DNA from: a virus | IMG/VR virus record: IMGVR_UViG_3300032309_001546 | Location: 1 to 64,000 of that record | Length of the DNA stretch: 64,000 nt | Reading direction: 5' to 3' (one strand) | Part shown: one piece after another, positions 1 to 64,000 of the stretch | How the letters are laid out: each line of letters opens with the position of its first letter | Numbering within the stretch: the first letter of the stretch is position 1 | Notes under the pieces: generated by a model | Seen by the model: only the letters and a program-made list of their open reading frames with translations | Database searches by the model: none | What the model was told of the DNA's origin: nothing | Translations under genes and position numbers: made by a program

Positions 1-195
1 AGTGGAGGTGCAAGTAGCGTGAATTGGCAAGTCAGCCCAGACCAAATGACATACCATGGATTTTTAACACATATTGATCCTGTATCAGGTTTTATTCCTT
101 TTGCCCCTAAGTATTCATTCACTGCTACTCCCATCCTTGGCATGGTTAATCTTGCAATAACAAGTGCTTTAATAGCTGGAGCAGTAGGATTTTAA
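1..195 (+). CDS. 3' end of a truncated gene (probably baseplate/tail region)
   Basis: Frame 1 is open from base 1 (SGGASSVNWQ...AGAVGF) to TAA at 193-195, immediately before the ATG at 196. Confidence 0.7.
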   Translation, partial: SGGASSVNWQVSPDQMTYHGFLTHIDPVSGFIPFAPKYSFTATPILGMVNLAITSALIAGAVGF

Positions 196-657
196 ATGGC
201 ACAAATTCATAATCCATTAGGTAAAAGAGACTATAAGGTTAGCGCTGGATGGGATCTTGTTATAAAGAAGAATGACGGAAAGAATGATCTTTTTCTTCTT
301 GGAGAAAACTCAATGGACGTGTTTGAGCAAACTATTAGGCTAGCTTTATCTACACAAAAAGGATCCTATAAACAGAATCCAACATTTGGTGCATCTCCAA
401 AGAATACGACAACCTACATGACAGCTGACGGGCTTGAAAGTATCAAATCCTTTATAATAGAAAACTTAAGGAATAGTTATATAAACCCTAATGAATATCC
501 AATGGAAGTCAAAGTTGTTCCATTGGCAAAAACACTTATTGCTATTCAAGTTATTGTATTTATTGTAACGCCAGGAGACAGCCGTTTTCTGTCTATTAAT
601 AGTATCTTTAATGAGAGTACCCAGGAATTATCTACCGTTCAGACATTTGGAGAATAG
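196..657 (+). CDS. Baseplate wedge subunit, gp25/gpW-like
   Basis: 153 aa; 'QTIRLALSTQKGSYKQNPTFG' fits the gp25/W-like pattern; directly upstream of a J-like gene. Confidence 0.65.
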   Translation: MAQIHNPLGKRDYKVSAGWDLVIKKNDGKNDLFLLGENSMDVFEQTIRLALSTQKGSYKQNPTFGASPKNTTTYMTADGLESIKSFIIENLRNSYINPNEYPMEVKVVPLAKTLIAIQVIVFIVTPGDSRFLSINSIFNESTQELSTVQTFGE

Positions 658-659
658 AT

Positions 660-1817
660 ATGGCTAGACGTATTACAGAAATAAAAGAGCAACTATACAA
701 TGGAGCTTTGCGACGTCAAGAAGCAAATTACTTTGGTCCAGGATCTATATTAGATGGACTAGCTAGTGATGTATCTTCTCTTATATTTGAAGCAGAGATG
801 AATCAAGAAAATATTATTGGCGCTGTCCATGTTGACTCTGCTAATGATATTCAAATTGATAGGTTTGCTAGAGACTTTAATTTGTCTCGGAGACCTGCAG
901 AAAGAGCGTACTCTTATGATTCCGATAGAAATGTAGTTGTTAGCACAACAACAGGAGAATCTATTTCTTCTGTGCTAGCCATGAATAACATAGTTTTATC
1001 TGGATTAAGAATCTCAGACAATACTGGAACAAAGGTTTATGTGATAGAAGCTGCAGATGGAAGTCTAGGTAATCCTTCTGCTTATGTTACAGTTAAAGCT
1101 ATTCTTCCTGGAGAAGGATACAATGTTACTAAAAATGAACTAAGAAGGTTCGAAAAAGACTATTCTAAATTAAGAATTACAAATAACTTTTCCATTACTA
1201 ATGGGCGAGACGGGGAAGGGGTAGGAGAGTTAAAAGATAGAATCTTTGGAAAGATGGAGTCAAATACTCGTAATGCAAATGCTCTTAATTCTTTAATTGG
1301 ACAACTCTCAACTTATGGCAAGTATTCTGTTGTAAGAAACTATGATGGTCCAAATTCTTTATTGATTTGTCTTCAACCATCTTCTGGTCTTTTTTATCAA
1401 GAAAGTACGCTAAGAGATATAGAATCAAAAATTAGCATGTTCATGGGCACAGGAGTTAAACTAAGAGTTTCAAATTTTACTCCTGTTCTTTTTAATTTTA
1501 AAACAAAGATTGTATGTGAAACAAATACAATACCAATGCAAGTTGCTGCAGCGGTCAAGGATTCTATAATCGAATACTTTAATAGGCTTGTTGGATCTGA
1601 GTCAGTTTCTATGGCAGATCTAAATGACTATGTAAAATTATCAGTGCCTGGTCTTAGAATGCTTTCAAGGACAGGTAATGGTTTTCAAGAAGTAACTTAT
1701 ACGATCCTTGAGGGAAGCAGTTCTTTTACCCATCAAGCAGATAAAGCAACCGGGGTAAAAATTGAAACAACGCAAGTTGCAACAATTGGCTCTATTATTA
1801 TCAACGTAGAAGCCTAA
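660..1817 (+). CDS. Baseplate J/gp47-like protein
   Basis: 385 aa; 'GPGSILDGL', 'IDRFARDFNLSRRPA', 'VTVKAILPGEGYN', 'ITNNFSITNGRDGE...LKDRI' are J-family hallmarks. Confidence 0.85.
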   Translation: MARRITEIKEQLYNGALRRQEANYFGPGSILDGLASDVSSLIFEAEMNQENIIGAVHVDSANDIQIDRFARDFNLSRRPAERAYSYDSDRNVVVSTTTGESISSVLAMNNIVLSGLRISDNTGTKVYVIEAADGSLGNPSAYVTVKAILPGEGYNVTKNELRRFEKDYSKLRITNNFSITNGRDGEGVGELKDRIFGKMESNTRNANALNSLIGQLSTYGKYSVVRNYDGPNSLLICLQPSSGLFYQESTLRDIESKISMFMGTGVKLRVSNFTPVLFNFKTKIVCETNTIPMQVAAAVKDSIIEYFNRLVGSESVSMADLNDYVKLSVPGLRMLSRTGNGFQEVTYTILEGSSSFTHQADKATGVKIETTQVATIGSIIINVEA

Positions 1818-1818
1818 C

Positions 1819-3441
1819 ATGAACAAGTACTCTGAAGTAAAAACTCGACCATCATACTCTTATAAAGTACAAAAGTTAGCAAACGCCTTGCCAAGCTGGA
1901 CAACTGCACGAAAAGATAAGCACAGTAATTACCAGTCTATATTATCTGATCTTATAGATCCGATAACTGATCTTATTGGATTCACAAGAAATTACACTTT
2001 CAAGATGTTAGCTACAGAGACGGATAGCTTCGACTCGGCTAAGGTTTACACGTATATCATAGAAAATGCGCCCAAGGAACAGAAGGAAAGTTTTACTTTT
2101 TTCAAAGCTCCTATTGCTGTTATTGTAAATGACAATACTCTTTCCTGTGACGGATATCCTTTAGTGGAATGTCCTAATGATAATGTAGAGGATTTAAATA
2201 ATAGACTACCATTAGAAATTAAAAGTCTAATAGATAGGAATCCAGCAGTTGATGTAATTTCATACGATCCTATAAAAAAAGAAACTTGTATATTTGTAAA
2301 AGAAATATGCTACTTGGGAATTCATCTATCATCAATGGAAGATATTGTTCCTGAAAATTTTTATATGAAGCAAGGGAATACTTATTCCTATAGTTTAGTC
2401 TATCTTAAAAACTTATTTAATATCCCAGTTCAAGGATTTAATCTTTTTCCTTTTAGAAGTCATAATTTTATAGATCCAGTTCATCCAGGTATCTATTACA
2501 TTTCTTTTGATCTAATCCAAGATACACAGTTAGATGATTTTACAATTGGAATATATCCTAATTTTTCTTTCCCGACAGCTGACAAGAATTTTTTCTATGA
2601 TACTTACATTGATGCTAATAGCTCAAAGATTGTTTATACGAATATAAATGGAGAATATCTAGAGTTAATAGAAAAGAATTCAAGAGCTCACTCTGAACTT
2701 AATGACTCACTGGGAGCGATTGATAGCTTTACAATGCTAGATGAAAATGACTCTGCTCTTTCAATATCTTCTTACGTTAAGCGAGATATGCTTATGTATG
2801 CTCTCTCAGACGAAGATGGCAGTAAAATCTATTGCTATGATTTGTTCTTAAATGGCAATTCATATGTTTATGAGAATAATGAAAACTACCTATATGAGAT
2901 AGTTTTGAATGAATTGGATTACAAGATTGGTGATCAAATTGTCCTGGAGTCTAGACAGACTAAATTATTTTCAACAAAAAGAGTTAGGTCCATTAGACTG
3001 AAAGTTGAGAACTATGAAAGCTCAGGTGACCCTGAGTACTCTCCTTACTATATAAATGAAAGTGGAGATGTCTTTGCTAATCCAGATAAAGCTTGGAGAG
3101 ATGTAGATAGCTATGAAAAGAAATGGAAATTCACTATCGACACTATTGGTAGCTACCGTTTTACAATTGAAGCTCTATATGTTGACACAACGACAGCAGT
3201 TGTTGGAGTTAAGCTAATGCTGGTCAATTATAAGGTACCTTATAAAGTCTTTAATCTGCCAAATGATTATGCTGGATGGAATCTAGGAATATCTCCTGAC
3301 AATAAAATTGAATTGATTAATCCAGATGATGGTGCTAGGAAGATAATAGAGTTTTATAAAGATGGATATTACTTTGATGAAGTTACTGGAAATATCTGGA
3401 CAAACTATCCTTTTACTTCAATTAGTGTAGAGTACGAATAA
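1819..3441 (+). CDS. Putative baseplate/virion structural protein
   Basis: 540 aa, tightly coupled after the J-like gene; beta-rich; no enzyme motif. Confidence 0.5.
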   Translation: MNKYSEVKTRPSYSYKVQKLANALPSWTTARKDKHSNYQSILSDLIDPITDLIGFTRNYTFKMLATETDSFDSAKVYTYIIENAPKEQKESFTFFKAPIAVIVNDNTLSCDGYPLVECPNDNVEDLNNRLPLEIKSLIDRNPAVDVISYDPIKKETCIFVKEICYLGIHLSSMEDIVPENFYMKQGNTYSYSLVYLKNLFNIPVQGFNLFPFRSHNFIDPVHPGIYYISFDLIQDTQLDDFTIGIYPNFSFPTADKNFFYDTYIDANSSKIVYTNINGEYLELIEKNSRAHSELNDSLGAIDSFTMLDENDSALSISSYVKRDMLMYALSDEDGSKIYCYDLFLNGNSYVYENNENYLYEIVLNELDYKIGDQIVLESRQTKLFSTKRVRSIRLKVENYESSGDPEYSPYYINESGDVFANPDKAWRDVDSYEKKWKFTIDTIGSYRFTIEALYVDTTTAVVGVKLMLVNYKVPYKVFNLPNDYAGWNLGISPDNKIELINPDDGARKIIEFYKDGYYFDEVTGNIWTNYPFTSISVEYE

Positions 3442-4367
3442 TGGCTATACTTACAGGGAATAAAGCTGCTGATGTCCAAACTTCAGTAGAACTAGATTAT
3501 ATGGGTCTTAGATTTGGTCTTATTAGAGATGATAATGAATCTCTTTCTGACTTTAGAGAAAGACTAATATCATCTTTAATTTGGCCAAATAATATATCTG
3601 ATATTGGCTATAGTATGAGTATTGCAAGAGCTGCTAATTGTTTCCCTAGGATAATTGGATATATAGAATTATCAGAGTCTCTTTTTATTAAGAATGTGAA
3701 CAACCGACTTATCCTTATGACAGACCTAAGCACTGAAATAAAAACGTATGAAGCCGGAGAAGATTCTTGTTTGGATGACTTGGACACCTACCTAGTAGAT
3801 AATGACTATGGTTCTATAACATATACAGATAAAAACAAGTATAAATACAAAAACTTATCTTTTATCTTGCCATTTGCCAATTACGAATCTCGAAGAGTTG
3901 CGAACTTACAAGAAGGTGCTACTGTATTAACAGATAGATATATTGTTGATGGGTCTATTAGAAGTGACTCTGAATATATAAAGACAAGGGTGCTAAATCC
4001 AAGCCTTATCACTAAGATAGGGGAGTACTACTATGATGGTGTTGGCACAGTAATAACGTATGATTCTGCTCAAAATATAAGCATCTCTATATCCTACTCT
4101 ATGAAGTGGAATATTATTCCTATTGTTTATAATCCAATTAGAGTTATTTCTTTAGCTGCTGTGTCTAGAACGTCTGATATCAATAATTATGAAAACAAAA
4201 TGAACAAAGTAATTGACGGCACTGAAGACAATATCTTTGTTGACTTTGATCCTTTGTATAAAGATTTGTTTTGGAATGCTATTGTAAAAAATAATGCCCT
4301 TTGGAGAGCTAACGAAAACAATCCAGTCTCAGTAAACGGAACTTACTATGGCAAACAGAATAAATAA
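3441..4367 (+). CDS. Baseplate wedge protein (P2 gpI/gp48-like N-terminus)
   Basis: 'LDYMGLRFGLIRDDNESLSDFRERL' matches the LD.xG...gl.R...EsD..yR.Rl motif of wedge proteins. Confidence 0.6.
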   Translation: MAILTGNKAADVQTSVELDYMGLRFGLIRDDNESLSDFRERLISSLIWPNNISDIGYSMSIARAANCFPRIIGYIELSESLFIKNVNNRLILMTDLSTEIKTYEAGEDSCLDDLDTYLVDNDYGSITYTDKNKYKYKNLSFILPFANYESRRVANLQEGATVLTDRYIVDGSIRSDSEYIKTRVLNPSLITKIGEYYYDGVGTVITYDSAQNISISISYSMKWNIIPIVYNPIRVISLAAVSRTSDINNYENKMNKVIDGTEDNIFVDFDPLYKDLFWNAIVKNNALWRANENNPVSVNGTYYGKQNK

Positions 4368-7056
4368 TATATACAACATATATATAGAATCTTACATTTC
4401 TGATGTGGAAAAAGAGAAAGAAGTTTTTCCAGAGAAAAGTGAGTTCCATACTTTTAGTAATTTTCAGTTATATGGCGATGTAAATATGCTTCCAGAGTTA
4501 TATTGGGGGCTAAATAAAAACAGAGCTGAGATTCCATTATCAATGTATCGTAATGGAATAGTAAGTAGCACTGCATTAAAGTCTGAGATTAAAGATAACA
4601 AGCTATACGTTATGCCAGGCGAATATATGCTTAGAGGTGACTTAAATTATCTAAGTTACCAGAACGTTCTTGATTACAGTACAGATACTGTTGATGATAC
4701 ATATCTATCTGCTGGGTTATATACTGCTGATGTTGCACGAGTTAACTATATTACTTCCGGAGTTTACAAAAGAGGGAATAAAGCTAGTAGACTTATTGCG
4801 TCTCCTAAAGACCAGGGAAGTGTAAGTGTACCAATAGCGCCAGAGGGCTACCTTGGCTACGACTTTGATGAAAGTATTGAAGAAATTATAGTAAATAACT
4901 ATATCCAAAAAAATTCAGTTGCAGAGATTCTTATAAATCCTAAGGGTGGGTCAGACAGTAGAAGTGACCAAGAGCTTAGTCTTATAGGAGAGTTTCTTGG
5001 CACAGCTGATGGTACTGGTTCTCAAGTATTCAATACTAAATACTTTCCAATCTCCTCTCCTGGTCCAAGTAATAATAATATTACAGACCAGCTAACTAGA
5101 GTTTATGTTAAGTCTCCAGCTGGAGCTGTCACATTTTATAAAGTTTTTGAGTCATACTATGACGCACTAGACCAAGGTGGGAATAGTTGCTATCTTGATA
5201 GGTACAAAGGGAAGATCTTTTTTGCAAAAGAAACTCTGAAGTCTCAGTTTCAATTATCGAATGTGACCATTGATGCTGGAGATGCTAATACTATATTGGA
5301 TATTCCAAAAGAATATGGAGTCTTATTTGATGACTATGGTGTAATAGAGATTAGTAACGAAGCTGAGACAGTTAGTGACTTTGTTCTGTTCAACAAGATC
5401 GACAATAAAAGAATACAGATTGCACAGATTGGCCATTCTTATGATGATGACATAGTAATTATCAAGCCAGATCTATACTTAACACCCCCTAGTGGTATGG
5501 TGTATGCTTTCTATACAACTGTAATCGGTTTCCAGTCAGAAATAGGATCTGCTCCAAGGCAGCACCTATCAGAAGATATTACGCCTTGGTTCTGGTCGAA
5601 TCAGAAGACTATTGCTGTATTAAACAAAGACAGAATCTATCCTTATAGCATTACATTAAAAGCTGTAGATGTTCCGTTTATAAAACGCAATGGAACAAGT
5701 TTATTCTATGGGCCATTACATTCTGGATCTGAAGTTGTATTTCTTCAAGGAGAAGTACTAAGTGACCAAGGCGAGCCAGTAACTAATCAAGAAGTAACTA
5801 TTTTTGTCAAAGAAGGTATGGGGCTTTTGAATGGGGAAAACGAGGCTACTCTTACAACCAATGATGAAGGTAAGTTCTATATATCATTTAACCCAATAAG
5901 CAGTAGAACAAACTTCTTACACTTTACTGATAATGATGTTAGAGTTTCAAATGGCAAAACTTATCTAACTGTAAATCCAGCTTATAATGATCTATCAAAG
6001 AATCCACTTGGAAAATCAGAACCAGAATCAGCTATTGTCTATGCTATATTCAAAGATGATGGCGCACTAGGAACAGTTGGTAAGAAATATACTTATAACC
6101 CTAATGAGGTTATTGGTAATGTTGCTGCTGACTTTGTTGGCAAAGTATTTCCTTTATCTGAAAGACTAGAAAAAGTTGGTAATTATGGAATTCTATTTTA
6201 TGACTTCCTAAAGGAAAATGAAATCTTACAGTATGTAAAAGGTAGAGCAGTTATAAAGGCAACTGTAGATGGAGAGGCTGACCCTGTTTATATTACTTTT
6301 AATATAAAAGATATTGTTAATTATCCTGAAGCTTTTTGGAATTCTGGAGATGAAGAGTACGAGTTCTTAGCTTCAAGACAAAGACATTCTACTTATGCTA
6401 TTGTTGTAGCAGAAGAGGATGAGAGTTTGCTACCTGAGGTTACGGAGATTCATAGTTTCTGGATCTTATCAGAGTCTGATATCGACTACTCTTCTGAGTT
6501 ATTTAATGGCAGGAAAGTGATATTTGCAGAAGAGAAGGGAGCAGGATGGAGGCATCCAAATGTCGAATCCCATACTCCTATCTATGGCCCAATAATGACT
6601 AACTATTATAATAGTGCTGGTAGGCATTATGTTGTACCAAGTGTTTTACCTATTCCAAGTAATACAAATCGAGATGTTATACTTGCTGGATATGCTTTGA
6701 TTCCAGACAAGGAAGCAGCAATTCAGGCAAGAACAGCATCAGAAGATGAAGTCATATATAGCAATGTTGTAAGCTTCGAGATAGAGCTAAATGTTAGAGA
6801 TAAGGGTGTAGTAGAGAATACTCTAAAGACTATTAAAGTTCCGTATGGATTTAGATTCAGAGACGAGAACAGTGATGCAAGCTCTACTATAGGAACAGAA
6901 ACATTTTTGACTGTTAATGCGTTACCCGGCACATCTCTTACTAATCCTAAATATCCTGTGATTTCTTATCTAACTAGCAATGGTATTATTTACATGGACG
7001 ATGTTGCATATCAGCATAGCTCCACATCTGTTAACTTCACTATAGAAAGTGTCTAA
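4348..7056 (+). CDS. Large baseplate-associated protein with an Ig-like (Big-1-like) domain
   Basis: 902 aa; 'LGTADGTGSQVF...FPI' and 'YLDRYKGKIFF' baseplate-like motifs; Ig-like 'VLSDQGEPVTNQEVTIF...LTTNDEGKFYISF'. Confidence 0.55.
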   Translation: MANRINNIYNIYIESYISDVEKEKEVFPEKSEFHTFSNFQLYGDVNMLPELYWGLNKNRAEIPLSMYRNGIVSSTALKSEIKDNKLYVMPGEYMLRGDLNYLSYQNVLDYSTDTVDDTYLSAGLYTADVARVNYITSGVYKRGNKASRLIASPKDQGSVSVPIAPEGYLGYDFDESIEEIIVNNYIQKNSVAEILINPKGGSDSRSDQELSLIGEFLGTADGTGSQVFNTKYFPISSPGPSNNNITDQLTRVYVKSPAGAVTFYKVFESYYDALDQGGNSCYLDRYKGKIFFAKETLKSQFQLSNVTIDAGDANTILDIPKEYGVLFDDYGVIEISNEAETVSDFVLFNKIDNKRIQIAQIGHSYDDDIVIIKPDLYLTPPSGMVYAFYTTVIGFQSEIGSAPRQHLSEDITPWFWSNQKTIAVLNKDRIYPYSITLKAVDVPFIKRNGTSLFYGPLHSGSEVVFLQGEVLSDQGEPVTNQEVTIFVKEGMGLLNGENEATLTTNDEGKFYISFNPISSRTNFLHFTDNDVRVSNGKTYLTVNPAYNDLSKNPLGKSEPESAIVYAIFKDDGALGTVGKKYTYNPNEVIGNVAADFVGKVFPLSERLEKVGNYGILFYDFLKENEILQYVKGRAVIKATVDGEADPVYITFNIKDIVNYPEAFWNSGDEEYEFLASRQRHSTYAIVVAEEDESLLPEVTEIHSFWILSESDIDYSSELFNGRKVIFAEEKGAGWRHPNVESHTPIYGPIMTNYYNSAGRHYVVPSVLPIPSNTNRDVILAGYALIPDKEAAIQARTASEDEVIYSNVVSFEIELNVRDKGVVENTLKTIKVPYGFRFRDENSDASSTIGTETFLTVNALPGTSLTNPKYPVISYLTSNGIIYMDDVAYQHSSTSVNFTIESV

Positions 7057-7065
7057 GGAAATTGC

Positions 7066-10000
7066 ATGAGCGACGCTCTTAAAACTGCGGTTAATCTCGT
7101 TCAAAGCTTTACTTTTTCTGATGGCATGCAGCCGTCAGCAAAACAGTTTGAAAACATATTTAGTGGCCTAACACAAGGATTGAATATCTTTTCTAATGTG
7201 ATTGGGCCTGCTCTAAATAGTAGTGTTTCTGTTCTTACAAAGAACAAAATTGTAAGTAGCCATAAGTACAACTCTATGATGATTGATACTGAGCGCTCTA
7301 ACTTTGAGAGTGATGCTCAGGAAAGTATTTTAAATACTTTTAACCTAACTAGAATTCTAGGCAGCCATAGCTCTCTTAATCCTTTATACCTACCTGGGAG
7401 TGTGCATCTTGTTGCATCCCAATCATCAGGGTATCCATTAGCTACTGATGTCAAAGTTCAACAGCTACCATTCCCTCCTACTGATGGCTATGACTTCGAA
7501 ATAGATGATGATGGGCGTACTTGGGTACAAGCTGCAAATGCAGCTGCAGCTAGCATTGTGACTGGTGCATATTCTTTTTATATAGATGGCTCAGGAACGA
7601 TTTATACAAATCGTCTTTTTAAAGCTGGCGCTAGCATTAAGTATGATCTCAGAATCCCTAACACTTATGGTGCTCTAGGCTCAAGTTATAACATGATCCC
7701 TGATCCGTCGATTGAGACATTACTTGATGCAGATATCCTTAGCCGCACAGGCGATGGAACATATGGTAGAGTAAAACTAAGCTTGAGAAGCACAGGATCA
7801 GACTATAGTGAATGGACTCTTGTACTTCCTCCTGTTATCTCTCTTAAGGATCCTTTACTAACTAGCTCAACCCAAGGTGTTGCTAATCAAGGCTTTGAGC
7901 CTTTTGGTGTTTTTGAATCTAGCGATAGTAAGAAGTATTATGGTTTAAACAGTGAGCTCTACTTAGAGTCTGGCGGCGGGCTTATTGATAATAATACTTT
8001 AGTTCTTTTTAACGCAGAGTCGGGTAAGAGTTATTTTTTAGATTGGACTTCTGCTAATTTACCCGGCGAAGAAGCGAAACGTACGTTCTATGCCTCAGGC
8101 AGCACTGCTCTTCTCACTCTGTTTAAGAATGATGCTGGAAACTTAATCTCCTCTAATGGGGGATTCAATACGAAGAGTTTTTATATTTTTGCTTTTGGCA
8201 CCAATATTTCAGATACGCTTGCTCAGGTAAATCTAAACTTTGCCAAGCACAAACATGATGGATCTGATAGTTATAGAATTCATCATAATGACTTGCTTGG
8301 TACTCAAAATGGTGTTCAAGGATTTAGTTCTCAAACTGGAACATGGGGTGGACTTGACTTTGTAACTTACAATCGTCAGTTTGCGTTTAGCGATATAGAG
8401 GACAATGTTCATCCTCAATATTTTCACAGATTAGGATTCTTGCATGGAGGAACATCTGGCAAATACAGCGATACTCATTACAACGGGACAGCTTTTGCCA
8501 AAAAAGCTGATTGGAATTTCTTGCATGGAGATCTAGTATTTTCTCCAATTGAAAAAGTTTCTCGTCCTATGCTATACGAAAACTTAGGCGATTCATCTGC
8601 TGATCCAGACAGGAATAAGATAGACTGGGATCTTACATTCGATTCTAATGAATATAAAGGTACGAAGTATCTTGGCAACCTAAGAAGTCATAGCCTTATG
8701 TTTGGTGTGCCGCTTATTATGAATCAAACTGCAGGATCAAATCCTGACGGAGATCTAGATCTTGAGCCTTCTTACAATGGTGCAGTTAGAGTAAGTTATG
8801 AGAATGGCATATTCTATAACGACACATTATATGATGTTGCTAACCAGAAATATAGACTATCAAAACATGGTTTCATCCCAGGAGATGAGACAGGAATAGA
8901 TGGAAATCTTTCTCCTGCATTTAGAGGTCTTAATATTGGATGGGGTAACCTTTTCTTTGGACATAGAGAAGATATCTTCGGAGGAAGAATGTCTGGCATA
9001 TGGATTGGTAAGACAGAGGCGAGTGCTTTTTGGCGCACTGCTGAGTTTAATGTTGTAACAACAGCAAATAGTCAGGCTGGCAAAAATACAAACTCCAAGA
9101 TTAAAGAAGGTTATAACTACCGAGATGGTTTCACAGTTAGAGCGCTTAAAGGTTCTAGCATCTGGTTAAGCACCGGCGCAGAGTCTCCAAGTGTTAATGA
9201 CATTTCTACAGGTAAGAATAGTCTTGGAATTCCAGGAACAATTGCACTAGAAGCTAGCTATCCTAGCTCTAGAGGAACTACTACCTCAGGTACTGATAGT
9301 GGTATTTTTTCGTTAAATACAAAAAATATCTATGATACATATGGAGATGCAATGAGTTCAGGCTCAGGCATTTTTCTTGCTCCAGGGCCGTTTATTGACA
9401 CTGCTGGCGCAGACTCATATCGCAATCCTTGGGTTGCTGCGACAATGGATGATTATAAGTTTGCTTCATTGTGGGACAGTTCTTCATTAGGACCAGTCGT
9501 TACAGGAAATATATTTGATGGTGCAACTTATGCTGGACCAGGGCCAATGCTTGATATATTTGCATTGGCCCCTGATAGACAAAAAACAAATGCTACTTCA
9601 AATGGAAATATTCCAGTTGGCACAGATAGCGATCTTCTTGGTTGGGTTTTCGGTAGGCCTTTTATCCGTGGTACTTATGGTATTAACTTTTGTGTAAATG
9701 GTGGCTTTGTAAATATAGATACTGAATTTAAAAGTGGCTATAATAAAAAAGTTATAAGTTCCCCTTGGGGCCCCACAAGTGCAATTCTTAAAACTTCTAC
9801 CAACGAATACATTCATAGAGAATTTAAATTTTGGGGAAAAAATTACAATGAGGGCCCTAGCGCAAGCGCAGATAGCCATGAAAATACTATGGGTGGGAAT
9901 ATAAATCTTCTATATAACTTTGGAAGAAATTATACTCGTTTTGGGAGAAGCGAAACTTGGAGTAACTCTACAAGTCTATCTGGCGCAACAGGCTCTTCAC

Positions 10001-11082
10001 AATGGACAAACTCAAGAAGAATTGCTCTTGGCTCTTCAAAGCCAGAAGATTATGGTTCTGCTATTCGTCAAGCTTCATTTGTTGACGCTTTTGCTGGAGT
10101 AAGAAATGATCCGTACCAGCCATTTATTGCTGAGTATGTAGTTCCATTTGTTGCTGACTATCAGATTGCGGAAAGCGGAGCTGCTTATTATGGCCAAACA
10201 ACTTCAGTAGCTGATCTGCTATCAGACGGTACATTTGTAATTGGTGATGCAATACAAAATGCTTTATCTATCTCTACAGCACAGCCTTTTCTTGGATGGA
10301 AAGCAAGTTCGCAAAAATATTATTTAGCTTTGTTTAACTCACAAGATAATAGCTATACAACAAGATTAGACTCAATGGTTAGAGGGTCAGAAGAAATTTA
10401 CATTGAGAAATCTGGTGAGAGAGTTCCATTCTCATATGCGGGAACTGAATATCCTGAATATGACACTCATTTTCCTCAGTCGCTAATAGATTTTAAAGTA
10501 AATCTTCATTACTATATTGGTCAAAAAAATACTGGATCAATTGGAACAGGAGATACAGACAGCCCAAGTGAAGCATCAGACTATAATGGATTAGATTATT
10601 TAAATGTAATCTATCGCAATACTCATAAAATGGTCCCTGCAATAAAAGGAAATATTATTGCTGGAAGTAGTCTTAGCACAGACAATAATGTAATCCCTGT
10701 TGTGTTTAGCTCAAATAATGGGCAATCTAGGTTTCCATTAAATACAGTCCAAGTCAATGTATCAGCCGGACCTACGTATGCGACTGCAGCTTCATCTTTT
10801 ATTCCTCCATATCTAAGTGGATATGATGCAGCACTGGGTGTTGTTCCATCTACAAACTTAATGACTACGTATAGAAACAAGTTTCCTTTGTTTGAAAGTA
10901 GTTATGGAACTTTTATGTCTAATAAACAATTTTGTATACTATTAAATATACAGGCAAAGCCAGTAATAACTGCACAAAACTTACCAGTGCCTTATCAAAT
11001 CTACAAGGGTTTTGGCGGTGAAGTTTATATTAGATTCTCTGGTTGGGTTACCATCAAAGTCAAGACTGCTGACGCGTTCTAA
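7066..11082 (+). CDS. Tail fibre / large virion structural protein
   Basis: 1338 aa, G/S/T/N-rich; fibre-type His motifs 'KHKHDG..RIHHNDL' and 'DNVHPQY'. Confidence 0.6.
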   Translation: MSDALKTAVNLVQSFTFSDGMQPSAKQFENIFSGLTQGLNIFSNVIGPALNSSVSVLTKNKIVSSHKYNSMMIDTERSNFESDAQESILNTFNLTRILGSHSSLNPLYLPGSVHLVASQSSGYPLATDVKVQQLPFPPTDGYDFEIDDDGRTWVQAANAAAASIVTGAYSFYIDGSGTIYTNRLFKAGASIKYDLRIPNTYGALGSSYNMIPDPSIETLLDADILSRTGDGTYGRVKLSLRSTGSDYSEWTLVLPPVISLKDPLLTSSTQGVANQGFEPFGVFESSDSKKYYGLNSELYLESGGGLIDNNTLVLFNAESGKSYFLDWTSANLPGEEAKRTFYASGSTALLTLFKNDAGNLISSNGGFNTKSFYIFAFGTNISDTLAQVNLNFAKHKHDGSDSYRIHHNDLLGTQNGVQGFSSQTGTWGGLDFVTYNRQFAFSDIEDNVHPQYFHRLGFLHGGTSGKYSDTHYNGTAFAKKADWNFLHGDLVFSPIEKVSRPMLYENLGDSSADPDRNKIDWDLTFDSNEYKGTKYLGNLRSHSLMFGVPLIMNQTAGSNPDGDLDLEPSYNGAVRVSYENGIFYNDTLYDVANQKYRLSKHGFIPGDETGIDGNLSPAFRGLNIGWGNLFFGHREDIFGGRMSGIWIGKTEASAFWRTAEFNVVTTANSQAGKNTNSKIKEGYNYRDGFTVRALKGSSIWLSTGAESPSVNDISTGKNSLGIPGTIALEASYPSSRGTTTSGTDSGIFSLNTKNIYDTYGDAMSSGSGIFLAPGPFIDTAGADSYRNPWVAATMDDYKFASLWDSSSLGPVVTGNIFDGATYAGPGPMLDIFALAPDRQKTNATSNGNIPVGTDSDLLGWVFGRPFIRGTYGINFCVNGGFVNIDTEFKSGYNKKVISSPWGPTSAILKTSTNEYIHREFKFWGKNYNEGPSASADSHENTMGGNINLLYNFGRNYTRFGRSETWSNSTSLSGATGSSQWTNSRRIALGSSKPEDYGSAIRQASFVDAFAGVRNDPYQPFIAEYVVPFVADYQIAESGAAYYGQTTSVADLLSDGTFVIGDAIQNALSISTAQPFLGWKASSQKYYLALFNSQDNSYTTRLDSMVRGSEEIYIEKSGERVPFSYAGTEYPEYDTHFPQSLIDFKVNLHYYIGQKNTGSIGTGDTDSPSEASDYNGLDYLNVIYRNTHKMVPAIKGNIIAGSSLSTDNNVIPVVFSSNNGQSRFPLNTVQVNVSAGPTYATAASSFIPPYLSGYDAALGVVPSTNLMTTYRNKFPLFESSYGTFMSNKQFCILLNIQAKPVITAQNLPVPYQIYKGFGGEVYIRFSGWVTIKVKTADAF

Positions 11083-11117
11083 AAATATACAAGCTGTTAT
11101 ATAAATAGGATTTTTAT

Positions 11118-13262
11118 ATGGGTATAAGTTTTACAATATCAGTCTCTGGGAAACCCATTGAGAATGAATATCCTATTGACGTTTTTGTTAGAGCAAAGCG
11201 TGATTTTATTACATGGCGTCAGAAAGTAAAAGATAGTGATGTGCAACTTGCATATTTAGAAACAGAACCAATGGTCTCTCATCTTGCTGTTGAAGTAGCT
11301 GATCATTTACAAGAATTAAGAAATTCAAATACAGAAACAATCCGTAGTACAACTGCAACTACATTGGTCTCTGAGTCTCCTAATCTTATCTTTACAACTG
11401 TTGTAAGAGATACAAACTTTGGCAGTACACCAGCATTCTATTCACATAGAGTACCTGTTAACGCAACAAAGGTAACTTTTTCTCCTTGGAATAAAGCAAT
11501 AGATTCAAGTGTTGCAATGTTTGATACGTATTACAGTGCTGTGTTTTCTGATTTAGAGAACTACATTGATCTGGATACGGGAGCTTACAATGCTTCCTAT
11601 GTCAAATATACAAGTGTTAATTCTGAAGGGGATGTAGAAGTAAAGACAGAAGTCTATAATAGACAACCTTTCTTTCGGCAAATGACTTCATTTGATTTAG
11701 AGTTTGATAGCAGCCTTGGTGATTTCTTTGTTGCTCCTAATAAAGGTCTCTACCAAAAAACTTTGCAGCCAAATGGTAAATGGCTTTATCAGATATATAA
11801 AGATCCAGACGTTGTTCTTTATTATAAAGAAGATATGGAGTCGACCGGCAAAGTAACAGTTTCTGAAAATATCAAGAGTGAATATTTCTGGCCACTAGAA
11901 ATAAAAGGCTCAGGAGTTATCTATTCAGTCGATATTGGTGACGACGCAGAAAAACAAAAGTACACTTATGATTGGGCTGATGAAAGAGTTGACTACTTCC
12001 CATATGCTCCTTATGTAACTATAAAGAAAGAAGCTTACATTATAAATAATCAAACTCTTCTTGTAGCTGATAAGAACATTGTCTTAGATCCAACCTTAAA
12101 TATCCACTTAACATTAAGAGTAATGAGAGATGGAAAGATTCTATTTGCTCAGACCACTAGGCCTGAGATCCTTGATCTTAGAATTTCAGGTTCTTACTCC
12201 AATGAAGATATTGTTAAGTATGAAGCTTTTACTGGTAACGTAGATTATTCTCTTGGTGTAATCTCGCTAGTTTCAAGCTACCCTCTAATGATGACCGATA
12301 AGGTCTTGATAGAGTATGTTGTAGAGCAGGCGCGTTCTGAGAAAGTTATTGCTAATGTTAACCCGGGGCAAAACAAGAAACTACTAACAAGCAATCTATT
12401 GTATTACGCTACACCAGTGGTAGGTGAAGTTAAGTCGAAGATTTTTTGGGTATCTTATCAGAAAGCTTTCAACACAATAACTAACGACTTTGATTTCTTT
12501 GTGGTAGATACAAATGACTCAGTTGTTAATCCTTACAAAGGAAAGCTATTAAAAGTTCTTATTGAAGAATGCTTTGCAAGAGATCCCTACTATGACTTTC
12601 ATAGTACAAACATTTATAATTACTTGCCAGTTGCAACTGTTTCTTTTGATAAGCATAGATATTTAAAGAAAGTGCAGCATAAAGATCTTAGAGTTTTCTC
12701 AGGATTAAAAGATGATCTTACTCTTGAGCGTAAAGGCAAAGATTTTGCTTTTTCAAATATCTTGAATCCAGCTGGAACTTATGAATTAGATCTAGCTGCT
12801 CAGGCTGTTGTCTTTGTAGATAAGACTGAAATAGCAGAAAGAACAATTAAAGATATAGAAACTATTATTAAGGACAATATTAAGATAGGAATTATTCCTC
12901 ATGTTGTTTATCTTAACCGTCCTAAAGTTATGTTTGCTAAGTGTCAGAATATCTCTAATAATCTAGACTTCTCAGTAAAAGTAAAAGATGCTCCAGTATG
13001 GAAAACATTAAAGGTCTATCTCGCAGTTAATAAGGAAAAGATATCAACAAATGATATTGAACTTTTAGCTTTAGACACAGCAGATAATTTAATTACTGAG
13101 GGCGAAGATGGATGGTCAATTCTTGGTAATGGTATTGACCCAGATGTTTTATCAGGAAGTGCAGTTAGAGATAGTAAATTATATTTTTATACAAAATGGG
13201 TAAACTCAGATAGTACTGTTGAAAGCGATACAAGCAGTATCTCTTGCGTTCATGTTAAGTAA
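11118..13262 (+). CDS. Putative virion structural protein
   Basis: 714 aa in the structural operon; 'VDYSLGVISL' resembles the beta motif seen in neighbouring proteins. Confidence 0.5.
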   Translation: MGISFTISVSGKPIENEYPIDVFVRAKRDFITWRQKVKDSDVQLAYLETEPMVSHLAVEVADHLQELRNSNTETIRSTTATTLVSESPNLIFTTVVRDTNFGSTPAFYSHRVPVNATKVTFSPWNKAIDSSVAMFDTYYSAVFSDLENYIDLDTGAYNASYVKYTSVNSEGDVEVKTEVYNRQPFFRQMTSFDLEFDSSLGDFFVAPNKGLYQKTLQPNGKWLYQIYKDPDVVLYYKEDMESTGKVTVSENIKSEYFWPLEIKGSGVIYSVDIGDDAEKQKYTYDWADERVDYFPYAPYVTIKKEAYIINNQTLLVADKNIVLDPTLNIHLTLRVMRDGKILFAQTTRPEILDLRISGSYSNEDIVKYEAFTGNVDYSLGVISLVSSYPLMMTDKVLIEYVVEQARSEKVIANVNPGQNKKLLTSNLLYYATPVVGEVKSKIFWVSYQKAFNTITNDFDFFVVDTNDSVVNPYKGKLLKVLIEECFARDPYYDFHSTNIYNYLPVATVSFDKHRYLKKVQHKDLRVFSGLKDDLTLERKGKDFAFSNILNPAGTYELDLAAQAVVFVDKTEIAERTIKDIETIIKDNIKIGIIPHVVYLNRPKVMFAKCQNISNNLDFSVKVKDAPVWKTLKVYLAVNKEKISTNDIELLALDTADNLITEGEDGWSILGNGIDPDVLSGSAVRDSKLYFYTKWVNSDSTVESDTSSISCVHVK

Positions 13263-13270
13263 GGTAAGTA

Positions 13271-14416
13271 ATGAATCTCTCTTGGTTTAGTACAAATTCT
13301 TTTGCGAGCGCAAGTGATCTGCTGAACACTAACACTACACTTTCAACTGACTATACTGGCAATCTAATCGACTACCAGGATATGTGGGTGTCAAATAATG
13401 GCTATGAAGATAGCACTGGGAATCTTATTGACTTTGGGTTCTATGTGTCTGGGCTTGATATTAATGCCTATAACGAACTGCTTAAATTAGGTAGTGTAGC
13501 TGATGCATCTGATGTGTACTGCGGACTATATGTTATATTTGGATATACAACATCTACAGGATCACAGTCTTGGATTGATAAGTTTGAAACTTCAATAGCA
13601 AATGAAGAATATACTTTTCTTAATATTCCTAGTTCAGTTATGTATAGTGCACCTGCTTCAGGTGCTACTTTTAACTTTACTTTACCTCTTGGCTCTACAG
13701 GAAGTTATACTGTTCCTATGGTTGATATTGCTTCAGGCGGGACTGGCTATGCAGTAGGAGACAGTTGCTATGTTAGTGGTAGTGCACTAGGTGGAGTTGA
13801 TTCTATTAATGATGCTTATGTAACTGCAAGTACAGTAACAGGAGCAAGTAGAACTTATACCAATATCTTTATACCGGGCGGATTGGGCGGATATTGCAGC
13901 GTCACAGTCTCTGCAGGGGGGGTATACTCAGTAAGTCTTACCTCAGGAGGAGCAGGCTATACAGCAAGCTCACAGACTATAAGTGGAGAGGTCCTGGGAG
14001 GAACAAGTCCAGCTAATAATTTAACTGTATCAATTGGAGTAACTGGCGGCGGTGTAATTAATAGTATCTCAACGACAAGCACAAACGGAAAGATAAGAGG
14101 TGCTATTGCTAGTGTCACTGTTACTGGAACCCATGAAAATCCATCTTATATATTTAACTCAAATTATGCTAAGTTTAGAGTGAACTGGGACGCCGGCACT
14201 AATATTTTAAATAAGATTAACATTAGCTCAGCGTATACATATAATGGCTCTACTTATGTATTAAGAAATACTTTTCCAGTAAATGAAGGTAGTTCTAATG
14301 CTAATGATGAGACAAAAGGAAGACTTAAAGTTAGATTTATAATAAAGTCTCCGCCTGCTGGTAGTTCTATACTGAGTAAGATAACACTGAATGCGGCAGC
14401 ACTTGGGGAGCTATAA
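13271..14416 (+). CDS. Gly/Ser/Thr-rich virion protein (fibre/appendage-like)
   Basis: Two internal repeats 'SGGTGYAVGD...SGSALGG' and 'SGGAGYTA...SGEVLGG'. Confidence 0.55.
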   Translation: MNLSWFSTNSFASASDLLNTNTTLSTDYTGNLIDYQDMWVSNNGYEDSTGNLIDFGFYVSGLDINAYNELLKLGSVADASDVYCGLYVIFGYTTSTGSQSWIDKFETSIANEEYTFLNIPSSVMYSAPASGATFNFTLPLGSTGSYTVPMVDIASGGTGYAVGDSCYVSGSALGGVDSINDAYVTASTVTGASRTYTNIFIPGGLGGYCSVTVSAGGVYSVSLTSGGAGYTASSQTISGEVLGGTSPANNLTVSIGVTGGGVINSISTTSTNGKIRGAIASVTVTGTHENPSYIFNSNYAKFRVNWDAGTNILNKINISSAYTYNGSTYVLRNTFPVNEGSSNANDETKGRLKVRFIIKSPPAGSSILSKITLNAAALGEL

Positions 14417-14419
14417 ACA

Positions 14420-14797
14420 ATGCAATGGCGAGAAAACTCTACTGATTCTTTTGTTAGTATAACATCTGTACCGCTTTATCAAAAAAGATTAAGCAGACTA
14501 GAGTTAAAGATAAATAATAAGATTATTCAGATTTTATTGTGTGGAAATTTTTCTGTAAAAAAAAGAAAAGTTGTACTACATGGTATAGTTAGAAACACTT
14601 ATAAAATCTCAATCAATGAGATGTCTAATGACATTACATTTTTAGAAGTATCTGGGGATCCTTTCTTTGTTGAGATATATGCGCTCACAAAAGCTCCCAA
14701 GTTATTTTCTGGAAATATTACTAAGAAGTTACTAGTTAACAAAAAGCATCTAAGAGTAGATATAGTATTGGATAATAATGGAAAGATAGTTAACTAA
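14420..14797 (+). CDS. Hypothetical protein (structural operon)
   Basis: 125-aa ORF with GGAG RBS, tightly packed. Confidence 0.5.
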   Translation: MQWRENSTDSFVSITSVPLYQKRLSRLELKINNKIIQILLCGNFSVKKRKVVLHGIVRNTYKISINEMSNDITFLEVSGDPFFVEIYALTKAPKLFSGNITKKLLVNKKHLRVDIVLDNNGKIVN

Positions 14798-14806
14798 AAG
14801 GTTGCA

Positions 14807-16123
14807 ATGAAAATCAATTTTGAAAATCAATTAGTCTTTCTTTCTGTGCCCACTACTGATCTTAGTGGGGCCACTTTAGATGGCAAAGGTAAGATGCAAA
14901 TGTTTGAAAAAGCATTAATGGACTTAGAGCAGAAGTATCTAGCAGTGAGCAATGAGTCTGCACGCCTAGGAACAAGACAAAAAGAAGATGTATCTAACTT
15001 CTTAGACTTTACAAATAAAGAATTAATGGAAAGCTTATTAGTAAATTTTCCTAGTATACAATCAGGAATGATTGATACAGTTCCTTTATTCTTAAATGGA
15101 AAACCTCTTAATGGTAGTACTACAATAACATTGTCAGGTGCGACTGAAGACTTTGAAATTTCTCCTGTAAAGAAAATGTTTAAAGAGACAGCTAATATTT
15201 ATCTGGGTGATCTTGGTGAGGATTTACCATACACTTTTGTAAGTGTAAAAATTGATCAACCTAAGCTTGTCTCTTCCTTTTCTGTGCATAGAAATCTAGC
15301 AGATTTAAAATTAATAAAGTGGAAGAATAGTGATCAGGTCTGGGAAGATTATGATGCTCTTCCTGGATTTATACAGTATCAAAATGTTACGTTCCTAGAC
15401 ATTGAGACGAATGAGATTTCTTTTTATGTAAGAAATAATAAGATTAATAATCGCTACTACTGTGATTTGAAAGTTATTCCTTTTTATAAAACATATGATT
15501 TTACTGGAACAAGTTTTTTCTGGGATAAAGACTTACCAATCAATGGAGTATATGCAATAGCCTTTGATTCAGAGATGCCGTTCTATATTGAATTGAAAAT
15601 TATAATTGACAAAAGAGAATACAACGTACAGTTACCAGCAACAAACAATGCACTATCAAGAATGGAAGTAGAGGCATATACATCCAGTGGTAGTAATACA
15701 GAGACTATTTTTAAATGCCCATATCCAGTGGATCTAAGTCAAAGCTTATCTCTCTTGAAAGACATATCAAACTCAAATGAATCGACTGCGCTAACTGGAT
15801 GGTCTGTGAGTCTAGACAAGATAACTTGGCTCTCAGAAAGCCAAGCTGACCAATTAATATATGGAACTGATTATAGTAAAAAATCAAAGTTTACTTATTT
15901 TAAAGTTCCAGGATATTATGAAAATGCTTATCTTTTATATAGACTAAATAAGAACGTTAATTCAAATTGGTTTATAACAAATAATGAAGTCTTGTTCTTC
16001 AACGGGAGCGGAATAAGTATTAATAACAAACTAGGAAGTTCTGTCAAGATAAGCGGTAAAGCATATTGCTTTGGCTCTAATTCGAGTGATGTGTTTCCTC
16101 TTGGCGTTTTAGGAATTGACTAA
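14807..16123 (+). CDS. Putative structural protein (N-terminal coiled coil, then beta domains)
   Basis: 438 aa; heptad-like 'FEKALMDLEQKYLAVSNE' followed by a beta-rich region. Confidence 0.5.
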   Translation: MKINFENQLVFLSVPTTDLSGATLDGKGKMQMFEKALMDLEQKYLAVSNESARLGTRQKEDVSNFLDFTNKELMESLLVNFPSIQSGMIDTVPLFLNGKPLNGSTTITLSGATEDFEISPVKKMFKETANIYLGDLGEDLPYTFVSVKIDQPKLVSSFSVHRNLADLKLIKWKNSDQVWEDYDALPGFIQYQNVTFLDIETNEISFYVRNNKINNRYYCDLKVIPFYKTYDFTGTSFFWDKDLPINGVYAIAFDSEMPFYIELKIIIDKREYNVQLPATNNALSRMEVEAYTSSGSNTETIFKCPYPVDLSQSLSLLKDISNSNESTALTGWSVSLDKITWLSESQADQLIYGTDYSKKSKFTYFKVPGYYENAYLLYRLNKNVNSNWFITNNEVLFFNGSGISINNKLGSSVKISGKAYCFGSNSSDVFPLGVLGID

Positions 16124-18708
16124 TGCTAGAAAAACTAAATTTAAAGCTCAAAGATATTGATGCTAAACTAAGTAGTCCTGATGTGTTTCAAGAAAGTTTT
16201 ACTACTTTCTTAGATGACACTGATACAAAGACAATTCATCGTCATACTAAGTTAGACTTTGAGAATACAGCTATCCCTATAATCAGACTTCTTGATATTA
16301 TGGCAAATCTCCAAGGCATGATGACTGACTTGAATAAGTTACAAGTTAAATTCTACAATAACAGAGAAGTACAAATGGGTCTTATGAAGGATAGAGTAGA
16401 AGTTCTCCATTTAAGGAGAAAACTTTTATCTTCCCTTGAGACAGGAATTCGAACTGGTTTACTTTGCCTGAATGATAAAAAAATGTTAAAGATTGGAAGC
16501 AGTTATGAGATTGACTCTAATGGTATTTCCTTTCCACTTATAGAACAGAAAAGAATTGTTCCAGTGTCGGTAACTTTTTCAAGAGACAGCAATGTCAGAA
16601 TGGGTATGCTTGGTAATGAATTTTTAAATTCTAGAGTTCAAGCAATACATACAGAGAGCCAGAACGATACATTCTCAGCACATAGAACAGACTTAGAAGA
16701 CATTTATATATCATTCAGCTCAAAGCTAGGAAGAATGGAAATTATAAATGAAGTAGACTTTGCTTGGATTGAGAAGCCTGGACAAACAATATCTTTAAGA
16801 ATTAAAGATTCTTTAACAGGTAGAATCCTACATGATAAACCTGTAGCAGAATCTATTATTAAATTAGACTATCCAGTTGAGACTAATGAGATTGCAGTAG
16901 AAATTAAAGCAACTGGGATTGAGGTAAACCAGTTAGATATAAAAGAGTTGTCTCTTCATCAAAGAAAATACAAAGATACTCTTAAAATAGAAACAGTTGC
17001 ATTGCCAAGCTTTTCCAATAAATACTTAACTTTCGAAAATGTAAAGTACAAGGTTGACTATCATAAAGATTTCTTAGATACAACTGTAAGAGTAAAAGAT
17101 TTTAAGCTAAACAACCTAGCATCTGAAGAGCAGATTGGCGGACCATATAAAGATCCAGTCTTTATTATTGAGTCGAAGCTAAAGAATAAAGCAAACATAC
17201 TTAATTACTTACAGAAGCCTAGTTATACTTCTACTAAGCTAGTTCCATCAGAGCCAAACTATAAGACTTTCCTAGAGCTAGCAACCGCCAAAGCATTCTC
17301 TTTAACACAAGAGAAGCAAGGAAGCAATTCAATCTATATGATATTGCCTATTCCGGGTATGGAATGCTTTATAGATGTTAGTGTTGATGGTGTAAGCTTT
17401 GTGCGTCGCTTGTCAAGTGAAGTACTATGGGATAAGGAATACTTTATACAGTACACTGGAACTGGATATCTATTGACGTTTAATAACCTACCTTGGAAGA
17501 GTGTGGTGACTTGCAAAGTCACATCAATGCCTTCTTATATTGATAAAGATAAAATCTACTTTCCCTATGCCGGTCTTGGTACCCAGATAGCAGTATCTTA
17601 CGCAAAGGATATAAGAAAGAAAAAAATTGCAATTGTTACTTCTGATGGCAATATACTAGATCTAAAGGTAAAGAACATACAGAGAGTAGCTTTCATTGAT
17701 AGAAATGGAGTTGAGAACACTAGCTATTCTGAAAGAAGAATAAGTGATACTCTTACTGCTAATAACTATGCAATAGATTATAAATCTGGTTTACTTTATT
17801 TTGGTTCTGGGATCTCTGGATTTGCTGAAGTAACATATTTACTTCCTGCTAATACTAGTTCAATTGTTTTATATGAAGAAAAAGACATACCTTGTCCTGC
17901 TGATATTGAAGTATTTGAATATAGCGGCCTATTAAGCAGCTTTGATATTTCATCAACAGAGATAAACAATAGTCATATTTTTGGCTATCAAAAGTACAAT
18001 AGAATTCTAGGGAAGGTGAATACTGCGCTGGGTATGATTCAGCTTCCTAATTTTATATCTTTGCATAAAGGTTCTGTTTCTCTTGGTAATTCGACTTTAA
18101 AGAAAAAAGAAGTTGAATATATTGATGGTACAAGTGAATTGTACAACAGAGAAATTGAATCAAACTATTATGATTATGAGAAGACAGAATTTGGATGGCA
18201 TATTTATAAATTCAGAAGCGCAACCTTGCCAGTAGCTTATGAGAAGTGTAATCTTGTCTTTGAAAGTCCATTTCTAATACAAAGAAAAGAAATTGGAAGT
18301 GGATTGAGTAGTTCCATCGTCAATGATGGAGATTACTATATAGCTCCTGCTACTCCTGCGCATCCAGAAGCTGTATTGTTATATGTAAAAAATGCAGGAT
18401 TCCCTACAGTTCCGGCTGCGAGTATTAAAGTTAGAATTGAGAAAGATATATCTGATGACGTGTTCAGCGTAGATTACACAAGCAATGTAATATATACAAA
18501 AAATCTAGAAGATTTTGCTGGAGATATTAAATTTAAGTATAGTACATTCAGACTTTATCAGTTTAGTCTTGCTCTTGAGGTTGACAGAGAAGACGTAGCA
18601 TCAGGTAATGTTTATTACTCCTATGTTAATAATATTAAAACTGGAGAAAGATTACTATCATATTTCAGTCCAACATTTGAATCTATTTCAATAGGGATAA
18701 TTGGCTAA
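16123..18708 (+). CDS. Putative structural protein (N-terminal coiled coil, then beta domains)
   Basis: 861 aa; TAATG coupling at both ends; recurring 'IDYKSGLLYF' / 'VDYTSNVIY' motifs. Confidence 0.5.
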   Translation: MLEKLNLKLKDIDAKLSSPDVFQESFTTFLDDTDTKTIHRHTKLDFENTAIPIIRLLDIMANLQGMMTDLNKLQVKFYNNREVQMGLMKDRVEVLHLRRKLLSSLETGIRTGLLCLNDKKMLKIGSSYEIDSNGISFPLIEQKRIVPVSVTFSRDSNVRMGMLGNEFLNSRVQAIHTESQNDTFSAHRTDLEDIYISFSSKLGRMEIINEVDFAWIEKPGQTISLRIKDSLTGRILHDKPVAESIIKLDYPVETNEIAVEIKATGIEVNQLDIKELSLHQRKYKDTLKIETVALPSFSNKYLTFENVKYKVDYHKDFLDTTVRVKDFKLNNLASEEQIGGPYKDPVFIIESKLKNKANILNYLQKPSYTSTKLVPSEPNYKTFLELATAKAFSLTQEKQGSNSIYMILPIPGMECFIDVSVDGVSFVRRLSSEVLWDKEYFIQYTGTGYLLTFNNLPWKSVVTCKVTSMPSYIDKDKIYFPYAGLGTQIAVSYAKDIRKKKIAIVTSDGNILDLKVKNIQRVAFIDRNGVENTSYSERRISDTLTANNYAIDYKSGLLYFGSGISGFAEVTYLLPANTSSIVLYEEKDIPCPADIEVFEYSGLLSSFDISSTEINNSHIFGYQKYNRILGKVNTALGMIQLPNFISLHKGSVSLGNSTLKKKEVEYIDGTSELYNREIESNYYDYEKTEFGWHIYKFRSATLPVAYEKCNLVFESPFLIQRKEIGSGLSSSIVNDGDYYIAPATPAHPEAVLLYVKNAGFPTVPAASIKVRIEKDISDDVFSVDYTSNVIYTKNLEDFAGDIKFKYSTFRLYQFSLALEVDREDVASGNVYYSYVNNIKTGERLLSYFSPTFESISIGIIG

Positions 18709-20588
18709 TGAATATAAATTATGAAAATAAATTATTCCATGGAGAAATTGATAATAACATCAAGGATGAATCCTTTCTTCATATCACAGATGTTTATACT
18801 AGCCCAGGTTTGTTTTCTGGAAAGCTAAATGAATTTAGGCAAAGAGTTCTTGCCTTGAGAGATAAGATTTACTCACAGGCTGTAGAGCTCGAAGAGGAAA
18901 TTATAAAATGGAATTCAGACTTTACAAAGATTCAACTAGGAGTTGAAGAGCTAGAAAGTAAAGTAAATGATGATTTGTTTTTGCGCAGTGACTCTGATGG
19001 GTACTATAAAACTCTTAATGAGAATTTCACAAAAGACCAAGGCGTATCTTATACTGACAGTAATAATGTTCTTGTAGATTTAACTTCTAACCTAGTTAGA
19101 CTAGAGACAGCAAGTGCCGAAAAGATAGCTTTAAAAAGTGAAAAGTATTCAATTGGAATAGTTAAGCCAACAAGTTCTGTTCAAGAAAGAGTTATTCCTG
19201 TTGCTGGAAGTGACTTAGCTAGCCTTAGCCAAGACAACTCTGCTGGGTGGACTGGCTCTATAACAAGTGCTAATCGAGCTCCTGTTTCTATTATGTTTGA
19301 AGTAACAATGAATACAACGGACTTTGTTTCTAATGTTGTCTTCTCAATGATGAATGGAGCGGGTAGTGCATCTCTGTCTGCTGTTACTATTGACTTAGAG
19401 AATAAAGCAAAAGTCATAATGGAGAATGCAGATGTTTCAAATACGAATATCATCGCAGTAAATGCTTCTGTTAAGAAGATTCAAATAATTATCTTTAAGA
19501 ACTCTTACGACCAAAGACTAGATAGCGGAGAGTATAGATATATTTTTCATATAAAGAAATTGCTTGTTGAAGGTGATAGTGTTTACAAGCAGAATGGAAC
19601 ATTCTCAAGTTCAGACTATACGGTCTCAAACGCAAGTAAAGTTGCAGTTGAAGTCTGTGACTTTGTAAACGATGCAACAAACATTCAATACTATTTGAAT
19701 GTTACAAATATGATAGATGGCTCAGTTTTTACAACACCAATCAATCCATTAAATAAGCCTCCGGGTTCGAGTCCCTATGCACTAAAGCTTACTGATTTAC
19801 AAGTATCTTCAAATTTGAATTCAGTTATAAGACCAGTTTCTGAAAGATCTAGCACTGAGATTATTGACATTCCTAACAATTTAAAGTTACTAAACTTTAC
19901 TAATGAATACAAAATCTTAAACTATACTGCTGCTCTTAATAAGAGCAATATTGGATCAGTAAACTTCTTTGCAAACTATATAGATGGATTATCCAATCCT
20001 TTAGATATCATTGAAAGAGTAGGAAGTTTTTACTATAGCTGGGTCTATATTAGTGGTGAAAGTAAACAGTCCATTGATGTAGGCAATTCCGGTATTACAA
20101 TTCAGGGACTTACAACATCAAATGGAATTATTAATCTAGATAAGACAGGCTGGTTCAAGATGAAGATTCCAGTATCTTCATACTATGACTCTGGTAAGAC
20201 TTTCGAATCAGTTGAAGAGTTGCAGGCTCTTGATCCATTGTATCCATATAATGGTAAATATATACTTGAAGGAACAAACTTACAGGTTGCACCTTATTTT
20301 GGATTCAAAAAGCGAGCAAAGAAAAAGTTGAACATGGTTGCAAATCTTCAGCAAATAGATGTAAATAGTTTTTATTTAATGAGAGACCAACCATTGGCAG
20401 GTGATTACGATATAAAAAATAAGTTTTATATTATCTTAGATAAGAGCACTGATATAAAGAATGGGTATTTTGAATACCAAAATCAAAATGATTTAATGTA
20501 TCTTCTAAAGTTCATTGCTAAGTTCACAACAAGTGACAAGACACAAACACCCATTTTGTCAAGCTATAAAATTAAACTAGGAGACTAG
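18708..20588 (+). CDS. Putative structural protein (coiled coil + beta sandwich)
   Basis: 626 aa; C-terminus 'KFIAKFTTSDKTQTPILSSYKIKL' is typical of large-phage virion proteins. Confidence 0.55.
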   Translation: MNINYENKLFHGEIDNNIKDESFLHITDVYTSPGLFSGKLNEFRQRVLALRDKIYSQAVELEEEIIKWNSDFTKIQLGVEELESKVNDDLFLRSDSDGYYKTLNENFTKDQGVSYTDSNNVLVDLTSNLVRLETASAEKIALKSEKYSIGIVKPTSSVQERVIPVAGSDLASLSQDNSAGWTGSITSANRAPVSIMFEVTMNTTDFVSNVVFSMMNGAGSASLSAVTIDLENKAKVIMENADVSNTNIIAVNASVKKIQIIIFKNSYDQRLDSGEYRYIFHIKKLLVEGDSVYKQNGTFSSSDYTVSNASKVAVEVCDFVNDATNIQYYLNVTNMIDGSVFTTPINPLNKPPGSSPYALKLTDLQVSSNLNSVIRPVSERSSTEIIDIPNNLKLLNFTNEYKILNYTAALNKSNIGSVNFFANYIDGLSNPLDIIERVGSFYYSWVYISGESKQSIDVGNSGITIQGLTTSNGIINLDKTGWFKMKIPVSSYYDSGKTFESVEELQALDPLYPYNGKYILEGTNLQVAPYFGFKKRAKKKLNMVANLQQIDVNSFYLMRDQPLAGDYDIKNKFYIILDKSTDIKNGYFEYQNQNDLMYLLKFIAKFTTSDKTQTPILSSYKIKLGD

Positions 20589-20589
20589 A

Positions 20590-21681
20590 ATGTCTGTCAA
20601 TAAAGTATCAATTGTTAATGCTGGAATTTATACAAATCCTAATACCTTTAGTAGATCACTTACTAAGGCATATGAGGATCTGGGAACACAGGTAAATCAG
20701 CTAGCTGATATCTTTACCTTTGGAGAAAGAGCTGTAGTTAATTCTGCGGATCTCACATCAAGATGGGAATGGACTACTAATACTAGTTTATCCGGTCAGA
20801 CGTCAATTACTGCTATTGAAAGTGGTCTTGATGGGACATCAGTTTATACCTATGCAGCAATGGATTACTTTAGTATTGATCCTATCTTTGTTGTTTATAA
20901 TTCTGATCCAAGCAATAACGATGAAAGTAGGCCGGCAACTATCTATGAGAGTTTTATCAAGCTAAAGACATACACTGATACTGCTATTGCACAAAGAACA
21001 TCTGCACTTGTTAATCTTGTCTCTACGTTAGATATAGATCTATCAGGCGTTGAAGACGGAACTATTATAAATAGCGTTGGTGAAGAGATCGCTGCAAGTG
21101 GTTGGCAGTTTATAACTGACTATGGGACTAATGATGATTATGGCTTAGTCGCGCCGGGCGGCAATAAATTACTTGCTAATGATGGATACTTAATTCTTGA
21201 AGCTCCAGTCGTTGAGCTTGAGACAGAGTATGTAAGAATAGGAACAGCTACTACGGCTCCTACTGGCCCAGATGCTGATGCCGGCAGAGTCTATTACTCT
21301 GGATACGATAAGAATCTTCACCTTGTAAATGAAGATGGAGATGATTATCCTCTAGGTGTCTCTTACTATGAAGAGGATATTGCCCTGTTAGAGTATTCAT
21401 TGACTGCAGATGCCGGTACAAATTTATTTACATGCGATACGGAAAACGATGGGCCTTGGATCTTAACCTTACCAGCATTGAATGGTGTTGCTACTGGTCG
21501 TCAAATTATAGTCGCCGATAATTCAAGCGCAGCTGGTGGTCCTCATTATATTGAAGTCTACCCAGCTGTAGGTGATTTATTTATTGGATATGGATCTGGC
21601 CCTGTTACTATAGATACAAATAATGGTGTACTTGGATTAATGTCAACCGTAAATGGTTGGTTAGTATTGTACGGGAGATAA
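20590..21681 (+). CDS. Tail-associated protein with a C-terminal T4 gp9/gp10-like beta domain
   Basis: 'DTENDGPWILTLP...GRQIIVAD...W' pattern. Confidence 0.5.
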   Translation: MSVNKVSIVNAGIYTNPNTFSRSLTKAYEDLGTQVNQLADIFTFGERAVVNSADLTSRWEWTTNTSLSGQTSITAIESGLDGTSVYTYAAMDYFSIDPIFVVYNSDPSNNDESRPATIYESFIKLKTYTDTAIAQRTSALVNLVSTLDIDLSGVEDGTIINSVGEEIAASGWQFITDYGTNDDYGLVAPGGNKLLANDGYLILEAPVVELETEYVRIGTATTAPTGPDADAGRVYYSGYDKNLHLVNEDGDDYPLGVSYYEEDIALLEYSLTADAGTNLFTCDTENDGPWILTLPALNGVATGRQIIVADNSSAAGGPHYIEVYPAVGDLFIGYGSGPVTIDTNNGVLGLMSTVNGWLVLYGR

Positions 21682-21682
21682 C

Positions 21683-22045
21683 ATGGCAACAGCATATACA
21701 AGTCAATTTGCACCTGGCGTACAGGTAGATAAAAAATTAACCATAGTAGAATTCAATGCGAGTAATGGAGATGACTACCAAGCTTCATTGCCATTTTTGT
21801 ATTTGCAAATAACAGACTTAGGAGGAGGTCAAGTTCTTCTTCACACTGCTCCAACTGATGGTGAAGAAATAATTATTGCTGATCATAATGGCAATGCATC
21901 TGCAACTCCTATACAAATAAGAGTAGGCACTGTTGGTCACAGTATAATTTCTGCACCAGATGGTATAGGCATAAACACAGACTATGGTCTTGTTTGCCTG
22001 AAATATGTTGCTACCAATTCTTGGGCAATTCTCTACGGGAGATAA
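21683..22045 (+). CDS. Small tail-associated protein, paralogous to the C-terminal domain of the upstream gene
   Basis: 'GEEIIIADHNG...INTDYGLVCL...WAILYGR' vs upstream 'GRQIIVADNSS...IDTNNGVLGL...WLVLYGR'. Confidence 0.6.
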   Translation: MATAYTSQFAPGVQVDKKLTIVEFNASNGDDYQASLPFLYLQITDLGGGQVLLHTAPTDGEEIIIADHNGNASATPIQIRVGTVGHSIISAPDGIGINTDYGLVCLKYVATNSWAILYGR

Positions 22046-22047
22046 TC

Positions 22048-23046
22048 ATGGCTGTAAAATATACTGATCAAATCTTTGGAGGAAGTGCAGTTCTATCAGT
22101 TGCTACGTTTGGGAATCTACCCGTGACTGGAGCTACTGACCAACGCATTAGTATCACAGGGGAGTCGTCACTATTTGATACGACAAGTTATCCTGCAATT
22201 GTTGCATGGAGTGGGTCAGCTTGGGAATTAGAAAGTTGCGCTGCTACATATCTTAATGTAGGTGCTGTAGAATTTGCCTCTGGAACTTGGACAGGAACAG
22301 GGGGCACTGTAAGTACTAAGAGTGGCGCAAGAATTGTAGACACTACATATAAAGAGTCTTGGATCTGGAACTCTACTAGTAATATCTTTGTTCCTAGTTA
22401 TCTTGGACTTACTACTGTAAATTTTCAACAAAAGATTAAAGGAGATAGTACAACACTTGAATCTGGATGGACATCGCAAGTTGATACAGCTTGTACTCTT
22501 GTGGTAGACGGAGGAAATAAATTACTAGCTACTGCGGCAAGCGCATCTAGTGCTAGTAGATACGTCAAATTCTATTGTACTGACACTGCAGGAACAGGAA
22601 CTGCAAATAACTTTTATATGAAATGTTTAGTACAAAGAACAAACTTTACTATGGGTACAACGGGAGGTATTAATTTCTATCTTAGACACGATACAGGTAA
22701 TGGCGGTCGTATAGTAGAGTTTGGCGATGGAAGCAATACTCAAGGAAGTATTGATGTTGGTGGCAAATTTATGAATAGAGCAAGTACTTTTAACGTAACA
22801 TATACAGCAACAGCAAATAGAGGGGATACAGCTTGGACATCAGAAACTCTTGTTCAGTTCAGAGTACTTGCTGGAGCTGCTGCTCAAGTTAAAATAGGAA
22901 CAGGAGCGTGGCATGATATTGCTGTTAGCACATGCAGAACTGGCCCTGCTACTTTAAGATTTGAAATGGGGGTTGCTTCAAATAACAGTAGTCTCAATAT
23001 AGCAGCTTGTAAATTAAGATACTTACAAGCTATTAGATATACTTAA
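22048..23046 (+). CDS. Putative receptor-binding/tail spike protein
   Basis: Start moved to ATG 22048 (MAVKYTDQ) after a GGGAG RBS; T/G/S-rich beta protein. Confidence 0.5.
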   Translation: MAVKYTDQIFGGSAVLSVATFGNLPVTGATDQRISITGESSLFDTTSYPAIVAWSGSAWELESCAATYLNVGAVEFASGTWTGTGGTVSTKSGARIVDTTYKESWIWNSTSNIFVPSYLGLTTVNFQQKIKGDSTTLESGWTSQVDTACTLVVDGGNKLLATAASASSASRYVKFYCTDTAGTGTANNFYMKCLVQRTNFTMGTTGGINFYLRHDTGNGGRIVEFGDGSNTQGSIDVGGKFMNRASTFNVTYTATANRGDTAWTSETLVQFRVLAGAAAQVKIGTGAWHDIAVSTCRTGPATLRFEMGVASNNSSLNIAACKLRYLQAIRYT

Positions 23047-23068
23047 AGAATAGAAATTCTGGGGGCAT

Positions 23069-23602
23069 ATGAAATATACAAGTGAAATAAACAAGTATGA
23101 CACGGTTGATTACTGTGTCTATAGCGACATGTCTACTCAAGAAGCAACAGTAAATAATGCAAAGTATGTTATGCAATTCGATACGTTTGAGGAAGGTCAT
23201 AACATTACTGTTGAGCCTGATAGCCAAAGTCCTACGCCTAAGCCTACTAAGATTACAGTTAATAGAACTGGAGTATATAACATTGCATTCTCTGCTCAGT
23301 TAGATAGAGTTGCAAGTTCTGGCCATGCTGAAGTGAATATTTGGCTTAGAAAGAATGGGGAAACATCTGTATACGACGTACCAAGAACTGGTACTAAAGT
23401 TACATTAACTGGAAATATAAGGGCAGCTAAAGTCGTAGCAGCATGGAATTTCGTAGTTAGTGCGGAGGCGGGTGATTACTTTCAGTTAATGTGGAGCCCG
23501 ACTGATCATAATATTCATATTGTCAAAGGAGATGCAGTGACAACCCCAGGAAGCGAAAGACCGGCTATACCAAGTGTTATATTAACTGTATGGAGACTTT
23601 AA
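23069..23602 (+). CDS. C1q/BclA-C (TNF-like) domain protein, probable fibre tip
   Basis: 'KITVNRTGVYNIAFSAQL...NIWLRKNG...AGDYFQLMW' fits the C1q/BclA C-terminal jelly-roll pattern. Confidence 0.65.
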   Translation: MKYTSEINKYDTVDYCVYSDMSTQEATVNNAKYVMQFDTFEEGHNITVEPDSQSPTPKPTKITVNRTGVYNIAFSAQLDRVASSGHAEVNIWLRKNGETSVYDVPRTGTKVTLTGNIRAAKVVAAWNFVVSAEAGDYFQLMWSPTDHNIHIVKGDAVTTPGSERPAIPSVILTVWRL

Positions 23603-23617
23603 TTTTTAGGAGTTATT

Positions 23618-24166
23618 ATGTCAAATCAAAATCTTGTAGATATTGCGCTAAAAGAAGTTGGCGTCCGTGAAGTTCCTATCAATAGCAATAGAGGTCCTCG
23701 TGTTGAGGACTTCCAGAAGTACGTCGGTGCTTGGCTTGTAGGTGCCGCCTGGTGCGCTGCCTTTGTGGCTTGGGTCTTCGGGCAGGCCTATCCTGGTGCT
23801 AACCCTGCTGGAAAGCAAAGCTCAGCCGTAATGGGCTTCTGGACGCGTAATGCAGGCCGTGCAGACTTTGTTCGCTTCTTACCTGCTGATGTAAAGTCTG
23901 GCAAGTATAAGATTGAGCCAGGTGATCTATTTGTATTATGTAGTGATCCTGTTAAGGTACCTCTAGTTCAGGTTGGCAGAGTCAAAGCACATACTGGTCA
24001 CATTGGTATCTGTGATGGTGCTATGCTTAGTGCTACTAAGTTCGGCACCGTAGAAGGTAATACGAATGAAGCTGGTAGCCGTGAAGGTGGTGGCGTCTAT
24101 CATCGCTCACGTAGCCTTGATGAAGCTAAGCTTGTAGGATTTGTACGTTATCTAGGTAAGAAGTAA
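23618..24166 (+). CDS. CHAP-domain endolysin
   Basis: Catalytic 'AWCAAFVAWV', 'GHIGI' and 'TVEGNT'; strong AGGAG RBS; no cell-wall-binding domain. Confidence 0.85.
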   Translation: MSNQNLVDIALKEVGVREVPINSNRGPRVEDFQKYVGAWLVGAAWCAAFVAWVFGQAYPGANPAGKQSSAVMGFWTRNAGRADFVRFLPADVKSGKYKIEPGDLFVLCSDPVKVPLVQVGRVKAHTGHIGICDGAMLSATKFGTVEGNTNEAGSREGGGVYHRSRSLDEAKLVGFVRYLGKK

Positions 24167-24465
24167 TGTTCAACCTCTCTGCTATACTTTTTAAAAGATT
24201 TAGTGGAGCTTTTCTTGGGGACAAAAGCAACTACATTAGTCGTAAGCTTGGTTTGGTATACTGGGCCTTGCATACATTAACGTTCTTATATCTTATGAGT
24301 CCTATTGGACAAGCTACTGGTCTCTACATTATTCCTCAGCTAATGGGTGATGATGTATTTACTGCAGCTTTTGTAGGGCTTGTAGGATTATATATGGGTG
24401 CTAATGTTATAGATAGAACACGAGGCACAGATACAAATCTTAAAGAAAATAAAGTGGAGGACTAA
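24166..24465 (+). CDS. Holin-like membrane protein
   Basis: 99 aa, two hydrophobic helices ('SRKLGLVYWALHTLTFLYL', 'FTAAFVGLVGLYMGANV'), charged C-tail, coupled to the endolysin. Confidence 0.6.
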   Translation: MFNLSAILFKRFSGAFLGDKSNYISRKLGLVYWALHTLTFLYLMSPIGQATGLYIIPQLMGDDVFTAAFVGLVGLYMGANVIDRTRGTDTNLKENKVED

Positions 24466-24666
24466 ATGGCCATTGAGAATAATTATGTTCTAGAAAGAAT
24501 TGCAGCTATTGAGAAGCGTATTAATGATCTTCAAAAGATTATTGAGAATATTCCTAAGCTACGCCAGGTTGGCGCGCTAAAAGCAACGATAGAGCAAGAG
24601 CAGAAAGACTTGACTGCTAAAGTATTTGATTTAACTGCTAGAGTTGAAAAACTTGAAAATAAGTAA
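24466..24666 (+). CDS. Small coiled-coil protein
   Basis: 66 aa with heptads; GGAGG RBS; last gene of the + operon. Confidence 0.6.
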   Translation: MAIENNYVLERIAAIEKRINDLQKIIENIPKLRQVGALKATIEQEQKDLTAKVFDLTARVEKLENK

Positions 24667-24684
24667 GTTAAATTAGATAGGAAT

Positions 24685-24723
24685 AAAAAACCCCAGCCAA
24701 ACCAATGACTGGGGTTTTCTTTT
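24685..24723. terminator. Bidirectional intrinsic terminator between convergent operons
   Basis: AAAAAACCCCAG...CTGGGGTTTTCTTTT: GC stem with an A tract on the left and a T tract on the right, at the strand switch. Confidence 0.85.
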
Positions 24724-24735
24724 GTCTATTCTAAG

Positions 24736-25149
24736 TTAGACGATTGTGATTGTCATTTTTAATGACGAAGTGTCTAGCGATCCGCTTAAAGCATTATCAT
24801 AGTCAATAGCAAAATACTCTGTCGTAATTGGAAATGTTACATCAACAGTCTCGTAAGAAAGTACTTGAGCAGGAGTACCAGTAAGTATTGCTTGCTCAAC
24901 TTCAACCAAAGTAGAGCCAAACCAAAGGTTAAAAACAATACTTTGACTATCGCTATCATAGGCTTGGATTCTTATACTCTTTGAGCGGCCTTGAGATGCA
25001 CTAAGACTACTGCAATTAATTATAGTAGCTTGACTACCATCTCCCGCACCATTTGTAATAAATGGAAGCTCAGCAAGTGAGAAATACTCGCTGTGATGGT
25101 AAGTCAGCATTTCCTTATTAACTTTCTCACCATAAGTTAAGCCAGGCAT
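24736..25149 (-). CDS. Hypothetical protein (beta-rich)
   Basis: 137-aa ORF coupled (TAATG) to the upstream gene. Confidence 0.55.
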   Translation of the reverse strand: MPGLTYGEKVNKEMLTYHHSEYFSLAELPFITNGAGDGSQATIINCSSLSASQGRSKSIRIQAYDSDSQSIVFNLWFGSTLVEVEQAILTGTPAQVLSYETVDVTFPITTEYFAIDYDNALSGSLDTSSLKMTITIV

Positions 25150-25649
25150 TATTCAGACTCCTCAGCTGAAACGTCTTGGCTCTTCTTTGACTTACGCTTC
25201 TTTGGAGCTTCGTCTGCTTCCTTCTCTGTAGCTAACACGTCTTCTTGAGGTTCCTCTAAGACAGTATCAGAAACTTCTTCTTCCGCAGCTATAACCTGAG
25301 CAGCGACAACTGAAGCTTCCTCTGCTTCCTTCTCTGCATGAACCACTGGCTCGTATCTCTCTTCAACTTCAACTTCTCCTGTCTCTCCTAGAATGCTCTT
25401 AGCAAAGTCAAGAGTCTTCTTAAGATTCTTTAGACCCATGAAGTTTAAAAGCATCTGACTCTTCGGAGGTGGCTCTGTAATAAGAGGAACAATCTTTGTG
25501 ATGACAAGACCATTCTTGACGAAACTTGGATTGACATAGAAGCGAAAATCAGTAGCTCCCAGTGCAGAGCCAATGCGAATTGCCTCTTTAACTGTGTTTA
25601 GATTTTCTTTAGAAAGGTCAACTAATTTAATATCCTTATCAGCGCTCAT
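25149..25649 (-). CDS. Hypothetical protein with acidic and Lys-rich disordered tail
   Basis: Start moved to ATG 25649 (MSADK) after an AAGGA RBS. Confidence 0.55.
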   Translation of the reverse strand: MSADKDIKLVDLSKENLNTVKEAIRIGSALGATDFRFYVNPSFVKNGLVITKIVPLITEPPPKSQMLLNFMGLKNLKKTLDFAKSILGETGEVEVEERYEPVVHAEKEAEEASVVAAQVIAAEEEVSDTVLEEPQEDVLATEKEADEAPKKRKSKKSQDVSAEESE

Positions 25650-25742
25650 AGTATTCCTTACAATATTAACAAAATATTTGTGTAATTGCAGCAATAAATA
25701 TTGCTAGTATTGCATGCAATATATTATCTTTATCGCCGTTCA

Positions 25743-26288
25743 TTACTTGGTGATGGTATTGCGTCTACGTAGAAATAGAAAAGTACCAACTATAGCAAAA
25801 AAAGCGAAGACACTAGCAGTATTAGAAACAACTGAACACCCAGCTTCGTCCTTGCTTTTATCGGCAGCGACGGCCGCTCCTGAGCCGCTACCGTCTGTCT
25901 CGGGGAGAGCGGTGTCAGCGCCAGCATCAGCGCCAGAGCCGCTACCATCTACGGAAACAACTTCACCTGAACCAGAACCGCCACCTGTAGGTTCGCCAGA
26001 TCCACAATCAGGATCAACGGTAGCTGAACCCTCGGCACCTGAGCCTGAACCTGAAGTAGCGGTATCGCAAGGAGCAGGAACTGCCTCGGGGACGCAAGCA
26101 AGTAGCTCTGTAGCACAGGAGTCACATGCTGAACCTTCAGCACAGGGAGGGCACTCAGCGCTACCCACAGCAGCACAGACTTCACCAATAGCGCAGTCAG
26201 CAGTTGTGACGCACTCAGTGGCATAGGCAGTTGAAGCTACAAGTAGAGTAGCAAGAAACGAAACTAGGGAAAACTTAATCTTATTCAT
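25743..26288 (-). CDS. Secreted Cys-rich surface protein with a MYXO-CTERM-type sorting signal
   Basis: Signal peptide MNKIKFSLVSFLATLLVASTAYA; Cys-rich domain; GSGSG/DAG linker; C-terminal 'AGCSVV' + TM helix + 'RRR'; GGAG RBS before ATG 26288. Confidence 0.75.
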   Translation of the reverse strand: MNKIKFSLVSFLATLLVASTAYATECVTTADCAIGEVCAAVGSAECPPCAEGSACDSCATELLACVPEAVPAPCDTATSGSGSGAEGSATVDPDCGSGEPTGGGSGSGEVVSVDGSGSGADAGADTALPETDGSGSGAAVAADKSKDEAGCSVVSNTASVFAFFAIVGTFLFLRRRNTITK

Positions 26289-26310
26289 TTTAATCTCCAT
26301 TATCAATTAA

Positions 26311-27030
26311 CTAGTTAGTAGGAAGAACAACTGCATAATAAGCAGGGTTCCATGAGAGATGCTTATATATATCTTTCTTTAATGCGTTGTATACTTTTTC
26401 GGGGTTACCGAATGTTGCAAGTTCTGCTTTACGAGCAATCCATTCCTTATCAAGACGAGCCTTAAGCTCAGGCTCTTTTGAAGTATGGTCTGCAAGTAGC
26501 TCAGCACGAGTCTTATCTTTGCTTACAAATATATCAAGAGTCCAGAACCAACGAGTATTGCCATCTACAACCTTTGAGTCCTGGCGATAACTAAAACCAA
26601 TTGCCTTGCTATTGTTATAGACAAGCTTACTAATTAGTTCCGCAGCCTCTAACTTACTAATCTTAGTAGGATTAGCAACTTCATGCTTCACAGGAATATA
26701 ATCATAGCTAGGTCCACAAACAAGACGAAGTTCAGTGAGGTTACCATACGAGCTAATAGCAGTATGGATACTAGTTGTTAAGAGCTCTTGCTTAGTAAAA
26801 GCTTCGCCACCCGGCACCATCAAAGCAGGATTAGTAAAAACATGAATGTTAGAACTAACAGGAGCAAACTCCTTCATCTTGTTTACAATGTCAGTCTGCG
26901 AAGTTGCATTGACAATAATGTTTTTAATCTCGGGTTGGTCTTGTAGCTCACGTCTTAGATCTTCAGTTAGAAGCTCTTCACCTGAAGGTCTTCCACTTAC
27001 AACTGCGGTCATCCCTTTTGCTTTTGCCAT
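26311..27030 (-). CDS. Hypothetical protein
   Basis: 239-aa ORF with AGGAG RBS. Confidence 0.6.
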   Translation of the reverse strand: MAKAKGMTAVVSGRPSGEELLTEDLRRELQDQPEIKNIIVNATSQTDIVNKMKEFAPVSSNIHVFTNPALMVPGGEAFTKQELLTTSIHTAISSYGNLTELRLVCGPSYDYIPVKHEVANPTKISKLEAAELISKLVYNNSKAIGFSYRQDSKVVDGNTRWFWTLDIFVSKDKTRAELLADHTSKEPELKARLDKEWIARKAELATFGNPEKVYNALKKDIYKHLSWNPAYYAVVLPTN

Positions 27031-27039
27031 CTTGTCTCC

Positions 27040-27264
27040 TTAATCACTTAATGTGTTTATCATTTGTTGTTTTAACTCTTTATACTCATTTACTGTGAGA
27101 ATCATAGTATTTTGTATCTCAGTTTGAGTCATTCCTAAAAAGTAAGATCTCACAAATGACTGAAGAGTGGCTGGCATTTTATCATATTTTTTTATAATAT
27201 CTAACTTATTTATTAGATTTTTTTCTAGGTTTACGAGTATTTTTACTTTTGGTAGGTTTTGCAT
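27040..27264 (-). CDS. Stand-alone sigma-70 region 4-like HTH protein
   Basis: 'INKLDIIKKYDKMPATLQSFVRSYFLGMTQTEIQNTM' follows the region-4 pattern L.kLp.....i...YF.g.TQ.EI. Confidence 0.55.
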   Translation of the reverse strand: MQNLPKVKILVNLEKNLINKLDIIKKYDKMPATLQSFVRSYFLGMTQTEIQNTMILTVNEYKELKQQMINTLSD

Positions 27265-27748
27265 CTGTAGTCTTTTTCTTTGGCTTGGTTTTCTTCTGGT
27301 CCTCAGTAGCTAGGAGAGTATTAGGAATGGGGTACTCTATTTCATCTAGGATAGGCAGTACTTCTATTACTACTCTAGGGTTAAGAGCGTCATAGTACTT
27401 AAACAAAGTCATAGAAACAATCTGGCAATCATCACCATAGACTTGACCAGTCAAAGCATCGCATGTTGTCTTTGGGAGATTGGGTAAATCTTTGCGACGC
27501 TTAGTACCTAAGAAGTAATGTATGTTCATTTGAACTGGACCAACTGGGAAAAGTGGACGCTCAACTCCTGGGAACTGACTTAAGTATTCATCTATCTGAT
27601 GAGTAATAAGCTTTTCGTATTCCAGGAACTTCTCAGGTACATAGACTTCGCTCTTCTTAGTCTTCCAATTAAACCTACTCATAGTAGCATTGCTTTTGCT
27701 AATAGGTTCGCCATCAATAACAATTCTAAATAGGCTAACTTGACTCAA
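27206..27748 (-). CDS. rusA: RusA-family Holliday junction resolvase
   Basis: 'IDGEPISKSN', 'RRKDLPNLPKTTCDALTG.VYGDDCQIV' and 'NPRVVIEV' RusA motifs. Confidence 0.85.
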   Translation of the reverse strand: MSQVSLFRIVIDGEPISKSNATMSRFNWKTKKSEVYVPEKFLEYEKLITHQIDEYLSQFPGVERPLFPVGPVQMNIHYFLGTKRRKDLPNLPKTTCDALTGQVYGDDCQIVSMTLFKYYDALNPRVVIEVLPILDEIEYPIPNTLLATEDQKKTKPKKKTTDAKPTKSKNTRKPRKKSNK

Positions 27749-27756
27749 GCAATTCC

Positions 27757-28317
27757 TTATTTCTTTTTAAAGAATCCTGTGTTCGATTTGAACCCGGTAT
27801 TCCCATTCTCTTTTTGTTCTTGATATACACGTTTTGTATATTCTTTATTCATAGAAGATACACGTTTTCTATGATCTAGAATATCTTGATTAGGCGGTTC
27901 AATTGTCTTTGTAAAGCCATGATTAGCAAGCTCTAGTATAGCTTCTTTGTGTTTGTTGTCAAACACTTCTTGTGTAAAGCTATCCTTGTAACTGAATGCT
28001 ATGTATACAAGACCTGTTTGCTTAGCAGACAAAGCCTTATCTGTATCTCTAAGGGATCCTTTGGCAAAGTTGAAGTCAGCTTTCTGCTGGGAGATCCCAC
28101 CGAACGTAGCTGCTTTATAATGTTGTTCGCCATGAACTTCTATTACTAGATTTAAACTAGGAATGTAAAAGTCAAAGCGATCAAGAGGACTCGGATGGTC
28201 TGGGCATATATCTTTTACAATATGCTCTTGGTATATACCCAAACCACCAAAGTTCATTTCTTCAAGAAGCTCTCCCATCTTGCGATGATAGGAGCTCGCA
28301 TTCTTTGCATAGATCAT
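27757..28317 (-). CDS. PD-(D/E)XK endonuclease (DUF559/Vsr-like)
   Basis: 'RFDFYIPSLNLVIEVHGEQHY...RDTDK'. Confidence 0.8.
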   Translation of the reverse strand: MIYAKNASSYHRKMGELLEEMNFGGLGIYQEHIVKDICPDHPSPLDRFDFYIPSLNLVIEVHGEQHYKAATFGGISQQKADFNFAKGSLRDTDKALSAKQTGLVYIAFSYKDSFTQEVFDNKHKEAILELANHGFTKTIEPPNQDILDHRKRVSSMNKEYTKRVYQEQKENGNTGFKSNTGFFKKK

Positions 28318-28619
28318 TGTTGTCCAAATTTAACGCCGCTAATTCCATTTAACCAGTCGTCAATGAACTTCGCAATTTCACGGTACTCTTCATCGTCATC
28401 AATCATCTCAGGTTGCCCTGAGGTTGTTTCATTCAAGTACCATTTTTCTTCTAGCCCTTTAGCTATTCTAAGCATGATAAAGGTTCGGAAACCTTTACTT
28501 ACAGTACAGATATGGCGCACACTTGTTTTACCAGTAGGATCTGGTATGGCATTTTTTAACTCATATTGGTTACCATCAGTAACTTGAAGACTGCCAAAGT
28601 ATTTATTAAAGGTTGCCAT
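28314..28619 (-). CDS. Hypothetical protein
   Basis: 101 aa; C-terminal 'MIDDDEEYREIAKFI' is weakly DUF1292-like. Confidence 0.55.
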   Translation of the reverse strand: MATFNKYFGSLQVTDGNQYELKNAIPDPTGKTSVRHICTVSKGFRTFIMLRIAKGLEEKWYLNETTSGQPEMIDDDEEYREIAKFIDDWLNGISGVKFGQQ

Positions 28620-28627
28620 ATTAATCC

Positions 28628-29188
28628 TTAGTTAGAACTACCAAATCCTTTCTCGCCTCTCTCAGTATTAAGATACTCCTGAGGTATTTGACTAATGTCA
28701 TCTACTATCTTGAAAGTATACTTTGTCGGCTCAAGAGGAATTGCCTGAAGATAAGCTCTATCACTATCAAGAGTAATGTCGCGTACACTTCTTACAAGTG
28801 CCTTCCATTCATTTCTGTAGTCCCAATCAATGTAGCCTACAGTATTAGCTAGGGATATAGCATCTGTGTCGTAAACTTCAACATTTGCTGCCTTAAGTCT
28901 TTCAATATAAGGAGGATCCATAATGGTAGGATTCAACTTGCGAAGATTGCCAGAACTACTGCGAGGAAGTAGGAACATATCTGCACCAGGAGGAGCATAT
29001 GTCTTAAAACCCAAAGGAATCATGTAAGTCAAAGCATCTTCGGAGCTATGAGAACCTACTAGAAATAGATCCTTAGGAACGTCAAAGAACAAGTCAAGAG
29101 TTCGTGCCTCGTAATTCTTTTTTGTCTTACTAGCTAGTAGACCAGCAATTCTAGAGTTATTGGGTAAAACATAAATAAAGTTGTTCAT
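28628..29188 (-). CDS. dut: Trimeric dUTPase
   Basis: Motifs 'LPRSS', 'NTVGYIDWDYRNE', 'RAYLQ' and 'RGEKGFGSS'. Confidence 0.9.
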   Translation of the reverse strand: MNNFIYVLPNNSRIAGLLASKTKKNYEARTLDLFFDVPKDLFLVGSHSSEDALTYMIPLGFKTYAPPGADMFLLPRSSSGNLRKLNPTIMDPPYIERLKAANVEVYDTDAISLANTVGYIDWDYRNEWKALVRSVRDITLDSDRAYLQAIPLEPTKYTFKIVDDISQIPQEYLNTERGEKGFGSSN

Positions 29189-29203
29189 ATATTTTCTCCA
29201 GCT

Positions 29204-29581
29204 CTACTTCTTTCCATAGGATGTTAGGATAGTCTTGCATTGCTTAGGTAAGCTATTTAGTGCACGTTCATATATAGTCTCTAGCACTTCCGGCTTCTCT
29301 TCAAAGTGAGCTTGGTATTCCAAAGCTGTAAGAGAGTTTTCTTTGCAGTACTTTTCATGCTCTCTCTGCATTGCAGTTTGAAGCTGTCTATACTCGTACT
29401 CTCCACGCTTACGTCTTATCTTATTTAGGTCGTATTTGCCTCCAACATTTGGGCGGTAAGCATTATGTAGTCTTAGCATTTCAGCTGTGTCTCCATAAAT
29501 TCTTCCCACTCTCTGACCTGATGCATCAAGTGTTGAATCGTTCATTTCAATGGATGGTGTTTCAATATCAATAGACTTCAT
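29204..29581 (-). CDS. Hypothetical protein
   Basis: 125-aa ORF with ATGA overlap to the upstream gene. Confidence 0.55.
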   Translation of the reverse strand: MKSIDIETPSIEMNDSTLDASGQRVGRIYGDTAEMLRLHNAYRPNVGGKYDLNKIRRKRGEYEYRQLQTAMQREHEKYCKENSLTALEYQAHFEEKPEVLETIYERALNSLPKQCKTILTSYGKK

Positions 29582-30336
29582 TCATTTTCCTTTTTGTCTG
29601 AATACATACTATTGCACTTAGAGTACAGTGGGCATGTTTGTAGTTTACAATTAAAAATTGGTAAGTAGATATTCTTTTTATAAGCAAAAAGAACACTAGC
29701 ATATACGCTATTTAACTTTCTAAGATCTATATCTTTGTCTGTGAAATTCTCTATATTATAATTAGATCCACTTAGATATACAATATATATTTTCTTATTC
29801 CAATGCTTTAGTAGCGGCAAATGAAAGTATGCTGTTTTAATAAACTCTTTTCTTGGTAAGAAACTAAATAGAATGATTGCTTTATCAGTAACTATAGGGA
29901 TAGCAAAATTAACTGTTACTCCTAGACTACTGAATAACTCAACATAATTGATATGTTTTATACTTAGCTCTTGTAGATATGACCGCCATTTGAATATAGA
30001 AAATATAATGTCATTGTTTTTATTATGAAAAATAAAACTATGTCCTGCTTTTCTAAGTAAGTTCTGTGCTATGGAAAATCTTAAAACAATTTCCTCATCA
30101 GATGGGAATAATTGTTTTCTTCCATAGTAGTTTGTTACATACACCATTAAATGATGCAGTAACAGACTATATGGATCTTTGGAAAAATCCCAAGATGGCA
30201 CTCGATCTAGTATTTCATTCCTAAAGTATTCACCACACCGCATAAAGCTTATTAATTGATTAATACTAAGCTCACGAAGCTTAACATTAGTATCAACTAA
30301 TTCATCGATGGGTGCAGAGATCCTAGGCATCGTCAT
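29578..30336 (-). CDS. Cas4/AddB-like Fe-S protein, apparently catalytically degenerate
   Basis: N-terminal 'LSINQLISFMRC' and C-terminal 'CKLQTCPLYSKC' give the 1+3 Cys Fe-S staple; no D...(D/E)xK catalytic motif. Confidence 0.5.
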   Translation of the reverse strand: MTMPRISAPIDELVDTNVKLRELSINQLISFMRCGEYFRNEILDRVPSWDFSKDPYSLLLHHLMVYVTNYYGRKQLFPSDEEIVLRFSIAQNLLRKAGHSFIFHNKNNDIIFSIFKWRSYLQELSIKHINYVELFSSLGVTVNFAIPIVTDKAIILFSFLPRKEFIKTAYFHLPLLKHWNKKIYIVYLSGSNYNIENFTDKDIDLRKLNSVYASVLFAYKKNIYLPIFNCKLQTCPLYSKCNSMYSDKKENE

Positions 30337-32872
30337 CCTCTAATGCCCAGACATCAACGTCTTCTTTCTTGGCATAGTCTTTATTGTTCTTATCATCAGC
30401 CTGGTCTCTGGCATTGACAACCTGAGCAATCTCATAGGTATCAACTTCTTCAAACCAAGAACTCGTAGGATGAAATAGGAAACAGTGAGTGTCCTTATCA
30501 CCTGAGATCTTGTTCTTGCCAATGATTGCCTCAATGACTGGGAACTTCTGGACTACACCAGGACGGCTAACGCTCTTAGTCTCATGGTACCAGTTACTCT
30601 TATCGCCAAATACATGCTTATGATTATAAACGTGTACAATGGCGCTAGCATCGTATCTAAACGCACGAGACTCTGCTAGGCTAGAGTTGGTAGGACGTTG
30701 GTCCTTCTGCCTCTTATTCGAGTCACTGTTATATTCTAGAGTACCACCAATAGCAATGTTGTGACGGACTGAAGCCATCTTAACACGATTAGAGATATCC
30801 TTGAATGCAAGACGCGCATCAGCATTACCAAGTGGAAGCTTATGGATATTATCCAAGTAAGCAAAGATATTATCGCTAGGATACTTCTTACGGAAGCTAG
30901 CAATAGCACGCTCAAAGTCTTCTAGGTTCTGGGCATGTGGAATGCCGAAGAGGACTAGACGTTCTTCGCGGGCCATCTTCATAATCTCTTGATAGCCAAC
31001 CTTGTAAGCATAAAGCATATCTTGCTCTAGCTGAGGATCAATATCCCGAAGGATCTTGCCCCAGTACTTAGGACGAACGATATGATTAATCTCTAGAGGA
31101 AAGCCATCCTCATATCCGCGATAACCACGAGTACGATGACGACCAGCCATGGCTACAAACTTAGGGAACAACTCAGGAACGCTATCGTCAATAGTCATGT
31201 AAAGAACATGAAGATTGTTGTCAGCTTCTGGCAGTGCTAGGTTGTAGCATGTAAAGCTACTGAATGAGCTCTTACCTGCATTCTCTTCGCCGCCAATGCA
31301 AATCATGCGACCTCTTGACCAGTCATTATTAAATGCGCTGGCAAATCCGGGCATGAGTGGCATTTGGAAACCAGGGAACACAGCTTCGAAGGCTTCTGCT
31401 TCATCTTGAAAACGAAGCATTTCCTGAAGATAGAAGTCACCACTGCTAACACTAGTATTAGTATCAGCCTGAATGCTTTCGATCCTGGTCCTGAGACCAT
31501 CAAGAACTGAGATAGCACTGGTAGGATTCTTACGGATATCAAGCATAGCCTGATCAGTAAGGTCCTTTACCTTCTGCTTTTGAGTAAGCTCCTTCTCATT
31601 GACGATATTATCAATCTCTTCAGTAATAGTATTGAAGCTGTAACCAGTCTTCATACTAAGACTACGAGCTAGATCTTCTCGCTCTAGAGGACTATGGAAG
31701 CTAGAGATAAGCTTAATAAGATCAAGCATAACCTCGCGGGATCCATTCTCTCTAGTCAACTCACCAAAGAGCCAGTCAAATGCAGGAACATTTTCAAGAG
31801 TCTTAAATACTTCAATGTCATTAGCCCGGATAAACTCATCCGGATCTAGATCACCGTTTACACGAAGATCTTTTACATAAAGCTTATGGCCGCCTAGCGT
31901 ACTGGCATGTTCTCTGATTGCGTTGATGGTGCATTTAATACCTGCATCATCAGGGTCAAAGCAAAGTACATACTTGCTAGGATTAAGGTTCTTGAGGAGT
32001 CTAGCTTGACCAGGAGTCAGACTTGAGCCACCTGCTGCCACAGTAGCCTTGAGACCATTATGGTAACAGGTAATCGTGCTGCTCTGACCCTCGAAAACAT
32101 AGAGGGTATCAGCTCCTGACTTAATAGCTTGTTTTGCAATCTTATGATTGTAAAGCAAGTTGCTCTTATCAAAGATTGGAACAATGCCACTGGTATTTAC
32201 CCACTTATCCTTGTCACCTTTTTGCCAGGTAATCTTACGAGCTGCAAAGCCAACAGTCCTACCTTTCTCGTCATAGAATGTAGTTACTAGCTTGTTCTGA
32301 GGATCAGCAAACATACTTGTGTCATAGATGCCAAAGCCTTGGTCAGGCCGCTCTTCTCTTAGGTTATCTAGTACGGTAAGACCGTCACTAATCTCAACAT
32401 AGCCAACACCCATCTCAAGCAGCTTATCTGCGTTCCATGAACGTTCTGCAATGTACTTATACAAATCTGGGTGAGCAGTATCAGTAATCTTTGCAAGAGA
32501 TGAGGAGACCTCATGATATACTTGGAAATACTTTTGACGCTCAATTTCTTCTGGGCTTGGCTTACCAAAGTTATAGTCAATGCTGAATAAGTCCGCTACT
32601 TCTTTGGCAATATCAACAAATTCATCACCAGCGAGTTGCCGGCCTGTTCTAATAGCATGGATGTTTAAGGAACTACCATAAAACCCACAGCTAAAACACT
32701 TTACATAGCCACGGTCATCGTAGACATGCATACTAGGATTATGGTCGTCATGATCTGGGTTGACACAAACGACTTTCTTATTCTTTGTAACTTCAACACC
32801 AATCTTCTCAAGGTATTGAGAAACTGGGATTCTATCAACTGTCTCTACTAACTCACTCAGATTTGTAATCAT
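30323..32872 (-). CDS. Fused DNA primase (DnaG-type) and DnaB-like helicase
   Basis: CHC2 finger 'CVNPDHDD...CFSCG', 'VGFAARK', TOPRIM 'FEG...FDPDDAG...DPDE', Walker A 'GEENAGKS', C-terminal 'KNK'. Confidence 0.9.
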   Translation of the reverse strand: MITNLSELVETVDRIPVSQYLEKIGVEVTKNKKVVCVNPDHDDHNPSMHVYDDRGYVKCFSCGFYGSSLNIHAIRTGRQLAGDEFVDIAKEVADLFSIDYNFGKPSPEEIERQKYFQVYHEVSSSLAKITDTAHPDLYKYIAERSWNADKLLEMGVGYVEISDGLTVLDNLREERPDQGFGIYDTSMFADPQNKLVTTFYDEKGRTVGFAARKITWQKGDKDKWVNTSGIVPIFDKSNLLYNHKIAKQAIKSGADTLYVFEGQSSTITCYHNGLKATVAAGGSSLTPGQARLLKNLNPSKYVLCFDPDDAGIKCTINAIREHASTLGGHKLYVKDLRVNGDLDPDEFIRANDIEVFKTLENVPAFDWLFGELTRENGSREVMLDLIKLISSFHSPLEREDLARSLSMKTGYSFNTITEEIDNIVNEKELTQKQKVKDLTDQAMLDIRKNPTSAISVLDGLRTRIESIQADTNTSVSSGDFYLQEMLRFQDEAEAFEAVFPGFQMPLMPGFASAFNNDWSRGRMICIGGEENAGKSSFSSFTCYNLALPEADNNLHVLYMTIDDSVPELFPKFVAMAGRHRTRGYRGYEDGFPLEINHIVRPKYWGKILRDIDPQLEQDMLYAYKVGYQEIMKMAREERLVLFGIPHAQNLEDFERAIASFRKKYPSDNIFAYLDNIHKLPLGNADARLAFKDISNRVKMASVRHNIAIGGTLEYNSDSNKRQKDQRPTNSSLAESRAFRYDASAIVHVYNHKHVFGDKSNWYHETKSVSRPGVVQKFPVIEAIIGKNKISGDKDTHCFLFHPTSSWFEEVDTYEIAQVVNARDQADDKNNKDYAKKEDVDVWALEDDDA

Positions 32873-32880
32873 ACACTCCT

Positions 32881-33987
32881 CTATTTTAGTATTTCATTAG
32901 CGATTTTAGCTAACGCAGTTTTTCTAAATAAAACTGGCTGTTTAATCCCCATGGACTTTAGCCATTCTTTTAATTCAATAGGATTTTGCTCTTTATGATT
33001 GAGCAATCCATATCTCTTACAGATATACTCTTTTTCTAAAGGTAAAAGATTATCTAGTACCGAAAGAAAACTCAAGCAAAACGTAACATGATCCATGTTC
33101 ATATCTATTGCTTGGAGATGTTCATCTTTCTTCTCACGATCTACGATGTCAGTCATAGGATCTTCAATCAACGCATGTTCATTATTGTACATTGCTATTT
33201 GATTGTATGGAGTATAGCTATAGATAAAACTAAAAGCATGAGAGACGTTGCTTTCTTTCATCTTAGTTAATTTAGCTAGTTCACTAACTGTCTTATGAGA
33301 GTAGGGAACATTGTGTCTTCTAATTGCTCCTAGGACTTTAGTTATATCAATTGTCAGGTGGACTGGCAAGCGAATTAATCTAGCCTTGTTACTTAAGGCG
33401 CGGGTAATCTTTTGCTTCACCCACCAAGTAGCGTAGGTTCCTAGCTTAACATTCTTGTTAGGATCATAACGGTCGATGGCATATAGAAATCCAAATACTC
33501 CCTCTTGGATAAGGTCATCCACAGACAGGCCTTTACCAGCATAACTGTTAGCAATCTTAAGGATAAGGCGAAGGTTATGAGCAATAAGAGTTTCTTGTAG
33601 TTCTTTGAATATGTCGTCATAGGGCATAATTCCTATAAGGTAATTAAGTTCTTCTTTCTCCGCGACAAGAAGACCATGAGTAATGTCATCATTATCTTTT
33701 GCTAATTTTTCATCAACAATAGACAATCGATCTTTCATGTTTGAGAATTGTTGCTTCAGATAGAAGTACTTGCAAGCAAGACGATGCATTTCTGCATCTT
33801 TCATTCTGGGATGGTTTTTGATATATTCGCTAAGATAAGCAATGCTATCTTTTTCCATGCCATATATAACTGAAGTGGATTCATTCTTAACATGATGATC
33901 GTATGTTAGACTTGTTTTCTTTCTTCGATCAGGAATTATAATATCTATCTTAACTTTGGGAGTTACGCTATTCGGATTCTTGTTCAT
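32881..33987 (-). CDS. RNA polymerase sigma-70 family factor
   Basis: Region 2 'NLRLILKIA...DLIQEG..G...AIDRYDP....LGTYATWWVKQKI' followed by 'RLIRLPVH'. Confidence 0.9.
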   Translation of the reverse strand: MNKNPNSVTPKVKIDIIIPDRRKKTSLTYDHHVKNESTSVIYGMEKDSIAYLSEYIKNHPRMKDAEMHRLACKYFYLKQQFSNMKDRLSIVDEKLAKDNDDITHGLLVAEKEELNYLIGIMPYDDIFKELQETLIAHNLRLILKIANSYAGKGLSVDDLIQEGVFGFLYAIDRYDPNKNVKLGTYATWWVKQKITRALSNKARLIRLPVHLTIDITKVLGAIRRHNVPYSHKTVSELAKLTKMKESNVSHAFSFIYSYTPYNQIAMYNNEHALIEDPMTDIVDREKKDEHLQAIDMNMDHVTFCLSFLSVLDNLLPLEKEYICKRYGLLNHKEQNPIELKEWLKSMGIKQPVLFRKTALAKIANEILK

Positions 33988-35155
33988 CGCTTGATTCTCC
34001 TACAAGTGAAATTCGCTCAATGTCAGTGACATCTAATTTTGTTAAGTCTCTGGGAGTACCATTTGTCTCATAGCATATATTCTTGAATGGACAATAGCTA
34101 CAATTCCAATCGCCTTTCTTAACTTTCTTGCCTTTACTGAAAAGCTCCATGTCAACTTTTGATAGCTCTTTGCGACCAGCTAGTAAAGCAATCTTAGTCT
34201 GGTCATAGAATAATTCAAAGTCTCTTACTGGCAATGTTTCATTCTCTAAGTGAGTATGAAGTTCTTGATAGCGTTGGAGTATATGCTCAGCATATAAATC
34301 ATACTTGTAAGGTTGTCTATCTACATAGACTCTATGTAAGTACTTGCCACTGGCAATCTTTTCTTTAACAAGATCAATGTCGAACTCTTTACGTTCTCCA
34401 TTTTCACGATTGATATAGGCAAGCTTCCAGTAACGATATTCTTTTTTCAATATACAGAAGTACATATGATAAAGAATAGACTGAAGTAAATGCTCTGGCT
34501 TTGGCTCAGGAATGCTTAACCAATGGCCTTTCTTGCTCTTTACTCCAAAGACTTGTCTTGGTCCTTTGTATCCTGAGATACTCTTAATCTCAATGCCTAC
34601 AATGTTATCTGTTTTAATTTCTTTTGGATCTATAGATGGATTGCCGTCTCTATCAAATGTAGGAAGAGTGTAGTCTTCTTTGTTTGGTATTGCAACTGCA
34701 AGATCTAATTCACCACTGATAACAGGCTTTAATGCTTTATATGGGAAAGGAAGTTCCCATTTAAATCTAAGGCTATTTGTTTCATATACACAAGCTCTTT
34801 TGCTTTCATCCGTAATAGCTATTTCTGCATACTTACTTAATGAAAACTTCCAAAGCTCTTTAGGTGTGAAAGGCTCAGCCGCAAGAACATGATCAAGATT
34901 AGGCTTGACATTGGTTGCCTCCATTCTTTGAATCATAGCTCTAAACCATGACTTGCGAAGGCATCCTCCAATAATAAGATCCTCATCGTGTTCGTTTTTA
35001 ATCTTTGCGCTAGCTTCACTGGGATATAAATTTATATCTGGTCGAAGACGGCTTGGTTGATTACCAATACTTCGATCTAAAGTTTGCCAAAAAGAAAAAG
35101 GGTACTGCTCACTAGCCAGCACCACTTCTTTCTTCTTGCTAGTTTTCTTTGCCAT
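33968..35155 (-). CDS. Cas4-like/RecB-family PD-(D/E)XK exonuclease with Fe-S cluster
   Basis: 'YPSEAS...GGCLRK', 'ISGELD', 'IEIKS', 'Q...Y' and 'CSYCPFKNIC'; start moved to ATG 35155 (MAKK) after a GAGG RBS. Confidence 0.8.
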   Translation of the reverse strand: MAKKTSKKKEVVLASEQYPFSFWQTLDRSIGNQPSRLRPDINLYPSEASAKIKNEHDEDLIIGGCLRKSWFRAMIQRMEATNVKPNLDHVLAAEPFTPKELWKFSLSKYAEIAITDESKRACVYETNSLRFKWELPFPYKALKPVISGELDLAVAIPNKEDYTLPTFDRDGNPSIDPKEIKTDNIVGIEIKSISGYKGPRQVFGVKSKKGHWLSIPEPKPEHLLQSILYHMYFCILKKEYRYWKLAYINRENGERKEFDIDLVKEKIASGKYLHRVYVDRQPYKYDLYAEHILQRYQELHTHLENETLPVRDFELFYDQTKIALLAGRKELSKVDMELFSKGKKVKKGDWNCSYCPFKNICYETNGTPRDLTKLDVTDIERISLVGESSDEQESE

Positions 35156-35195
35156 ACTAGCCTCTGTACGAATATAAGAGAATATTTTAATCAAG

Positions 35196-35268
35196 CTCTG
35201 GCTATAGGATTTGAACCTATGACCTAGAAATTAACAGTTTCCCGCTTCTACCACTGAGCTAAGCCAGA
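35196..35268 (-). tRNA. tRNA-Asn (GTT)
   Basis: TCTGGCT acceptor stem pairs with AGCCAGA; D arm GCTCAGTGGTAGAAGC; anticodon arm GGAAA-CTGTTAA-TTTCT; T arm ATAGG-TTCAAAT-CCTAT; discriminator G; CCA not encoded. Confidence 0.92.
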
Positions 35269-35285
35269 TCATGATTAATATTTTT

Positions 35286-35313
35286 ATATTAACTTCTTTA
35301 ATACTTTTGTCAA
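35286..35313 (-). promoter_or_regulatory. Sigma-70-type promoter upstream of the tRNA
   Basis: TTGACA-16 nt-TAATAT on the - strand, ending 17 nt before the tRNA 5' end. Confidence 0.65.
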
Positions 35314-35317
35314 GGGA

Positions 35318-35683
35318 TTAAAGAACAGAGATATCTACTTCCTTGCTAGCAACAGGCTGAGCTCCAGCGGCTGGGGCAGCAGCCTTATCAGCATGAGCTT
35401 GCATTTCCTTCATCTTCTCTTCAGCGTCTTTGATAATCTTTGTATTATGTTCCGCAAAGCGCTTAGTGAACTCTTCAATGCCAATAGAGCTTCCCATTTC
35501 TTTTAGGAAGTCAACAATTGTTGCAGACAGTGCCGCAACAGTGTAGCCTTGGAAGACGCCAAAGTTATTATTGATCATCATGAATAGATTATTCATGTAC
35601 TTGTTTACTTCATCTCGGGTAGGATTACCGGCCATGAAATCTTCGTTTACGCTATCTGGCTCAGTCTTAATCTCTTCGTTCAT
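35318..35683 (-). CDS. Hypothetical helical protein
   Basis: 121 aa, GAGG RBS. Confidence 0.6.
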   Translation of the reverse strand: MNEEIKTEPDSVNEDFMAGNPTRDEVNKYMNNLFMMINNNFGVFQGYTVAALSATIVDFLKEMGSSIGIEEFTKRFAEHNTKIIKDAEEKMKEMQAHADKAAAPAAGAQPVASKEVDISVL

Positions 35684-35693
35684 TCTGTACCTC

Positions 35694-36854
35694 TTACTTT
35701 AAGTAATTTAATGTTCCGCAATACTTAACGTCAGTCTCGTTAAATAATGTATTGCCATCTTCGTCTTGGTAAATGACTGCATATCCTAATGTAACTGCTT
35801 CCTTTGTAAACTTAGCACTGCGCTGATAGTCCATCAACTTAACCAAACAACCTTGTTCCATTACAAGTTTACCCTTGTAGACAAGCTTACCTAGCTTATG
35901 TGTATGTCCCATGACAACGCAATCGTAACTATCCCATTCTAGGAAGTTTTGTAAATAATCGCAAGCTTTAACTACAGTGCCTAGAGGAGCGCTGAGATAG
36001 GTGCTTGGGTGCAAGAATACGGTTTTATTTAGTTGGAGAATCCAAGGGTTACCCTGTGGATTGTATATTACGTTTGGTAGTTCTACAGTGCCAACATGTG
36101 CACCATCTTCATCTAAGATATAACCCTTTGCTAGATAGTATAGAGTGTCTTTACATGCAAACATTTGCATGGTGGGATCAATCTTATTAGCAAAGTATTT
36201 TTCAAGTCTATGCTCGTGGTTGCCACGCACGATATAAACTTGAGGAAAGATTCCAGCAACTTTACGAACAAACTCTAAAGCCATTGTATACTCTAGATGC
36301 ATTGGAATATTCTTATCCTTGGCAAAGCTACTAGCGGCATAGCCATCGAGTAGGTCGCCATTAAGAACAAGAATGTCTGCATCCTTATGTAGCTCAATAA
36401 CTTCGTCAATTAGTTCTTGGTTTTGGAATGGAAAATGAATATCACTTAAACTAAGAATCTTAATTGCTGCTTCTGCAGTGCTAGCCTTCTTAGTCAGATA
36501 AACCTTATCCTTGGCGTCTTTAACAGCTTCAAGATAGGCTTGTATACTACCTGCCTTCTCAACATCCTTAGTAACGTCCTTGGGGTCTTCTGCGCTTGCT
36601 AAAGCCTGGATAACAGTTGGCTTAGTCGGGCCAATCTTCTTAGTCTTGATATTCTTACTACTAGGAATCTTATAGTAATTAATAATCTTATTCAGGGTAG
36701 AAGTGGCTTTAGGATTCTCACCCTTCTGTACTTCTATTGCGCCTCTCTTGGCAAGGCGCTCTAGCGTGTGTCTAGATATATTGTACTTAATACATAGTAA
36801 AGTACCAGGAATCCAAGTATCAAGATCTTCTTTCTGCCAAATAACTGTATTCAT
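35694..36854 (-). CDS. Calcineurin-like metallophosphoesterase with an N-terminal HTH-like segment
   Basis: 'SDIHFP', 'NGDLLD', 'RGNHE' and 'MGHTH'. Confidence 0.85.
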   Translation of the reverse strand: MNTVIWQKEDLDTWIPGTLLCIKYNISRHTLERLAKRGAIEVQKGENPKATSTLNKIINYYKIPSSKNIKTKKIGPTKPTVIQALASAEDPKDVTKDVEKAGSIQAYLEAVKDAKDKVYLTKKASTAEAAIKILSLSDIHFPFQNQELIDEVIELHKDADILVLNGDLLDGYAASSFAKDKNIPMHLEYTMALEFVRKVAGIFPQVYIVRGNHEHRLEKYFANKIDPTMQMFACKDTLYYLAKGYILDEDGAHVGTVELPNVIYNPQGNPWILQLNKTVFLHPSTYLSAPLGTVVKACDYLQNFLEWDSYDCVVMGHTHKLGKLVYKGKLVMEQGCLVKLMDYQRSAKFTKEAVTLGYAVIYQDEDGNTLFNETDVKYCGTLNYLK

Positions 36855-36863
36855 ATATGGACC

Positions 36864-39278
36864 TTACTTTATTAAGGTAATTTTTCCGACTGGGCGAATC
36901 CTTAAGAAATCATCTTTCTTAGTTGCTTTGTAGGAGAAAAATAATAGGGAACAATAGTCAAGCTTTTCTTTCAGTTCTTCGTATTGATCTGAGAACAGCG
37001 TGACTTCTGATATAGAAGATAAATCTTCGATTGTCAATGTTGCCATTAATTTTCCTTTTGATTTACCGCTTTTGATTTGCTGTTCTTTAATATGAGATAC
37101 CGCGACGAGCAGATTGCCTTCGTTGCTATTTGTCTCATCAATATCTTCTATCTGATTAATTAAGATTCCGGGTGGAGTCTTAGTAATATAAGATAGTGGA
37201 TGGCGACTAATAAAGAACTTACAATACTCTGATTCCCACTTAACAATTTGCAGTGGGACTTTATAGTCAGACGTTTTCTTGATAGATTCTAGGTCAGGGA
37301 AAGTAGGCTGATCAGGAACTTTAAGAACTAATGGCTTCTTAGGTCTTGGTTCTGAATACACTTTCTTACCATCTGAGTCTATACTTAAACTAATTACGCC
37401 TGCCTTTAATCTTGCAGACCAATCGTCGAGCAAGGCGGGATAAGCATCTACTTCCTTGTTACGCTCAAAGGCTTGAACTATTCTTGTTTGATAGTTTTCA
37501 ACCTTTGTATAGTAATCAAAGATATCAGAAAGCTTATCTACAAGCTTGACTCTGTCGTAGCCAAAGCTATCGAATGCGCCGACCTTTGCAAGTATACTAA
37601 CAACACCAGAATTAATCTTTGTGCGATTGATTCTAGTAAAGAAGTCAGCCATGCTTGTAAAAGACTTGCGACCGCGTGCCTTAAGTATAAGGTCACTAGC
37701 TTTGTTACCGATGCCATTGATCATGCCAAGGCCAAACAAGATAGTATTGTCATCCAACTTAGTAAAACCAATATCACTATTGTTAATACTAGGTGGAAGA
37801 ATGTTGTAACCCATCTGGCGATACTCGTTGATATATCTGACTAGCTTCTCAGGCTTACCACTTCTGACAGTCATTAGCGTAAGCATAAAGTCTGTAGGAT
37901 AGTAAGTCTTAAGATAAGCATTGAAGTAAGTAATGAAGGCATAAGCAAGAGCATGACTCTTATTAAAACCATACTCAGCAAATGCTGCAATGACATTCCA
38001 AATACGAGTTGCCTCTCCCATATCAATCTTATGAAGACGAGCACAGCCATCTACAAAAAGTGTGCGATATTCTGCCATCAATGTAGCATCTTTCTTGCCC
38101 ATTGCTTTTCTAATCTTATCAGCCTCTTGGAGTGTTACTCCTGCAAGTATCTGACAAGCGGCCATAATCTGTTCCTGATAAATAAGAACACCGCCGGTCT
38201 CAGCAAGTACATCATCAAGTAATGGATGTAACTTATTCTGAGTCTGACGAGTCTTCTTATAGTCAATGTAGTCCTGAAGCAGACCTGAGTCACGAGGACC
38301 AGGACGATTAAGAGCTGAGAAAACTGCAAGATCCTGGACACTCTGTGGCTTGAGATCGGCTACAAGTTTTAGTAGATAAGTCTCTTCCATCTGGAATAAG
38401 CCAGCTGTGAATCCTTTATTGATTAATTCAAACACATTGGGATCATCAGTAGGAACTTCTTCCTCTAGCCACTTGAGTGACTTACCAATACGCTTACAAG
38501 TAAGATCGTTAATTGTAAGGCAATCGATTCTAAGAATGTCGAACTTAATAAAGTTCATTTTCTCTAGAGTTGGACCTTCCCATTGGGTAAGATTGAACCA
38601 GTCTGCGCCTTCAGTCTTGCTCTTCCGGATTGGAATCATCTGATCTACTGGACTTGTGCCAATAAGAACTGCACTAGCATGAACGCTAACTTCCTTTGCT
38701 TGTCCATCTACTGGTCCGCAAAGGCTAAAGATATCTTGATTAGCTTCTACAATCTTTTTGATGTGTTCGCTATTGTCTTCGATTAGTTCTTTATAAGTTA
38801 CATACTTGCCACGGTGACTTTCAGGCAAGCTGTCAGCTAACCGTTCCGCATCGGCAATAGTTCTATATGTGCCATCTGCATGCTTAAGTAACTTAGTGAA
38901 AGCTTTAACGCTTGTCTTAAGAGACCAAGGCTTATAGGTAGATACACGAAGAACACGATCATGACCATACTTAGTTTGCAGTGCCTTGATTAGATCATCA
39001 GCACGAACATTACAAAAGTCAGTATCGATATCCGGGCCTTCGCCATCAACATGATAAGTAACACGCTCATCCGGATTATAAGTGTCAGACAAGCCAAGCG
39101 CATATAGTAATGCAGAGTTACTTTTATTAGCAAGTTTTGCTTTAGACTCAAAGGCCTTGTTGATAAAAGCTAGAGTTTCATCGGTAAGATACCTGACCTC
39201 AAAGTCCAAGTAGTCTTTGCTTATTACATTTAATCTATCATCTGAATAGAATTTATTAAGGTTTTTCTTGTTGATCAT
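36864..39278 (-). CDS. dnaE: DNA polymerase III alpha (DnaE), polymerase core (palm/thumb/fingers/HhH/OB), no PHP domain
   Basis: 'PDIDTDF', 'HASAVLI', 'KFDIL', 'GLFQME', 'ALNRPGP', 'YQEQIM', 'YGFNKSHA.AY', 'FGLGMINGIG' and OB fold 'MATLTIEDL'. Confidence 0.93.
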   Translation of the reverse strand: MINKKNLNKFYSDDRLNVISKDYLDFEVRYLTDETLAFINKAFESKAKLANKSNSALLYALGLSDTYNPDERVTYHVDGEGPDIDTDFCNVRADDLIKALQTKYGHDRVLRVSTYKPWSLKTSVKAFTKLLKHADGTYRTIADAERLADSLPESHRGKYVTYKELIEDNSEHIKKIVEANQDIFSLCGPVDGQAKEVSVHASAVLIGTSPVDQMIPIRKSKTEGADWFNLTQWEGPTLEKMNFIKFDILRIDCLTINDLTCKRIGKSLKWLEEEVPTDDPNVFELINKGFTAGLFQMEETYLLKLVADLKPQSVQDLAVFSALNRPGPRDSGLLQDYIDYKKTRQTQNKLHPLLDDVLAETGGVLIYQEQIMAACQILAGVTLQEADKIRKAMGKKDATLMAEYRTLFVDGCARLHKIDMGEATRIWNVIAAFAEYGFNKSHALAYAFITYFNAYLKTYYPTDFMLTLMTVRSGKPEKLVRYINEYRQMGYNILPPSINNSDIGFTKLDDNTILFGLGMINGIGNKASDLILKARGRKSFTSMADFFTRINRTKINSGVVSILAKVGAFDSFGYDRVKLVDKLSDIFDYYTKVENYQTRIVQAFERNKEVDAYPALLDDWSARLKAGVISLSIDSDGKKVYSEPRPKKPLVLKVPDQPTFPDLESIKKTSDYKVPLQIVKWESEYCKFFISRHPLSYITKTPPGILINQIEDIDETNSNEGNLLVAVSHIKEQQIKSGKSKGKLMATLTIEDLSSISEVTLFSDQYEELKEKLDYCSLLFFSYKATKKDDFLRIRPVGKITLIK

Positions 39279-39570
39279 AATCGTCCAATAAACAATGTTT
39301 AAGAAATACTTGTCTGAAAAGATTTAAAGTTTCCTTTTTCTTCTCAGAGTCACTTGTCCAGTAATGACGAAAAAATAAATACAAAAAAGTAAAGAATGGA
39401 ACTTTATAGATCCAACCTAATTTTTCATGCCAAGTTTGAGTATGGTCTAGCGTAAAACTTTTTACTGGAGAAAAAGTCTCAGTTTCTTTGTTCCAAGTAT
39501 ACTTCTCTTTAAAAACTTTTCTGTAAGATAACTTCTCAGGTGTATATACTATAGACTTTTCATTAGACAT
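39256..39570 (-). CDS. Hypothetical protein inserted between the two dnaE halves
   Basis: About 104 aa from MSNEK; overlaps the stop of the PHP gene and the start of the core gene; aromatic-rich. Confidence 0.55.
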   Translation of the reverse strand: MSNEKSIVYTPEKLSYRKVFKEKYTWNKETETFSPVKSFTLDHTQTWHEKLGWIYKVPFFTFLYLFFRHYWTSDSEKKKETLNLFRQVFLKHCLLDDYDQQEKP

Positions 39571-40846
39571 TTTCAAGCTCTTTAATATCTTCTGAGTAGT
39601 CTAAAGTAATTCGGACTCGACCAGGATTGAGAAAGCGCTCGAACAGCAGACCATGTTTAACAGGATCAAGATGCTTAGCTGTGATTCCTAGTGACCATGA
39701 GATCAAAGATCCACCACCAGAACCACGCGCTGGGCCAACAGGTATACCCATATCCTTAGCTAGGCTAACATAGTCTTGAACGACAAGGAAATAGGAACTA
39801 TACCGTGCCTCGTCAATGACTTGGAACTCATATCTAATTCTATCCTTGTAGGCTTTAGGGACATCAGCCCAGCTCTTTACGCCAAGCCGAGATATAAGAC
39901 CAGCCTTAGCCTTCTTAAGAAGCATTAGGCTTGTCCCCTCAGGCGTCATTCCTTCAAGCTGAAGATTCGGTGCCTTAGTTACTCGCTCAAAGTATGAGCC
40001 ATCTACAAGATCTGCTACATGCTGAGTATTAGTGATTGCTTCATGTGGTAACTGCCAGTCATCACAAAGAGTCTTTGCGAACTCTGCATCATACATCCAA
40101 GCATTATGATCTTGAACTTCATATGGCATTGTGTCTGGAGTCTTATGCATGCTCACACACATAACATAGCTACGCAACTTGTACTGATCTTGGTTCTGAT
40201 GATGAGCATCAGCTGTAAGTACAAGAGGAATATTCTTGCGTTTGCTTAGATCAATTAGATATTGATTGTAACCATACTGCTTTTCAACATTATTATGCTG
40301 AAGCTCTAAGAAGAAGCTGTCGTCGCCGACCGCCTCCTTAACTTCATCACACCATCTATCTATCTTTGCATGTTCACCCCAGTGCCAATACTTAAAGCAC
40401 TGACTACTGATACAAGTACTAGTAGCAATTAAGCCTTTAGCGTGTTGCTTAAAAGTATCTAGATCGATACGAGGATAGCGATAAAAGCCATCTTCATATG
40501 AATACTTAGTAAGCTTCATTAAGTTCTTATAACCTTCTTCGTTCTTAGCAAGTAATAGGAAGTGGCCATTGTTAACTGCTTTCTCGGCTACGCCATTCTC
40601 TGGCATAAAATCAGACTTAGTCTTGGCATCGCCAAAAGCAAGATATGTTTCATTACCAATGATAGGCTTTACGTTAGCAGCACGACAGCCCTTTACAAAT
40701 TCTGGGATGCCACCCATATATCCATGATCTGTCAATGCAACTGCATTCATTCCTCTGGCAGCAACAGTCTTACCCATTTCATCGGCTGGCTGTAAGCCAT
40801 CAAGCAATGAGTAGTAGCTATGCGCATGGAGATGTACCATTCCCAT
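39563..40846 (-). CDS. dnaE: DNA polymerase III alpha (DnaE), N-terminal PHP domain plus start of palm
   Basis: 'HLHAHS.YSLLDG', 'LTDHG', 'GNE', 'GHFLLLA', 'STC', 'DAHH', 'GPARGSGGGSL' and 'LLFERFLNPGR'; start moved to ATG 40846. Confidence 0.93.
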   Translation of the reverse strand: MGMVHLHAHSYYSLLDGLQPADEMGKTVAARGMNAVALTDHGYMGGIPEFVKGCRAANVKPIIGNETYLAFGDAKTKSDFMPENGVAEKAVNNGHFLLLAKNEEGYKNLMKLTKYSYEDGFYRYPRIDLDTFKQHAKGLIATSTCISSQCFKYWHWGEHAKIDRWCDEVKEAVGDDSFFLELQHNNVEKQYGYNQYLIDLSKRKNIPLVLTADAHHQNQDQYKLRSYVMCVSMHKTPDTMPYEVQDHNAWMYDAEFAKTLCDDWQLPHEAITNTQHVADLVDGSYFERVTKAPNLQLEGMTPEGTSLMLLKKAKAGLISRLGVKSWADVPKAYKDRIRYEFQVIDEARYSSYFLVVQDYVSLAKDMGIPVGPARGSGGGSLISWSLGITAKHLDPVKHGLLFERFLNPGRVRITLDYSEDIKELENV

Positions 40847-40889
40847 ATTATTCTCTCGTTTAAGTTTAAAGATTAATAAAACACCAATA

Positions 40890-40918
40890 GGCGACAAGGC
40901 TAAATATAGCCCGCCGCC
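40890..40918 (-). terminator. GC-rich hairpin after phoH (terminator-like)
   Basis: GGCGGC-GGGCTA/TATT/TAGCCT-T-GTCGCC followed by a partially U-rich TATTGGTGTTTTATT. Confidence 0.5.
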
Positions 40919-40931
40919 ACATGGTTTGCAA
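40903..40931 (-). promoter_or_regulatory. Sigma-70-type promoter for the dnaE operon
   Basis: TTGCAA-17 nt-TATATT on the - strand. Confidence 0.55.
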
Positions 40932-40943
40932 TAGCAAAAAGTA

Positions 40944-41846
40944 CTAGTCTACTAGTTTCTTGCAGATTTGTATTCCGAGCTCAGCTAATGGGCTGCGCTC
41001 AATCTCGATAAGCTCAATAAAGCTAGTAAGAGGACTTTGCTGATAGATGTCAAGTCCAATTGTCTGAAGCACTGGGCAAGGTTTGCCCTTGCGATTTTCC
41101 TTTTCATCAATCTGATCTGTGTCAGCCATAAGTATTAACTTACTCTTCTCACCTAGGCGAGTGATTAGAGTCTTGAACTGATGGATTTCAACGTTCTGTG
41201 CTTCATCGCAAATGACTAATGCATTTGTAAAGTCTTCACCGCGCATGTATTCCAAAGGAATGCACTCAATCTTTCCTTCCTCAAGCTTCTGCTCAAAGAT
41301 CTTTAGGTAGGTTTTACCCCAGATCTTAGCAAGAGCACGCTCATAGGAGCTGAAGACCGGTCTCATCTTGTCTATAATCGTACCTGGAACATCGCCAATT
41401 CTACCGCCACTGCTGGTGGTAGCCTGGGCTCTGCTCTTTGTCAAGATAATCTTGTCATATTTCTTTTCGTCAAGCATATTAATCGCCGCAACCATTGTCA
41501 CATAAGTCTTGCCAGAGCCAGCTCCACCAAAGACTGTAAGCATTGGAATGCTTTGATCATACAAAGATGAAAGTAAATATTTTTGCTCTAGATTCTTAGG
41601 AGCAAACTTCTTAACTGTAGGTAAATTAATATTGACTAATGCTTCGCCGTTCCATCTCTTAAGAGCGCTATAGCTACCATGTCTAAAGCACCAATAGCTA
41701 TTAACTGGTGGTGCAGACATCTCGAACCAAGGATCAAAATCAAGTTCATCAATAGTAACAGGGTCATCCGTGAACAGTGGACCTAGATCTGCAGAATATT
41801 CTACATCAATTATGGTCGGATGAAATACTTCCTTTGGTTCTTGCAT
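40944..41846 (-). CDS. phoH: PhoH-like ATPase
   Basis: 'PKNLEQ', 'GGAGSGKT', 'IGDVPG...K', 'YMRGE', 'DEAQN', 'TRLGE', 'DTDQID' and 'ERSPL'. Confidence 0.92.
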   Translation of the reverse strand: MQEPKEVFHPTIIDVEYSADLGPLFTDDPVTIDELDFDPWFEMSAPPVNSYWCFRHGSYSALKRWNGEALVNINLPTVKKFAPKNLEQKYLLSSLYDQSIPMLTVFGGAGSGKTYVTMVAAINMLDEKKYDKIILTKSRAQATTSSGGRIGDVPGTIIDKMRPVFSSYERALAKIWGKTYLKIFEQKLEEGKIECIPLEYMRGEDFTNALVICDEAQNVEIHQFKTLITRLGEKSKLILMADTDQIDEKENRKGKPCPVLQTIGLDIYQQSPLTSFIELIEIERSPLAELGIQICKKLVD

Positions 41847-41854
41847 TGGCTTCC

Positions 41855-43291
41855 TTACAAAAGTAGTTTGTTGTACCTCTCAAGAAACTCAGATTTAGCA
41901 AATTTTTTGTAATCACTAGGCAGTATTAGATAGAAGTTTTCAGGAATAAGTTCTTTTTGTATTTCAGGAATTATGCCGTCCGTAAAGCAAAGCACTGCAT
42001 CATATTTATATCTTCCGTTGTATTGGCCAATTATTTTTAACGCCGGATTCAAATCTGTGCAGCCACCGCCTTTCCATTCAATCGTCTCTGCAAAGTTCTT
42101 ATTTCTTGCCTTCTCTATGTCTCCTCTCACCTCGCTATCATTCATAACATAATGAACACTAGCATAACTTGCTAGCTTCCTTAAATAAGATACAAACTTT
42201 TCAGCAAGCTGAGTATCAATACTTCCAGAAGTGTCGAAAATACAAGCAATTAGAGGCTTGTCTGATTTCTTAGGACCAGGTAGGATTCCAGGCAAAACTA
42301 CGTTATAGCTTGCCCATGAGACACCTGTCTTGTATCTTTTGCCAGGTCGGTTTAGAGTCTTTAGAAAAAGAACAGCATCTCCTTCGTAAGGTTTTACCTC
42401 AATATTTTTACTGTCAAATTTATCTAATTTCTCGAATGAAAGAAACGGAGTAGTATTAATTTCAACAATTTTTGCAATTTGTTTTTCAATTGAACTAATT
42501 CTTTCATTTTGTTCTTCCTCGGAGATATCACTATCATCAAGGACCATGTCCATACTTAACTGATTTATTTCTTTTTGTTCTTGCTTTTCTATAAAGTCTT
42601 GATAATCGGGACTATTTTTTAGCCAGTTAAAGATTTCTTTAGCTGTAACATTATAGATTCCTTTTCTTAATCCATATTCTGCATGGAACAACTTACTGTT
42701 AGGATGTAAATAGTAAGCAGATAAATCAGGATGAGCAAAAGCAGCTTGCTCATCAATGCGGAAAGCATTGAAGAAAAACTTACCTTGTGCATTCTGCAAA
42801 GGATAATTTACAAAATCACTTGGATCATCTAGTTGAGTAAAAGATTCTACATATTCATAAAGTAACTCAGTATTAATTTTCATGTCCTGAGCAACATTCA
42901 TAAGATAGCGATCTTCAGCTGGGACCTTAAACATAGAAACAGGATGAGCATAAACAAAATGCTTTAGCTCATGTAGCAAGATAAAATAGAAAGTCTTATC
43001 ACTTAATCTGCTAATGTTATCTATGTTAAAGTATAAAGCATATTCTTTAGTACTAGGAGTCCAGGCGATACAAGCTATAAACTCAGGATTAAAACCTTGA
43101 CCTGTAGCTTCTTCTTTGGTTAAGAAGTATCTGTCTAGACAAATCAAGTACTCAGATAGATTAATAAATGTATAAGCAATTGCATATGGGATGTAATCAG
43201 TAATAGGACTGTCTTTGCCCTCCTTGATAGCAATCAAAGAGCGACAAAGATCAGTAATCTTATTAGCGTAAATCTTTTTTAAAGCATCCAT
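41855..43291 (-). CDS. Metallopeptidase-like + VWA domain protein (DUF2201-like)
   Basis: 'LLHELKH...H', 'MNVAQDMKIN'; MIDAS 'DTSGSI', 'GGGCTD' and 'FTDG'. Confidence 0.85.
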   Translation of the reverse strand: MDALKKIYANKITDLCRSLIAIKEGKDSPITDYIPYAIAYTFINLSEYLICLDRYFLTKEEATGQGFNPEFIACIAWTPSTKEYALYFNIDNISRLSDKTFYFILLHELKHFVYAHPVSMFKVPAEDRYLMNVAQDMKINTELLYEYVESFTQLDDPSDFVNYPLQNAQGKFFFNAFRIDEQAAFAHPDLSAYYLHPNSKLFHAEYGLRKGIYNVTAKEIFNWLKNSPDYQDFIEKQEQKEINQLSMDMVLDDSDISEEEQNERISSIEKQIAKIVEINTTPFLSFEKLDKFDSKNIEVKPYEGDAVLFLKTLNRPGKRYKTGVSWASYNVVLPGILPGPKKSDKPLIACIFDTSGSIDTQLAEKFVSYLRKLASYASVHYVMNDSEVRGDIEKARNKNFAETIEWKGGGCTDLNPALKIIGQYNGRYKYDAVLCFTDGIIPEIQKELIPENFYLILPSDYKKFAKSEFLERYNKLLL

Positions 43292-44379
43292 TATTTCTTT
43301 ATATGAAGGCTAATCATTTCATAGAACTCGGGCACAAACTTCTTAGCATAATCTCTTAGATACTTAGTCTGATCAAGTTGTTCCTGTGACATATTAGGAA
43401 TTAGATTTCTATATGTAAAGTAGATGCCAACTAGCTCTGATCTAGAAACATCTGGAGTCTTTAGCCAAGCTTCAAGTTTACCATTATAGAAACTTGCATC
43501 TGCTAGCCAGTCTCTTCCATTTAGAATCTGGAACCATTTAAAGGCAAGATTTGCTTTAACTAATCCGGTAGCTAAGGCAATAATTGCTTCTCTTAGGTCG
43601 CCTGTGATGTTCTGATTATTATTATTAATCTTCCACCACATACACCAAGCAGCAAGCCTAGCAAGTATCTCTATGGTACGAGGACATGGGCTAACTTCCT
43701 TATCAACAGACCAGGTTCCGGTTAGTTGATTATTCTGAAATCCCTCTATTAGATCAGTACTATTATTAAGTATAAAGCTAAAAGCAGGATCTATATGACC
43801 TAACCTTGACTCAAGGAAGGAGTTGGTATCTAGTGCGTAGTGCACATGACTCCATCTAGCTTTCATTGCTTTATCAAGCGTGTCTGTATTGAATTCTCCA
43901 GTAGGTGGGTTACAAGCAGATAGTAAACGACTGACAGGAGGTAGTTTATACTCTCCAAGGCGACGTTCTGCGGTAATACTCATCATTGCATTTATACCTT
44001 CTTGCGTGCCGCGATTTAACTCGTCAGCAAACAGGACATATATACCACTGAGGCTAGCAGGAATCCAAGATGGCCTGGTCTTAGTATGAGTCATATACTG
44101 ATGATCAACAACTGGGATACCCCAGTCAGCTGTGTCAGTATGCGCAAGACGAAGATCATAAAAGGTCTGAGGACCTAACTTATTAATCTTAACACTAGCA
44201 AACTCACTATTACAGAACATAGGAACATCTGCTTTTATATCAGCAAAAAAGCTCCTAGTAGTCTGTTCAATGATTGTACTTTTACCAATACCACTGGCTC
44301 CCCAGACGCAGACAGGAATATCTGCGTCCAGGGAGATTCTAATAGCAAGCTCCAATTGCTTGTTATTAATTGTAGACAT
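43291..44379 (-). CDS. MoxR-like AAA+ ATPase
   Basis: 'WGASGIGKS', 'DLRL', 'LFADELNR', 'ACNPP', 'LDKAMKARW' and 'PCPRT'. Confidence 0.88.
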   Translation of the reverse strand: MSTINNKQLELAIRISLDADIPVCVWGASGIGKSTIIEQTTRSFFADIKADVPMFCNSEFASVKINKLGPQTFYDLRLAHTDTADWGIPVVDHQYMTHTKTRPSWIPASLSGIYVLFADELNRGTQEGINAMMSITAERRLGEYKLPPVSRLLSACNPPTGEFNTDTLDKAMKARWSHVHYALDTNSFLESRLGHIDPAFSFILNNSTDLIEGFQNNQLTGTWSVDKEVSPCPRTIEILARLAAWCMWWKINNNNQNITGDLREAIIALATGLVKANLAFKWFQILNGRDWLADASFYNGKLEAWLKTPDVSRSELVGIYFTYRNLIPNMSQEQLDQTKYLRDYAKKFVPEFYEMISLHIKK

Positions 44380-44381
44380 TT

Positions 44382-45518
44382 TTACTCCTTGTCCGGTGCT
44401 TCCTCAGCGAAAGAAATCTTGCGCTTACGAGACAACGGATATCTGGCATCAAAATGCGCCACACCTAATAGATCACAAAGAGAAGCTCTTGCTCCTGCAT
44501 CGCTTCTAAGGTTTTCAGAAAGATTATTTCTACCTTGAACCTTAAGGCCAATTGCAGGAATCTGTAGCCATGCACCAGCAGCAACGATATGCTTCTGAGC
44601 TAGACCCATAGTAATAAGCGAGTCAACTCGGTCAAGGCCGATACCCCACTTAATGCTAATCTCTACCTCATCCTCAGCACGAGCTGCGCCCTGAGCCTTA
44701 ACAATCTGGACCTTTCTAAGATTCTCTTTGCCATCACCAGGGATAGGAAGAATCTTAAGACGAAGTCTAGCATAATAGCGAATAGCACGACCACCTGTAG
44801 TGATAGTACCACGCGCACCCATTGGAGTAATATTAACTCTCATCTGGTTACTCGTAATAAACGTACAGTCATAGGCCTTATAAGCAGTAGCAAGACGGCC
44901 TAGGACCTTCGAGCTAAGCAAAGCATGCCAACCGATTGCACCATCACCAGCTTCTGCATTAGTATCAGCACTAGCAGGAGGACTAATAGCAGCCCAGCTA
45001 TCTAGAGCAACACATGAAAACATGCCACTGCGAACAAGCTGATCTAGTAACGTAAGAGCTTGCTTGCCATTTTGAGGAAGACTATAAACAAAGCGCTCTT
45101 CGTCTACAGGAACACCAAGGTGTCTTGCATACTCTGAGTCAAAGTTACCTTCCATATCAATGAAAGCAATGCCACGGTCAGGAAAAGTTCTAGCAAAACT
45201 AGCTAGAGCTTCGTACATTAACGTAGTCTTACCAGATGATTCCTCACCAGCAATCTCAATAAAAGTACCACGTGGCCAGCCGGCATTATCACCAAAGCCA
45301 CCAAGTAGACTGTCTAAACAGGGATCACCTGTTGCAACAAAGCTAAATACAGGAAGACTATCTTTGCCAGTGACAAGGATAAGATCTTCGCCGTATTGCT
45401 TTAGCTTACTCATCTTGAATGCATTAAATGTCTTTGCATTCCATGTGCTGGCTCCAGGAGTACTAAAGTTATCTTCATGCTCCCAGTCGCCGTTCACTCC
45501 ATTCATTTCTTCTGACAT
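44382..45518 (-). CDS. recA: RecA recombinase
   Basis: 'GWPRG..IEIAGEESSGKTT', 'AFIDMEG', 'LDSWAA', 'NQMR' and 'TTGGRAIRYYA..RL'. Confidence 0.95.
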   Translation of the reverse strand: MSEEMNGVNGDWEHEDNFSTPGASTWNAKTFNAFKMSKLKQYGEDLILVTGKDSLPVFSFVATGDPCLDSLLGGFGDNAGWPRGTFIEIAGEESSGKTTLMYEALASFARTFPDRGIAFIDMEGNFDSEYARHLGVPVDEERFVYSLPQNGKQALTLLDQLVRSGMFSCVALDSWAAISPPASADTNAEAGDGAIGWHALLSSKVLGRLATAYKAYDCTFITSNQMRVNITPMGARGTITTGGRAIRYYARLRLKILPIPGDGKENLRKVQIVKAQGAARAEDEVEISIKWGIGLDRVDSLITMGLAQKHIVAAGAWLQIPAIGLKVQGRNNLSENLRSDAGARASLCDLLGVAHFDARYPLSRKRKISFAEEAPDKE

Positions 45519-45544
45519 ATAAACCTCATAGTTGTATTGTTTAA

Positions 45545-45742
45545 TTAGCCCTGCGAATAGAACAAGTCCTTCAGGTCTTCTTTGGTATACTTACGACCGT
45601 TCAAGGAAAGACTTCCTTTCCCGGCCATAAATAGTTTAAGCTTTTCTTCTTGAGGAGCAGTAAGTTCTAGTGCAAAGATATCTTTAAGAAGTCTTAAGAG
45701 ATCTTGCGAATCTGTCTTAACTTTAGGATCTGAATTTTCCAT
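45545..45742 (-). CDS. Small hypothetical protein
   Basis: Start moved to ATG 45742 (MENSD) after an AAGGA RBS just past the RNR stop. Confidence 0.55.
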   Translation of the reverse strand: MENSDPKVKTDSQDLLRLLKDIFALELTAPQEEKLKLFMAGKGSLSLNGRKYTKEDLKDLFYSQG

Positions 45743-45749
45743 AGGTTCC

Positions 45750-47681
45750 TTATTTAACAGGACAGAATCCGCCTTCACAATCACTAGAGTCAACACTCGC
45801 ATCAAATGAAATACCATTGATTAGCTTAGTTGTTCTAACCAGTTCATTATAGACATCTTCTGTGATTTCTTCAAGAGGAGCTTGCTTGAAACCATGTTCA
45901 GAATGCAATAAGAATGAAAGGCTTTTGTGGTTTAAGGTATAGTTCTCACGAAGGTATTCCTTAACCTGCTCAAGCTCTTCCTTTCTATAATAAATAGTGC
46001 AAGATACACTATTGTCAGACCAGTCTTCCTGAAGTCTCTTGACTACAGCAAGCTGATCAAGGGCTGTCATATCCTTAGCTAGAAGTGTTCCTTCAGGATA
46101 GGCAAATGGAAACTCAGCTACCATAGTTGAATAGTCAAGGCTACCATCAAAGTTTTCTTGATACTCAATCTTATAGTTGTGTGAACGTACCACTTCAATC
46201 AGTGGATGATTAGCAGCAATACGAATACGACGAATAAGATGTCTAGCATATGCAGGATGTGCACCCGGTGTAACACCAGGAAGCAAACTAAGTGTACCGC
46301 TAGGCTTTACGGTAGTAAGTTTAACGCTAACAGGGAATCCCTTTGCAGCGCTATACTCAACATCGTAAGCACGAAGCTCACCATAGACATCTTTAAGCCA
46401 AGACTTTTGTTCATCTGTGGCTTGCAGATAACCAGTTATACCAATACCCATACGCATATGCTTATTGACAATCTCTTCGGTCTCCGAATGATGGCAATGT
46501 AAAGCCAAGCTATGCTTATTAATACGGTAAAGTAGTTTACATACATCAGCCAATTCGGCCGCACTTGTTATATTGGGAAGGAATACTTCTGCAAGACAGC
46601 AAGTCTCAAAGTTAGCAAGGCTCTGTTCTGCACAAGGGTTGTAACCCATGACAGCAGGATCAGGATACTCTGTCTCGCCAAGGCGACCCATAGCACGTGA
46701 AAGCTTAAGGTTGATTAGACCATAAGGCTCTCCTTTGCCTTCGTAACCATCCCAGAACATATCAGGAAGATCATTGATATCGTCACAAGCTACACTATTA
46801 TTGGACATTGCACGCCAGCTGGGAATTGTCCCAAGGTCCCAACGCTTAGCAAGTAGGAACTCAATATCGTCACAGTCTCCAATGGCGATCTGTGCGCTAC
46901 GTCGTACGTTACCAGCTACTACGATGCTGCCAATAATGTTCATGATATCTAGACAATCAACACTGCGTAATTGCTTACCAGCGCGCTTCTCTAGGACCTT
47001 ACCAATATTAGCTATACCTTCACATAGAATCTCAGGACCGCTAGCTACGCCACCAAAGCCTTTGATTGGCGCGCCCTTACCACGGATTAGCTGAGTGCTA
47101 AATGTAAATGTATTCTTCTTGTCTGCAAGGAATGCAGCCTTAAGAGTCTTAGCTAATAGTGCAACCCAACCTTCTCTTGTATCGGACACAATAAAGTCAG
47201 AGTCCCCCTGGTCTCTGCGGGTTGGGCTCTTAAAGTTCTTACGAACCTTAGGAATCTTGTTAATATGCTCACGCTGAATATTGTAGCCAACGCCACAACC
47301 AAGCATAAGCATATCCATTGTCCAAGTAAATGGACGAACGGGATTATCAACAACGGTAAAAGCACAGTTCTGAAGACTTGGAAGACCCAAGTCCTTAACA
47401 GTCCTAGTGCCTAGCTGCCACAGAAAGCGGCCAGCAACGGTACCCTTAAGCTCAAGCATATACTGCCTAAGTCGGGCACGCTCATCAGGCGTAAAGCCTA
47501 CCTTAAGCTGCTTATCACTGGCATTAAGAACACGTTCTACAGTGTCAGTCCATTCCTCGGTCGGACCATTAAGATCAGACTCACTAAGTCGTCTTGCATA
47601 GGTTCTCTTATAGGTAAGATAGCCTACAGTACTCCAGGGCGTTACTACATCTTGTAGCGAAAAATTATTAATATCTGTCAT
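45750..47681 (-). CDS. nrdJ: Class II (AdoCbl-dependent) monomeric ribonucleoside-triphosphate reductase
   Basis: 'YKRTYAR', 'AGRFLW', 'LQNC', 'VVAGNVRRSA', 'NPCAEQ', 'CCLAE', 'TVKPSGT' and C-terminal 'CEGGFCPVK'. Confidence 0.95.
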   Translation of the reverse strand: MTDINNFSLQDVVTPWSTVGYLTYKRTYARRLSESDLNGPTEEWTDTVERVLNASDKQLKVGFTPDERARLRQYMLELKGTVAGRFLWQLGTRTVKDLGLPSLQNCAFTVVDNPVRPFTWTMDMLMLGCGVGYNIQREHINKIPKVRKNFKSPTRRDQGDSDFIVSDTREGWVALLAKTLKAAFLADKKNTFTFSTQLIRGKGAPIKGFGGVASGPEILCEGIANIGKVLEKRAGKQLRSVDCLDIMNIIGSIVVAGNVRRSAQIAIGDCDDIEFLLAKRWDLGTIPSWRAMSNNSVACDDINDLPDMFWDGYEGKGEPYGLINLKLSRAMGRLGETEYPDPAVMGYNPCAEQSLANFETCCLAEVFLPNITSAAELADVCKLLYRINKHSLALHCHHSETEEIVNKHMRMGIGITGYLQATDEQKSWLKDVYGELRAYDVEYSAAKGFPVSVKLTTVKPSGTLSLLPGVTPGAHPAYARHLIRRIRIAANHPLIEVVRSHNYKIEYQENFDGSLDYSTMVAEFPFAYPEGTLLAKDMTALDQLAVVKRLQEDWSDNSVSCTIYYRKEELEQVKEYLRENYTLNHKSLSFLLHSEHGFKQAPLEEITEDVYNELVRTTKLINGISFDASVDSSDCEGGFCPVK

Positions 47682-47732
47682 TTTAAACTCTCTTAAAATA
47701 ATAAGAAATAGAAAGGGGTAAGGAATATCTTA

Positions 47733-48248
47733 TCACTGAGTTTCAAAACCCTCAGAACCTTTTCCAAATGCTTTTAACTCGCTATTAACAGAGTAAGCAA
47801 CACTTTCTAGAACTCGTCTCATACCTATAAGTTGACCCTGAATTCTTTCAAAAAAATCTACTAGGAATGTATGTAATACTTCCTTTGTATTATCATCATC
47901 GAACTCTACATCAAGACTCGCCTGTAGTTGATCTACAGTAAACTTAGGATTGTCTTTCTTAAGTTCTAAAAGCTTTGCAGCTTTACGAGACTTGATTGCA
48001 GAGTGATGAAGATCTCTGGCCAGAACGGCTTGACTGTGCTTGTGATTTACATCACTAAGTAAGTCTGCAATACGTCTAAATTGCTTATAGACGTCCTTAA
48101 CAGTCATATCATCGGGCAAACTTACCCGATAATACTCAGCCCATTCTGTCAGAGTCTTCTTGTTGAAAGAAATAGTATTGACTAGGTTGATATCAGTTAC
48201 GCAGCTTTTCTTTGCAGACTCAACTTTATCTTTATCTATTTCCATCAT
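47733..48248 (-). CDS. Helical protein, possibly UvsY-like recombination mediator
   Basis: 171 aa, long helices around a central 'KFTVDQLQASL' turn; context near recA and ssDNA-binding genes. Confidence 0.35.
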   Translation of the reverse strand: MMEIDKDKVESAKKSCVTDINLVNTISFNKKTLTEWAEYYRVSLPDDMTVKDVYKQFRRIADLLSDVNHKHSQAVLARDLHHSAIKSRKAAKLLELKKDNPKFTVDQLQASLDVEFDDDNTKEVLHTFLVDFFERIQGQLIGMRRVLESVAYSVNSELKAFGKGSEGFETQ

Positions 48249-48255
48249 CTACTCC

Positions 48256-48675
48256 TTAGTCAGTTTCCCACTCGTCTGAGGTGCTAGCCTTGGGCGCAAC
48301 CTTACCAGGTGCGGGCTTCTTCGCAAGATATGCGTCAGGAACACTGCTCTTCGTAGCTGGCTTACCTGCAGCAGGCTTAGCAGCTGACGATGGCGAGCGA
48401 GTCGAACCGCCCGTCTGGCTCTCATACTCATCGACAAGCGCCTGCTTGATGTCAGCAAGGAATTGACCGCTCTCCTTAGGAGCAATAATCGTATCTTCAT
48501 ATGCCTCACCGCGCTTAGCGCTTGGAGCACCAGCAAATAAGCCGTTCTTTCCGTTGACTACCTTCCATCCCTTAAGGATAAGTTCGCCATCATCAGTTAC
48601 AAGGGTTACGTCACCCATAGCGACAACAGGACCAGTAGGATTACTAAGGGGGTTTACACGAACTCTAATTTCCAT
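48256..48675 (-). CDS. spoVG: SpoVG-family nucleic-acid-binding protein with a flexible linker and acidic tail
   Basis: 'MEIRVRV...VAMGDVTL...LILKGWKVVNGKNGLFAGAPS.K...YEDTIIAP'; C-terminus 'STSDEWETD'. Confidence 0.85.
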   Translation of the reverse strand: MEIRVRVNPLSNPTGPVVAMGDVTLVTDDGELILKGWKVVNGKNGLFAGAPSAKRGEAYEDTIIAPKESGQFLADIKQALVDEYESQTGGSTRSPSSAAKPAAGKPATKSSVPDAYLAKKPAPGKVAPKASTSDEWETD

Positions 48676-48817
48676 AATTTACCTCTTTGGTTTTGCCAAG
48701 CTTTCGTTCATTGTGCCTGGCGAGCAAGTTAAGGCCAATCTCAAAAATGATTGGCGCTACAATTGAAATAGTTTTTTTAATAGTGTATTGATTTCTTATT
48801 AAATAAGAATACATGTG

Positions 48818-49195
48818 TTACTGTACAGGCTCTTCAGCACTTGTGTTTTTGAACGGCATAGTAATTTCGACTGTGTCGTCCGGACCTGGCTCTGCAAATG
48901 CAAGATCCTTAGCTCCAAAATTATAACCAAGCTGAAATGTAACAAAAAGTAGAATGCCTAATGCATTGACTGACTTCTCATTGCCTAGCGTTGCGAGAGC
49001 TGTAATGAAAGGATCTTCCTTGTCCATTAGAATATCTAAGAACTCTGATATGACAAGTTTGCCTTTTGAATTCTCAATCATATTCTCTTCAGTGATAAGC
49101 TTAAGAAGCTTGTCTATTACATTCTGAAGATTTGTTTCATCTCCGGCTTTATCGAGTAGTTTGAGGCCAGGATTCTTTTCGGGTTGTTGCTGCAT
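48818..49195 (-). CDS. Hypothetical protein
   Basis: 125-aa ORF, tightly packed. Confidence 0.55.
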   Translation of the reverse strand: MQQQPEKNPGLKLLDKAGDETNLQNVIDKLLKLITEENMIENSKGKLVISEFLDILMDKEDPFITALATLGNEKSVNALGILLFVTFQLGYNFGAKDLAFAEPGPDDTVEITMPFKNTSAEEPVQ

Positions 49196-49197
49196 TG

Positions 49198-49746
49198 CTA
49201 TCCTTCGGGTAAATAAGTTATAAATAAGTTGCCATTAGAATGGTTAAAATTATAAGGAATGCCATGTTGGTCCACAGGTTTCATCCCCATTGCTTGAAAG
49301 AAATAGGGATTGTAACCATATGGATCTTTGAATCTACTTAAGTGGTTGCGAAGCTCTCCAGCTACATATGGACTGTTAGTATAGATCCTAAGTTTTGTTC
49401 CTGTCATTAAGCTATTGAATCCTAAGCCCCTAGTATACTGTTTAAGTGCAAGACTTGCAAGTAAAAAAGTAGTCTTAGTGTAAATGTCATAGCCCTCAGG
49501 AAGCAACTCTTCATATTTATAGACAAAGAAATCTGTTTTGTCCATATCTATATTTGGACCTTCGGTGGATCCATATCTATAAATAACCATCTTCTCTGTG
49601 TCATCAAAGAATAGGCCAATATGAGTCCACAAGCCAGATCTATATGGGAAGCCAGGTATCGGATTGAAGCCATATCCAAAAGAAAAGGCTATAGTCCAGA
49701 TATAAGTTCGAATTTTATCTAATACTTTATAATAAAAATTCTTCAT
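49198..49746 (-). CDS. Hypothetical protein (weak RNase H-like segment)
   Basis: 182 aa; 'KLRIYTNSPYVAGEL' resembles the RNase H 'v.IyTDS.YV' strand. Confidence 0.5.
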   Translation of the reverse strand: MKNFYYKVLDKIRTYIWTIAFSFGYGFNPIPGFPYRSGLWTHIGLFFDDTEKMVIYRYGSTEGPNIDMDKTDFFVYKYEELLPEGYDIYTKTTFLLASLALKQYTRGLGFNSLMTGTKLRIYTNSPYVAGELRNHLSRFKDPYGYNPYFFQAMGMKPVDQHGIPYNFNHSNGNLFITYLPEG

Positions 49747-49754
49747 AGTAGATC

Positions 49755-50282
49755 TTACTTCTTAGGATCTCTTTCGCGCTGTAGATCAAGATGTAGGCCA
49801 GTCATATAGATGCTAGCAGTCCGGCATAGATTGATAAAGATATCCATCTCTCCTGATGTCATTGACGTAGAGATACTATCACCAGCCTCATTGCGCATCG
49901 TAAGCATGTAAGTACCTAGATACTTATCTACGCCACTCTGGAATGTAAGCTTCTTGACATTATCCTCGCTTGCGCCAGGCGGAACGTGAATAAGGTTTAG
50001 AGTTTGACGTTGTGATGTGTCAACCCAGCCATTCATTACACCGTTGTAAAAGCTAAGGATCTGGTAGATATCGTTAATGCCTACGGCAAAAACAATCTTA
50101 TTACCCCAATCAAAGGTGTTATGGCCACCTTCGTTCTTGCCACCAGTTGCACGGGCAAACTGGAGATACACTGCGCCTTCCTTTTCTACTTGCTTACCGT
50201 AGTCACTATCTTTAGTGGTTACTGGAATGTAAGAGATCTGGAGTGCGCTACTTTTCTTGACAATCTGAAATTGCTTTGACAT
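49755..50282 (-). CDS. Whirly-like ssDNA-binding protein
   Basis: Collinear with plant Whirly motifs: KKSSAL~KGKAAL, EGAVYLQFA~EG.VMLQFA, FDWGNKIVFAV~YDW.RKQVFSL, HVP~HDP, MTSGEM~VTKAEF, YMTGL~YLLGW. Confidence 0.75.
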   Translation of the reverse strand: MSKQFQIVKKSSALQISYIPVTTKDSDYGKQVEKEGAVYLQFARATGGKNEGGHNTFDWGNKIVFAVGINDIYQILSFYNGVMNGWVDTSQRQTLNLIHVPPGASEDNVKKLTFQSGVDKYLGTYMLTMRNEAGDSISTSMTSGEMDIFINLCRTASIYMTGLHLDLQRERDPKK

Positions 50283-50316
50283 TTTTCCTCTTTTGTTCTA
50301 ATTATTTCCTACAATA

Positions 50317-50784
50317 TTAAATAATAAAATCTTCCCAGATATCAAAACCTGGTTCTTGGACTTGCAACTTCCAATTAAATTTCTCGACCAAACGACTAAG
50401 ATAAAAACAAACAGTATTTTCATCTTCAAACAGATCTACTGATCTAAGAGTGATTTGCTCAGTATAAACTAGATCTTTGTCTTTTGCAAGAGGATCGCTT
50501 TTATAAGTCACACTAAACAACTCCTTATTCAAAGTAGTATTGAATATAGAGTACGGTTGTAGATCAATCAAAGTTTTAAAATCTTCAGACAGAACATTAA
50601 AAACTCCTTTGTTGTAACAAGAAAGTTTGAATGTATCTTTATCTAATCGATCCCAAACAAGACTAAATCCAACGCCCTTATAATCGTCTTCTTCTTTGAT
50701 GACGAAGGGCTTTGGATGGTCTTGCATTACTCTTATGCTATTTAATTCAAAAGACTCTTTTGAAGCGGCAAATCTTTGAGGCAT
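50317..50784 (-). CDS. Hypothetical protein
   Basis: 155-aa ORF. Confidence 0.55.
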   Translation of the reverse strand: MPQRFAASKESFELNSIRVMQDHPKPFVIKEEDDYKGVGFSLVWDRLDKDTFKLSCYNKGVFNVLSEDFKTLIDLQPYSIFNTTLNKELFSVTYKSDPLAKDKDLVYTEQITLRSVDLFEDENTVCFYLSRLVEKFNWKLQVQEPGFDIWEDFII

Positions 50785-51212
50785 TTAATTTTCCGGGGTT
50801 TAGGTGGTAATCTTTTGCTCTTTGGGACAAGAGCTTCAGGGTTAAGCAAGTTAATATTTTTACCAGAAATTAATGTATAAAAATTATTAATATTCTCTTT
50901 ATAAACAACATGGGCAAGCCATAGTCTCATCATGTCTGGTTCTTCTGCTATTACTTGCAAAGCATCTTCTTCACTATTTAGTTCATTGATCATGTCAGTT
51001 ATGAATACAAGTTTAGGATCAAGTTGTCTAATCATGTATTTGTTTTCTTCAATTTGCTCTTCGACGGAAAGTTTCTCGCCTTGGGGCATAGTAAATTCAG
51101 GAATCTTAGTCTGAGACTCAGGATTTACAATTGCAAGTTCCCGGGTCTCAGGTTGTATAAGCTCTTCAGTCTTATTAAAGAATTTATTAAAAGTTCTACT
51201 AATGATCCCCAT
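50742..51212 (-). CDS. Hypothetical protein
   Basis: Start moved to ATG 51212 (MGIIS), overlapping the end of thyX. Confidence 0.5.
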   Translation of the reverse strand: MGIISRTFNKFFNKTEELIQPETRELAIVNPESQTKIPEFTMPQGEKLSVEEQIEENKYMIRQLDPKLVFITDMINELNSEEDALQVIAEEPDMMRLWLAHVVYKENINNFYTLISGKNINLLNPEALVPKSKRLPPKPRKIKCLKDLPLQKSLLN

Positions 51213-52086
51213 TAGCAATCCTATTAAATTTTTCTTCAAACTCTAGCAACTCGCCTTTGCTAAAGTTAGTCCCTTGAATAGCTGCATTGAAAGCTTCTTT
51301 GCCAGTAAAGGGAATGAGATAGCGTAAAGCGTCTAGCTCTACCTTACTGAAAGTAACTCCACCTTGCCAGTAGTCTTCGAATGCTTCCCAGGTCCAAGGA
51401 CAATGTAGTTTTACAAACTCTGCAATTGCTTCTGCAAATACGCGGATCTCATACTGAGCATGAGGATCTAGACGAAGTCTAAGCATCTTGAGAAGATTAA
51501 GCAAGTCGCACTTCCATACAACACGTGTATATAGATTGACAGGAAGTACCATGCGGGCCTGTTCACGACTAACACCAACCTGAATCAACTGTTGATAAAG
51601 CTTATAGGCTTCATCAGTCTGATGATTCATAACTGCTGTTGCTGTTTCCTTGGGACCAATAAAGGGATTAAAGTCACCTTCAGCGCTTCCTTGCTTATTG
51701 GTAGTGCTTTGAGCTCTAAGAGTATCAGGTTCATAGAATACATCTTCCATTACACTGTAACGTGCGCTCTCCTCGTTAAGACTAGCAGTTCTGTGACGAA
51801 CTAGCTGGCGCATAACAAAGATAGGTAAACGCATCTCAAACTTAAACTCTACCATTTCAAGAGGACTAGTATGCCAGTGACGCATAAGATAACGTAGCAA
51901 TTGCTTATCTGACTGCTTGCGCGTCGTACCCGACTGGTAACTAACTCTAGCAGCATCAATAATTGCATAGTCAGCAATGTTAGTATTAAATGAAAGATCC
52001 TCTGCATCAGCATGAGGCATAACATCAATTAACTTAACATAACCATGATCAAGACATGGAATTAAATCATTAGTTCTTTCCAGCAT
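51199..52086 (-). CDS. thyX: Flavin-dependent thymidylate synthase
   Basis: 'AARVSY', 'HTSPLE', 'RQLVRHRTASLNEESARY', 'EQARMVLP' and 'HAQYEIR'. Confidence 0.96.
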   Translation of the reverse strand: MLERTNDLIPCLDHGYVKLIDVMPHADAEDLSFNTNIADYAIIDAARVSYQSGTTRKQSDKQLLRYLMRHWHTSPLEMVEFKFEMRLPIFVMRQLVRHRTASLNEESARYSVMEDVFYEPDTLRAQSTTNKQGSAEGDFNPFIGPKETATAVMNHQTDEAYKLYQQLIQVGVSREQARMVLPVNLYTRVVWKCDLLNLLKMLRLRLDPHAQYEIRVFAEAIAEFVKLHCPWTWEAFEDYWQGGVTFSKVELDALRYLIPFTGKEAFNAAIQGTNFSKGELLEFEEKFNRIANGDH

Positions 52087-52801
52087 CCTTCTTCTCCGAC
52101 AAATGTGTAACATTCATTACTGGGACTCTATTTGATAAATCATTATAAGCTTGTCCAATATTAAAAGCAGTAGTCAGCTCACTTATGAGTTGTCCATTCT
52201 CTTTATTGGCGACCTTCTTATAAACCATATAATGTGTTCTATAAGAAAGATTAGACTTGTTGTCAATCACTCGCTTAACAAAAGCAGAGTAATTATCAGC
52301 AGATGAAATAAAGATTTCCTTATCTTCGTCCAAGTCCCATAGGCTATACTTTGTATATATGTTATAGGTATCAACACCATTCATTACGCTAGGAAAATCA
52401 AATTTCTTAGGACCCTTGAATAGTTCTAGCTCGTCTGGATCGTCATTGTACTCTTCTTCAGCATTCTGAAGAGCACCAATAACATTTCTATAACCTAAAA
52501 AGATGTCAACAATTCCTGCTAGCAGGCTTGCATAGGGAACATAAGCAGTCTCATTCTCGCTAGCGGCGAATTGAAATCTTTCATGTAGATCGTCAACTTC
52601 AATATCTTTTGAGAGAGTCTCGCTAGTTAATGCTTCATTAGGAAATTGAATATGAATTTCCTTAGGATTGATATGATCAACAAAGGTAATCTCACGTTCC
52701 CAATAGTAAATTGTTTTGATTATTCTATTGAGACTAGATAGAAGAGTATATGTTAGTCCAGCAACACCTAGTAATGCAATTATTAGTGTTAAGGAAGCCA
52801 T
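52070..52801 (-). CDS. Membrane-anchored hypothetical protein
   Basis: N-terminal TM helix 'LTLIIALLGVAGLTYTLL'. Confidence 0.6.
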   Translation of the reverse strand: MASLTLIIALLGVAGLTYTLLSSLNRIIKTIYYWEREITFVDHINPKEIHIQFPNEALTSETLSKDIEVDDLHERFQFAASENETAYVPYASLLAGIVDIFLGYRNVIGALQNAEEEYNDDPDELELFKGPKKFDFPSVMNGVDTYNIYTKYSLWDLDEDKEIFISSADNYSAFVKRVIDNKSNLSYRTHYMVYKKVANKENGQLISELTTAFNIGQAYNDLSNRVPVMNVTHLSEKKDAGKN

Positions 52802-53337
52802 TACTTCTTCACATGCTCAAAGTACCCAGAGCCATTACAGATGTAACAAACAACAGAAGCTTCAGGAGGAGCATTAGGATCAATGCCATCTCCATAGCAA
52901 GCATGGCATACATTGTTATACTTACGGTATAAGAAGGCACATTCTGCAGCAGCAGGAGTCTTCTTTACAGTATTGTAAACAAACTGCCAAAGCTGAAGAC
53001 CCCATTCCCATGCCATATAAGCATGATCAGATTCTTCTCTGGTTTCATATGTTCCCTTCTCAAAGACTTTGCTAGAGAATGGAATAACTGCGACTACGAT
53101 ACGATCAGGATCATTAGGGTTAGCTAATGACATGCGCATTGTAAAGTCAGGAAAAGAAAGAAGACGGTCTTCTTCCCACTCTGCTACAACTGGCATAGAG
53201 ACTAGATGTGGTTCCTCTGCTGTTACAATCGTTTCGTTCTGATAATGCCAATGGTTAGTTTCTGCCTCGACAAAAACAGACTTGGCATCCAGCTTTAGTT
53301 CAAAATTTTCAAATAATTCTTCTAACGTATACTTCAT
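52801..53337 (-). CDS. Hypothetical protein with a C-terminal DnaJ-type zinc finger
   Basis: Two CxxCxGxG repeats: 'CHACYGDG' and 'CYICNGSG'. Confidence 0.65.
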   Translation of the reverse strand: MKYTLEELFENFELKLDAKSVFVEAETNHWHYQNETIVTAEEPHLVSMPVVAEWEEDRLLSFPDFTMRMSLANPNDPDRIVVAVIPFSSKVFEKGTYETREESDHAYMAWEWGLQLWQFVYNTVKKTPAAAECAFLYRKYNNVCHACYGDGIDPNAPPEASVVCYICNGSGYFEHVKK

Positions 53338-53360
53338 ATAACACCGTGGTTATAGGTTAA

Positions 53361-53385
53361 TAAAATAAAACCCCAGATTGGGGTT
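53361..53385 (-). terminator. Intrinsic terminator
   Basis: AACCCCA-ATC-TGGGGTT followed by TTATTTTA on the - strand. Confidence 0.75.
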
Positions 53386-53400
53386 CTAATAATAATCATA

Positions 53401-55374
53401 TTAGCAATTTAATTTTTCAATTGCAAGTTTAATTGCTGTTGGACTAGCTGCAAACTTATTTACAAATCGAAAAACATCACTAGGCTCTGTAAAGTCATAT
53501 TCATAATGTAGCTTAATAGCAAGATAGCTTTGTGATCTTAATTCTTCCGGGCTAATTAGCCCAGCATTATAAAGAGCATTCTTGCTTTTCTCATTACTAG
53601 GTACAGGAAGACTTTCTACTTTATAGACGAAACTAGTTGTGCCCGAGTTTGTAAGTTGCTCTAGCGCTACAACTGGAACACGATCAGCCAAAATGTCTTG
53701 CTCTAGAACAGTTCTTAGTCTAGAGAAAATTTGACGAATAACAGGGACCTGTTGTTGAGCAGATACAATTGCTCTACCGTAAGCCTCAAGACAGTCGCTT
53801 AGGATATCTAACTGCTTGCGAGTAAAAGGTAGCTCATTAAGAAGCCAACCATATTGTCTCATAGTCCGGCTACTGACAGTTTTAACCCGGCGATTACTAT
53901 TGTAAAGCTTGATTATGTTCTGAATTGAATCTCTGTTACGTCTAGATTTTGGGCTATTCAAGTACTTAAATGCTGTTTCTTTCCATGCAATATACTCTGC
54001 ACTTTCATAACCATACATCTCGACTGTCTTGGTAAGGTAGCCAAGCTTATCTTGTAGCTTCTTAGGCAGCATAAAGTAGATGGCATCCTCTGCATTACCA
54101 GTCTTGAATATATCCGCGGCTTCCTTGCTTGATGTAACTGCTAGGGTTGTATTCTTACCAACAGTAAGAACATAGTAATTAGTATTAATTCTTTCTAGGA
54201 TACTAGACTTAAGAGTTAAGTAGTTGTCAATTAGCTCACTTAATCCCTCATGTCCAATGGCTTGCAAGCAAGGAGCAGGCTTTTTATTATTATAAAGATC
54301 TGCGCTCCAATCCATCACATCTCTATAGGACCTATCAGAGATAAGATGTTGTTTTAACTTATCCCAGTATAGATCTTCTGTAAGCTCTCGGATATGGCCT
54401 ACAATAAAAGCAGTAATGGCGTTGTCTTCATTGATTGCATTAGCAAGATAAGAGTAATTTTTCTTAGCTTCTGCTAGATTGTCCGGAGTAACTGGAAGAT
54501 GATCAATTGAGTCAAGCTCTCCATCTTGATTATAGATGGGAAGAATTCCACTAGCAGAGAGAAGCTTGTGCATTTCTTCAATTCTAAATGCTGTTGAGCT
54601 TGGTTGGAAAGAGTTAGGGCTCTTATATAATTTCAGAGCACTAATCCCTGGACCATAAGGTCCAAAGACTTTCTTGCCATTTCTTAAAGCAAATCCGAAC
54701 TGACGAGTGCCTTCGGCCAATTTAATTTCATACTCATCATGAATGTCATGAATAACTTTGACAGACTGAACATCTGCATAAGGTACGCTTGAGATTACAC
54801 GACCAGCATTAGCTCCACTGGCAGTGAACTCTTCAACTAGTCGAGTAGCATCAGCATCATAAGCATGTTCCTGTGCGTAGATGATGGCATCCATTGCCCA
54901 CGAGGGAGCATGAATAAAGCCTTCCTCTTCGACTTGGCGAGCTTCATAGCCACGGATCTCTGCTACCATACTAGCAAGGCTGTTGTAACGATCTGAGTCT
55001 ACTTCACCTTTGGCTTCAAGCTTACTCATCTCAGCCAAGGTCCACTCAAGAGCAGGATCACTTTCAATCATACGATTGACTGGTCCGAGGTCTGACTGGT
55101 CTGCGTCTGGATGCTCCCAAGGATACTGGATAAAACTTAAAGTTCTACTACCAGGATAAAGAGCTTCAAGAGCTTCGTCTCCAAAAGGCAACCGTCTGGC
55201 CTCACGCCAGTCTGGATCGCCAACATCTCCGATACTTAGGAAATTAGCAGTAGCGTATTGAGCCTCTGCATTTCCATATGCACCAGTATAACCTAAAGCA
55301 GCTGGAGTCCAGTGCTGTAAGCTATATTCATTCTCATCGAAAATACTGAAATCAATATTCATTCTCTTGCTCAT
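53401..55374 (-). CDS. Large hypothetical protein (657 aa)
   Basis: Long ORF with GGAG RBS; no recognised motif; hairpins on both sides. Confidence 0.7.
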   Translation of the reverse strand: MSKRMNIDFSIFDENEYSLQHWTPAALGYTGAYGNAEAQYATANFLSIGDVGDPDWREARRLPFGDEALEALYPGSRTLSFIQYPWEHPDADQSDLGPVNRMIESDPALEWTLAEMSKLEAKGEVDSDRYNSLASMVAEIRGYEARQVEEEGFIHAPSWAMDAIIYAQEHAYDADATRLVEEFTASGANAGRVISSVPYADVQSVKVIHDIHDEYEIKLAEGTRQFGFALRNGKKVFGPYGPGISALKLYKSPNSFQPSSTAFRIEEMHKLLSASGILPIYNQDGELDSIDHLPVTPDNLAEAKKNYSYLANAINEDNAITAFIVGHIRELTEDLYWDKLKQHLISDRSYRDVMDWSADLYNNKKPAPCLQAIGHEGLSELIDNYLTLKSSILERINTNYYVLTVGKNTTLAVTSSKEAADIFKTGNAEDAIYFMLPKKLQDKLGYLTKTVEMYGYESAEYIAWKETAFKYLNSPKSRRNRDSIQNIIKLYNSNRRVKTVSSRTMRQYGWLLNELPFTRKQLDILSDCLEAYGRAIVSAQQQVPVIRQIFSRLRTVLEQDILADRVPVVALEQLTNSGTTSFVYKVESLPVPSNEKSKNALYNAGLISPEELRSQSYLAIKLHYEYDFTEPSDVFRFVNKFAASPTAIKLAIEKLNC

Positions 55375-55404
55375 ATTTTCTCCATTGCTTAGTGCAAATA
55401 CAAA

Positions 55405-55432
55405 CTACAAAACAAGGCCGGCGCAGCCGGCC
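55405..55432 (-). terminator. Intrinsic terminator after the UDG gene
   Basis: GGCCGGC-TGC-GCCGGCC followed by TTGTTTTGTAG on the - strand. Confidence 0.65.
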
Positions 55433-55447
55433 CATTCTAAGTCTATT

Positions 55448-56104
55448 TTAAATATTAGCAGTATCGATATAAGATTTAGCTTTCAAGAATTTCTCATTGT
55501 AATTAGATTCAAAAACTTGCCATTCTCCTTCATCTAGAAAATTCTTCTGACGAAGATAGTAGCTAGGATGATAAATAGGAACGACTGGATAAACCTTAGA
55601 GCCAAGGCCAAAAGTATAAGTACGAGAAGCGTTGTTATACTCAATGTACTTAGAACTAAAAGTTCCTGTTAACTGTAGTCCGGAGATTGCACTCTTACCC
55701 AAGGTTATAATTACACTTGGATTTAATTCTTCAATCTGTCTTACAAGATAATGAGAGCAATTCTTAATCTCATCTTCAGTTGGCGTCCTGTTCTTGTCTG
55801 GTCTACATTTAACTATGTTTGTAACATAACTATAATGTTGAAGCTCATGTAGGTTTAGATACTTGTCTAGGACTTTACCACTAACGCCCATGAAAGGCAT
55901 TCCTACTTGATCTTCAGTTTCGCCAGGGGCCTCACCAATAATCATAATAGGTAGAGCTTTGTCTTGCCAAGGAGCAGCAGTTGTCTTGGTATACTTATCA
56001 ATTACAACTTGTGTTCGTGAAGCACATAGAGCAGTACATTTCTTACATTTCTTAATTTCTTCTTTGCGAATTGCTAAATTAAAAAGTTCTTTATTAAAGA
56101 TCAT
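55448..56104 (-). CDS. Uracil-DNA glycosylase, family 4 (Fe-S)
   Basis: 'CKKCTALC', 'IGEAPGETED..G.PF.G.SG', 'TNIVKCRP..NRTP', 'IITLG' and 'YHPSY'. Confidence 0.93.
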   Translation of the reverse strand: MIFNKELFNLAIRKEEIKKCKKCTALCASRTQVVIDKYTKTTAAPWQDKALPIMIIGEAPGETEDQVGMPFMGVSGKVLDKYLNLHELQHYSYVTNIVKCRPDKNRTPTEDEIKNCSHYLVRQIEELNPSVIITLGKSAISGLQLTGTFSSKYIEYNNASRTYTFGLGSKVYPVVPIYHPSYYLRQKNFLDEGEWQVFESNYNEKFLKAKSYIDTANI

Positions 56105-56637
56105 TCGATACCCGAAAGTAAAAGGTTTCCTTCTTTAATAATGCCTAATGCATTATCAGTTTGATAAGCAACAGCAGTTTTAATATCTTTTTTAAGCGTA
56201 TCTAAAGATAAGATTTGAAAACTAGGATTAACTCTAGCCTTTTTATTAGAAAATGAAAGCCAAAAGAAAATAAAATGCTGAGACTCTTTATCAAAAAGAA
56301 CAAGAAATCTTTGCTTTTTATTTTTATCTCTTAGCTCTGCAAGTTTATCTCTCCATACATAGTGGCAAACCATAGGCAAATAACAAAGTTCATAAATGCC
56401 CAAGACACCAAAGTCATTCATTGTTTTATGAACAGACTTAATATCATTTTGAGTAACTGCAAAAGACCCAGTAGGAAAACTAGTACCTACTGTAGATATT
56501 AGACTATGAAGATAAGCAAAACAATAATAGCCGACTAAGCTCATAGGCTTGTCAGCTAAAATATTGTATTTGATTTTCTCTTCTATATCAGTGCCAAACT
56601 TATCTTTAAACTTAAATAAGCTAAAGATATTGGTCAT
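56101..56637 (-). CDS. Hypothetical protein
   Basis: 178-aa ORF coupled at both ends. Confidence 0.55.
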   Translation of the reverse strand: MTNIFSLFKFKDKFGTDIEEKIKYNILADKPMSLVGYYCFAYLHSLISTVGTSFPTGSFAVTQNDIKSVHKTMNDFGVLGIYELCYLPMVCHYVWRDKLAELRDKNKKQRFLVLFDKESQHFIFFWLSFSNKKARVNPSFQILSLDTLKKDIKTAVAYQTDNALGIIKEGNLLLSGIE

Positions 56638-57095
56638 TACAAGACTCGATTAATTAGACTTGAGTAGATCTTACGATCATTTCTTTCCCTTGAATTCTTA
56701 AGCGAATCAAACTGCACAATCTTTGTCTGGTTATAAGACCATTCAGATAGATCAGCAATTTCTAAGTACAAATTAACCTTATTGCAATGCTTCTTGCCAC
56801 CATCAGTATAGTAATCAAACCAAGTACTAACGTAAGATAAGGTCTCTTTGTCAGTGCTATTAGTAGGATAGATGGCAATTGCGGCATCTCTAGTGACAGA
56901 GTCTTCTGTTAGATGAACAGCAGCTACAAGATCTAGAGTAGCATTATGTAGTTCTTCATGCTCATACTTACCAAGATCCTCATTCTCTTCGTCGCTTTCC
57001 ACCTTGAGCTCATCTGGGATAAAGATAGTTAAAGTATCAAGATCCTCATCAGAATGGTCGTCAATAAAAGCATTGATATCGAAATCTTCTTCCAT
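56637..57095 (-). CDS. Acidic hypothetical protein
   Basis: 152 aa, D/E-rich N-terminus. Confidence 0.55.
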   Translation of the reverse strand: MEEDFDINAFIDDHSDEDLDTLTIFIPDELKVESDEENEDLGKYEHEELHNATLDLVAAVHLTEDSVTRDAAIAIYPTNSTDKETLSYVSTWFDYYTDGGKKHCNKVNLYLEIADLSEWSYNQTKIVQFDSLKNSRERNDRKIYSSLINRVL

Positions 57096-57097
57096 GT

Positions 57098-58171
57098 TTA
57101 TCTCACTAGTGAAGTGTTATTTTCAGATGTAATACTAGGTGAACAAATAAGCTTTGTTGCACTTTGAAATTCAGCAAGTGTATGGCTATTAGTATAGCTC
57201 ATAGCACTACGTAGGTTACCTTCAATGCCCTTGAGCAAGTCAACAACAGGTTCGGTCATAGGTATAAGGCCAGCTTGCCCTTCAATACTACTCTTATTGT
57301 TATAAGAGCTGCTTGCAAGACCTGCATATTCCTTGTACCAGACTCCAGTGCTTTCATTAAGTACGGCAGTAGCTGCACTTTCTGGAGTAGCGGCCAACAT
57401 CTTACCCAACATAACAAGATCTGCACCAGATGCAAGAGCTTTGCAAATGTCACCATTGGTACGAATACCACCATCAGCAACAATATAAGCAGGAGCTGCT
57501 ACGTCTTTTGGATAGGTATAAAGCAAACGCTTACGCTCTGCGCTGCAGCGAGCAAGGGTTGTGATATTACCTGCACCTACTCCAGTATTAATGCGAGTAG
57601 TGCATGCGCTGCCACCGCCAATGCCAACACGAACATAATCGCATAGACTAGCAATACGGCTATAAGCAAGTTCGTTTGTTACATTGCCTGCCCAGATGAA
57701 GACACCTTCGTCAAAGCGAAGATCTTGTAGCTTGATTAGATAGTCATAAAGGCTATCAAGATTACCATTAGCAATGTCAACTAGGACATGTGCAATTTCA
57801 TACTCGCTTACTTTATGAAGCAACTTATCAAGTGGATAGTCAAGGCCAATGCTAATGCCACAGCCTCGCATATACATCTCATCTAGCTCATGCTCAGGCC
57901 TGAATCTATCAGCAAAGATAGCAAATGGCCTATAAGTGGAGTCAGTGATTGCATCCATAAAGGCGTGACTAGCAATGCTTGGCATAGGACTAGCAACAAT
58001 TGGCAAAGCATCAAAAGGTTTCTGATAGTAACCATTCTCATTCCTATGATATGGATTAATATTAGCTCCATATCGGCTATTAATATCGGATACTGGCGCT
58101 TGATTAAGCAAAACGTCATCATAGGTAAGCTGATAATTAGCAGCTACCGCATCCTCAAACTTAAAAAACAT
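57098..58171 (-). CDS. GMP reductase / IMP dehydrogenase family protein (no CBS domains)
   Basis: 'LTYDDVLL', 'VDIANG', 'AGNV', 'RVGIGGGSACTTR', 'VADGGIR..GDI.KAL..GA', 'EG' and 'LRSAMSY'. Confidence 0.9.
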   Translation of the reverse strand: MFFKFEDAVAANYQLTYDDVLLNQAPVSDINSRYGANINPYHRNENGYYQKPFDALPIVASPMPSIASHAFMDAITDSTYRPFAIFADRFRPEHELDEMYMRGCGISIGLDYPLDKLLHKVSEYEIAHVLVDIANGNLDSLYDYLIKLQDLRFDEGVFIWAGNVTNELAYSRIASLCDYVRVGIGGGSACTTRINTGVGAGNITTLARCSAERKRLLYTYPKDVAAPAYIVADGGIRTNGDICKALASGADLVMLGKMLAATPESAATAVLNESTGVWYKEYAGLASSSYNNKSSIEGQAGLIPMTEPVVDLLKGIEGNLRSAMSYTNSHTLAEFQSATKLICSPSITSENNTSLVR

Positions 58172-58173
58172 TT

Positions 58174-58689
58174 TTACTCCGCGAAACGAGACAGGTCCAA
58201 AGTTCTACGGACCATATGAACACTCTTCTCAATATCTTTTACACCAGGAAAGAACATCCTGTCAAATATTTCTTCAACAAGCTTTGCATCAAAGTCTTTG
58301 CATGAATAAACATCAGCCGTAACAAATCCTTGCTCGGGAAATGTATGAAAAGCAATGTGAGATTCTGCAATCATAGCAATAGTGCTATAGCCATAAGTTT
58401 GTTCAGCACGCTCCTTGAGAGCATTCGAAATAAACTGAGCAGTAGCAGAGTCAGCAAGACCCTCAGCGCCTAAACGCTGAAGGACTCGCTCAAGTTCGCA
58501 CTTGTTATGTGGGAATTCTATAGTAAGTGGAGGAACAATTAATGTCATATCAATTGCATCTACAAGGGCTGAAACAACTTTATGACCCATACTAGGATCA
58601 TTAAGAGGATTTAATCTATCAGTTGATGGGACTGACTTAGCGCCAGCATCATAAATTAAATGTAAACCATTGTATTTGTAGTTAGACAT
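58174..58689 (-). CDS. speD: Pyruvoyl-dependent S-adenosylmethionine decarboxylase-like protein
   Basis: 'GLHLIYD', processing site 'IAESHIAFHTFPE' and 'ADVYSC'. Confidence 0.85.
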   Translation of the reverse strand: MSNYKYNGLHLIYDAGAKSVPSTDRLNPLNDPSMGHKVVSALVDAIDMTLIVPPLTIEFPHNKCELERVLQRLGAEGLADSATAQFISNALKERAEQTYGYSTIAMIAESHIAFHTFPEQGFVTADVYSCKDFDAKLVEEIFDRMFFPGVKDIEKSVHMVRRTLDLSRFAE

Positions 58690-58691
58690 AA

Positions 58692-59585
58692 TTAATCGGA
58701 TCCTTTCTTTTTCTTATCGGTTGTAGAATTCTTCTTTGACTTGCCCTTAGACTTCTTAGACGAAGCTAGCTTTGGAGTTGATTTTGTTTTAGGACTATGG
58801 ACTTTGCCATACTGGACAAATTGATCATCAGTGTCATATATGATTGACAGCTTGTGAGGGAAAGGCTTAGTGAAAATAGTGTCTACTTCACTATAGGTTT
58901 CCTTGACAACATAGATTGTCTCTTTCGTTTCAGTATTATATACTTGTTCAACCATACAGAATGGACCAGCTACTCCCATATGAATATCACAAACTGAATC
59001 CATAACGGTATCTAGTAGTTGCTCACCATCAAGATGGACTGAATCATCATCTGTAGGGTCAAGAAGACCAAGACGACGAGCTAGCGCGTAAGCACCAAGA
59101 GCTGTAGGCTGACCACTGCCTGTGGCCTGGAAAGGCTCAGCCAGTAGGGTAACACAAAGGAATGCGTCTACATGATAAAGATTACCACGATAGCCAACAA
59201 GTAGATTAAGATTGCTAGCTGGTAGTGGATCCATATCATCGGTGCCCCGACCCTTGCTAACCATCTTACTCTGCATACTGGCAGGAATAATCTCGTTAAG
59301 TACGTTGTGGATATAAGCAATATCGCTTACATCATCAGGGCGAACAAGCTCGTAATAAGTATGCTGGAAAAGCTGAGCGTCCTTAAGAACACCAGCGTAA
59401 CCAAACATAATATCATCACGAATAAAAATCTTAGGCTGCTTAAGCATAAAGCCGTAGTCTGCATAACTTACACGGCTATCTGCCTTAAGTAGAACTGACT
59501 TAAGCAATGGATCAAGATCCATATTAGTAGGCATACCAGTTGTTGTATCAATGCCCGTATTTGAATATCCTAGAATGCAAGTCAT
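58692..59585 (-). CDS. Ntn-hydrolase, HslV/proteasome beta-like protease
   Basis: N-terminal M-T-C (Thr nucleophile), 'ADSRVS', 'KIF', 'GYAG' and 'ATGSG...ALGA'. Confidence 0.75.
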   Translation of the reverse strand: MTCILGYSNTGIDTTTGMPTNMDLDPLLKSVLLKADSRVSYADYGFMLKQPKIFIRDDIMFGYAGVLKDAQLFQHTYYELVRPDDVSDIAYIHNVLNEIIPASMQSKMVSKGRGTDDMDPLPASNLNLLVGYRGNLYHVDAFLCVTLLAEPFQATGSGQPTALGAYALARRLGLLDPTDDDSVHLDGEQLLDTVMDSVCDIHMGVAGPFCMVEQVYNTETKETIYVVKETYSEVDTIFTKPFPHKLSIIYDTDDQFVQYGKVHSPKTKSTPKLASSKKSKGKSKKNSTTDKKKKGSD

Positions 59586-59594
59586 TGGACCTCC

Positions 59595-59855
59595 TTATCG
59601 TTTAAAACACACAATAACTTGTCCTGAATCCTTATCATAAAGATATTCGGTAACAGAACACTCTAATAAATCTGCAAGTGATCTTAAAGTAAGATCAAGA
59701 TCCTTAGACCAGATAGAGCGACGGAAATAAAGAGTTGCCTCATTTACTCCATCGTCTATCCGGCTAAGAATAGGCCCATGTGCAATACAGATAGTTTGCA
59801 TCTCTACCACTGCACGCTGGGCTTTGGAATTACTAGCAATTAGTAATTTAGTCAT
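59595..59855 (-). CDS. Hypothetical protein
   Basis: 86-aa ORF, coupled. Confidence 0.5.
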   Translation of the reverse strand: MTKLLIASNSKAQRAVVEMQTICIAHGPILSRIDDGVNEATLYFRRSIWSKDLDLTLRSLADLLECSVTEYLYDKDSGQVIVCFKR

Positions 59856-60060
59856 TTACTTCAATTTCTGTACTGCAGCTATAACATTTACTATTACGAG
59901 CTAAGTAAATATAAGTCAAAAACTTCTTACACCTAGGACAGGTTACTCCATCTTCTTCTGACAAAGTTATAAAGGTCTTAGAGTCTCTTGTGTTATTCCT
60001 CTGAGCATTAAAGGCACGGACCTCATGTTCAGTGTAATCATCTCTATAGCTTCTTCCCAT
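59848..60060 (-). CDS. Small zinc-ribbon protein
   Basis: 'CPRC' ... 'CYSC'. Confidence 0.6.
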   Translation of the reverse strand: MGRSYRDDYTEHEVRAFNAQRNNTRDSKTFITLSEEDGVTCPRCKKFLTYIYLARNSKCYSCSTEIEVND

Positions 60061-60081
60061 AACTGCTAGTAATCCTATATT

Positions 60082-60162
60082 CTATTGGTAATTAACAACA
60101 AAGAAATAAGTTTTCTTTGCAATAGTTTTCATCAATGCTCTTGCAAGCTCAATATCATTCAT
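60082..60162 (-). CDS. 26-aa small ORF not in the ORF track
   Basis: TTTTAGGATTATT-ATG, MNDIELARALMKTIAKKTYFFVVNYQ-TAG; fills the 127-nt gap. Confidence 0.4.
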   Translation of the reverse strand: MNDIELARALMKTIAKKTYFFVVNYQ

Positions 60163-60187
60163 AATAATCCTAAAATAAGATAACAGG

Positions 60188-60490
60188 TTATTCTTGTTTA
60201 GCGCTGCTATAAGCAGTCATCAGTAAACCATAGCCAGCAATATCTTGCCATGGACTTTCGCCAAACGCATCTTTGCTATTTGCTATACGAAACAACTTAT
60301 CAACAATACGAACAGTCACCAAAAGGTCAACATATTGCTCTGGCCGGACGCCATCCGGGTACAAGACCCGAATGACATCACCAGCCTGAGAGAATGCATC
60401 ACCATATGCAGCATTCTTTTGTGAAACGAGGGTTCCTAAAGTCTGCGCTATTGTAAGGATAGTTTCTGAATTCAAGGAGTCGGCGCTCAT
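60188..60490 (-). CDS. DUF1599 / nucleotide-modification-associated domain 1-like protein
   Basis: 'KNAAYGDAF', 'VRIVDKLFRI' and 'ESPWQDIAGY'; start ATG 60490 after a GGAGAG RBS. Confidence 0.7.
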   Translation of the reverse strand: MSADSLNSETILTIAQTLGTLVSQKNAAYGDAFSQAGDVIRVLYPDGVRPEQYVDLLVTVRIVDKLFRIANSKDAFGESPWQDIAGYGLLMTAYSSAKQE

Positions 60491-61142
60491 AATCTCTCCA
60501 ACTAAAAAGGGAATGACTCCAAGGAACATCTCTAAGAGTACTAAGTGTCTGATAGATGATCTTGGTAATTGATCTTATATTGGGACACTCAGCTGTTCCA
60601 TAGGTAAGATCTGAAATCGGAAGAATGATTTCATCTAAATATCGAAGATTGTTTTCTGCACGTGAGTAGACCTTAACTGATCTATCAGTGTCAGTTTCCT
60701 TAATATCAACATGCCAACAAAACGACGAAAAAGGATCTCCTAGTCTAATTGCAGCAAGGTTTCTACCAAGATACTTATTGTATTGATCCTCAGGAGACGT
60801 AATAGCAATACCAAAGTCATAGGAATAAAGTCCTACTTCCTTATAGGCAATACTAATACATCTAGCGTCATAAGCCTCACTGGTAGAGAAACGCATATAG
60901 TTACCAAGAAGAGTGTCGATTAGCTCCAAGTCAGAGTCACTAAGATCTCTGTCGTAAAGGTCTTCGTTGGCAATTTTAAGCAAAGATAGAGCTCTCTGCT
61001 TATCACGTGCAAAAGCCGCCAGAGCCTTAATATGCTTCTCAACAGGCATATCAGCAAAGTCCTTGGGTTCAAGGACTGTAATGTTACGCTCTCTATCAAA
61101 CTCTCTAATAGCTAGCAAGCTAGCAAACTTAACGTCACTCAC
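60399..61142 (-). CDS. Hypothetical phage protein
   Basis: 247 aa; 'GIAITSPEDQYNKYLGRNLAAIR' matches the common phage G.a.csp.D.fnk..Gr.iA..R motif; GGAGAG RBS, GTG start. Confidence 0.6.
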   Translation of the reverse strand: MSDVKFASLLAIREFDRERNITVLEPKDFADMPVEKHIKALAAFARDKQRALSLLKIANEDLYDRDLSDSDLELIDTLLGNYMRFSTSEAYDARCISIAYKEVGLYSYDFGIAITSPEDQYNKYLGRNLAAIRLGDPFSSFCWHVDIKETDTDRSVKVYSRAENNLRYLDEIILPISDLTYGTAECPNIRSITKIIYQTLSTLRDVPWSHSLFSWRDYERRLLEFRNYPYNSADFRNPRFTKECCIW

Positions 61143-61184
61143 AGTAACTCTCCAAATTTAAGGTAATTATAATAGTTCGCTATT

Positions 61185-61457
61185 TTAGATTCCAATTGTC
61201 TTAGATTCTAACTGTCGCTTACGACGACCAAAGAGGCCTAAGCAAGTAAACTCGCTAATTACACCAGCTGCTACTGCCATAAACGACATAGATATATTAG
61301 TTATAAATAGTATGTTAAGAATAGTAACTGCCCCATCAAAGAACAATTCATGTTTAAAACAAAAAGCTTGAATCTTTGCTGGTAACTTAGTAAAAGTATG
61401 GTACGTTGAATAGCCTAATAGGCCTCCAAAAAATAAAGCGCCTAGAATAAGTCCCAT
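61185..61457 (-). CDS. Small multi-pass membrane protein
   Basis: 2-3 hydrophobic segments, basic C-terminus 'GRRKR'. Confidence 0.6.
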   Translation of the reverse strand: MGLILGALFFGGLLGYSTYHTFTKLPAKIQAFCFKHELFFDGAVTILNILFITNISMSFMAVAAGVISEFTCLGLFGRRKRQLESKTIGI

Positions 61458-61473
61458 AAATTAAACCTTTAGT

Positions 61474-61989
61474 TTACTTTCCAGTAGTTGTAAATCGGAA
61501 AGTGGAAGAATTAATGCTAGAAAGATCAGTGAGAAAGGACTCGGCGTAACGACGAGAAATCTCCTTACGCTCATTCTGAGTCCAGACACTAGCAGTGCTA
61601 GGTGAGATACCAGCGAGTGCAGCAGCCACACGGGTTGAATACTTAGTAGACACAGCATGGACTAGTGAACGATGCATAGGATGCACCTTGCCAGTGCGAG
61701 TACGGTACTCACGGGCCTGTACAAGCGTCGTAATGATATTGTCAAAACGACCATCAGTCTTGTTGCGATTGCGAACTAGATTGGTAAGCGCGGTAGTTGA
61801 GATCTTGAGATCTCGGCTAACCTGAGTAGTTGAAATGCCACAGGAACGACCAATGTCTCTTGCACGAATTGCAAAAGTGCTGTTGTTAGTCGTATTGTAA
61901 GTGTCGATATTGCGCCAGTAAGCCGTAATATTGTACTCAGAAGTGGGACGAATATTAGACTGAGTATCTGAATTATTTGTATTTGACAT
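61474..61989 (-). CDS. Multi-HTH DNA-binding protein
   Basis: 'ARDIGRSCGISTTQVSRDL', 'TTQVSRDLKISTTALTNLV' and 'TRVAAALAGISPSTASVW'. Confidence 0.6.
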   Translation of the reverse strand: MSNTNNSDTQSNIRPTSEYNITAYWRNIDTYNTTNNSTFAIRARDIGRSCGISTTQVSRDLKISTTALTNLVRNRNKTDGRFDNIITTLVQAREYRTRTGKVHPMHRSLVHAVSTKYSTRVAAALAGISPSTASVWTQNERKEISRRYAESFLTDLSSINSSTFRFTTTGK

Positions 61990-62003
61990 TTAACATCCTT
62001 GTG

Positions 62004-62639
62004 TTAAGTAGGTAAAGTAGCAATATTAGACAATAATTGCAATGATTCAAAATTTGTTTGCAAGTCAAACTTCTCAGCAGACTTCTTAAAACTAACCAAA
62101 ACGTCTTCGATATTCTCTTCAGCAAAGAATTCTGCGTTCCTTTTCCTATAAATGTAAGGAGTCAGAGGACTGTATTCGCTGAATACAAAAGAATAGTTGA
62201 ACATATTTTGATTAATAATGGTTTGATAATTGATAAATCTACCGTCAAGATAAAAAAGTTTACTATACCCAGTAGACTCAACTAAAAGTTTATTATCTGT
62301 AATAGCTTGTATCGTTATAAGATAGGTATAAAGATCTAAATCAACCAATTGATATTGCACTCTTGTGGAGAAAGTATCATCAGGTAACTGACAGTAACTT
62401 TCAGGACAAGCAAGAATTGCAAAATCTTTAGAGATAGATTGGCGAAAACGTTTATATGTCTGATTGACAACAGGAGTAAGCCCTATATCTTCTAGAGTAC
62501 CTGTCTCAAGGAACACAGTATCCGGAGGTCTAGGCTTTAAGCCAAATACGCCTAAAAAATTACCTGCTGGCCGCGCCTTATACATAACTTTGCCAATGTC
62601 AGACTTGCGAATAGCAGCAACAATCTTTTCAATTTGCAT
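62004..62639 (-). CDS. Hypothetical protein
   Basis: 211-aa ORF with GAGG RBS. Confidence 0.55.
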   Translation of the reverse strand: MQIEKIVAAIRKSDIGKVMYKARPAGNFLGVFGLKPRPPDTVFLETGTLEDIGLTPVVNQTYKRFRQSISKDFAILACPESYCQLPDDTFSTRVQYQLVDLDLYTYLITIQAITDNKLLVESTGYSKLFYLDGRFINYQTIINQNMFNYSFVFSEYSPLTPYIYRKRNAEFFAEENIEDVLVSFKKSAEKFDLQTNFESLQLLSNIATLPT

Positions 62640-62640
62640 T

Positions 62641-63225
62641 TTATTCCTCTAAGTGTTTAGTCGCCTTATTCAATTCGTCTAAACTAGACAAATCAAAAAC
62701 AAAACGTTTAAACATTTTAGTCTTTTTAAAGTTTTTATCTAAAGTTAATATTTTATATTTGCATATGCTATGCTTTTTACTAAGATCAAGAACAATATTC
62801 CTTATAGAATCATAAGTTGCATCGTCTCCATATTTAATATAGTAGACGGTGTTTTCCTCCTCTATAAGGAATACGTTCTTTTTTCTAAAACTCTCGCTTG
62901 GATAAAAGACTATATTATGACCTAATTTAGCATGCAAATAAAAGAATATAGCTAATGTCATTATGGACCCCTCGCTTATGTGGGGACGCTCTGAGGGATT
63001 TTTTGTATATTCTTCTATAGCTGCATAACTATTTAAATCATAATAGTATTTATCTAAGTCTAAAGTATTTAGAGTTTCTGGAAAAGTAATATCTCTAGGA
63101 TCAACTAAAAGTGTATCACTGAAATAATCAGTAATATCTAATACTTGAGTATAGAACCATATTACTATTTGCCAGATAATCTGATCATTAGTCAAGCTGG
63201 GCGTATCTATCTTGCTGACGCTCAA
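62641..63225 (-). CDS. Hypothetical protein
   Basis: 194-aa ORF. Confidence 0.55.
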   Translation of the reverse strand: MSVSKIDTPSLTNDQIIWQIVIWFYTQVLDITDYFSDTLLVDPRDITFPETLNTLDLDKYYYDLNSYAAIEEYTKNPSERPHISEGSIMTLAIFFYLHAKLGHNIVFYPSESFRKKNVFLIEEENTVYYIKYGDDATYDSIRNIVLDLSKKHSICKYKILTLDKNFKKTKMFKRFVFDLSSLDELNKATKHLEE

Positions 63226-63733
63226 ACTGTCTCCTAAGTCTATAATGATTCTTCATATAAGCATATCCACGCTTACCACAATTAATGCCTTGATTATAAT
63301 GGCAAGGCCAGTCTTTATGATAACGCTTCTCTAGATGTCTATATGTATTTATAAACTCTTTAGTTCCACTATATGGATTCTTAAGAAGTTTACAAGTCTC
63401 ATCATATTCCATTTCACGCAATTCTTTATTAGGTAGCCATTTAGGTATCTGTTGATACAGACCGCATTCCCCAGAGTAGCCTATTGCCTCTTTAGTAAAT
63501 CTGCTTTCTTGGTATGCGACGGCTAGAACAATTGCTTTTTCTTCCTTGGATAATTCTTTCTCAATTGAAGTTTTTTCAATTGCATCCGAGATTAAGTATT
63601 TATCTGAATCAGAGATGTATTCATATTTATCCAAGATCCGATATGTGTCTGTTGCCTTTATTGCATCATACTCAATGAAATTTTTCATTGGTGTGATCCA
63701 AAATGACAGCAACATTAGTATTTTCGTAAGCAT
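63188..63733 (-). CDS. SLT-family lytic transglycosylase with a hydrophobic N-terminus
   Basis: 'AVAYQESRF', 'GLYQQ' and 'HYNQG'; AAGGAG RBS. Confidence 0.8.
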   Translation of the reverse strand: MLTKILMLLSFWITPMKNFIEYDAIKATDTYRILDKYEYISDSDKYLISDAIEKTSIEKELSKEEKAIVLAVAYQESRFTKEAIGYSGECGLYQQIPKWLPNKELREMEYDETCKLLKNPYSGTKEFINTYRHLEKRYHKDWPCHYNQGINCGKRGYAYMKNHYRLRRQFERQQDRYAQLD

Positions 63734-63745
63734 TTTCTCCTTGTA

Positions 63746-64000
63746 TTACAATGCGCTAAACAATCCTCCTCCGTTAGAATAGATTACCTTTTTCAAAGGG
63801 TACCAGCTAATGAGCTCTTCGCAGAGCGCACAAGGCTTACTATTCTTAAGTTCAAGAGTGTTAGGTTGAACCCTAACTACATACAGGCTAGCGCCACTAA
63901 GGTCGCTAGTAGGGAATCCATGTAAACATGTCATCTCAGCGTGCATTGTATCTCTTAAACTATTCGGGAAGTTATGCTTTAGGAAGGGTGAACCTTTGAC
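63746..64000 (-). CDS. Cytidine/dCMP deaminase-family protein (5' truncated)
   Basis: 'HAE' ... 'KPCALC' zinc motifs; the frame stays open to the window edge. Confidence 0.8.
   Translation of the reverse strand, partial: VKGSPFLKHNFPNSLRDTMHAEMTCLHGFPTSDLSGASLYVVRVQPNTLELKNSKPCALCEELISWYPLKKVIYSNGGGLFSAL

Follow-up and report, generated by a model that had tools for sequence, protein, structure and literature searches.

The best described system resembling the one discussed here is the MYXO-CTERM route of Myxococcota and Bradymonadales (model TIGR03901.2; enzymes MrtX, MrtC and MrtP), which comprises lipidation, cleavage by MrtX and type II secretion (PMC11980579; 10.1101/2023.06.07.544157). 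The reference-proteome survey of Haft in 2023 found the myxosortase core only in Myxococcota and Bradymonadales, and reported that the signals take lineage-specific forms, such that one model cannot cover all lineages (10.1101/2023.06.07.544157). TraA of Myxococcus xanthus has a TIGR04201-type Cys repeat and a Cys-containing C-terminal tail (PMC3325183, PMC11980579). With regard to phages, T5 Llp and the phage superinfection-exclusion lipoproteins are small Cys-containing envelope proteins of lytic phages (PMC9586334; 10.64898/2026.03.26.714494), and a preprint of October 2026 describes sortase B and PXTG-type substrates in gut huge phages, for which display on the host surface is proposed (10.64898/2026.10.24.761521). 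In the literature searched on MYXO-CTERM and phages, we found no phage-encoded client and no viral client of Cys-type C-terminal sorting.

The gene that concerns us here, P0001 (25743..26288, minus strand, stop codon included), encodes an exported protein of 181 residues and is in the first 64 kb (64,000 nucleotides, hereafter the window) of a 145,919-bp IMG/VR virus record (84% complete, 41% GC). The gene is real, is conserved and is subject to purifying selection. It has 18 known homologues, all on phage-size or short contigs, and of six pairwise comparisons five gave a dN/dS of 0.16-0.20 and the other 0.38. There are four relatives of the phage in IMG/VR, of which three are complete at 174-176 kb, one of these with terminal repeats, and the gene is syntenic in all four. 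A Shine-Dalgarno sequence, GGAG, can be read at 26295..26298 (minus), six bases upstream of the ATG at 26288, and neither of the alternative starts, 26300 and 26306, is preceded by one.

The phage lineage is uncultured, widespread and lake-dwelling. Sequencing runs of 17 studies contain the stretch; the runs are labelled lake-water or freshwater metagenomes, apart from one of soil and one of wetland, and no RNA run was listed. Megablast with 12 kb found no cultured relative. Searches by tblastn of phage and plasmid collections gave no match for P0001, and a search via the gene upstream of it returned only the same four contigs. The DnaE-type polymerase has matches of at most 31% identity, which give no clue to the host. 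In the case of the primase-helicase there is one relative at 63% identity, besides a 98% copy, the remaining listed matches being at most 31% identical over about half of the query and resembling ordinary DnaG-type primases.

Our best explanation, held tentatively and at close to an even chance, is that P0001 is an accessory envelope protein of the phage and a client of Cys-type sorting by the host, with its head displayed at the surface, where it binds or masks a conserved component. Llp would then be a functional analogue with no sequence similarity, differing in that it has an N-terminal lipobox and is in the inner leaflet of the outer membrane, whereas P0001 lacks a lipobox and its anchor would be C-terminal. 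The substrates of the gut huge phages are likewise phage-encoded and combine a signal peptide with a C-terminal sorting signal of three parts, but that signal is of the Gram-positive type and those phages have their own sortase, whereas the phage of P0001 has a Cys-type signal and no enzyme.

The N-terminus of P0001 has K3 and K5, a 13-residue hydrophobic core and A-Y-A before T-E-C. We judged this by eye, together with an AF2 helix at residues 3-22, to be a Sec signal peptide for signal peptidase I (residues 1-24, 26217..26288, minus; 9 of 24 columns invariant) with predicted cleavage after A-Y-A. The same site had been proposed when the gene was first read, and the basic n-region, hydrophobic core and predicted helix bear it out. 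There is no lipobox, the first Cys being preceded by A-T-E, or by A-A-E or A-T-D, in all members. The predicted signal peptide argues against a virion role for P0001.

The head that follows (residues 25-74, 26067..26216, minus) has nine Cys, in a C-x5-C-x5-C arrangement of the TIGR04201 type and then CPPC-x5-CxxC. It is the most conserved part of the protein, with 27 of 50 columns invariant and a dN/dS of 0.04-0.13 in five of the six comparisons. The head is followed by a disordered acidic stalk of Gly, Ser and Asp (residues 75-147, 25848..26066, minus), which varies in length by indels among the homologues and has one Cys, C95, in a degenerate repeat core DPDCGSGE. The AF2 model has pLDDT below 50 over residues 71-154 and a mean pLDDT of 51.7. 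The mature protein has 11 Cys in 18/18 homologues, nine in the head, C95 in the stalk and C151 in the tail, and these are the same 11 that were first described as a module of eight, two linker Cys and a tail Cys. The number is odd, so one Cys is without a partner.

The tail has three parts, all on the minus strand. The first is Gly150-Cys151-Ser152 (GGG TGT TCA, 25833..25841), a candidate sorting-signal signature from which none of the 18 sequences departs, although the residues on either side and the helix are variable; the variants include GCSTVP, GCSAAP and GCSVVS. The second is a hydrophobic transmembrane segment of 17 residues (157-173, 25770..25820) with no D, E, K, R or P, within an AF2 helix at 157-180. 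The third is the basic cluster Arg174-Arg175-Arg176 (CGT AGA CGC, 25761..25769), in which R174 is invariant and R175 and R176 are present in 17/18. Gly-Cys-Ser is 23 residues before the first Arg, the spacing from Cys to Arg is fixed, there is no indel in the tail in any of the 18 sequences, and the homologues end 0-5 residues past RRR. The tripartite Cys-helix-Arg tail of the sequence-only reading is real and conserved. When ORFs with a Cys followed by a C-terminal helix and basic cluster were sought, P0001 was the only one in the record and its orthologue the only one in each of two complete relatives, so the tail is not a chance pattern.

In common with MYXO-CTERM proteins, P0001 has a signal peptide, then a linker rich in Gly, Ser and Asp, and a tail of the same overall length with an invariant Cys after Gly at the extreme C-terminus, a helix without charge or Pro, and an Arg cluster. 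The differences are that P0001 has a single Cys and not the frequent GCGC, that its helix is rich in Phe and Ile (AT-rich codons) and not in Ala and Leu, and that it is the sole client in the genome of a lytic-type phage that has no sorting enzyme. The identification as a MYXO-CTERM architecture thus stands for the tripartite Cys-helix-Arg tail and for the alignment of the Cys motif, but does not extend to the score. TIGR03901.2 gave 12.8-17.5 bits, listed for 7 of the 18 members, against a cut-off of 20 bits, with a best single-protein E-value of 0.0041. These alignments run from model positions 2-5 to 31-32 of the 34-position model, so that the Cys motif is covered. With TIGR03382 three of the 18 were listed, at 10.3-12.6 bits against a cut-off of 15.85, and a six-frame search of the phage with the MYXO-CTERM models found nothing. 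No member reached a curated cut-off with TIGR03901 or any other CTERM model.

MYXO-CTERM is nevertheless the only CTERM model that aligns over the Cys motif. The PVV-, PGF-, GPS-, PEP- and LPXTG-type models align to the helix and basic end only; in the case of LPXTG (TIGR01167) the scores of 14.1-15.7 bits are below the cut-off of 15.9, only model positions 10-12 to 32-34 align, and there is no LPXTG in the sequence. For JDVT-CTERM, whose marks are a nearly invariant Asp-Pro nine residues after the Cys and an adjacent mrtJ gene, there is no DP in any tail and no model match, and the phage encodes no CPBP protease (PF02517). Synerg-CTERM and CGP-CTERM, defined respectively by an invariant Pro in a Leu-rich helix and by Gly-Pro straight after the Cys, were not matched either, there being no Pro in the helix and the Cys being followed by Ser, and the GVDTG-CTERM model had no match in the phage. 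The C-terminal ends of models for MYXO-CTERM-anchored families align with the stalk and tail of P0001, NF045523 for 17/18 members (E 0.0016) and NF045638 for 10/18. The nearest ESM Atlas clusters for two members are small Myxococcota MYXO-CTERM proteins (PF28081; score 0.84-0.85), which we treat as a lead only.

Two control genomes help in reading these scores. One is of Phycisphaeraceae, reaches 43 bits at most for a myxosortase core, and has 29 six-frame MYXO-CTERM matches of 13-22 bits, nearly all spanning model positions 15-33, that is the helix and Arg only. Plain helix-plus-Arg tails thus reach 13-22 bits in a genome without myxosortase, and the score alone is not specific. In a planctomycete with a myxosortase-core enzyme of 108 bits, the sole tail found by the model, GSCALAP-helix-RRRR, scores 11.5 bits, so a low score does not exclude a true client.

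If P0001 is such a client, the course of events may be as follows. It would be exported by Sec and cut after A-Y-A, and the C-terminal helix would first hold it in the inner membrane with RRR in the cytoplasm. Ten Cys would form disulfides and the eleventh, C151, would stay free. A Cys-dependent CPBP-type protease of the myxosortase family, provided by the host, would recognise the tail, C151 would be lipidated and the helix cut off, and transfer to the outer face of the outer membrane would follow, as for MYXO-CTERM proteins. The conserved head would then be carried on its flexible stalk on infected cells, where most likely it would bind or mask a conserved surface component, and superinfection would be excluded, or progeny would be kept from adsorbing to debris. 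For what follows export we take over, by inference, the steps of MYXO-CTERM; surface masking is conjecture, P0001 having no homologue of known function. It also counts against a sorted client that each phage genome has only one tailed protein, without the modular reuse by which a sorting signal is defined. The decisive genome for modular reuse is however that of the host and not that of the phage.

A C-terminal helix followed by basic residues is a feature of any type I membrane protein, and the main rival explanation, doubtful in our view but to be reckoned with, is that P0001 is just that, an unprocessed bitopic protein whose helix is a permanent anchor in the cytoplasmic membrane. The head and stalk would be in the periplasm, or would pass through the wall of a monoderm, and would act on an envelope component, with a role in immunity or injection block like that of T4 Imm and Sp, or as a sensor for the timing of lysis, and Gly-Cys-Ser would be a juxtamembrane structural or disulfide feature. 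The combination of signal peptide, C-terminal helix and basic cluster is generic, the positive-inside rule explains RRR, all CTERM scores are below cut-off with unrelated tails scoring similarly, the phage encodes no sorting enzyme, and there is only one such protein per phage. A permanent anchor leaves unexplained, however, why three residues, including an unpaired Cys, are invariant and at a fixed distance from a helix that itself varies. It is also at odds with the long disordered Gly/Ser/Asp stalk before the motif: stalks of this kind are typical of surface proteins that undergo sorting, and this one aligns with the ends of families anchored by MYXO-CTERM.

Returning to P0001 as a sorted client, its head gives few leads. 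When the family alignment was run as a profile against 1.84 billion representative proteins, nothing beyond the family itself came up, and neither P0001 nor any of its three neighbours had a significant match in PHROGs, Pfam or PADLOC. Only artificial Gly/Ser linkers match P0001 by sequence in the PDB. With the low-confidence model, Foldseek found nothing in the PDB at E <1, the top rows being small disulfide-rich domains such as Dickkopf, which we do not take as evidence. The TIGR04201 match is a single copy at residues 25-40, present in 14/18 members, which when scored singly gave 7.5-21.4 bits, below the cut-off of 25. Among 185,579 species genomes the sole cellular relative found is a protein of a Phycisphaeraceae MAG (L006:3967-5757, plus), with 36% identity over 90 alignment columns (P0001 residues 25-105) and with four tandem true TIGR04201 copies (62.4 bits) before an NHL-like repeat region; its genome has no myxosortase. 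There being true copies in Phycisphaeraceae, the repeat is no marker for Myxococcota.

The TraA kin-recognition analogy that was drawn from the Cys-rich module is weak and is not supported. TraA has many copies of the Cys repeat in its domain make-up, whereas P0001 has one sub-threshold copy of a repeat that is found also in Planctomycetota, and there is no detectable homology between the two proteins. No PA14-like or variable domain was detected in P0001, and no TraB-like partner was recognised among the neighbouring genes. We also considered and rejected a polymorphic identity receptor like TraA: the head is conserved rather than polymorphic, as seen from its invariant columns and low dN/dS, which makes an identity function of that type unlikely.

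A Myxococcota host, as implied by the sequence-only reading, is not uniquely indicated. Of 201 Planctomycetota genomes sampled, six gave 100-108 bits with NF040914, the myxosortase-core model (cut-off 100 bits), and no control genome out of 14 did so. In the class Phycisphaerae, 201 genomes were sampled and none was over the cut-off. The Planctomycetota enzymes (L053:1138-1827, plus; L054:1120-1836, plus; L055:800-1639, minus) come closest to MrtP and MrtC, without reaching the cut-off of either model. Of five enzyme-bearing Planctomycetota genomes that were checked, four encode large proteins whose C-terminal ends consist of a poly-Gly/Ser linker, then GGC[SA]xxP, a helix and an Arg cluster (tails in L056, L058, L059, L060, L062 and L064), and these tails score 18.9-29 bits with the Cys motif included. 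The pattern G-C-[SA]-x-x-[PS] fits the phage GCSTVP, GCSAAP and GCSVVS, and has the poly-Gly/Ser linker in front; one moderate-GC genome (locus GC 0.52-0.56) has its tail at only 11.5 bits. The bacterial proteins differ in being large, in GC-rich genomes, and in that none is homologous to the phage head, and there was no homologue of P0001 in five Planctomycetota genomes with a myxosortase-core enzyme. With such enzymes and similar tails in some Planctomycetota the signal is not uniquely that of Myxococcota, and on sequence grounds the candidate hosts would be any lineage with a myxosortase-family enzyme.

Codon usage gives a further indication. Bulk phage genes have a GC3 of 0.31, with AGA 44% of Arg codons and ATA 21% of Ile codons, and a block at about 88-110 kb of the record has a GC3 of 0.70, with AGA 5% of Arg and ATA 0% of Ile. 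The phage tRNAs (35195-35268 in the window, 69030-89358 in the record) read AGA, AAA, ACA, CCA and probably AUA (CAU anticodon), and there are also Asn and Tyr tRNAs. This suggests a GC-rich host whose tRNA pool serves the 88-110 kb block, the phage tRNAs serving the rest, P0001 included. It is quite possible, if somewhat short of an even chance, that the lineage infects a GC-rich freshwater bacterium with a myxosortase-family enzyme, of a Myxococcota or Planctomycetota lineage, and that the viral protein is displayed on a C-terminal lipid anchor by way of host lipidation, CPBP cleavage and type II secretion.

The P0001 gene itself is more GC-rich than its neighbours, as had been remarked (52% against about 40%), but this gives no hint of recent capture. 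The GC content is 0.60 and 0.62 at codon positions 1 and 2, where the excess reflects the Gly, Ala, Ser, Cys and Pro codons, and GC3 is 0.335, neighbour-like in a range of 0.28-0.35. We therefore rejected recent capture from a GC-rich host. A separate observation is the mosaic divergence between the orthologues L003:10001-10534 and L004:10001-10540, in which the head has a dS of 0.055 and the tail a dS of 1.03 and dN of 0.35, a difference that suggests that the tail segment has been swapped between phage lineages by recombination.

With regard to gene neighbourhood, P0001 is among the last genes of a long minus-strand block (63733 down to 24736), which includes replication and recombination genes (primase-helicase, DnaE-type polymerase, ribonucleotide reductase, RusA and HNH genes). 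Downstream of P0001 are two minus-strand genes, 25149-25694 and 24736-25149, with no family in Pfam, PHROGs or PADLOC; one product is acidic with a KKRKSKK cluster at its end and the other has 137 residues, and the genes keep their position and order in L003, the one relative inspected. The converging plus-strand block ends at 24666 and has large ORFs not identified with any family, a weak minor-tail match and the lysis genes. The latter are a CHAP-type endolysin (23618..24166, plus), a 99-residue multi-pass membrane protein that is a holin candidate, in the gap before 24466 (plus) and read from the orthologous ORF L003 11767..12066, and a 66-residue coiled-coil protein without a membrane segment (24466..24666, plus).

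The unimolecular spanin of T1 gp11 type has a C-terminal membrane helix, and P0001 could on this basis be a lysis accessory, a tether spanning the periplasm that works with the neighbouring cassette, which is about 1.1 kb away and has no recognisable spanin pair among the genes inspected (window 23618-24666). We consider this improbable: P0001 is on the opposite strand, inside the long leftward replication and recombination block; it has no lipobox, a conserved Glu standing before the first Cys, so that the defining outer-membrane anchor is missing; and a disordered Gly/Ser stalk cannot give the conformational change of a spanin.

Weakest of all, and hardly to be credited, is the reading in which the region is non-coding or the expressed gene is the 170-residue plus ORF at 25714..26226, as the sequence-only reading had allowed it might be: the frame is open in all four sequenced relatives with synonymous and nonsynonymous counts near those of the sense frame, but both properties are predicted by the wobble position that it shares with the minus frame, its product is a low-complexity (PEPEP/SAP) mirror of Gly, Ser and Ala codons, its start is in the intergenic spacer and not conserved (ATG in the window, TTG elsewhere in L003), every gene between 24736 and 63733 is encoded on the minus strand, and it is in the sense frame that we see GGAG, 11 invariant Cys, a canonical signal peptide and a second codon position that has changed less than the first, so that we treat the plus ORF as a shadow frame, not counted as a gene, and the minus strand as the gene.

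What is new here is a calibration of scores that are below threshold, an explanation of the GC content from amino-acid composition, the codon-usage argument on the host as checked for P0001, the argument from the conserved head against a TraA analogy, and the Planctomycetota enzymes and tails. The presence of myxosortase-core enzymes with matching tails in Planctomycetota widens the known range of the system, and indicates that curated cut-offs miss real clients in lineages of other base composition. In the case of the phage, if the tail of P0001 is processed then the phage uses a housekeeping surface-sorting route of its host, one shown experimentally only in 2025, and does so without bringing an enzyme. 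P0001 would then be a Gram-negative counterpart, with a Cys-linked lipid, to the sortase B substrate modules of the gut huge phages, its tail would be a host marker for an uncultured lake phage that can be read from sequence only, and its head would indicate that the phage has to mask some conserved target at the surface.

Follow-up and report, generated by a model that had tools for sequence, protein, structure and literature searches.

A DnaE-type replicative polymerase encoded in two genes, with a degenerate palm duplicate at the break, in an uncultured lake-water phage

The sole recognisable DNA polymerase of a large uncultured phage from lake water is of the bacterial DnaE type and is carried in two genes, which we describe here within a window of 64,000 nucleotides (positions 1 to 64,000 of IMG/VR record IMGVR_UViG_3300032309_001546). 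The two halves flank a short third open reading frame, and no single continuous DnaE polypeptide is encoded, the three lying in three different frames. The features of the locus are as follows.

40846..39563, minus strand: dnaE-N, an open reading frame of 427 aa encoding PHP, then the initial (dNTP-binding) portion of the Pol-beta-like palm and a 17-aa tail before the stop
40295..40834, minus strand: PHP domain with nine metal ligands, by alignment to M. tuberculosis DnaE1 (5lew/7pu7)
39719..39727, minus strand: R374-G375-S376, counterpart of E. coli R362-G363-S364 in the incoming-dNTP pocket, invariant in the N-half alignment
39635-39637, minus strand: R404 of FERF, counterpart of E. coli R390, invariant in the N-half alignment
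39566..39616, minus strand: N-tail, residues 411-427 (VRITLDYSEDI...), strand-like and conserved, with predicted pairing to leader residues 74-75
39570..39256, minus strand: 104-aa open reading frame, frame +1, overlapping the dnaE-N stop by 8 nt (ATGTCTAA) and the dnaE-C start by 23 nt
39278..36864, minus strand: dnaE-C, an open reading frame of 804 aa with a leader, the second (Mg-binding) palm part, fingers, HhH and C-terminal region
39036..39278, minus strand: leader, dnaE-C residues 1-81, a degenerate duplicate of N-half residues 310-397 (hhalign)
39015..39035, minus strand: catalytic strand P82-D83-I-D85-T-D87-F88, counterpart of E. coli D401, D403 and D405
38538-38546, minus strand: K245 and D247 of dnaE-C, counterparts of K553 and D555

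Profile searches place the break within the palm. The Pfam family PF07733 is cut at model positions 100/101, with positions 4-100 in dnaE-N (residues 310-412) and 101-259 in dnaE-C (residues 81-249), and phrog_405 is likewise divided (42-440 in dnaE-N, 443-1052 in dnaE-C). PF02811 (PHP) matches dnaE-N residues 5-184 (E 2e-41), whilst PF17657 and PF14579 match dnaE-C residues 269-413 (E 4.4e-44) and 490-578 (E 2.9e-23); dnaE-N as a whole matches M. tuberculosis DnaE1 (5lew/7pu7) with E 2.7e-58, and dnaE-C matches Taq Pol III alpha with E 3.6e-82. For the C-terminal OB fold the window's dnaE-C has no Pfam match and aligns weakly to the Taq OB region (domain 2); PF01336 (OB) is present in the relatives P0122, P0124, P0127 and P0130. 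An earlier note on this DNA had described an N gene that stops 17 residues past FERFLNPGR, which the open reading frame coordinates bear out, and a C gene with a leader of ~80 aa ahead of PDIDTDF, which proves to be 81 residues long and includes NSALLYALGLSDTYNPDERV. Its description of the locus as a two-gene, intein-free C-family polymerase also stands. Searches for PolA, PolB, DnaQ and DnaN found none in the 146-kb record, which is ~84% complete, so that a second polymerase or an epsilon subunit may sit in the remainder.

The residues expected of an active enzyme are present in full. The complete set of PHP metal ligands that had been noticed by eye is matched at all nine positions by M. tuberculosis DnaE1 (H7, H9, D16, H41, E66, H95, C145, D213 and H215 in dnaE-N), and these ligands are invariant or nearly so across 21 N-halves. 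In E. coli, R362, G363, S364 and R390 touch the incoming dNTP (PMC4374717), and the roles of the catalytic residues D401, D403, D405, K553 and D555 are taken from PMC3919608; their counterparts D83, D85, D87, K245 and D247 are invariant in 27 C-halves. The palm motif set is complete but spread over two genes, with R-G-S and the FERF arginine in the N-half and PDxDxD and K-x-D in the C-half. With the residues for dNTP binding in the N-half and the catalytic aspartates in the C-half, the polymerase active site would, on these sequence grounds, require the N-half, which would be an obligate partner of the C-half as opposed to a detachable proofreader.

Compared as profiles, the leader of dnaE-C and the N-half align over ~75 residues (hhalign; P 90%, E 1.7e-6); the lowest E among 30 column shuffles was 0.11, and the reversed alignment gave 0.72. 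This is a similarity that profile methods detect and for which pairwise and single-sequence tests are insufficient: BLAST of the leader against the N-half is not significant (E 17), and the leader alone finds only DUF7463 in Pfam (E 0.07). Consistent with the profile result, Pfam aligns the leader of the relative P0139 to model positions 68-100, and leader and N-half segment map to the same residues of unsplit DnaEs (377-413 in Streptomyces phage Hydra, 381-413 in M. tuberculosis DnaE1). The palm motif reported earlier in both genes is upheld by this comparison, and the leader is a partial, degenerate duplicate of the preceding palm segment. It retains the helix motif NS-LLY-LG-SD, and its R15, E27, N51, N54, S55 and G62 show little or no variation in the C-half alignment; however, L49-A50-N51 replaces the N-half R-G-S, an 11-residue gap lies opposite the IPV strand, and FERF is absent (hhalign). 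The break falls between two tandem copies of the palm segment whose decay is complementary, the copy at the end of the N-half having retained the dNTP-binding motifs and the copy in the C leader having lost them. A six-frame HMM search of the gap gave no DnaE remnants in other frames. The leader is a regular feature of such proteins, being found, with matches from residue ~5, in ~60 clusters (50% identity) of ~800-aa C-halves.

Conservation of the leader, with its helix motif intact, together with a PHP domain that has all its ligands, could be taken to mean that the C-half is self-sufficient, its palm completed by its own leader, and that the N-half is, in the earlier note's reading, a PHP proofreading subunit that can detach. 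We regard this as quite improbable: the leader copy has lost the R-G-S, IPV and FERF elements, whereas no member of the N-half family varies at the residues that contact dNTP, R374-G375-S376 and R404 among them. Modelling of the two chains, which had been suggested as a means of deciding which copy completes the palm, places the IPVG strand and R-G-S loop of the N-half against the catalytic strand of the C-half and not against the leader. In this model of N residues 280-427 with C residues 1-430, N 368-371 pairs as a strand with C 87-88, and N 414-416 pairs with leader 74-75; the runs share at least 91% of contacts, with partner pLDDT of at least 81. The ipSAE was 0.72 (best control 0.00); 58 of 80 solved complexes and 2 of 110 mismatched pairs attain that mark, counts that are only a rough guide here, custom alignments having been used. 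The model supports binding of the two halves to each other. The modelled palm interface resembles that of solved single-chain DnaE and so may reflect likeness only; the contact between N-tail and leader is alone in being without solved precedent. Every N-half of the family ends in such a conserved tail (consensus V..xLDFSxDL), and tails are present in other lineages too; the N-tail may correspond to a degenerate catalytic strand, although the stretch is short.

The arrangement is retained well beyond the window. It is kept in six independent IMG/VR contigs and in relatives at 91-96% identity, and 19 further N-halves (396-440 aa, 34-95% identical) all stop just past NPGR, so that the shared breakpoint which the earlier note had proposed to look for in related phages is indeed found. 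Estimates of dN/dS are 0.02-0.03 for the dnaE-N and dnaE-C cores, 0.05-0.09 for the N-tail, 0.07-0.09 for the leader and 0.11-0.14 for the 104-aa open reading frame; all parts are under purifying selection. That the locus is a broken gene, or an artefact of assembly or sequencing, has nothing in its favour beyond the unusual layout and can be set aside almost completely, given the low ratios on both cores, a family that extends down to 34% identity, and the fact that the record yielded no other polymerase; an assembly artefact, named earlier as a possible refutation, is ruled out by the independent contigs with identical layout and by the presence of the stretch in DNA sequencing runs of 17 studies. 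The split layout is real, old, under selection and common in uncultured phages. Among cultured phages, blastn of the locus and tblastn of the leader and of the 104-aa open reading frame gave no match, and tblastn of a typical split C-half (P0127) revealed none with the leader.

The 104-aa open reading frame between the halves had been overlooked in the earlier note. It forms 14 clusters, all of 104 aa and 73-96% identical, and matches no Pfam, PHROG or atlas family (atlas scores at most 0.85); its AlphaFold prediction is of low confidence (pLDDT 59), too poor for a fold search. A scan for promoters and terminators between the genes was at chance level, and dnaE-N, the 104-aa frame and dnaE-C are probably co-translated. 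The content of the gap differs by lineage, comprising LAGLIDADG genes (L024, L027), other open reading frames, or 1 nt only (L035).

These observations bear on whether the halves could be rejoined into one polypeptide, by a self-splicing intron in the 290-nt gap, by ribosomal bypass or frameshifting, or by protein trans-splicing. There are indeed group I introns in phage dnaE close to the break site: in L026, Rfam reports Intron_gpI at 89.8 bits, together with a LAGLIDADG gene, within the PDxD codons, and Bacillus phage vB_BceM_WH1 has two weaker Intron_gpI matches. The gap RNA, moreover, folds slightly better than shuffles (z -2.4). In the window, however, no group I ribozyme core was matched in Rfam at E <=1 in 36000-41500, a search for which L026 (89.8 bits) and L089 served as positive controls, and the gap is occupied by the 104-aa frame, itself under purifying selection in its own frame. 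The three frames differ, with conserved stops and starts, and in L035, where the halves are 1 nt apart, there is no room for an intron. No joints were seen in sequencing contigs, although cover was poor; two RNA-library runs contained 4-5% of the words, covering only 39961-40100 and 38929-39156, with the junction not spanned. As to trans-splicing, many leaders read HN-S, superficially an intein-like ending, and a split-intein reading of this motif was considered and rejected: the window reads SN-S, the N-tail is just 17 aa long, and the leader's homology is with palm and not with Hint. The absence of intein termini noted earlier agrees with the Pfam search, which gave no Hint or intein family at E <=0.01, and, with no split intein present in the window, the chains go unligated. 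Rejoining by any of these routes is, in our judgement, highly improbable.

The evolutionary order of events can be addressed in part through unsplit relatives. Twenty-two unsplit jumbo-phage DnaEs have a homologous module of 105-112 aa in frame (P 97.7%, E 1.4e-12 against the leader), and because these relatives contain the module in frame, duplication and fission are separable and would, as judged from sequence comparison, have been separate events. The earlier proposal of partial duplication with fission is retained for the duplicate, which at ~75 residues is longer than the SL..Y.LG motif first noticed, and is qualified in that the two steps are separable. P0131, a relative that is canonical and unsplit, falls within the split clade in a tree with an unresolved backbone.

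Other phage enzymes are split without an intein, among them the T4-like gp43A/gp43B family B polymerase and, with mobE, NrdA-a/NrdA-b of Aeromonas phage Aeh1. The PolA of OM43 phages MEP401/402 is also split, with a small unknown ORF present (PMC10580990). As in these three cases, which work or are taken to work as non-covalent complexes, the window has an essential enzyme cut inside its catalytic domain and presumed to act as such a complex, with a small or mobile gene in the gap; they belong, however, to other polymerase or enzyme families, and we found no report of a duplicated segment at their breaks. Relative to single-chain DnaE/Pol III alpha whose PHP proofreader is active (M. tuberculosis DnaE1, 5lew/7pu7; T. 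aquaticus, 2hpi/3e0d), the window's enzyme has the same order of PHP, palm, fingers and HhH, and the nine PHP ligands and the polymerase active-site residues are present in full, but it is cut between FERFLNPGR and PDxDxD, with an extra degenerate palm copy at the cut and a 104-aa gene between.

Both a split minimal Pol III alpha and intein-fractured DnaE are already published. The former, from group 2.2 jumbo phages (Iyer et al. 2021, Viruses 13:63, PMC7824862), is likewise broken between an NTP-binding subdomain at the N terminus and a Mg-/template-binding one at the C terminus, and its authors infer that both proteins reconstitute one enzyme. That version lacks PHP and other Pol III domains, has its halves in distant genes and occurs alongside a family B polymerase, in contrast to the full-length architecture, adjacent overlapping genes and duplicated, putative docking segment described here, in a record with no PolB. 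The fractured genes of Dassa et al. (2009, PMC2677866), three DnaE loci included, carry split inteins together with a free-standing homing endonuclease. They resemble the present case in that a replication gene is split into adjacent genes with another gene between, which in other lineages of the family described here (L024, L027) is a LAGLIDADG endonuclease; unlike those fractured loci, the window has no split intein, and its intervening frame is not a recognisable endonuclease.

We consider it likely that this DnaE-type replicative polymerase consists of two polypeptides with one active site drawn from both chains, docked via the decayed palm duplicate. In such an enzyme the PHP domain would come from the N subunit, as would the half of the palm that binds dNTP, with its R-G-S loop, FERF arginine and IPVG strand; the C subunit would bring the Mg-binding aspartates, the fingers and the DNA-binding domains. 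The PHP domain would act as a proofreading exonuclease, and N-tail and leader would form a docking module that joins the chains non-covalently. Once the gene was divided, the gap may have become a drop-in site, taken here by the 104-aa frame and elsewhere by homing endonucleases or by nothing. An extended form, with N-tail and leader as a dedicated reversible docking domain, an exchangeable or regulated PHP/dNTP subunit, the coupled 104-aa protein as third subunit or assembly factor and a split that is evolutionarily reversible, as the position of P0131 would indicate, seems unlikely.

If the two-chain enzyme were confirmed biochemically, it would be a full-length C-family replicase with one active site from two proteins and no intein, in which part of the catalytic domain, duplicated internally, acts as a clamp. 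For annotation, the halves are usually labelled 'partial' DnaE, and the leader goes unrecognised. The cut would stand out as a place where homing endonucleases and other cargo have settled repeatedly. The locus would offer a natural and widespread case of gene fission via duplication and complementary decay, and it is relevant to the Pol-beta-like palm's tolerance of division, which Iyer et al. put forward for the minimal version.

In the window, dnaE is encoded as two genes on either side of a small open reading frame, as follows:

40846..39563, minus strand: dnaE-N, 427 aa
39570..39256, minus strand: middle ORF, 104 aa
39278..36864, minus strand: dnaE-C, 804 aa

The three genes are tightly packed in frames 0, +1 and +2, with the dnaE-N stop overlapped by the ATG of the middle ORF (ATGTCTAA, 8 nt) and the dnaE-C start by the last 23 nt of the middle ORF. 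The N-half comprises the PHP domain (Pfam, E 2e-41) and positions 4-100 of the PF07733 model, the C-half positions 101-259 of that model together with the fingers and HhH (Pfam); against phrog_405, a family of full-length phage DnaE, the two cover positions 42-440 and 443-1052, respectively. An earlier note had described the halves correctly, in that the N gene stops 17 residues past FERFLNPGR and the C gene carries a leader (81 residues) before PDIDTDF, but had overlooked the gene between them. This middle ORF is 104 aa long in 14 of 14 clusters (73-96% identity), and identity drops to 34% in the next subgroup; none of Pfam, PHROGs and the atlas assigns it to a family, its predicted fold is of low confidence, and unrelated genes occupy the same place in other lineages. 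It is a real gene, though lineage-restricted. Upstream of dnaE-N (40944-44379, minus strand) lie a PhoH-like ATPase (PF02562, E 2.2e-40) and ORFs of 478 and 362 aa, and directly downstream of dnaE-C (35694-36854, minus strand) a 386-aa calcineurin-like metallophosphoesterase (PF00149, E 2.4e-13). Metallophosphoesterase-like genes sharing a '..GYAVIY..' end motif also follow dnaE in the distantly related loci L016, L021 and L024, pointing to a conserved polymerase partner.

An assembly artefact or a pseudogene can be ruled out, since the three-gene layout recurs, at 91-96% protein identity, in six IMG/VR contigs of separate metagenomes, the stretch is present in DNA runs from 17 studies, mostly of lake water, and dN/dS is low throughout (both cores 0.02-0.03, N-tail, i.e. 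the last 17 residues of dnaE-N, 0.05-0.09, leader 0.07-0.09, middle ORF 0.11-0.14). The same breakpoint was found in related phages, including more distant N- and C-halves. An intron at the split is opposed by the lack of any Rfam match in 36000-41500 (E up to 1), in a search that did detect group I introns in other phage dnaE genes (L026 and Bacillus phage vB_BceM_WH1), and by the related locus L035, where the halves lie 1 nt apart in different frames and so leave no intron space. No joints were seen in contigs over the stretch, for which RNA coverage was too sparse to carry weight. As the earlier note had proposed, there is no sign of an intein, no intein family being detected by Pfam in either half. 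The C-half of L026 (7545-8560) has a second interruption, in which the catalytic PDxD codons ('...GSPPD', followed by '...IDIDF') are broken by a group I intron (8319-8534, Rfam 89.8 bits) that carries a LAGLIDADG gene (7574-8365). In the cultured 230-kb phage vB_BceM_WH1 (L089, LC597490.1, 4420-8618) dnaE is annotated as three CDS, and the gaps are filled by two matches to group I introns, both below threshold (E 1.9e-4 and 1.7e-5), the first beginning right after PDVDTD.

The presence of a palm motif in both halves is confirmed. Both the N-tail region and the leader align to residues 377-413 of the unsplit DnaE of Streptomyces phage Hydra, and to residues 381-413 of unsplit M. tuberculosis DnaE1. 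Pairwise BLAST gave no significant similarity between leader and N-tail segment; comparison by hhalign of a 64-leader profile with a 21-N-half profile matched leader residues 4-76 to N-half residues 310-397 (P 90%, E 1.7e-6, 73 columns; best of 30 column shuffles E 0.11, reversed alignment E 0.72). The leader of a relative, P0139, was aligned by Pfam to PF07733 positions 68-100. Within the alignment the leader lacks FERF, has an 11-residue gap facing N-half VSLAKDMGIPV, and places L49-A50-N51 opposite R374-G375-S376. Against the related loci L001 and L002, dS over 39036-39570 (middle ORF and leader) is 1.1-1.6 vs 0.4-0.7 in the flanking cores, i.e. two to three times higher, suggesting that this stretch has recombined locally or has a history of its own.

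The split layout is not unique to the window. All 19 further N-halves (396-440 aa, 34-95% identical) stop just past NPGR and conserve the tail pattern V..xLDFSxDL, and a full HMMER search with C residues 1-159 matched, from residue about 5, ~60 clusters (50% identity) of roughly 800-aa C-halves with a homologous leader. Eighty viral loci sort into three classes:

Class 1: unsplit canonical dnaE genes
Class 2: unsplit dnaE with an in-frame 105-112 aa insertion between NPGR and PDxD, in jumbo contigs up to 479 kb
Class 3: dnaE split inside the inserted module

The insertion of class 2 and the leader are homologous (P 97.7%, E 1.4e-12); the insertion also resembles N-half residues 297-389, more weakly (E 1.1e-4). 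Duplication therefore occurs without fission. Of the origin by partial duplication and fission put forward previously, the duplication stands, with duplication and fission as separate events. Lineages differ widely in the gap that separates the halves:

L035: 1 nt
Window group: 215-284 nt, small ORF
L024 and L027: about 700-800 nt, LAGLIDADG genes
L018, L022, L029 and others: up to about 1030 nt, other small ORFs

In a C-core tree, whose backbone is without resolution, the window falls in a 37-sequence clade (SH-aLRT 97) that is split throughout except for P0131, an unsplit canonical metagenomic DnaE (1121 aa) that is sister to the 10-row subclade holding the window (SH-aLRT 99) and whose N part, at 45% identity to the window N-half, exceeds some split members. 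As P0131 is nested among split genes in both its C core and its N part, the split state has changed more than once, and P0131 may be re-fused or a collapsed duplicate. A different split occurs in L081 and L085 (4965-10468), where four unrelated genes, one a metallophosphoesterase-like ORF, stand between a gene for the PHP domain alone (327 aa) and one for the remainder of DnaE (914 aa).

Among known systems, the minimal Pol III alpha of Iyer et al. 2021 (PMC7824862) is split at the same subdomain boundary; it is without PHP, lies in distant genes and accompanies PolB. DnaE genes divided by split inteins, the two parts flanking a free-standing endonuclease, were described by Dassa et al. 2009 (PMC2677866), and OM43 phages have a split PolA with a small unknown ORF (PMC10580990). 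A partial literature search found no published description of a full-length, intein-free split DnaE with a duplicated palm segment.

Modelling of N 280-427 with C 1-430, each given as an alignment, predicts that the chains bind (ipSAE 0.72; best control 0.00), a mark that 58 of 80 solved complexes attained, as did 2 of 110 mismatched pairs; these counts are rough here as own alignments were used. Contact agreement between runs was at least 91%, and partner pLDDT at least 81. The tightest contacts, of N-half strand 368-371 and helix 359-366 with C residues 87-100, correspond in the model to the normal palm sheet, so that the palm is predicted to be completed by the N-half strand; the score for this sheet may reflect mere resemblance to solved single-chain DnaE structures. 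Leader residues 74-75 pair with N-tail 414-416, and further contacts with the N fragment are made by leader helices 26-58; the N-tail/leader contact has no solved precedent, and the predicted arrangement fits a docking role for both elements.

The earlier note's interpretation is partly supported. R374, G375, S376 and R404, invariant across the N-half family, are counterparts of E. coli R362, G363, S364 and R390, the residues that make up the pocket for the incoming nucleotide (PMC4374717). Invariant across the C-half family are D83, D85, D87, K245 and D247, of which D83, D85 and D247 correspond to catalytic D401, D403 and D555, and D87 to conserved D405 (PMC3919608). Neither chain by itself holds a complete active site, and the N-half is therefore not merely the detachable proofreading subunit that had been envisaged. 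The full PHP metal-ligand set was borne out, all nine ligands matching Mtb DnaE1. The 146-kb record (about 84% complete) yielded no DnaQ-type exonuclease, PolA, PolB or DnaN, and the only polymerase recognisable there is the split DnaE; given the matched ligands and the lack of a DnaQ-type exonuclease in the record, the PHP domain is likely to be its proofreader.

What the first reader, a model, noticed from the sequence alone, without database searches (positions are those of the whole stretch)
49755..50282. Plant-type Whirly ssDNA-binding protein in a phage
Seen: the 175-aa protein matches the Whirly domain motif by motif and in order (KKSSAL~KGKAAL, EGAVYLQFA, FDW.NK.VF, H.P, KKL, T.GEM, Y..G). 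The comparison is to Whirly sequences recalled from memory. Known: Whirly proteins are PC4-fold tetrameric ssDNA binders, best known from plant and algal organelles, where they limit illegitimate recombination. Several organellar replication proteins (Twinkle, single-subunit RNAP) are of phage origin. Inference: this may be a phage SSB or recombination modulator, and it bears on where plant Whirly came from.
Basis: partly seen in the sequence, partly recalled or inferred. Interest (0 to 1): 0.8.

Follow-up and report, generated by a model that had tools for sequence, protein, structure and literature searches.

The report
True Whirly protein in freshwater phage
[quoted passage not shown] It is probably a helper in phage DNA recombination and repair, not the main SSB, and it is one more member of a phage Whirly group that databases and this scan had already flagged.

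Summary
A 175-aa ORF on the minus strand at 49755-50282 is a true Whirly-family protein. It scores above the Pfam PF08536 threshold. A profile of its 57 metagenomic relatives matches all solved plant Whirly structures over their full length (E 1e-18 to 1e-21). A confident AlphaFold model has plant WHY1, PBF-2 and WHY2 as its 13 best structural matches. A homotetramer is predicted (0.94 against 0.00 for controls). Purifying selection is extreme (dN/dS 0.005-0.03).

It is not the phage's main SSB, because the same genome has a canonical OB-fold SSB with an acidic ...EDGDGF tip. The gene sits in a conserved block (ThyX, Whirly, unknown gene, SpoVG-like, class II RNR), 4 kb from a phage RecA. The genome also carries RusA, an Mre11-like nuclease, a ligase, UvdE and a spore-photoproduct lyase. 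My best reading is an accessory ssDNA binder for RecA-dependent recombination and repair, but this is inferred, not shown.

On a rough tree this lineage is not the sister of the plant and algal clade, so the origin question stays open. UniProt already auto-labels one uncultured phage protein "Whirly". This scan had already found phage Whirlies in at least seven other genomes, including a near-identical phage. No paper I could search discusses them.

The parts
49755..50282 (-). Whirly-family gene, 175 aa (P0001). It has no transit peptide, no plant-type C-terminal extension and no acidic SSB tip.
   Evidence: ORF. PF08536 E 6.8e-8, above cut-off. Profile against plant Whirly structures, E down to 3.5e-21. 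AF2 pLDDT 93.7. Foldseek top 13 all plant Whirly, TM 0.66-0.74. Tetramer score 0.94 against 0.00 for controls. dN/dS 0.005-0.03.
50286..50290 (-). Shine-Dalgarno-like GAGGA, 3 nt upstream of the ATG.
   Evidence: Read directly from the sequence.
49198..49746 (-). Conserved downstream gene of unknown function, 182 aa. It starts 8 nt after the Whirly stop codon and may be a co-translated partner.
   Evidence: Homologues at 29% and 27% identity lie directly after the Whirly gene in relatives whose Whirly is 48% and 43% identical. Junctions are 2 nt and an 8-nt overlap. No Pfam or PHROG hit. AF2 pLDDT 46.8, so no usable fold.
48256..48675 (-). SpoVG-like gene, 139 aa. A SpoVG gene lies one or two genes downstream of Whirly in this phage and in all four related loci examined.
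   Evidence: PF04026 E 1.2e-6, 29.0 bits, just under the cut-off of 29.6. SpoVG is also one or two genes downstream of Whirly in L010, L011, L012 and L020.
44382..45518 (-). Phage RecA, the proposed functional partner. This is context, not shown to interact.
   Evidence: PF00154 E 2.6e-41. RecA was also found in all 3 other Whirly-bearing virus records searched.

Best explanation
The gene encodes a true member of the Whirly family (two beta-beta-beta-beta-alpha repeats). [quoted passage not shown] The phage has its own OB-fold SSB with an acidic docking tip, so the Whirly protein is probably an accessory ssDNA binder. I propose that it coats resected or displaced strands during recombination-dependent replication and DNA-damage repair, discourages stray microhomology annealing, and helps the phage RecA carry out strand exchange. 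My odds: family membership and fold about 0.95; tetramer about 0.8; single-strand nucleic-acid binding about 0.8; accessory role in RecA-linked recombination or repair about 0.45. Homology, fold, selection and context are shown here. Binding, oligomer state and the RecA link are inferred.
For: Family and fold: PF08536 is above its cut-off, and all 57 aligned relatives match PF08536. The profile matches 1l3a, 4koo, 4kop, 4koq and 3n1h over their full length at E 4e-18 to 3.5e-21. The AF2 model has pLDDT 93.7 with the expected strand and helix order. Foldseek's top 13 hits are plant Whirlies, followed by MRP1/2 and Pur-alpha. Residues invariant or nearly invariant across the phage family (W59, K62, H99, K110, E145) align with the plant YDW, K, FHDP, K and AEF positions.

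Tetramer: complex prediction gave a score of 0.94 against a best control of 0.00. The mark was reached by 20 of 30 solved homo-pairs and 1 of 23 single chains. Runs agree in at least 97% of contacts and partner pLDDT is at least 89. The interface runs through helices 69-86 and 142-173.

A real, constrained gene: 40 synonymous against 0 nonsynonymous differences to L003, and dN/dS of 0.005-0.033.

Accessory rather than main SSB: a canonical SSB (PF00436, E 1e-28) ending in ...FVFEDGDGF lies at genome position 89387-89881. The complete 176-kb relative has two SSBs.

Recombination and repair context: RecA lies 4.2 kb away. The phage also has an Mre11-like phosphoesterase, a split DnaE and a DnaG-DnaB primase-helicase, RusA, and ATP-dependent ligase, UvdE and spore-photoproduct lyase, plus UDG. 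The 3 other Whirly-bearing virus records searched all carry both RecA and SSB, even two fragments only 24% and 43% complete.

Plant precedent: Whirlies bind resected ssDNA and limit microhomology-mediated rearrangements (PMC3245945). Purified WHY1, WHY2 and WHY3, but not canonical mtSSBs, stimulate RecA strand exchange (preprint 10.64898/2026.10.24.761589).

The family is mildly basic: median pI 8.6, with 46 of 57 members above 7.
Against: There is no experimental data on any phage Whirly. The RecA link is by neighbourhood and co-occurrence in only four records. Three of these form two sets of relatives, and the background frequency of RecA in large phages was not measured. The whole region is a long syntenic DNA-metabolism block, so proximity is weak evidence. 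[quoted passage not shown] Plant-style higher-order coating may therefore not apply. Whirly-fold proteins can prefer RNA, as ChmC does (PMC11077065), and the conserved neighbour is a SpoVG-like protein, a family I recall (not checked here) as binding both DNA and RNA. The tetramer prediction may simply reflect the model's memory of solved plant tetramers (caveat stated).
Confidence: 0.55

Rival explanations
1. It is mainly an RNA-binding protein that regulates or chaperones phage transcripts. Precedents are the Whirly-fold ChmC of nucleus-forming jumbo phages, trypanosome MRP1/2, and the RNA-binding activity of maize WHY1.
For: ChmC is a Whirly-fold homotetramer that prefers ssRNA (Kd 58 nM against 184 nM for ssDNA) and is needed for infection (PMC11077065). 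MRP1/2 and Pur-alpha are the next structural matches after plant Whirlies. A SpoVG-like gene is a conserved near neighbour in four lineages. The phage has its own sigma factor and, according to an earlier unchecked note, a giant RNA polymerase-like protein.
Against: By sequence it belongs to the plant Whirly family proper, whose solved complexes and best-studied activities involve ssDNA (PMC3245945). It has no detectable similarity to ChmC-bearing phages: tblastn against 50,697 phage records found nothing. It lacks the disordered N/G-rich tail that ChmC uses to form condensates. Its neighbours are DNA-precursor and DNA-repair genes.
Confidence: 0.2
2. It is a DNA-organising or protective protein. 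It could compact or coat phage or host DNA, as WHY1 does in plastid nucleoids, or hide ssDNA intermediates from host defence sensors that detect single strands.
For: Plant WHIRLY1 is an abundant nucleoid protein that shapes nucleoid structure (PMC9070903 and the abstract of 10.1101/2024.05.06.592765, listed). Bacterial Shedu and Menshen defence systems use sPC4/Whirly-fold domains as presumed ssDNA sensors, so single strands are a known target in the phage-host conflict. Extreme purifying selection fits an abundant structural binder.
Against: There is no direct evidence. No defence or anti-defence genes were recognised next to the gene. The lysine needed for plant 24-mer assembly and cooperative coating is absent.
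Confidence: 0.15
3. It is the phage's principal replicative SSB, standing in for an OB-fold protein.
For: It lies in the replication and nucleotide-metabolism block, within about 20 kb of the DnaE and primase-helicase genes. Whirlies bind ssDNA at nanomolar affinity (PMC3245945).
Against: The genome encodes a canonical SSB with a bacterial-type acidic tip. The complete relative has two SSBs. The Whirly protein ends in a basic ...QRERDPKK and has no docking tip.
Confidence: 0.05

Closest known systems
Plant and green-algal Whirly proteins (StWHY1/PBF-2 p24 1L3A; StWHY2 3N1H; AtWHY1-3 4KOO, 4KOP, 4KOQ; Pfam PF08536)
   Same: Homologous over the whole domain. Same two-repeat fold (TM 0.66-0.74). 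Same predicted helix-mediated tetramer. The same core residues are conserved: the YDW tryptophan, the following lysine, the FHDP histidine and the AEF glutamate. A direct phmmer search from the phage protein reaches Edaphochlamys and Mesostigma Whirlies at E of about 2e-4.
   Different: Only 14-22% identity to the solved plant proteins. No transit peptide and no plant C-terminal extension. The KGKAAL motif reads KKSSAL, with Ser in place of the lysine needed for 24-mers. There is a roughly 12-residue insertion after helix 1, shared only with its closest relatives. It is encoded by a phage next to phage RecA, SSB and RusA. On the tree it falls outside the eukaryotic clade.
Uncharacterised phage Whirly-family proteins in metagenomes (for example UniProt A0A6J5NR37, 'Whirly transcription factor [uncultured Caudovirales phage]')
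   Same: Same family: 75 clusters at 50% identity match at E <= 1e-3, and all 57 aligned members hit PF08536. Most are small stand-alone proteins of about 140-180 aa. Every genomic context examined was a large phage with PhoH, class II RNR, dUTPase or rIIB. A0A6J5NR37 is 33% identical with TM 0.82.
   Different: This gene belongs to a distinct six-member sub-clade (support 100) with the helix-1 insertion and, in its own lineage, the KKS variant of the motif. None of these proteins has been studied experimentally.
ChmC of Chimalliviridae jumbo phages (PhiPA3 gp61, PhiKZ gp67)
   Same: A phage-encoded Whirly-fold homotetramer that binds single-stranded nucleic acid (PMC11077065).
   Different: ChmC has beta-beta-beta-alpha repeats and no detectable sequence similarity to Whirly or other known proteins. 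It prefers RNA, carries a disordered condensate-forming tail, and works at the phage nucleus. The protein here is a sequence-level Whirly member, has no such tail, and found no match in deposited phage genomes.
Bacteriophage T5 PC4-like protein (4BG7) and bacterial PC4-like ssDNA binders (YdbC, SP_0782)
   Same: The same PC4-like superfamily of ssDNA binders. The T5 protein is implicated in recombination-dependent replication (PMC7549692).
   Different: Those are single-repeat proteins that form the fold as intermolecular dimers ('type II'). This protein carries both repeats in one chain ('type I') and is predicted to tetramerise. They did not appear among the significant Foldseek matches.

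Membership tests
Whirly family (Pfam PF08536) | Sequence match to the family model above the curated threshold, over most of the domain | tested here: met
   E 6.8e-8 and 32.9 bits against a cut-off of 23; protein residues 8-147 match model positions 2-131 of 136. Six-frame search of the genome gave the same single locus.
Whirly family (Pfam PF08536) | Reciprocal homology to the experimentally solved plant Whirly proteins | tested here: met
   The profile of 57 relatives matches 1l3a at 3.5e-21, 4koo at 3.9e-20, 4kop at 2e-19, 4koq at 2.2e-19 and 3n1h at 4.2e-18, all over nearly full length. The next hits have E > 0.7.
Whirly family (Pfam PF08536) | Two tandem beta-beta-beta-beta-alpha repeats (type I PC4-like fold) | tested here: met
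   AF2 model with pLDDT 93.7. The first repeat has six predicted strands (5-67) followed by helix 69-83. The second has four strands (94-141) followed by helix 143-161. Foldseek's top 13 hits are all plant Whirlies, TM 0.66-0.74.
Whirly family (Pfam PF08536) | Homotetramer held together by the helices | tested here: met
   In silico only. Score 0.94 against a best control of 0.00 (mark reached by 20 of 30 solved homo-pairs and 1 of 23 single chains). Contact agreement between runs at least 97% and pLDDT at least 89. Interface residues 69-86 and 142-173. The result may reflect memory of solved plant tetramers.
Whirly family (Pfam PF08536) | KGKAAL motif, including the second lysine (StWhy2 K67) needed for 24-mer assembly | tested here: not met
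   The protein has V-K-K-S-S-A-L. The first K, the A and the L are kept, but the second lysine position is Ser11. The relatives P0010 and P0011 keep KGK. This motif is a hallmark of land plants, not of the family as a whole: algal Whirly-like proteins also lack it (PMC9070903).
Whirly family (Pfam PF08536) | High-affinity binding of single-stranded DNA with little sequence preference | not testable with these tools
   Needs purified protein (EMSA or fluorescence polarisation). The only supporting data are a mildly basic family (median pI 8.6) and conserved core residues.
Bacterial or phage OB-fold SSB (PF00436) | OB fold with an acidic C-terminal docking tip | tested here: not met
   There is no PF00436 match in this protein and its tail is the basic ...QRERDPKK. 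The true SSB of this phage is elsewhere and ends in ...EDGDGF.
ChmC (Chimalliviridae RNA-binding protein) | Sequence kinship to ChmC, beta-beta-beta-alpha repeats and a disordered N/G-rich tail | tested here: not met
   tblastn against 50,697 phage records found no match. The model has no long disordered tail.

The most novel reading that the evidence does not exclude
Phage Whirlies are the ancestral pool from which the green lineage took its organellar Whirly gene, as it took Twinkle and the T-odd-type RNA polymerase. In that case the Whirly-RecA partnership now seen biochemically in plant organelles was inherited from a phage recombination module like this one. This phage carries true homologues of three plant organellar genome-maintenance factors side by side: Whirly, RecA and a DnaG-DnaB primase-helicase.
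Probability: 0.2. Interest if true: 0.8.

Novelty: new member of a known kind. Interest (0 to 1): 0.45.

Why it matters
Plant papers up to 2026 describe Whirly proteins as plant-specific (PMC9070903, PMC11359715, preprint 10.64898/2026.10.24.761589). This gene belongs to a sizeable group of true Whirly proteins, at least 75 clusters at 50% identity. Every genomic context I examined for this group was a large uncultured phage, in each case among DNA-metabolism genes; RecA and a canonical SSB were looked for only in the four virus records searched and were found in all four. This offers a simple, transit-peptide-free system for studying how Whirly tetramers work with RecA and SSB. It also makes the origin of the plant family a testable phylogenetic question. 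For phage biology it adds a non-OB single-strand binder to the recombination and repair toolkit. This particular copy adds little beyond what the scan already found in a near-identical phage. What it does add is the Ser-for-Lys change in the assembly motif and the conserved link to a SpoVG-like gene.

Tried and rejected
1. DNA (megablast) and tblastn searches of 50,697 GenBank phage records found nothing, using the window region and three different family members (P0001, P0026, P0034). No cultured or deposited phage in that collection carries a detectable relative.

2. PHROGs gave no family for the Whirly protein or for nine of the ten neighbours tested; the SpoVG-like protein hit one function-unknown PHROG.

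3. The search for related loci failed with the full alignment, which had no sufficiently conserved stretch. It found nothing with P0016, P0014 or P0034 in viral contigs. The genome-contig scan with the sub-clade alignment found no bacterial or archaeal copy.

4. The word-indexed search with the family alignment did not reach plant sequences. Eukaryotic sequences were obtained instead from two algal hits.

5. I tested the downstream 182-aa gene as a possible partner or annealase, a lead from earlier notes about Rad52-like neighbours in other phages. It has no Pfam or PHROG hit. The AF2 model has pLDDT 46.8 and is unusable. The ESM Atlas gave only a weak RNase H lead at 0.87. The gene that follows Whirly in the distant locus L020 is not homologous to it. 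Its function remains unknown.

6. Pfam gave nothing, even at E <= 1, and PHROGs gave nothing. Not supported.

7. A promoter and terminator scan around the gene found nothing above the shuffled background.

8. The Cappadocia 2010 and 2013 structural papers are not held, so individual DNA-contact residues could not be checked.

9. A second SSB like that of the complete relative was not found in the held 146 kb, which is 84% of the genome.

Full report
**What is there.**
The coordinates hold a complete 175-aa ORF on the minus strand, with ATG at 50282 and TAA at 49755-49757. The plus strand is closed by stops. A GAGGA motif lies 3 nt upstream of the start.

The window is the first 64 kb of a 145,919-bp IMG/VR virus record, linear and estimated 84% complete. 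Near-identical genes (99-100% at protein level) occur in IMG/VR contigs of 174-176 kb, one of them rated 100% complete. The phage carries a Baseplate J-like gene, as contractile-tailed phages typically do (my inference), and seven tRNA genes. It has no close cultured relative; its DnaE is at most 31% identical to anything in GenBank phages.

**Is it a Whirly protein?**
Yes, by every test available.
- Pfam PF08536 matches at E 6.8e-8 and 32.9 bits (cut-off 23) over model positions 2-131 of 136.
- An exhaustive HMMER search found 75 cluster representatives at E <= 1e-3, most of them small stand-alone proteins of 140-180 aa. All 57 that I aligned hit PF08536.
- A profile of that alignment matches the solved plant proteins over their full length: PBF-2 p24 at 3.5e-21, AtWHY1 at 3.9e-20, AtWHY2 at 2e-19, AtWHY3 at 2.2e-19 and StWHY2 at 4.2e-18. 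Nothing else scores below E 0.7.
- The AlphaFold2 model is confident (pLDDT 93.7, pTM 0.86) and shows two beta-sheet-plus-helix repeats.
- Foldseek's first 13 PDB matches are all plant Whirlies (TM 0.66-0.74), followed by trypanosome MRP1/2 and Pur-alpha.
- Residues invariant or nearly so across the phage family (G36, W59, K62, H99, K110, E145) line up with conserved plant positions.
- The direct single-sequence search even reaches the Whirlies of the green algae Edaphochlamys and Mesostigma at E of about 2e-4.

**Tetramer.**
Four copies folded together scored 0.94, against 0.00 for the best of three controls. The mark was reached by 20 of 30 solved homo-pairs and by 1 of 23 single chains. Runs agree in at least 97% of contacts and pLDDT is at least 89. 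The interface is formed by helices 69-86 and 142-173, as in plant Whirly tetramers. Plant tetramers are solved, so this result shows likeness and does not prove assembly.

**It is a working gene.**
Against five relatives, the gene shows 40-73 synonymous but only 0-20 nonsynonymous differences, giving dN/dS of 0.005-0.033. The genome holds a single copy.

**Differences from plant Whirlies.**
- There is no transit peptide and no C-terminal extension.
- The tail is basic (...QRERDPKK), so there is no bacterial-SSB-type acidic tip.
- The KGKAAL hallmark reads KKSSAL. [quoted passage not shown] The nearest relatives at 48% and 43% identity keep KGK.
- A roughly 12-residue insertion follows helix 1 in this sub-clade only.

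**Context.**
The gene lies in a long minus-strand block of DNA-metabolism genes.
- Within the window: RusA; a DnaG-DnaB primase-helicase, a sigma factor, an Mre11-like phosphoesterase and a split DnaE; PhoH, RecA at 44382-45518, class II RNR, a SpoVG-like protein, ThyX, UDG and a GMP-reductase-like enzyme.
- Beyond the window: ATP-dependent ligase, spore-photoproduct lyase and UvdE, and a canonical SSB (PF00436, E 1e-28) ending in ...FVFEDGDGF.

The order ThyX, two unknowns, Whirly, a conserved 180-230-aa unknown, a small unknown, SpoVG is kept in relatives whose Whirly is only 48% and 43% identical. In a much more distant phage, whose Whirly is 31% identical, the order is PhoH, small ORF, Whirly, unknown, SpoVG ... 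class II RNR. Other family members also sit in large phage contigs next to PhoH, dUTPase, RNR or rIIB. The three other Whirly-bearing virus records I could search all have both an OB-fold SSB and a RecA, even though two are fragments.

**How it most likely works.**
- Shown: homology, fold, selection, context and the presence of a separate canonical SSB.
- Inferred: the protein is a tetrameric, largely sequence-independent single-strand binder. It acts alongside the replicative SSB rather than in place of it, most plausibly on recombination and repair intermediates together with the phage RecA.

The plant precedent is direct. Whirlies bind resected ssDNA and suppress microhomology-mediated rearrangements (PMC3245945). 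A 2026 preprint reports that purified WHY1, WHY2 and WHY3, but not canonical mitochondrial SSBs, stimulate RecA strand exchange (10.64898/2026.10.24.761589). The phage's heavy investment in UV and break repair fits this role.

The rivals are an RNA-binding role like that of ChmC (PMC11077065), a DNA-organising or ssDNA-shielding role, and, now unlikely, the main SSB.

**Phylogeny.**
I built a quick maximum-likelihood tree of 82 sequences: 9 named eukaryotic Whirlies, 8 further metagenomic sequences (6 of them retrieved with the algal query) and 64 metagenomic relatives found with the phage protein, plus the query itself.
- The named eukaryotes, together with six of the metagenomic sequences retrieved with the algal query, fall in one clade (support 97).
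- The query sits in a six-member clade (support 100) inside a 51-member metagenomic group.
- A second metagenomic clade of 14 is separated by a starred branch.

This lineage is therefore not the sister of plant Whirlies. Without a root, the direction of any transfer cannot be told. I left out partial matches, a repeat protein (P0077) and near-duplicate rows.

**What is already known.**
Plant reviews and the 2026 preprint call Whirly plant-specific. I found no paper in the held library that discusses phage members of PF08536. However:
- BFVD/UniProt holds A0A6J5NR37, automatically named 'Whirly transcription factor [uncultured Caudovirales phage]', 33% identical with TM 0.82.
- Whirly-fold proteins are described in phages and bacteria: ChmC, the T5 PC4 homologue, the Shedu and Menshen sensor domains.
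- This scan had already reported phage Whirlies in at least seven other genomes, including the same protein in a near-identical 176-kb lake phage.

**Verdict.**
This is a new member of a known kind. It is of moderate interest as a group-level finding, but adds little as a single instance.

Noticed in passing
window 48256-48675 (-); also L010 7808-8245, L012 6732-7115, L020 9052-9432: A SpoVG-like gene lies one or two genes downstream of the Whirly gene in four phage lineages whose Whirly proteins are only 31-48% identical to this one. This may be a conserved pair of non-OB nucleic-acid binders.
   Followed up: partly
window 36864-39278 (-), 39256-39576 (-) and 39563-40897 (-): The DnaE-type polymerase is split. 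PHP plus the start of the pol III alpha domain sit in a 444-aa ORF. The rest (alpha, finger, HhH) sits in an 804-aa ORF. A 106-aa ORF bridges the junction, which could be an intein or intron remnant, or a true split.
   Followed up: no
G000:C1 64153-71067 (loci L016 153-1319, 2359-3417, 5898-7067): An unusually rich DNA-damage repair set for a phage: ATP-dependent DNA ligase, radical-SAM spore-photoproduct lyase and UvdE UV endonuclease, next to adenylosuccinate synthetase. The same phage also has UDG, RecA, RusA and an Mre11-like nuclease.
   Followed up: partly
window 41855-44379 (-) and G000:C1 74804-77462 (L016 10804-13462): Two separate pairs of MoxR-like AAA ATPase plus DUF2201 VWA/metallopeptidase genes in one phage genome.
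   Followed up: no
window 30323-32872 (-): An 849-aa DnaG-primase/DnaB-helicase fusion with Twinkle or T7 gp4-like architecture. With RecA and Whirly, this is the third gene in this phage with a plant organellar counterpart.
   Followed up: no
window 57098-58171 (-), 58174-58689 (-): A GMP reductase/IMPDH-family gene and an S-adenosylmethionine decarboxylase-like gene lie side by side. They look like auxiliary metabolic genes.
   Followed up: no
G000:C1 89387-89881 (-) (L017 5387-5881): The canonical phage SSB ends in ...NFVFEDGDGF, a variant of the bacterial SSB acidic tip. A tRNA-Arg(UCU) gene is called 29 nt downstream of its stop (genome 89283-89358), within a predicted 144-aa ORF. The complete 176-kb relative has a second SSB gene that is not present in the held 146 kb.
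   Followed up: partly
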